Origin: an uncultured bacterium
GTDB taxonomy: Bacteria; Hydrogenedentota; Hydrogenedentia; Hydrogenedentales; JAEUWI01
Length of the DNA stretch: 22,468 nt
Direction: 5' to 3'
NCBI GenBank assembly: GCA_963977445.1
Contig: CAXBPH010000095.1
Span: 1-22,468 of the forward strand
Shown here: positions 1 through 22,468 of the stretch, in pieces
Numbering within the stretch: the stretch's first letter is position 1
How the letters are laid out: each line of letters begins with the position of its first letter
Program-made: the position numbers and the translations under genes
Notes under the pieces: generated by a model
Databases searched by the model: none
What the model was told of the DNA's origin: nothing
The model's input: the letters and a program-made list of their open reading frames with translations, nothing else

Positions 1-2530
1 CTCCTTCTCCTTCTCCTTCTCCTTCTCCTTCTCCTTCTCCTTCGCCTTCGCCTTCTCCTTCTCCTTCGCCTTCGCCTTCGCCTTCTCCTTCGCCTTCGCC
101 TTCGCCTTCGCCTTCACCGGAGCAATTGTCCAAGACGGTGACGATTCGCTCTTTTATGGACATATTATTCGCGGAGTCAACCGCCGTGTAAGTCAAGGTG
201 TATGAACCGGGCGTGGACGTGTCCACACTGCCCGAAACACTTGGGGTGACTGCGCCATCGACGGCATCGACAGCCGTCGCCCCGGGGTCGGTGTAACTAC
301 CGATACCGCAATCGATTACATTGAAATTGTCCGTATTGTTGGTAATCGTCAGGACCGGAGGCGTGGTATCCAGGGCGCTCAACATTATCGTCCCCTCATC
401 AATCAGATTGGGGTCGGATACGAGGGTTGAGCCAGGATTGTAATTGGTTGCCGTTGCTGTGAAGGTGTAGTCGTTGGGGGCCATGGCCGGGAATACATAG
501 ACACCGTTGTCATTGGTTGTAATGTCGGAAAAGGCTTTTGGGTCCACACTGACGACCGCATTGGTAATCGGAGTGGCCGTGTCATCATCTTCAACCAACA
601 CCGCAATCGTCACGGTCAAAATGGTCAGGTTAGCGCTTACGAAGTAGGGGACATAGTCTACGTCGCCTTCCATGCCCGCTCCGATGGTTTCGTAGTCGTC
701 TGTGCCCCAGTAGTTGGCCTCTGCCGACACCGTTTCATCGCTCTCGTTGACGATATAGGCGGCATCGGTGCTTTCAAAGGTATTGGAACCCGTATTCTCC
801 AAATCATCGACATCGCCCAGCTCGGGGACAGATGATTCGCCCTCTTGTTTGGCCGTCGGTGCCATGATTAAGATGGATTCACCGGCAATGTTTCGAAATA
901 CATTGCGTGTAATGTTGAGGGTGGAGTCCTGGGTCATAATCCCGCAGCTCAGGTTTTCCAGGGTGCAGTTCATCAACGGCGATGCTGCCGAGCCGCTGCC
1001 CGAAACGTGTACACCAACATTACTGGTCGCGTCATTGCCGTCGATGACGACGTTTTCCAACATAACCATGTCATCATCGATCCGCAGGAGGGTCGTGCCG
1101 CTTAAGGCGTCGCTCGACGGCATGCGAATGGTGAGATCGGAGATTTCGATGTCGCTGGCGGTTTCCAGCAATATGGCGTTGCTGTCATCCAGTAGGCCGG
1201 CATCCGGTTCTATGACCGTCGCACCGGGATCATCCGGGTTGGCCCCCATGAGCTGGGCATTGGGGATAAACTCCAGTTGCTCCTGGTAGGTTCCCGCCTG
1301 GAGTCGGATACCAATCATTCGGTCTTCTTCGAAGAGATCCTGGGCCATGAGAAGAGCATCCCGGATACGGCCGAAGGGGCGGGTACCGGTACCTTGTGGA
1401 TCTTCGGCATTGAGCATAGCCACGTCGACACTAAGTTCGTCGAGGACCACGATTTCGCGAGAAAGGGTCTCGGCGGCGTTCCCGGCACTGTCTTGTATAT
1501 CGAAAGAGATGGTGTATACGCCGGCCGTGTCGGGGTCGAAGGCGTCGCCGCCGACGACTATGTTACCCGTAATATCGCCATCGCACAGATCGGCGGCCAT
1601 GGCCCCGAAATTGTTTATGATCATACCGGTGAGCAGGGTGATGCGGGGTGGACCAATAAGTCGGAAGATGGGGGGCTGGGTATCTTCCACGACGACAGTA
1701 CGGGTTACCGGGTCCGCATCATTTCGATGACTGTCACGGGAATTGTATGTGATGGTATAGGTGCCGGGCGCTACGATTTTGTCCGACATTTTACCGCCTG
1801 CATTGTTGGTGATGACCGATATTACCTGGGTTTCGCCATCGCAATTGTCGGTAGCGACGGCTCCGGGGTCCTGAAGGAGTGCACCGCATTCCACCGTAAT
1901 CATATCAGGACCGTTCAGGACGATTGTGGGCGGCGTTTCGTCTACGACTTCGACCCGTCTGATTTTCTGGGTGGCAGGAAGGGCGGTGCTACCTTCGGTT
2001 ACGGTGATATCGTAGGTAATGATATAGACACCGAGGGCATGGACATCGACGGTATCGCCGCCCACGATTACACCGGTGATGGGATCACCCGTTGAGCCAT
2101 CTTCGGCCGTGAATCCGGGTTCCACAAAGTCGGGGCCACCGCATTGCAGGGTGATCATGGTCGAGCCCGTCAGTCTAATCAGGGGGGGCACGCCATCTAC
2201 AACCCGCACCAGTCGGTTGGCAACACGCGTGTAGCCTGCCCCGTCGATAACGGTATAAATAATCGTATAGGACCCCGCCACGCTGGTATTCACCGTATCC
2301 CCGGAAACCATAATGTCGGCCGTGAGATTGCCTTCGCAGCCGTCTTCGGCGGTCGCACCGGGGTCATTGTAGGGATCGCCCATCGTGATCGACGTCTCAG
2401 GTGATCCCAGGAGAATCAACATGGGTGCGGTAGTGTCCTGAACGATGACGCTCCGGTCTACGCTTATCATGTTGCCGCTGTTGTCCATGACCGAATAGGT
2501 CAGGGTGTAGGTGCCGGGCGTGGAGCGGTC
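1..2530 (-). pseudogene. C-terminal part of a large surface protein: DUF5011-type Ig repeats, a second beta-helix region, a carboxypeptidase-regulatory-like domain, a further Ig repeat and an (EG)n linker. No stop in the window; frameshifted relative to the N-terminal part.
   Basis: Hand translation from 2530 is open to the window edge: DRSTPGTYTLTYSVMDNSGN...DTTAPMLILLG...DPGATAEDGCEG...DGVPPLIRLTG...DETPPTIVLNG...DTQPPIFRLIG...GTGTRPFGRIRDAL...SAEANYWG...PITNAVVSV...TNDNGVYVF...DTTPPVLTI...GEGE. It is absent from the ORF track, probably because it has no stop codon in the window. It may be an intact CDS if the junction is an assembly error. Confidence 0.8.
2..118 (-). repeat. Hexanucleotide GAAGG(C/A) repeat encoding an in-frame (Gly-Glu)n linker, at least 19 units, truncated by the window edge
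   Basis: The + strand reads (ccttct/ccttcg)n. The minus strand reads ...DNCS-GEGEGE... in the same frame as the 2530->2 ORF, using mixed GGC/GGA codons. Confidence 0.95.
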
Positions 2531-4277
2531 ACTCGAGCATAATGGTGTTGCCGCCGATCAACGTGATGCCTGGATTCGTCACGTCAGGGAGCGAAACAGC
2601 CGTGCTGAAGGCGGAAGTGTTGCCCAACGGGCCCGTGGCGGTGGCGGTAATTCGACGGCCCTCGTAGGCGCTCAAGTCGACTGCCTGGGAAAAAGTGCCA
2701 CTTGCGGCCGAAAGCGTTGCGATGTAAGTGGCCCCCTCGTTTTCGGCGTCGGCGAAGATCTCCACCTCGGTGCCGACCGGTGCGGTGCCCATGACCGGGT
2801 CGATGCCACTGATAATCGGTGCCGCCAGGTTGGCGTTTCCGCCATTTTCCAACCGAATTCCGTCGTTCCGGTTGTTCTTGATGCTGTTTTGACGGATGCT
2901 GTTGGCGATGGTGGTGCCCCCCTCGATAAGGATGCCGAAGCCGCCGTTGTCCGCGATGGTATTGCCGTCACCGGCATTGAGACCGCCAATGCTGTTGTTT
3001 GCGGCACCTTGGCGAATGACGATGCCAATGGCATTGCCGGGCATGGTGTCACCATTGATATCCAGCCCAATCGTATTGCCCCGGATGGTGTTATTGAAGG
3101 AGCCCGCTCCCTGGATACGTATGCCCTCATCCCGGTTGCCACTGATTAAGTTACCATCGCCGCTGTTGGGTCCGCCGATATAATTCTGTCGGGCACCGAA
3201 GCTGATGTCCACGCCCCGCCCCCCATTGTGCAGCTCTTCCAGCCCGTCGATATCCGTGCCGATGAAATTGCCCAAAACGAAGTTCCCGGTCGTACCGCCG
3301 TCGCGAATGACGATGCCATCGTGTTCGTTACCGGATACAAGATTACCGGCACCCGTTGCGTTACCCCCGATGAAATTGCCCTCGGCACCACGAGCAAGAC
3401 GGATACCGGCGAATCGGTTGGGCAGTGAGGCCGTTCCGGAGGCCTTCGTACCGATGCGATTCCCCTGGATGACGTTGTCGGTCGTACCGCCGTCCTCGAT
3501 GGCAATACCGTCTTCGCGGTTGCCCGAAATAAGGTTCCCTGTGCCCGCGCCGACGCCACCAATTATATTGGTGGACGCGCGCCCAAAGAGGCGGACCCCG
3601 TTTTCGCCATTGGGAACAGGGTTGTTTCCACTGACGCCGGTCCCGATGTAGTTTCCCTGGATGATGTTGTTGCTGGTGGGGGTGGTGAGATTGTTGTCAC
3701 GGCTGATGGCCACCCCGTTACGCCCGTTGCCCGAGATGATATTTCGATTGGCGGCGTTGACGCCGCCGATGAGGTTATTGCTGGCACCGAATCCCAGGCG
3801 GACACCGTCACGCTTGTTTGGTCGGGCATCGGTTCCATCGGTTCCGATTTGACAGCCCTGGATTCGATTGCCCGTGGCGACAACACCCATGATAGAAATG
3901 CCGTCACCGGGGAAGTTGAGCACCATGAGGTTTTCAATCGCGTTGTTTGCCGAATTGATGACCAATCCGATGCCACGGTCCGGTAACATGCTGCCATCTA
4001 AGACAGCCACGCCGCCGCCGTTCAGGGTCGTGCTGTCTTCGGTAAAGACCGGGAGGGGGCCCATGATGCTGAATACCGTGGTCGAGCCAAAGTTAAAGGT
4101 GATGGTATCGGGTTCACCATTGCTGTTGGCCAGGGTCAGGGCCTCCCGGAGGGTTCCAGGACCGTTGTCGGAGGTGTTGGAGACAATAAGCTCCGCCCCG
4201 TAGCTCCGCCATACCGGGACGGTCAGCAAAATGAGTATGAATGCGTGAATTGCGTATCTGCAGGTAGACGTGCCCAT
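2529..4277 (-). pseudogene. N-terminal part of the same secreted protein: signal peptide plus right-handed parallel beta-helix repeats, ending prematurely inside a DUF5011 Ig domain
   Basis: ATG 4277 is preceded by GAAGGGA. The N-terminus is signal-peptide-like (AIHAFILILLTVPVWRSYGA) and is followed by VSNTSDNGPGTLREAL. There are ~55-aa repeats GNLISGN..GI.I...N.IQGN.IGT. The frame ends DVTNPGITLIGGNTIMLE-TGA. Confidence 0.8.
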
Positions 4278-4383
4278 GGTGTCCCTTCGTAACTTCACGA
4301 TGCCATCGAGGTTGTGGTGATACCCCAGTATATACGGTGAACCGCAAATGGCAAAATGAATTGTTTCCGGGGAGGGGCAGGTT

Positions 4384-5487
4384 TTACGCAGACGCGAGTC
4401 GATTCAAGATGTCGAGCCCCTGCTGGAGGGTCTCATTGGTTGCCGCGAAGGAAATGCGAAAATGGGTCTTGACGACACTGAAAACGGACCCGGGGATGAT
4501 GAGCAGGTTGTTTTCAATGGCGGACTTGACGAATGCGTCGCCATGGCCATCGGGGGCTTTCGGAAAGATATAAAAGGCCCCACCGGGCTTGGCTATCTCA
4601 AATTGGCCTTGGAGACCGTTGTAGATGAGGTCTCGTTTTTCCCGGTAGGCGTCCACTTTTTCGGTCATGTCGGCCTTCAGAGCCACAACCGCCGCCTTTT
4701 GGACGATAGAGGGCGCGCAGACGAAGGTATATTGCTGGAGGGTGTTCATGGCCTGGATGATGTCACTGGGGCCGGCCGCCCAACCGAGACGCCAGCCCGT
4801 CATGCCGGCGGATTTGCTGAGTCCATTGAGGAGGATGACGTTTTCATACATGCCCACCATGGTGGCGGCTTTTTCGTCGTATTGGAGGGCCTCATAGATT
4901 TCGTCGGTGATGACCAGTAGATTGTGCTTTTTGGCCACGGCGGCCAGGGCTTCGAGTTCGGCCCTGTTGAGGGTGACGCCGGTCGGGTTTCCGGGGGAGT
5001 TCACGATGATCATCTTGGTTTTGGGCGTGATGGCCGCCTCGACGCGCTCGGGGTTGAGCTTGAAGTCGGGGTAGGTGTTTACGGGAACCGGTATGCCGCC
5101 GAGGAGATTGACCAAGTGGGGATACATGACGAAATAGGGGTCGGCAAAGATGACCTCGTCACCGGGGTTGATGGTGGCCATGAGGGCAAGGTAGAGCCCC
5201 CCGGAGACGCCGCTGGTGACCATGACGTTCTCGACTTTCGCATTAAAGCGGGTGTCGTAGTACTCGGTGATGCCGTCCCGTAATTCTTCCGTGCCCCAGG
5301 TCTGGGTGTAGCCATTGAAGCCGGACTGGATAGCGGCGATGGCCTCGTCTTTTACCAGGGTGTCCACATCGTAATCGGGCTGACCAATACTGAGATTAAC
5401 GGGGTTCTTCATGGTGGCGGCCATGGCGAAAACTTTGCGGATGCCACTGGCATCAATACGGCTCATACGATCGGCGAGTACGCCCAT
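4384..5487 (-). CDS. PLP-dependent aminotransferase class I/II (aspartate/aromatic aminotransferase-like), 367 aa
   Basis: Motifs NLSIGQPD, NSPGNPTG, DEIYE, SKSAGMTGWRLGW (PLP lysine) and FRISFA. ATG 5487 is preceded by an AAAGGA Shine-Dalgarno, so the start is 13 codons downstream of the track's start. Confidence 0.93.
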   Translation of the reverse strand: MGVLADRMSRIDASGIRKVFAMAATMKNPVNLSIGQPDYDVDTLVKDEAIAAIQSGFNGYTQTWGTEELRDGITEYYDTRFNAKVENVMVTSGVSGGLYLALMATINPGDEVIFADPYFVMYPHLVNLLGGIPVPVNTYPDFKLNPERVEAAITPKTKMIIVNSPGNPTGVTLNRAELEALAAVAKKHNLLVITDEIYEALQYDEKAATMVGMYENVILLNGLSKSAGMTGWRLGWAAGPSDIIQAMNTLQQYTFVCAPSIVQKAAVVALKADMTEKVDAYREKRDLIYNGLQGQFEIAKPGGAFYIFPKAPDGHGDAFVKSAIENNLLIIPGSVFSVVKTHFRISFAATNETLQQGLDILNRLASA

Positions 5488-5561
5488 GGGGAATTCCTTT
5501 AATTGGGGTAGAGTGCTCAAGAGCAAACATTGTACCGCCTGGATCCATTGCGGAGCAATGG

Positions 5562-5620
5562 GAATTTAGAATGTTGAATGGTGAATTTAGAATGTTGAAT
5601 GGTGAATTTAGAATGTTGAA
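5562..5620. repeat. Tandem 21-bp repeat (x2.8) built from GAATNNN heptamers
   Basis: GAATTTAGAATGTTGAATGGT occurs at 5562, 5583 and, partially, 5604. Confidence 0.95.
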
Positions 5621-5633
5621 AGAAAGTGCCCTT

Positions 5634-6027
5634 GGGTACAGTTACCGATTGGTCGCGACCATTTCGCCGGGGCATCGACAAGTCGCAATCGGAAACTGTC
5701 CCCGTGTCGTGGGGACAGTATCCCCCGTAAGGGTAGCGTTTTTGCACGTCAGTGGAATGGTGACTCCAACAGGGGGTGACTGTACCCGGATTGACCTGCG
5801 AGTGGGTACAGTTACCGATTGGTCGCGACCATTTTGCTGGGGCATCGACAAGCCGCAATCGGAAACTGTCCCCGTGTCGTGGGGACAGTATCCCCCGTAA
5901 GGGTAGCGTTTTTGCACGTTAGTGGAATGGTGACGTCAACAGGGGGTGACTGTACCCGAATAGATTTACCGATTGACCGCGACCCGTTCGCCGGGGCTAC
6001 GACAAGCCGCAATCGGAAACTGTCCCC
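5634..6027. repeat. REP/REPIN-like composite palindromic element: two 154-bp copies at 170-bp period plus a partial third copy
   Basis: Copies 5634-5787 and 5804-5957 differ at 6 positions; the partial copy is 5966-6027. Each full copy is bounded by GGGTACAGTTACC / GGTGACTGTACCC and has a central ACTGTCCCC-N7-GGGGACAGT hairpin. Confidence 0.9.
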
Positions 6028-6033
6028 TGGATG

Positions 6034-7311
6034 CTATTGCCGACCTTCCGCGCCGCTGGCGACCCTGGTTTTCTTGTCCAGTGCGGTGTAGTCGAGGCCC
6101 AGCGTTTGCTGTAAGGCTTCTTCCGGAGTTTTTGCATGTTGAAGGGCGTCCAGGTAATCGGGGATCTTGTCTTTGTTCTCTTTCCAAAGCACTTCCACGG
6201 CTACGTGACTCTGGGCGTAGGCGAGAGCGAGGGCTTGTGGGGCGAGTTCCTTTTTGGGATTGGAATCGAGATCCGAAAAGGGAAAGGTCTTGTTTCCTCG
6301 ATAGGCGGCGCTGAGATTGCGCAGGCGGTTCCTGTCCATTTCGCGCGAAAGGGTTTCGGCGAGGCCTTCGTTGAACCACCAGGGGACGTTGAAGCCGAGT
6401 TTTTCACGGAGCACGGCGTGGACGTATTCGTGGCGCAGGCGGCTGGTCAGGGTGGCCTTGCTCAGAAAGCGGCCTTTTGCATTGGTAATGGGGGCGCGGA
6501 GTTTTCCGTCGAAGAGGGCACCTACGTGGCGTTCGGCCTGGGTGGCCTCGGAAAATTCGTCGCCATCGTATAACACCACCTCCACGGTGGCCACGGGAAA
6601 AATTCCGCCCAGAGCCGTGCCAATATCCTGGTAGGCGCTTTCCAGAATGTTGAAGACCTCCGTGCGCGTTTCTTCCGAGAGCACTTTGCCGTAGCGGATT
6701 CGAAAATGGGCCGATGTGTAACTTTCAAAGTCCGACTCCACCTTTTCCTCCCGGGTGACCTTATCGAGCTTCTGCTCCAGGCCCGGAAAATCGGGATGCT
6801 CCTTCAATGCGTTCGCCCACAATTCGCGGGCCTGGCGTAGCTTGTTTTCCCGATAAAATACCTCGCCAAGCAAGACGGAGGCTTCCGCCTGGGTGGGATC
6901 CCGCTTCAGCGCTGCTTCCAGATGGACTTGGGCTTCGGGCAGTTTGCCGAGGCCCAGCATGTAGCCGCCAAGTTGGACGTGGGGGCCGGGATTGGTCGGG
7001 TCAATGGCAACCGCCTTTTCCAGGTGCGCCAGGGCCTCGTCTATGGCGTCAGCGTCGATAGCGACTTTGGCCAGGGCCTGGTGGGTGGTGCATAGATTAC
7101 GCCGAATGCCCGGGTTGTCCGGGGCGAGCTTGTGGGCGAGTTCGAAACGTTCCAAGGCTTCGGCATAGCGCTGGCTCTTGAAATAATCCATGCCGAGTTC
7201 GTTGTAGCCCCGGGCCGGTTGGGCGTTGGCCACGATGGCGACCAGGAATAGGAGGAATGCCATCGTGATGGGCACCATGGTCGGTGGGTATGCTTTGCCG
7301 ATACTAGTCAT
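6034..7311 (-). CDS. Secreted TPR-repeat protein with a C-terminal peptidase MA-like (gluzincin) domain
   Basis: Hydrophobic signal (AFLLFLVAIVANA), TPR-like helices (YNELGMDYF...ALERFELAHKLAPDN; LEKAVAIDPTN), and HEYVH followed by PWWFNEGLAE. The start is uncertain (ATG 7311, 7278 or 7263). Confidence 0.85.
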   Translation of the reverse strand: MTSIGKAYPPTMVPITMAFLLFLVAIVANAQPARGYNELGMDYFKSQRYAEALERFELAHKLAPDNPGIRRNLCTTHQALAKVAIDADAIDEALAHLEKAVAIDPTNPGPHVQLGGYMLGLGKLPEAQVHLEAALKRDPTQAEASVLLGEVFYRENKLRQARELWANALKEHPDFPGLEQKLDKVTREEKVESDFESYTSAHFRIRYGKVLSEETRTEVFNILESAYQDIGTALGGIFPVATVEVVLYDGDEFSEATQAERHVGALFDGKLRAPITNAKGRFLSKATLTSRLRHEYVHAVLREKLGFNVPWWFNEGLAETLSREMDRNRLRNLSAAYRGNKTFPFSDLDSNPKKELAPQALALAYAQSHVAVEVLWKENKDKIPDYLDALQHAKTPEEALQQTLGLDYTALDKKTRVASGAEGRQ

Positions 7312-7507
7312 AGCGTCAACGTAGCATGGAGAAGCCACGACCTGCAACGGGATGCCAGGGCGTGCTTCACACGGGGCCGGGGGAGGTCACGGCCTGTCGG
7401 GTGGTCAGGGGGAGCCTTCATGTGGTCTAATCGATGGGTCAGGTCTGCCCGTCGGGGGCATCGGTTGCGACCTGTTGTGTGCCTGAAACCCAAAAAAGGA
7501 AATCGGA

Positions 7508-10246
7508 ATGAAGTATCTGCGATCTGTGGCAATTCTGGCTATCTTTGCCGTTCTGGTTGTCGAAGGGAGCGTTGCCGCCCCCGCCGCTATGACCCTCCAT
7601 GTTTCCCCCCAGGGCAACGATGCCTGGTCGGGTGCAATGGCGGTTCCGAAGACGGATGGAACCGATGGTCCCCTGGCGACCATCGCGGGTGCCCGTGATT
7701 CGATTCGTACACTCACGGAGCGGGACGTACCGATTCTTGTGTCGATTCACGGGGGTGACTACGGTATTTCCGAAGCCCTCACCTTTTTGCCCGAAGATTC
7801 GGGAACGGCCGACGCGCCAATTACCTATCGCGCCGTGGCGGGTGAAGAGGCACTTATTCATGGTGGCCGCGCCATCTCCGGTTGGCGACAGGAGGGGGCA
7901 CTCTGGGTGGCCGATATTCCCGAGGTGAAATCGGGGGAATGGGCCTTCAGTCAGTTGTGGGTTAATGGGGAACGGCGTACCCCGGCGCGGACGCCCAATG
8001 GCAAGAACGGCGCAGGGGATTTTCCCGAGGGGGATGAGCTCTTTTATACCGCTGGGCCTGTAATGGAAGACAAGGCAGATTCCACCGAAAAAGCCAAGAG
8101 CGCGACCCGTTTCTATTATCGGCCTGGGGACCTGGAAGCCTGGGACGATCTGGACGACGCGATTGTCGTGGTCTATCACTCCTGGGAGACGGCCCTGTTG
8201 CGGCCCAAGTCCATCGATACGGAAAATCATATTATTGAATTCACCGGTGCCACCAACTGGGGCTTTGGCTATTGGCGCCCGGACCAGCGCTATTATATCG
8301 AGCATCTGTTCGCTGCCCTGGACCAGCCGGGCGAGTGGTACTTGAATAAGAAAGAAGGACGTCTTTATTACATGCCCATGGCGGGCGAGGAAATTGACAC
8401 GGTAAAGGCCATGGCTCCTGTGGCTGGCCAGTTGTTACGCCTTGAAGGGGATCCCAAGGGCGGGCAATTCGTGGAGCATCTTCGTTTCGAGGGGCTGAAG
8501 TTTTACTACACGGAATACAAGGTCGCCCCGACGGGCCACAGTGACGGTCAGGCGGCCTTCAGTGTGCCCGCGGCGGTCGAGGCCAATGGCGCACGGAATG
8601 TGACCTTCGACGCCTGCGAAGTGGGCCATGTGGGCGGCTATGGCATCTGGTTCCGCACGGGAAGTCAGAACAATCAGCTTTTGAATAGCGAAGTCTACGA
8701 TCTGGGTGCGGGTGGCGTTCGAATCGGTGAAGGGGGGAGTCCCGGGAGCGAAAATGAGGCGGTGGAGGGCAATGTGGTGGACAACAGCTTCATCCACGAT
8801 GGCGGACGCGTCTTTCGCGGGGCCATCGGCGTGTGGATTGGCCGTAGCTCCTACAACCGCCTTTCCCACAACGAGATTTGTGATTTTCGCTACACGGGGA
8901 TATCGGTGGGGTGGTCCTGGGGCTATGCGGAGACCACGGCCCACCACAACATCATAGAGTACAACCACGTTCACCATATCGCATTGGGTCAGCTCAGCGA
9001 TACGGGGGCGATTTACACCCTGGGTGCGTCGCCGGGCACGATCATCCGCAATAATGTTTTCCACGACGTGCTATCCAATGCCCGGGTCTCTGGCGGCTGG
9101 GGGATCTACTTCGATGAGGGGAGCACGGGCATTCTGGCGGAAAATAATCTGGTCTACAACACGCGGACCGGTACGCTCCACCAGCATTATGGTCGGGACA
9201 ATCGTGTGGTAAACAACATCTTTGCCTTTTCCCACAATGGGCAATTAATCCGGTCGCGGGAAGAAGAGCACAACTCATTCTTTTTCCACCGCAATATTGT
9301 GTATTACAACAACAATAAGTTGCTGGGAAGCGTATGGGGCAATGGTAATTTTGATTTAGAGAACAATATCTATTGGAGCACGGCAGAGGACGTGGCGCTC
9401 TATGATGAGATGGATTTTTCCGGGCGCACGTTGGCCCAATGGCAGTCGGAAGGTCATGACGTGTGGTCCATGGTCACTGACCCACTCTTTGAAAATGCCG
9501 AAGAGGCGGATTTTCGCTTGAAAGCGGATTCACCGGCCTTCCGTATGGGATTTCAGCCTATCGACTACAGCGAGGCGGGGCTCTATGGTGATGCGGCATG
9601 GGTCGCCAAGCCCCGGGCTATCGCTCGGCCCGCCTTCACCCCTCCGCCGGTGCCCGAGCCGGTTCATATCAGCGATAATTTTGACGACACCCCCGTGGGC
9701 AACCTCGCTGGGGGGGCCCACAGTAACGAAGACGGTGCAGGAACGGTACGGGTCAGTGACGAAGCCGCCGTCTCGGCCCCGGCAAGCCTGAAGTTCAGCG
9801 ATGCGCCGGGTCAGAAGGTGGCCTTCGATCCCCACCTGTATTACACGCCGGGCCTGAAAAATGGCACCGCCCATGCCTCTTTTTCGATTCGTTTGGAGGC
9901 GGGTGCCCTATTCTTCCATGAGTGGCGCGATAACAAGAGTCCCTATCAGACCGGTCCCAGCCTGTGGTTTCGGGATGGGAAGCTCATGGCCGGGGGCAAG
10001 GCGCTTATGGAAATTCCCGCTGACGTCTGGGTAACGGTCTCAATTACTTGTCCTCTGGGAAGAGACGCCACGGGAACCTACGACCTGCGTGTCGAGGTGG
10101 CGGGACAGGCCACCCAGGAATTTGAAGGGCTGCCTTGCGGGGTGGAGACCTTTCACCGCCTGGACTGGTTCGGCTTTGTATCCAATGCCACCGATACCGT
10201 GGCTGTGTATATAGACGATGTGAACGTGGAGGCCGTAATGCCCTGA
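7508..10246 (+). CDS. Secreted right-handed beta-helix protein (GH141-like putative glycoside hydrolase) with a C-terminal beta-sandwich/lectin-like module, 912 aa
   Basis: AAAAGGA Shine-Dalgarno and a signal peptide. Motifs HVSPQGND.WSG...DGPLATI..ARD, LDQPGEWY, SDTGAIYTLG and WGIYFDEGS are typical of this beta-helix family. A Pro-rich linker (PPPVPEP) precedes the C-terminal domain. Confidence 0.85.
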   Translation: MKYLRSVAILAIFAVLVVEGSVAAPAAMTLHVSPQGNDAWSGAMAVPKTDGTDGPLATIAGARDSIRTLTERDVPILVSIHGGDYGISEALTFLPEDSGTADAPITYRAVAGEEALIHGGRAISGWRQEGALWVADIPEVKSGEWAFSQLWVNGERRTPARTPNGKNGAGDFPEGDELFYTAGPVMEDKADSTEKAKSATRFYYRPGDLEAWDDLDDAIVVVYHSWETALLRPKSIDTENHIIEFTGATNWGFGYWRPDQRYYIEHLFAALDQPGEWYLNKKEGRLYYMPMAGEEIDTVKAMAPVAGQLLRLEGDPKGGQFVEHLRFEGLKFYYTEYKVAPTGHSDGQAAFSVPAAVEANGARNVTFDACEVGHVGGYGIWFRTGSQNNQLLNSEVYDLGAGGVRIGEGGSPGSENEAVEGNVVDNSFIHDGGRVFRGAIGVWIGRSSYNRLSHNEICDFRYTGISVGWSWGYAETTAHHNIIEYNHVHHIALGQLSDTGAIYTLGASPGTIIRNNVFHDVLSNARVSGGWGIYFDEGSTGILAENNLVYNTRTGTLHQHYGRDNRVVNNIFAFSHNGQLIRSREEEHNSFFFHRNIVYYNNNKLLGSVWGNGNFDLENNIYWSTAEDVALYDEMDFSGRTLAQWQSEGHDVWSMVTDPLFENAEEADFRLKADSPAFRMGFQPIDYSEAGLYGDAAWVAKPRAIARPAFTPPPVPEPVHISDNFDDTPVGNLAGGAHSNEDGAGTVRVSDEAAVSAPASLKFSDAPGQKVAFDPHLYYTPGLKNGTAHASFSIRLEAGALFFHEWRDNKSPYQTGPSLWFRDGKLMAGGKALMEIPADVWVTVSITCPLGRDATGTYDLRVEVAGQATQEFEGLPCGVETFHRLDWFGFVSNATDTVAVYIDDVNVEAVMP

Positions 10247-10530
10247 GCGCGGGTGCCAGACACAAAAACGTTGCGATTTTACGGCGGTAGCTGGCAGGCA
10301 GGATGGTACTGTTTGTGATTTTCGCCGTTGCTATGGCAGAATGAACGCCATCGTGCCCGGTTTTCAATTCGACAAACGGGTCGGATTTATCTGGCCGGCA
10401 CCCTACGTTGGTATGAAGTCTATTGTGAGACAAGATCATCCTGGTTATGCGCACATTATTGAGTAACTGTCTTACCGCCAACGATTTAACGTCATTTATA
10501 CACCCCGCGCTTTGAAGAGGATAGTACCCA

Positions 10531-11112
10531 TTGAGCACCCTGAGTTTCTTAAAAGAGGTCTTTCGCGCCAATAAAAGCACGGGTGCCATTGCACCAAGCG
10601 GACGCCAGTTGGCGGATATGGTGACCGAAATGGCCCAGGTGTCTAAATCAAAAGTTATCGTTGAATATGGTCCTGGCACGGGGGTATTTACCGAGGCGAT
10701 TCTTGCTAAGAAACGGGAAGATGCCTACTTCATCGCCCTGGAGGTCAACGAAGAATTCGTTAAGGTGACCAAAGATCGCTTTCCCCAGGCACACGTCTAC
10801 CATGATTGCGCCCAGAATACCCGTAAATACCTGGAAGAGGCCGGCTACAGTGGTTGTGACACCATTGTTTCCGGTCTGCCGTGGACGCGCTTTGACGGTG
10901 CCCTTCAGGATGAAATTCTGGAGGCCACCTTCGATGTATTAGAACCGGGTGGTCGATTCGTTACCTTCGCCTACGCCATGAGCCCCTACGTGCCGTCCGG
11001 CCGAAAATTCTTCAAAGAGAAGCTCGTAGAGCGATTCGGCGAAGTAAAGCGCTCCGAACACATCTGGAAGAATATTCCGCCCTGCGTCGTCTTTATCGCT
11101 GAGAAGAAATAG
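10531..11112 (+). CDS. SAM-dependent methyltransferase, PmtA/OlsG-type phospholipid or ornithine-lipid N-methyltransferase family
   Basis: Motifs TGAIAPSG..LA, VEYGPGTGVFT (SAM motif I), IVSGLPW and L.PGGRFVTFAY. TTG start with GAGG upstream. Confidence 0.82.
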   Translation: MSTLSFLKEVFRANKSTGAIAPSGRQLADMVTEMAQVSKSKVIVEYGPGTGVFTEAILAKKREDAYFIALEVNEEFVKVTKDRFPQAHVYHDCAQNTRKYLEEAGYSGCDTIVSGLPWTRFDGALQDEILEATFDVLEPGGRFVTFAYAMSPYVPSGRKFFKEKLVERFGEVKRSEHIWKNIPPCVVFIAEKK

Positions 11113-11562
11113 CGGCTGTCGACGTAATATCCTGCGGAGCGGGGTAGGGTGCCCTGTTCGCCGGGAGCAATTTGGGGCGAATGTTACACATTCCAGGTTT
11201 TCACCGTCCGACGGATGGTCGACACGGAGAGGCATATGGTCAAGTCTCTGGACCTGTTTCGCTCTGCATGCCTGGTCGTTTAGTGACAAATAGCACTACC
11301 CACCTTCTGCCAACCGAAGCCATCACCGCTTCGTTGTATCATGGTCACGGTGCGATACCTCGCTGATGGTACCATGCTGCGGTTGCCGGTTATTGTGGCG
11401 GGGACTGGGCTGGGGTGGGCAACAGCATCCGGGGCAGTACTTCCGCTTTCCATCCCAAGTTTGTTACATTGGGGATCCGGCGGAATCGGTCCCCAGCAGC
11501 GATGTCGATACAGTATGAAGCAGAACGTCTAGACACCAACAAATACAACTCAGGATGTGCCC

Positions 11563-12264
11563 ATGCAATCGGAAGATCGCGTTATTCATTTTGGCGTCGA
11601 ACTCATACACAAGCCAACGCAGCATAAGAAAGAAGTACTTCAAAAGCTTTATTATGAATTGTCGCAAACGCGGAATGGCGGCTATGACAGCACCGATTTT
11701 ACCCGACCCATGCAGCCGCGCTTTTACTCTAAACGGGGAAAACGTTCCCAGTCGATAGCCCTTTTCCTGCCCGACCGGGTGCTTCTCGTAGAGGAGTGGG
11801 CCGACATACCCATGAGTGAATTTCTGGATCGGGTGGAGGCGGTAGCGAGTCGTGTCCTTGAGATGGAAGGTCTTGCGCCCTTTATGGCCCACACGGTCAC
11901 TATCCGCTCGACCTTTGCCCTGTCTCACTTCAGCGATGCCCGAATTTTCCTTCTGGAGGAGGTGTGTGATCAGGGGGGCAAGATCGGGCCCCACTTTCAA
12001 CGCCCCATTGCCGTGGGGGGACTGCGTTTCACCCTGCCCGAGACCGATGAATATCCCGGTAACGTTCAGCTTACGGTTGAGTCTTTTCGTCAGGCATTGA
12101 ACGAAGTCTATGTGGAAGCCAAGGGGATATTTACCCGGGAGAAGATAGCCCCTGGAGAAATTGGGAATGTGCTGGATCATGTGCGGGGAATTCGAAGTTT
12201 TATAACGGACCGCGTCTTTCCCTATTTGAACCAATATGATGTTGCGCCGGAGGTGGATGAATGA
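11563..12264 (+). CDS. Hypothetical protein, 233 aa
   Basis: Long ORF with protein-like composition. CAGGA lies 7 nt before ATG 11563. The stop overlaps the next start (ATGA at 12261-12264). Confidence 0.8.
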   Translation: MQSEDRVIHFGVELIHKPTQHKKEVLQKLYYELSQTRNGGYDSTDFTRPMQPRFYSKRGKRSQSIALFLPDRVLLVEEWADIPMSEFLDRVEAVASRVLEMEGLAPFMAHTVTIRSTFALSHFSDARIFLLEEVCDQGGKIGPHFQRPIAVGGLRFTLPETDEYPGNVQLTVESFRQALNEVYVEAKGIFTREKIAPGEIGNVLDHVRGIRSFITDRVFPYLNQYDVAPEVDE

Positions 12265-13700
12265 GCCACGCCCAGCTCCGTGTCTGGCCCGCGCTGGCAG
12301 GTTCGAAGATTTCCCCGACACTCTATGGGCATCAGTTGGAAATGGTGGGACGCAGCGTCTACGACGGCCTCTGGTCGGGGCGGGCTTCACACAGTCCCAA
12401 TGAAGACGGTATTCGGCTGGACATGCTGGCCCTTCTGAAACACCTCCGCGTGCCGTTGCTGAAATGGCCCGGTGACGCCTTTGCCGACTACTACCACTGG
12501 CAGGATGGTGTGGGTACCGGGGGGAACCGACCCCACCGGATGAATATTCCCTGGCAGCAGATAGAACCCAATAATTTTGGCCTCCACGAGTTCATGAATC
12601 TGTGTACGAAGCTGGAGTGCAAGCCCTGGGTTACGTGCAATGGCGCTACGGGCACGCTGGAAGAAGCGCTCGCCCTGGTGGAATATGCGACCTTTGGCGG
12701 GGAAACCAATCGGACGCGGGCCCGCGGCGACGACGGCAGTCTGGATCCCTACGAGATACCCTTCTGGAGCGCGAGCCGGGGCGGGGGATGGGATATAAAT
12801 GCCTTGACGGCCCTGGACTCCGAAATCAATGTGGTTCAGCCGATGGAGGCCGCGCTAGGTCGAAGCAATAGCGGAGGTGGCTTTGCGTGCCCCGATGTGG
12901 CGCTTAAATCCCCGAAGATACTATCGTTTCGGCATTTTTTTACCCACGGCCCCGGTCGGGGCTTTGGAAAAGAGGCCTACGACGACATGTGCGTCGGCCT
13001 TCAGGATTTTGGAGCCTTGCTTCGTCGGTATATCGCCCAACTCTCGGTGCTTTACGGTGACCGGGTACCTGCTATTTCCCTGCAGGAGTGGGGGATGTGG
13101 CACCCCGAGGCCACGGCCGAAAGTGGTTTGGAGCAGCCCAACACCCTGCGTGATGCCCTGCTCGCGGCTTCGGTGTATAATCTGCTCCATCAACATGCAG
13201 CCCACGTCAAGGTTGCTGTGCTTGCTCAGGCGGTTAATGCGTTGCAATGCCTTGCGGTGACCGAGGGGACGGCCATGTATTTAACCCCAAATTACCATGT
13301 GGTAGAAATGATGCGTCCCCATCGTGGCGGGCGTCTCCTGACCCATCGTCTGGAAAGTCCGGATATGGAAGCACGGGCCATGGCGGCGGGAAGCAAGAAG
13401 GTTTCCATGCCCGCACTAAGCGTGAGCGCCTCGCGGGCGGGTAAGCGGGTTTGCATTTCCGTCGTAAATCGCAGCTATTCCGAGCCCGTTTCCTTGTCGG
13501 TCGAGATGCGGGAAGGGGACATTGCGAGTCTTTCAGGACAACTCCTGCATGCGGATGCGGTGTCGGCAGAGAACAGCTTCGAAAACCCGAGGAATGTGAT
13601 ACCCAGCCGGCTGAATGTCACGCCCGACGGAAACACGTTTCATGACACCCTGCCACCCCACTCTTTTGCCGTTTACACGGTGGCCTTGGGTCAGGGATGA
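12261..13700 (+). CDS. GH51 alpha-L-arabinofuranosidase homologue, probably catalytically impaired
   Basis: ISPTLYGHQLE..GRSVYDGLW, KWPGDAFADYYHWQDGVG, EPNNFGLHEFM, QEWGMW, LEQPNTLRDAL, AQAVNALQ and a C-terminal AENSFENP..V.P...LPPHSF beta-sandwich. The canonical GNE motif is absent. Confidence 0.88.
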   Translation: MSHAQLRVWPALAGSKISPTLYGHQLEMVGRSVYDGLWSGRASHSPNEDGIRLDMLALLKHLRVPLLKWPGDAFADYYHWQDGVGTGGNRPHRMNIPWQQIEPNNFGLHEFMNLCTKLECKPWVTCNGATGTLEEALALVEYATFGGETNRTRARGDDGSLDPYEIPFWSASRGGGWDINALTALDSEINVVQPMEAALGRSNSGGGFACPDVALKSPKILSFRHFFTHGPGRGFGKEAYDDMCVGLQDFGALLRRYIAQLSVLYGDRVPAISLQEWGMWHPEATAESGLEQPNTLRDALLAASVYNLLHQHAAHVKVAVLAQAVNALQCLAVTEGTAMYLTPNYHVVEMMRPHRGGRLLTHRLESPDMEARAMAAGSKKVSMPALSVSASRAGKRVCISVVNRSYSEPVSLSVEMREGDIASLSGQLLHADAVSAENSFENPRNVIPSRLNVTPDGNTFHDTLPPHSFAVYTVALGQG

Positions 13701-13837
13701 TCCATGCACTTCTTGCGCTGCGGGAACGTGGAGCGTAATACGGAGCCATTGGCTGACCAGATTCTTCGGCGGCGGGAGGATTTTTGAGTCAGGTGCACAT
13801 TGAAAAGCCAATAATTTCAATTTGTGGCGTGACCAGT

Positions 13838-13867
13838 TTGACAAGATCTGCCGTCGTTTATTATAAT
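13838..13867 (+). promoter_or_regulatory. Sigma70-type promoter of tRNA-Cys
   Basis: Perfect TTGACA (13838-13843), an 18-bp spacer and perfect TATAAT (13862-13867), ending 16 nt before the tRNA. An AT-rich tract lies upstream. Confidence 0.85.
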
Positions 13868-13883
13868 TCGCTTCCCTTCTTGA

Positions 13884-13957
13884 GGCGGCATCGCCAAGTG
13901 GTAAGGCAGGGGCCTGCAAAGCCCTTATCCTCGGTTCGATTCCGAGTGCCGCCTCCA
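13884..13957 (+). tRNA. tRNA-Cys (GCA), 74 nt, CCA encoded
   Basis: Acceptor stem GGCGGCA/TGCCGCC; D arm GCC-AAGTGGTAA-GGC; anticodon arm GGGGC-CTGCAAA-GCCCT; T arm CTCGG-TTCGATT-CCGAG; U discriminator followed by CCA. Confidence 0.97.
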
Positions 13958-13969
13958 ATATAATATCGT

Positions 13970-14010
13970 ATGGCGACAAGCAATTGAGCTTGTCGCCATT
14001 TCTATTATTT
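13970..14010 (+). terminator. Intrinsic terminator after tRNA-Cys
   Basis: Perfect 12-bp stem ATGGCGACAAGC / GCTTGTCGCCAT with a 6-nt loop, followed by TTCTATTATTT. Confidence 0.85.
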
Positions 14011-14112
14011 GCGCCTTTTGCCTTCTAGGCGGCAGGTAGGCCAGTCCTCAGTCGAGACATGGGGGGTCTGAAGTTCAAGCGCGCGGCCAACGTATTTCAA
14101 CTACGCTGCACG

Positions 14113-14281
14113 GTGGCCTCTCGGACTGCTGTTACCTTTTGCCCAGCCTTTGCTGGCAGCGATGCGCAATGCTCAAACCCGGTGGCCACATATCTCCTCC
14201 CACCGTTGTCACCAGTTGCGGATTCTTCCGCAAAAAGGCAAGGTTTTATTGGTATTTGCTCCCGTAGAGTCCGGAGGCCAC
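14113..14281. repeat. Inverted-repeat-bounded 169-bp element upstream of the signalling cluster
   Basis: GTGGCCTCTCGGACT (14113-14127) pairs with AGTCCGGAGGCCAC (14268-14281), giving 14 bp with one bulge. Several internal hairpins are present. Confidence 0.55.
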
Positions 14282-14368
14282 TTGATTACCGGAAAGCATT
14301 GGCAGATAATGAAGTCGGTAGTGAATCGAGCAAAATTTTCCCGATAAAGTTTTTGAAAAGGGATTCTG

Positions 14369-15652
14369 ATGAACGGTATCTTTGGTACGTTATTCGACAC
14401 ATCGGATTTTCCCCAGCGCTGGTACTGTGGCAACTGGACGCCCTTTCACGGTTGGGTCCACGTTATCGCCGATGTCGCTATTTTTGGTGCCTATACCGCC
14501 ATCCCCCTGGTGCTCGTCTACTTTCTGTTGAAGAAGGGAGATATCAGCTTTCCAACCATTGGATGGCTTTTCAGCGTCTTTATCCTCGCATGCGGCGCGA
14601 GTCACCTCGTGGAAGCTTCTATCTTCTGGTGGCCGGCCTATCGGGTGGCCGGGGTTATGAAAGTTATCACCGCGTCGGTATCGTGGCTTACCGTGATTGC
14701 GTTAATTCGCATCGCACCACAAGCCCTTGAGTTGCCCGGTCTTGCCACATTAAACACCAGTCTCCGCACCGAGATTGAACGGCGTACCGATGTGGAAGCG
14801 GAGTTGTTGCGACACCGCGAGCTCCTGCAGGAGCAGGTTGACGCGCAGACCCATCAATTACGTGCAGCCAATGATTCACTGGAAAAAGAGGTTGCCGAAA
14901 GCAGGCGTGCGCAGATCGCCTTGGAGCAGAGTAATCAGGCGCTGGAGGATTTCGCCCATATTGCTTCCCATGATTTACAAGAGCCGCTCCGGAAAATACG
15001 GACTTTTGGTGCACGCCTTGAGAAGGCAGCAGAAGGCGCACTGAATGAGCGGGCGTTGGATGATCTGAGCCGCACCGTAGGGGCGGCGACCCGTATGCAG
15101 GCCATGATTGACGGGTTGCTCGACTATTCCCGTGTCTCTACCCAAAAGAAGCCTTTTGCGCAGGTGCGCCTGGACGACGTCATTGACGACGTATTGGAAA
15201 CCCTGGATACCCGGATCGAACAGACGAATGCCCGGATTATTCGGGAACCCTTACCCACAATTGCTGCCGATCCGCTTCAACTGAACCAGTTATTCCAAAA
15301 TCTGGTTGGCAATGCCCTGAAATTTAAAAAGCCGGAGACACGACCTGAAATTACGATATCACCAGCTCCGTCAGTGGGTGGTACGGTATGTATCCACGTT
15401 GCGGATAATGGTATTGGGATGGACCCCCGCCACGTTGCGAAATTATTCCAGCCTTTTACCCGATTGAATCCGCGGAGTGCCTTTGAGGGAAGCGGTATCG
15501 GGTTGAGTATTTGCAAAAAAATCGTTGAAAGACACCATGGCGATATCGGGGTTGAATGTGTCGAGGGCGGAGGATGCACGTTTATTGTGACGTTGCCTAC
15601 GGATGCTCGGGATGGCACGTCGTCATCGTTTGCAATGGCTGGCGAGGTGTAG
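14369..15652 (+). CDS. Sensor histidine kinase with an N-terminal ethylene-receptor-like (ETR1-type, 3-TM) domain, coiled coil, HisKA and HATPase domains, 427 aa
   Basis: IADVAIFGAYTAIP...FILACGASHL...KVITASVS matches the ETR1 ethylene-binding pattern. H-box ASHDLQEPLRKI (H201), N-box FQNLVGNALKF, G1 DNGIG, G2 GSGIGLSICKKIV. AAAAGGGA Shine-Dalgarno. Confidence 0.93.
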   Translation: MNGIFGTLFDTSDFPQRWYCGNWTPFHGWVHVIADVAIFGAYTAIPLVLVYFLLKKGDISFPTIGWLFSVFILACGASHLVEASIFWWPAYRVAGVMKVITASVSWLTVIALIRIAPQALELPGLATLNTSLRTEIERRTDVEAELLRHRELLQEQVDAQTHQLRAANDSLEKEVAESRRAQIALEQSNQALEDFAHIASHDLQEPLRKIRTFGARLEKAAEGALNERALDDLSRTVGAATRMQAMIDGLLDYSRVSTQKKPFAQVRLDDVIDDVLETLDTRIEQTNARIIREPLPTIAADPLQLNQLFQNLVGNALKFKKPETRPEITISPAPSVGGTVCIHVADNGIGMDPRHVAKLFQPFTRLNPRSAFEGSGIGLSICKKIVERHHGDIGVECVEGGGCTFIVTLPTDARDGTSSSFAMAGEV

Positions 15653-15653
15653 G

Positions 15654-16091
15654 ATGGCGAACAAAGTCAAATTCGTAATGGTGCTGGCTGAGGATGATCA
15701 GGATGATCAGTTGCTGGCAAGAGAGGCGTTGGCGGAAAGTGAATTGCCTCACGATTTGGTCACGGTAGACGATGGACAGGCGCTGATTGATTACCTTCAA
15801 AATGAGACGGAGAGTGACGAGAGCAAGCGCCCAGATCTTATTCTACTCGACCTGAATCTACCCCGTCTTGATGGTCGCCAGGTGTTGGAGATTCTCAAAG
15901 CCGATGAGGTCCTGCGACGTATTCCCGTCGTGGTACTGACAACCTCCAAAGCCGATGAAGACGTAGCGCGTTGCTATGATTTGGGTGTGGCCGGATTCAT
16001 AACGAAGCCGGTTTCTTTCGATGGGCTTGTTTCAATTCTCCAATCCATTGACCAGTACTGGTTCAAAATGGTGAAACTCCCTTCCGAGTAG
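15654..16091 (+). CDS. Single-domain response regulator, Rcp1-like, 145 aa
   Basis: LAEDDQDD, LILLDLNLPRLDG (phospho-Asp), VVVLTTS...DV..CY.LG and FITKP. ATG 15654 follows the kinase stop by 1 nt, with a GAGGTG Shine-Dalgarno. The track start at 15603 overlaps the kinase and is unlikely. Confidence 0.93.
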   Translation: MANKVKFVMVLAEDDQDDQLLAREALAESELPHDLVTVDDGQALIDYLQNETESDESKRPDLILLDLNLPRLDGRQVLEILKADEVLRRIPVVVLTTSKADEDVARCYDLGVAGFITKPVSFDGLVSILQSIDQYWFKMVKLPSE

Positions 16092-16115
16092 TGCAACACG
16101 AGAAATGGCGGCACC

Positions 16116-19100
16116 ATGTCGGTTTCAGAATCAGAAATACCTATTCGCGTGCTCCTGGTGGAGGATGACGAGGACGATTTTGTAGTTACGAGTGAATTAC
16201 TTCACGATGCAAAGACGGGCCTCTATGATATAACCTGGGCATCCTCCGCCGAAATGGGCCGCGAGATGCTGCGGGACGGACAATTCGATGTTGCAATTGT
16301 GGACTACCGTCTTGGTGCCATTGATGGGGTTGCATTTGTTCGTGAGGCCGCCGAGACGTATCCAGCGATACCTTTCATCATGTTGACTGGTCAGGACAAC
16401 TACCAGCTTGATATGGAGGCCCTGGCAGCCGGTGCGACAGACTACTTCGTCAAAGGTTCGTTTACGTCGGAAACCATCGATCGGGCGGTTCGCTACGGTT
16501 GGCGGGGCAAACGACTTGAAACACAACTGCGACGAGAACGAAATTTTGCATCAACCCTGCTCAATCACGTTGAAGCGGTTGTCATCGTCTTGGATTGCAA
16601 CGGGAAAATCCTGCGCATAAATCGGAAAGGTCTAGTCGTTACCGGACTTAGTGCGCCGCAGGCGATTGGCAGTGATTTTGTGGAATTGCTGGCCATGGCT
16701 GAAAAAAAGGCCGAAATTACCTCACTTTTTAACGACTTTGACGTTGCCCGGTTTCCCAATATGCATCGCAGTTATTGGAAAGCAGTGAATGGCACCAATC
16801 GGCTGATTGAATGGTCGAGCACGCTGGTTTCCGAAGAGCTCGGTAGCGATCCCCATATCGTGGTGACGGGCCTGGATGTTACGGAGCGGGCCCGAGACAA
16901 GGCCGAGCTTCGAAAATTGGCGCTCATCGCGAGCGAGACCGACAACACTGTAATTTTGACGGATAGCAAGGGTCTCATCGAGTGGACCAACCCAGGATTT
17001 ACGCGCCTCACGGGTTATGAGAGTGGGGAGGTGCTTGGTCAACGTCCCGGTGCGCTATTGCAAGGTCCTGCGACCGATCCGGCGACGGTGCTGCGAATTC
17101 GCGATGCGCTCGCGGAGAAGCGCGCAATTCGTGAAGAGATTTTGAACTATACGAAGGGTGGTGAGACTTACTGGACAGAAGTGCATATCCAGCCGATTTT
17201 CAATCGCAGCGGAGAGCTCGTCAAATTCTTCAGTATCAATACGGATATTACCGAAAAGAAACTACAAGACGAACGCATTCGGGAGTTGAACACGACGCTC
17301 GAAGAACGGGTACTTACCCGGACCCGTGAACTCGCCGCCACGCGAAAGTTTGTGGAGCACACCCTGGATTCCCTGCCCATTTACATCTGCGTGATTGATG
17401 CCACTGGAATGATCCTCCTGGTGAACGCCGCGTGGGAACGGTTTACTATCTCGGATCTTCTTACCAAGGGTGATCTCCATCTGGTGGGAAACCTGCTTCG
17501 TGCTCTTGAAAAGATTGGCAAGGGAGGGGACGCCACAAGTCTGGAGGCGTTTCGCCTTCTGGAGGAGGTGATTGCAGGCAGTCGGCCGACCTTCGAATTG
17601 GACTATAGTCGAAATTCGTCCGACTTGGAGGAGCATTTTAGGATACGGGCGAATCGATTTCTCGTGGACGATAACGTCCATGTCGTTGTGGCCTATGAAG
17701 ACGTTACGAGACGAAAGCAGGCCGAGATAGAGGCCGTTCGTGCAAAGCAGCAGGCGGAGGTGGCCAGTAAGGCAAAGAGCGCGTTTCTTGCCAATATGTC
17801 TCACGAAATACGGACGCCCATGAATGCGATTTTGGGATTTTCCCAGTTGTTGGAGAGTTCGAGTGAGCTGACGGGAGAGCAACTCAGTCATGTGCAGATA
17901 ATCAACCGAAGTGGCGAGCATCTCCTTTCGGTTATCAACAACATTCTGGATATGTCTAAGATTGAGGCCGGAAGTGTGACGTTGAACCTTTCGGAATTCG
18001 ATTTTCATGGGCTGCTCGAAGAGCTGGCTCGGGTGTTTCAAATGCGTACCGAATCAACCGGTATCGCATTTGAACTTGAGTGCGAGTCGAGCATTCCCAG
18101 GATAGTATTTGGCGATCAAGCCAAAATACGACAGATACTGTTTAATCTGTTGGGTAATGCCTTCAAATTTACCCAGCATGGTCGGATTATTCTGCGCGCG
18201 AGCGGAGAGGCCCGTGGGGCGACCCTGGTATGGCTCCTGATCGATGTTCAGGATACCGGATCTGGCATTGCGGCAGAGGATCTCGATCAGGTATTTGAGG
18301 CGTTTTCGCAAACGGTATCGGGGCGGAAAGTATCGGGTGGTACGGGACTAGGATTACCCATCAGCCGCCGATATGCTCAATTGATGGACGGTGACTTGAC
18401 CGTCAGGAGCAGTGAGGGCGACGGTAGTACGTTCCGTTTGATGGTGCCCGTTCGGGTGAGCAGTAGCTTAGGCATCGCTGCCGTTGAGCCGACCATTAGA
18501 CGGGTCGCTGGGCTGGCGGAAGGTACACCGACTATTGACATATTGATTGTCGATGACATGCAGAGCAACCTTGACCTGTTGCGCACCATCCTGGAGCGCG
18601 TTGGTTTCAGCGTTCGTGCCTGCAATGATGGTCGAACGGCGGTTCAGACTATTTTCGACGATCCGCCAGACATGGTATTTCTCGACATCGCTATGCCGGG
18701 AATGAACGGATACGACACGATTCGTGCCATTCGGGCAAACGAAGCGTGCAACGATATTCCGATCATTGCGGCAACCGCGGCCGTCTTTGAGGAAGAAAAG
18801 GAAAAAGTAATTGCTGCGGGGGGCGATGGATTTCTGCGAAAGCCCTTTGCAATTTCCGCAATTCTCGACGTAATTCGTGAGCAACTATCGGTGGAGTATC
18901 GGTATCAGGACGAAGAGTCGTCGATCGAGAGCCCCGTATTGGCCGCCGCGCCAAGTACGATACAGATTCCCGCAGATATCCTGTATGATTTGAAGGACGC
19001 AGCGGTCCGTTGTCACGGGGAACGGATCAATGAACTGCTGGAGTGGTTCACCGATAAGGACCCGGCTTTGGGTCACTCGCTGACAAAGTTGGCCGAAGAA

Positions 19101-19154
19101 TTTCAGTTTGATGAAATGTTGAATCTCTTAGAAAAGGTTGATGTGTTACCCTGA
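16116..19154 (+). CDS. Cytoplasmic hybrid histidine kinase REC-PAS-PAS-PAS-HisKA-HATPase-REC, 1012 aa
   Basis: N-terminal receiver (VLLVEDDEDD...AIVDYRLG) and three PAS-like segments. H-box FLANMSHEIRTPMN (H563), NLLGNAFKFT, DTGSG and GGTGLGL. C-terminal receiver (ILIVDD...FLDIAMPGMNG...FLRKP). No transmembrane segment seen. Confidence 0.93.
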   Translation: MSVSESEIPIRVLLVEDDEDDFVVTSELLHDAKTGLYDITWASSAEMGREMLRDGQFDVAIVDYRLGAIDGVAFVREAAETYPAIPFIMLTGQDNYQLDMEALAAGATDYFVKGSFTSETIDRAVRYGWRGKRLETQLRRERNFASTLLNHVEAVVIVLDCNGKILRINRKGLVVTGLSAPQAIGSDFVELLAMAEKKAEITSLFNDFDVARFPNMHRSYWKAVNGTNRLIEWSSTLVSEELGSDPHIVVTGLDVTERARDKAELRKLALIASETDNTVILTDSKGLIEWTNPGFTRLTGYESGEVLGQRPGALLQGPATDPATVLRIRDALAEKRAIREEILNYTKGGETYWTEVHIQPIFNRSGELVKFFSINTDITEKKLQDERIRELNTTLEERVLTRTRELAATRKFVEHTLDSLPIYICVIDATGMILLVNAAWERFTISDLLTKGDLHLVGNLLRALEKIGKGGDATSLEAFRLLEEVIAGSRPTFELDYSRNSSDLEEHFRIRANRFLVDDNVHVVVAYEDVTRRKQAEIEAVRAKQQAEVASKAKSAFLANMSHEIRTPMNAILGFSQLLESSSELTGEQLSHVQIINRSGEHLLSVINNILDMSKIEAGSVTLNLSEFDFHGLLEELARVFQMRTESTGIAFELECESSIPRIVFGDQAKIRQILFNLLGNAFKFTQHGRIILRASGEARGATLVWLLIDVQDTGSGIAAEDLDQVFEAFSQTVSGRKVSGGTGLGLPISRRYAQLMDGDLTVRSSEGDGSTFRLMVPVRVSSSLGIAAVEPTIRRVAGLAEGTPTIDILIVDDMQSNLDLLRTILERVGFSVRACNDGRTAVQTIFDDPPDMVFLDIAMPGMNGYDTIRAIRANEACNDIPIIAATAAVFEEEKEKVIAAGGDGFLRKPFAISAILDVIREQLSVEYRYQDEESSIESPVLAAAPSTIQIPADILYDLKDAAVRCHGERINELLEWFTDKDPALGHSLTKLAEEFQFDEMLNLLEKVDVLP

Positions 19155-19227
19155 GTTGCACGGTAAGTCCAGGCAATATATGTGGTAGTGGGTTTGGTGT
19201 ACTTACGGTCTTTGGAGCATATCCAAT

Positions 19228-20337
19228 ATGATAGAGAATTCGAAGAAGATAAAGATTCTGGTGGTGGATGATACGGTCGCGAATCTGAAGCTTCTCCAGG
19301 ACATGCTTCGGAAGTCCGGCTACGACCCGCGGCCTTGCCCCAACGGGCCAACGGCGCTGCGCGCGGCCGCGAGTGACATTCCTGATCTGATTCTGCTCGA
19401 CGTCAACATGCCGGAAATGGACGGCTATGAAGTCTGTGATCGATTAAAGCAGAATGAAACATTAAAGGAAGTTCCGGTTATCTTCATAAGTGCTCTGAAC
19501 GAGACGGCCGACAAACTGGAAGCCTTTCGGCGGGGGGGCGTGGATTATATTACGAAACCTTTTCAGTTTGAAGAAGTTCGTGCGCGTATTGATACCCATG
19601 TAAAATTGCGCCAGTATCAGATGGCACTCCGCGACCATAACCTGCATTTGACGGAGTTGGTAGACGAGCGCACTCGGGAAGTCATAACCGCCAAGGAAGA
19701 AGTCTCAAAGGGGCAGCTGGCTACCATTATGGCCATGTGTAAAATCGCCGAGGCCCGTGATGACGATACAGGGAAGCATATTGAACGTACCCAGCTCTAT
19801 TGTGAAGCCCTGGCCGAAAAACTTCACGAGATGTCCCGCTATACGGATACCGTGGATGAAGAGTATCTGCGAAATGTGTTTCATGCGAGCCCCCTTCATG
19901 ATATTGGTAAAGTCGCGATACCAGACGCTATCTTGAACAAGCCGGGTCGGCTCACGCCGGAAGAGTTCGATATTATGAAGACCCATGCGGTTATTGGGGC
20001 CCACAATCTTGAAGCCGTGATTGCGCGATACCCCAACAACAGTTTCATTCAGGTAGGGGTGGAAATTGCGCGGTCCCACCACGAGAAGTGGAACGGCACG
20101 GGCTATCCTGATGGCCTCGCCGGGGAAGAGATACCACTGGCGGCACGGATCATGGCGGTTGGCGACGTCTACGACGCACTTCGAAGCAAGCGTTGCTACA
20201 AGGACGCATTTTCCCATGAAAAGGCCCGTGGCATCTTGCTCGAGGAGCGGGGCGAACACTTCGATCCAGAGCTGATCGATGTTTTCCTTGACGTGGAAGC
20301 ACGCTTTGTCGCAATCCACGACGAGATGGGAGATTAG
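19228..20337 (+). CDS. Response regulator with an HD-GYP domain (RpfG-like cyclic-di-GMP phosphodiesterase), 369 aa
   Basis: Receiver (ILVVDD...LLDVNMPEMDG...ITKP), then EARDDDTGKH, LHDIGK, HHEKWNGTGYP, LAGEEIP and GDVYDAL...R.YK. Confidence 0.94.
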   Translation: MIENSKKIKILVVDDTVANLKLLQDMLRKSGYDPRPCPNGPTALRAAASDIPDLILLDVNMPEMDGYEVCDRLKQNETLKEVPVIFISALNETADKLEAFRRGGVDYITKPFQFEEVRARIDTHVKLRQYQMALRDHNLHLTELVDERTREVITAKEEVSKGQLATIMAMCKIAEARDDDTGKHIERTQLYCEALAEKLHEMSRYTDTVDEEYLRNVFHASPLHDIGKVAIPDAILNKPGRLTPEEFDIMKTHAVIGAHNLEAVIARYPNNSFIQVGVEIARSHHEKWNGTGYPDGLAGEEIPLAARIMAVGDVYDALRSKRCYKDAFSHEKARGILLEERGEHFDPELIDVFLDVEARFVAIHDEMGD

Positions 20338-20380
20338 CAAGCCGCTCTACGTGGTGCTGCGGGGAGCGTCAGGCAGGCGT

Positions 20381-20758
20381 CTACCGGGGGTCGGTGTCGA
20401 TAGCGTGGGCCTGCAGGTCGGATAAGTTTACAAACTCTAAGGAAGAAATATGGGTGGCTTCCAGGTCGACTGGCGGCGCTCCAACCGCGTCCAGGGCTTC
20501 CTTCCAGCGCATGGCGCAGAGACACCACTGGTCACCGGGCTGCACACCGGGAAACATCATTTCAGGGTGGGGGGTACTGAGATCGTTGCCCCGTTCACGG
20601 GAGAATCGCAAAAACTCTTCCGTCGCACGTATACAGATGATATGTAGCCCGAGATCTTCCGCACCCGTATTGCAACATCCGTCCCGATAGAAGCCGGTCA
20701 GAGGATCGCGGGAACAAGTCTGAAGATCTGTTCCAAGTACGTTTTTTGCGCCTGCCAT
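20381..20758 (-). CDS. DUF2237 family protein, 125 aa
   Basis: NVLG..L..CS.DPLTGFYRDGCC, GNDLSTP, FPG..PGD.WCLCA.RW.EA and PPV.LEATH. CAT at 20756-20758 and CTA at 20381-20383 place it on the minus strand, although the ORF track says +. AAAGGA Shine-Dalgarno. Confidence 0.92.
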   Translation of the reverse strand: MAGAKNVLGTDLQTCSRDPLTGFYRDGCCNTGAEDLGLHIICIRATEEFLRFSRERGNDLSTPHPEMMFPGVQPGDQWCLCAMRWKEALDAVGAPPVDLEATHISSLEFVNLSDLQAHAIDTDPR

Positions 20759-20878
20759 GGTGGTACTTCCTTTGTTCGGCGGGATAATGAATTATCTCGC
20801 CGCATGTTTCTTTACGCTGTGTCCTGAGCATAGCACAGCGGCACGCTATACGTCACTTGTTCGAGCCTTCAGGGGGCC

Positions 20879-21136
20879 TCAGGTATTGAGGCAGGCACAG
20901 TTGTTGGCGGGGAGATTGCAGCGCTGACAGATAGAGACGTGGACCTCTACGGGCTTGAATCCCTTGCGTTCCCGGACGACATGGCGGAGGTGATTTTCTT
21001 CGCCTGGATTCATGTCCAAGGTGGCGCGACTGGCCCAAAGTTCATCCAATTGGGCATCGGTCAGTGTGTCGTAGTAGGCGCGATCGCCTTTGCGCATCTC
21101 AAATGGGGGCGTTGTATCAGATTTCTTTGACGGCAC
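20879..21136 (-). CDS. Small hypothetical protein with a C-terminal CxxC-x6-CxC cluster, 85 aa
   Basis: Ends ICQRCNLPANNCACLNT and is co-oriented with both neighbours. GTG start, with an alternative ATG at 21097. Confidence 0.65.
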   Translation of the reverse strand: MPSKKSDTTPPFEMRKGDRAYYDTLTDAQLDELWASRATLDMNPGEENHLRHVVRERKGFKPVEVHVSICQRCNLPANNCACLNT

Positions 21137-21254
21137 GTTGTTCTTTCTCGAATTGTTCTGATGTGAAATGGCACGGGAACAGGGCCGAAGCCATTCCCGG
21201 GGAAGCGCTTAGTATAGCGCGTTTTCCAGGGCAGATTCCCCTTCTGGGAAAATA

Positions 21255-22468
21255 TTATGATTCGTCGGGGGTGGACGGTACAAGGACCGCTTCATCCGGT
21301 TGCTGTGCGGTTGGGACCCGATAGCGTGGAATTAGCGGTACCAGGTCGTCGTCTAGTTCCAACTCGCGGTTGGCATCGAGGGCGAGTTCGGTAATGGTCG
21401 TCATGACGGATTCCGGCGCACGGGGGTGACGGCGGACCACGACTTTTACATTGGCCGGGGCTTCTGCGAAGAGTTCCGTCAGGTCGTCGAGCTCGGCCCG
21501 TTCGCCCTCGGCATGAATATCACCATTCTGGCCCACAGCGATGCTCAATTCATTTTCACGCCTGGAAACCGCATCCGCAACCCGGCCCCACAGGGATTTC
21601 AGGTTGTGCCGGTGTTCGCCCGCAATATGCTCTTCGGCAGTAGCCAGAATGGAGGCCTGGGGGTCACTGAATTCATCGACGATGGTGGGCGTGATGAAAA
21701 TCAGCAGGGTACTCTTTTGTGATTTTCGGTTGGGGTAGCGGAAAAGTCGTCCAATGCCCGGAAGGTCACCCAACAAGGGGGTCCGGGTTTCGGTCTGTCC
21801 TGCCCGATCGCGCCGGAGGCCACCCAATACAACCGTGTCGCCGGATTGTATGCGCAATTGGGTTTCGGCCTTGCGGACGGTTTTCTGGGGCACGGTGGAC
21901 TGCTGATCGTTGGCAAGGATGCGGACCTCGACGAAGGTGCTGTCTTCCGCGCTGATGTCGAGGAGGATGTTGTCTTTTGTGGTAATTCGGGGGAGCACGC
22001 GAAGTATGGTGCCCACGTCGATAAACTCAACCTGGTTGGTGTTGTTGGTGCTGCCGATATTGTTAATGGAGTTGTTGCTATAGAAGGTGGTGGCGGAGAC
22101 GAAGGGCACCTCCGTCTTGTTCTCAAAGGTAGCCTCTTCACCATCCTGCACCGCGACACGGGGCGATGAAAGTACGGTGGCTTTGTTTTTCTGGTCGAGG
22201 TATTCCAGGGTAACCGCGAGGTTATTGCCTGCCACGCGGGATATGACGTTTTCACCACTGGTGTTGGTCACAATCGGCCGTACTATCTGGCCGGCGGTGT
22301 CAAGTTCCAGCGCACCATAGAGGGGGACCGTGTAGGGGAGCTGACCAATATTGAGGTTGCCACTTTCGGGATTAAAGCCTTCGCCGCCATCGAAGAAGAT
22401 AGGGCGCTCATCGGCCGAGCCGAAGTAGGACCAGTTGATGTTGAATTCACGTTCGACATCGCTACCGA
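21255..22468 (-). CDS. Secretin (GspD/PulD/PilQ family), 5'-truncated by the window edge, with a long C-terminal extension
   Basis: ATVLSSPRVAVQDGEEATF, DVGTILRVLPRI, IQSGDTVVLGGL, TPLLGDLPGIGRLFR and TLLIFITPTIV. The frame stays open from 22271 to the window end (GSDVEREFNINWSYFG...). Confidence 0.92.
   Translation of the reverse strand, partial: GSDVEREFNINWSYFGSADERPIFFDGGEGFNPESGNLNIGQLPYTVPLYGALELDTAGQIVRPIVTNTSGENVISRVAGNNLAVTLEYLDQKNKATVLSSPRVAVQDGEEATFENKTEVPFVSATTFYSNNSINNIGSTNNTNQVEFIDVGTILRVLPRITTKDNILLDISAEDSTFVEVRILANDQQSTVPQKTVRKAETQLRIQSGDTVVLGGLRRDRAGQTETRTPLLGDLPGIGRLFRYPNRKSQKSTLLIFITPTIVDEFSDPQASILATAEEHIAGEHRHNLKSLWGRVADAVSRRENELSIAVGQNGDIHAEGERAELDDLTELFAEAPANVKVVVRRHPRAPESVMTTITELALDANRELELDDDLVPLIPRYRVPTAQQPDEAVLVPSTPDES

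Follow-up and report, generated by a model that had tools for sequence, protein, structure and literature searches.

A predicted copper-dependent ethylene-receptor-like kinase in an uncultured Hydrogenedentota bacterium, encoded in a cassette that likely controls c-di-GMP

Introduction

What does a bacterial sensor kinase detect when it carries the very residues through which the plant receptor ETR1 binds ethylene? The question is raised by a gene on contig CAXBPH010000095.1 (assembly GCA_963977445.1) from an uncultured bacterium of the Hydrogenedentota; we refer to the whole stretch that was analysed (22,468 nucleotides, positions 1 to 22,468 of the forward strand) as the window. A first-pass annotation had described the product as a minimal ethylene-receptor-like kinase with all seven ETR1 ethylene-binding residues at identical spacing, and had proposed that it is a copper-dependent sensor of ethylene or a small alkene. 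Here we ask how well this description holds, how unusual such a protein is, and which signal it might pass to which output.

Results

An ETR1-type domain joined directly to a histidine kinase

The gene and its parts are as follows.

14369..15652, + strand: sensor histidine kinase gene, 427 aa (ETR1-type domain, coiled coil, HisKA, HATPase_c)
14396..14437, + strand: N-terminal subfamily motif, residues 10-23 (R17, W18, C20, G21, W23)
14447..14734, + strand: ETR1_N (PF25487) ethylene-binding-type domain, residues 27-122, three helices
14735..14941, + strand: continuous helical linker, residues 123-191
14942..15139, + strand: HisKA domain, residues 192-257, with the phospho-acceptor H201 at 14969-14971
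15269..15604, + strand: HATPase_c domain, residues 301-412, with N, G1 and G2 boxes intact

ETR1_N is the sole sensor match that a Pfam scan returns for this protein: it covers 96 residues on profile positions 2-97 and, at E 5e-32 and 110.5 bits against a cut-off of 27, is real rather than due to chance. The same scan finds no other sensor family and neither PAS nor GAF, so that the assignment to the ETR1 type stands with no better match to an unrelated sensor family. Hydropathy gives three membrane helices (peaks 1.8, 1.7 and 1.7), as first described, and AlphaFold2, run on a 62-sequence alignment, agrees, placing helices at residues 25-56, 62-84 and 91-120 ahead of a single helix at 123-220 (mean pLDDT 90.3). 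Pfam and the predicted long helix together uphold the minimal layout that had been proposed, in which the domain is joined to the kinase by a coiled coil without GAF or PAS. Searched against PDB sequences, residues 1-134 remain unmatched even at a limit of E 10. Foldseek, run on the complete model, is uninformative on the sensor fold because, among the matches listed, only the kinase core is covered. That core is bacteriophytochrome-like, with 38% identity to the RpBphP2 kinase. The two-component features are in place (H201, the N, G1 and G2 boxes and an adjacent response regulator gene), as in the AzoEtr1 and SynEtr1 systems.

The nearest named relatives are 81-83% identical and come from Candidatus Hydrogenedentota. 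The start codon agrees with that of two orthologues in the same genus (G065 and G066), and over codons 1-120 we count 55 synonymous and 19 non-synonymous differences from G065, and 53 and 21 from G066: the frame is under purifying selection. An overlapping 223-aa open reading frame at 14059-14730 was rejected as a shadow frame since most differences from the orthologues collect at the third codon position when read in the kinase frame (70 versus 19 and 10).

Binding residues and their counterparts in tested receptors

Counterparts of all seven ETR1 ethylene-binding residues, and K98, lie in open reading frame 14369-15652 where the first-pass annotation had put them: D35 (GAT, 14471), Y42 (TAT, 14492), I45 (ATC, 14501), P46 (CCC, 14504), I72 (ATC, 14582), C75 (TGC, 14591), H79 (CAC, 14603) and K98 (AAA, 14660). 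For the tyrosine, we take Y32 to be one of ETR1's ethylene-binding residues, matching Y42. The domain also contains S105 and P117, which correspond to ETR1 S98 and P110 by an offset of +7. It had been claimed that every position is shifted by exactly +10 relative to ETR1. We verified the offset through AzoEtr1 of Azospirillum brasilense, the Arabidopsis ETR1 sequence itself lying outside our alignment; +10 holds for the seven residues via AzoEtr1 numbering, but K98 is at +7 from ETR1 K91, and ETR1 has three extra residues between His and Lys.

The correspondence between ETR1 D25/C65/H69/K91 and AzoEtr1 D35/C75/H79/K98 is given in PMC11819568, which also reports that AzoEtr1 retains the seven residues, that its residues 1-130 bind 14C-ethylene saturably, and that D35A and C75A alleles do not complement. 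Ethylene binding by ETR1 is reported to require I35, P36 and I62, and signal transmission to require S98 and P110 (PMC6586836); a Cu/Asp/Lys model assigns roles to D25, C65, H69 and K91 (PMC10266040).

How close, then, is the window protein to these receptors? The AzoEtr1 gene of A. brasilense Sp7 lies on plasmid ABSP7_p1 (L030:3004-4581; 525 aa), with a gene for a 135-aa receiver behind it, in agreement with the published account of the AzoEtr1/AzoRR-etr1 system (PMC11819568). Aligned with its product, as the first-pass annotation had suggested, the window protein is 40% identical over 136 columns and gapless, with the same numbering, over residues 1-123: ETR1_N occupies residues 27-122 in both, D35, Y42, I45, P46, I72, C75, H79 and K98 fall at identical numbers, and in both a histidine-kinase output is followed directly by a single-domain receiver. 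AzoEtr1, however, has a PAS domain and H17-G18 where the window protein has R17-W18 and no PAS, its receiver is weakly similar to that of the window (E 6e-6), and the window cassette additionally encodes a hybrid kinase and an HD-GYP protein. The two fall into different subfamilies in the tree described below (support 100/99) and are thus not orthologues.

With Arabidopsis ETR1 the protein shares, on the published descriptions, a three-helix domain of the Cu(I)-binding type with an Asp/Cys/His/Lys core (PMC10266040, PMC6586836, PMC13012798), an N-terminal Cys and a kinase-type C-terminus; ETR1 differs in its GAF and receiver domains, in having two N-terminal Cys, and in signalling mainly via CTR1 rather than by His phosphorylation. 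SynEtr1 (Slr1212) of Synechocystis PCC 6803 and GeiEtr1/2 of Geitlerinema are described as having the same domain, the seven residues and, like the window protein, one N-terminal Cys (PMC6682694), and SynEtr1 as transferring phosphate from His to Asp on a neighbouring regulator. In contrast to the window protein, which lacks a second input domain, these proteins are reported to contain GAF, with PAS in SynEtr1 and GeiEtr2, and SynEtr1 doubles as a photoreceptor. The single N-terminal Cys of the window protein, C20, is conserved in 254 of 255 homologues and, by analogy with the single-Cys receptors of PMC6682694, is a candidate for an inter-subunit disulfide.

Seven conserved residues are the rule in a very large family

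Rarity of the complete residue set or of the minimal layout is not supported. Among clusters formed at 50% identity, 7,177 representatives match PF25487 at E <= 0.001 (707 at 1e-30), and all seven residues plus K98 are retained in 249 of 255 near homologues, a set that includes the query; among the nearest neighbours of AzoEtr1, 119 of 120 retain the seven and the Lys. To gauge the layout we used the distance from Lys to the kinase His, which was detected by pattern in 165 of the 255 homologues, the remaining 90 being excluded from this count. In 67 of the 165 this distance is at most 125 residues, too short to accommodate PAS or GAF; the same layout occurs in 46 of 105 AzoEtr1 neighbours, and Novosphingobium sp. 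ES2-1 provides a cultured source of it. The window protein joins a family already known and catalogued in Pfam, in which a close analogue has been tested.

Nearer to home, 11 of 135 Hydrogenedentota genomes, the source genome included, have the domain above cut-off, as do 6 of the 8 other genomes of the genus. The source genome encodes a second ETR1_N kinase (L001, C130:10518-12020, - strand) with a PAS domain and two receiver genes behind it, which is also of the R17-W18 type and sits on a branch apart from the window protein. Elsewhere, two ETR1_N kinase genes lie about 2 kb apart on one contig (L017 and L006; G063:C29:7257-9595), and one copy (L012, G074:C581:1019-1240) has an open frame from which helix 2, and with it Cys and His, is missing, either through natural deletion or through assembly error. 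On the conjugative plasmid p2 of Novosphingobium sp. ES2-1, the genes for a 384-aa ETR1_N kinase and a receiver adjoin a Cas9 gene (L032).

A well-separated subfamily marked by R17-W18

Across 400 domains, positions 17 and 18 read R-W in 273, H-G in 125 and neither in 2. We refer to the two types as RW and HG. A tree of 45 thinned rows, built on residues 27-122 only and hence without the motif that defines the types, places 20 RW rows and 25 HG rows at opposite ends of a branch of 0.6 changes per site (support 100/99). Mean identity is 37.5% across the split and 52-53% within groups. Note that the split is exaggerated by the sampling, which took in the closest neighbours of two queries, and that SynEtr1 and ETR1 are absent from the tree. 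On the HG side are AzoEtr1, two cyanobacterial plasmid copies, Eleftheria and one Hydrogenedentota copy (G084); the named RW members are metagenome-assembled genomes of Hydrogenedentota, Planctomycetota, Verrucomicrobiota and Myxococcota. By its sequence, the window protein belongs to the well-separated RW subfamily.

Fixed differences between the types occur at positions 17, 18, 21, 82, 85, 86, 92, 106 and 109, where the RW residues include G21, E82, I85, F86, R92, W106 and V109. Presumably V109 corresponds to the position of the ETR1 A102T mutant. We found no tested RW member in the literature on bacterial ethylene receptors (since 2019, judged by title) or on ethylene in Planctomycetes and Hydrogenedentes, where a published survey may nevertheless list RW-type proteins; nor did the literature yield a characterised receptor from the Hydrogenedentota lineage, as the first-pass annotation had supposed.

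Linker phase

Where PAS and GAF are lacking, the distance from Lys to His follows a heptad rule: it equals 7n+1 in 62 of 67 such RW proteins, and the rule holds for 31 of 33 once the set is thinned to <70% identity. In the independent HG set, 45 of 46 linkers fall into one heptad class, these proteins being close kin. Linkers phased in this manner are reported to mark a continuous coiled coil and a coupled sensor, and small changes of phase can invert the response of YF1 (PMC6798134). In the window protein, K98 and H201 are 103 residues apart, four off the commonest class (7n+5), a spacing also seen in both orthologues, in P0186 and in the one HG outlier. The 7n+5 proteins carry a segment that we take to resemble the signalling-helix motif, and a stutter of the signalling-helix type would therefore be the simplest reading of the four-residue offset.

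A four-gene cassette beside tRNA-Cys

The kinase gene opens a cassette of four genes, whose remaining members and flanking elements are listed here.

15654..16091, + strand: single-domain receiver, 145 aa, RcpA/Rcp1 type, acceptor D66
16116..19154, + strand: hybrid kinase REC-PAS-PAS-PAS-HisKA-HATPase-REC, 1012 aa (D63, H563, D857)
19228..20337, + strand: REC-HD-GYP protein, 369 aa, with HD, HHE and GYP motifs and receiver residue D58
14282..14310, + strand: weak sigma-70-like promoter candidate for the cassette, 9/12, a consensus match only
13884..13957, + strand: tRNA-Cys(GCA), just upstream of the cassette and marking its site
13838-13867: sigma-70-like promoter of tRNA-Cys, 12/12 consensus
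13970-13999: terminator hairpin of tRNA-Cys, 12-pair

The stand-alone receiver, whose gene starts one base past the kinase stop codon, is closest to RcpA/Rcp1 (E 5e-35), and the REC-HD-GYP protein is, from its motifs, a predicted c-di-GMP phosphodiesterase. The cassette as a whole likely controls c-di-GMP. For the hybrid kinase, we note that its second PAS (16947-17255, residues 278-380) gives NCBIfam matches below cut-off to PRK13557 and NifL. This PAS has what we take to be a LOV/NifL-like stretch without the photoactive Cys, and may bind flavin, adding a redox or oxygen input.

The closest parallel in layout is the BphP1/AgR/ExsG/ExsF pathway of Rhizobium NT-26, which, as described in PMC3899027, likewise comprises a BphP-type core, an Rcp1-like receiver, a receiver-first kinase and a further receiver protein, and in which the first kinase is reported to phosphorylate two receivers, the stand-alone one and that of the second kinase. 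There, however, the input is a bilin photosensor and the second kinase is of the HWE type, whereas here we find an ETR1-type domain, a PAS-containing classical HisKA hybrid and, in the last protein, an HD-GYP output. At most, the cassette would work like this pathway; it is not a member of it.

The cassette is present at this site in 3 of 9 genomes of the genus. G066 keeps all four genes after tRNA-Cys; G065 has three of them up to the contig end and a 78% match to the HD-GYP protein on another contig; matches to the receiver above 70% are confined to these two among the 8 other genomes. G064 has the same upstream genes and tRNA and no domain match, with 905 bases to the contig end. At 52.4%, the G+C content of the cassette is at the 2nd percentile of 1,698 genome windows. 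We consider an old acquisition at tRNA-Cys likely. An active mobile element was rejected because the window contains no repeat of the tRNA-Cys 3' end (att) and no integrase was found among the 13 window proteins scanned.

Three further features of the surroundings deserve mention. In G064, G065 and G066 a family-2-type glycosyltransferase gene, absent from the window, separates the tRNA from an arabinofuranosidase-like gene. The latter is directly preceded by a gene for a 235-aa protein (11557-12264, + strand) without a Pfam or NCBIfam match, which is conserved in this place at 62-82% in 8 of 8 other genomes of the genus. Finally, the translated frames of the intergenic region at ~5520-6000 repeat the same segments twice, along with short tandem units, and possibly represent a REP-like or miniature repeat element.

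Genomic context and the ligand

Does the company that these genes keep point to a ligand? The source genome contains three copper P1B ATPases over cut-off and three COX1-family genes and so, judging from its genes, can handle copper and respire with heme-copper enzymes. No nitrogenase-like family was found in a genome search whose positive control was detected, and no ACC deaminase scored above cut-off; three further genome searches, aimed at diiron monooxygenase, AMO/pMMO and reductive dehalogenase, came back blank, with their controls silent too. In the neighbourhoods of 88 RW loci, no family recurs apart from receiver-containing proteins, which are present at 31 of them; the remaining large neighbour clusters are, on inspection, shadow frames of the kinase genes. 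Of 49 loci, 10 have a receiver gene as the next downstream open reading frame and the others a mixture, many contigs being short. Genome searches and neighbour survey thus neither confirm ethylene nor name another ligand. Nor do the binding residues specify the natural ligand, since the copper site of ETR1 is reported to answer CO and isocyanides as well (PMC13012798). A role in Ca2+ permeation, as reported for plant receptors, was also considered.

Discussion

On balance, we think it probable that the window protein is a Cu(I)-dependent sensor of ethylene or a small alkene, coupled to c-di-GMP. This reading rests on the ETR1_N match, the gapless alignment to AzoEtr1, the conserved residues, the heptad-phased linkers, the kept order of the cassette and the copper genes of the source genome; against it stands the separation from AzoEtr1 by a branch of 0.6, together with the fixed differences of the RW type, the reported response of the ETR1 copper site to CO and isocyanides, and the absence of any link to ethylene metabolism in the searches above.

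How might such a sensor work? By analogy with ETR1 and AzoEtr1, the three-helix domain likely binds Cu(I) at C75 and H79 and senses ethylene or a small alkene, and the protein would form a homodimer with one Cu(I) per monomer. D35 would orient H79 and bridge to K98, and ligand binding would move helix 3, the signal passing through the coiled coil to the kinase. The same two receptors suggest that the ligand may lower kinase activity. If the BphP1/AgR/ExsG/ExsF pathway is a guide, H201 would phosphorylate two receivers, the stand-alone one of the Rcp1 type and the one at the N-terminus of the hybrid kinase; the hybrid kinase would then control the REC-HD-GYP protein, a wiring suggested by gene order and analogy. 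The predicted phosphorelay would end in c-di-GMP breakdown, with changed attachment or biofilm behaviour the likely outcome. In A. brasilense, ethylene is reported to have lowered c-di-GMP and biofilm (PMC11819568).

The same features might, however, serve a different signal. The main rival, which we regard as rather unlikely, accepts a real Cu(I) site that may bind ethylene in vitro and holds that the natural signal is CO, acetylene, an isocyanide, NO or O2. The reported action of CO and isocyanides on ETR1 (PMC13012798) would fit, as would the distinctness of the RW subfamily with its fixed substitutions, the origin of its named members in metagenome-assembled genomes of four phyla without a demonstrated plant link, and the lack of any ethylene-metabolism gene found in the genome or among recurring neighbours. 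Yet the residues for binding and output (D35, C75, H79, K98, S105 and P117) are unchanged, and a bacterium need not make ethylene to sense it: A. brasilense is reported to sense ethylene without producing it under the conditions tested, and biotic and abiotic sources of ethylene are reported in soil and water. More doubtful still is a broader proposal, that the RW branch, with at least 273 sequences, has diverged in function, keeping the Cu(I) core while answering a different gas or responding with opposite sign, the change acting through the outer motif and residues of helices 2 and 3; in the window protein, the linker stutter would determine the sign, and a single gas would act as the input that drives c-di-GMP breakdown.

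Might the metal itself, or a cysteine, be the signal, with copper availability or redox read through C75 and H79 (and C20) and any gas incidental? Plant receptors need copper for function, and C75A or D35A is reported to leave AzoEtr1 non-functional rather than merely ligand-blind (PMC11819568), so that metal occupancy can gate output. Nevertheless, we judge this distinctly improbable: no copper-resistance or transport gene lies in the cassette or recurs beside the 88 relatives, I45, P46 and I72 are conserved as strongly as the metal ligands, and the predicted output is c-di-GMP and not a metal regulon. That the domain is a relic, a mere membrane anchor for the kinase, would suit its scattered occurrence in the genus, where 3 of 9 genomes have it at this site, but is hard to credit given purifying selection on the frame, eight intact key residues and heptad-phased linkers throughout the family.

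We therefore return to a copper-dependent ethylene or small-alkene sensor as the preferred reading, and to what it would mean. The family is very large, only a handful of its bacterial members have been tested, and the question is what the others sense. With its 427 aa and direct kinase read-out, the receptor makes a convenient structural target; shorter relatives (about 360-390 aa) or versions from cultured bacteria would be equally suitable, so that this gene is not uniquely valuable. Its modest value comes from membership in the RW branch, for which we found no tested member, and from the HD-GYP output. If an RW member binds ethylene, ethylene sensing would extend to lineages without a demonstrated link to plants; if it does not, the seven-residue rule would fail to predict the ligand.
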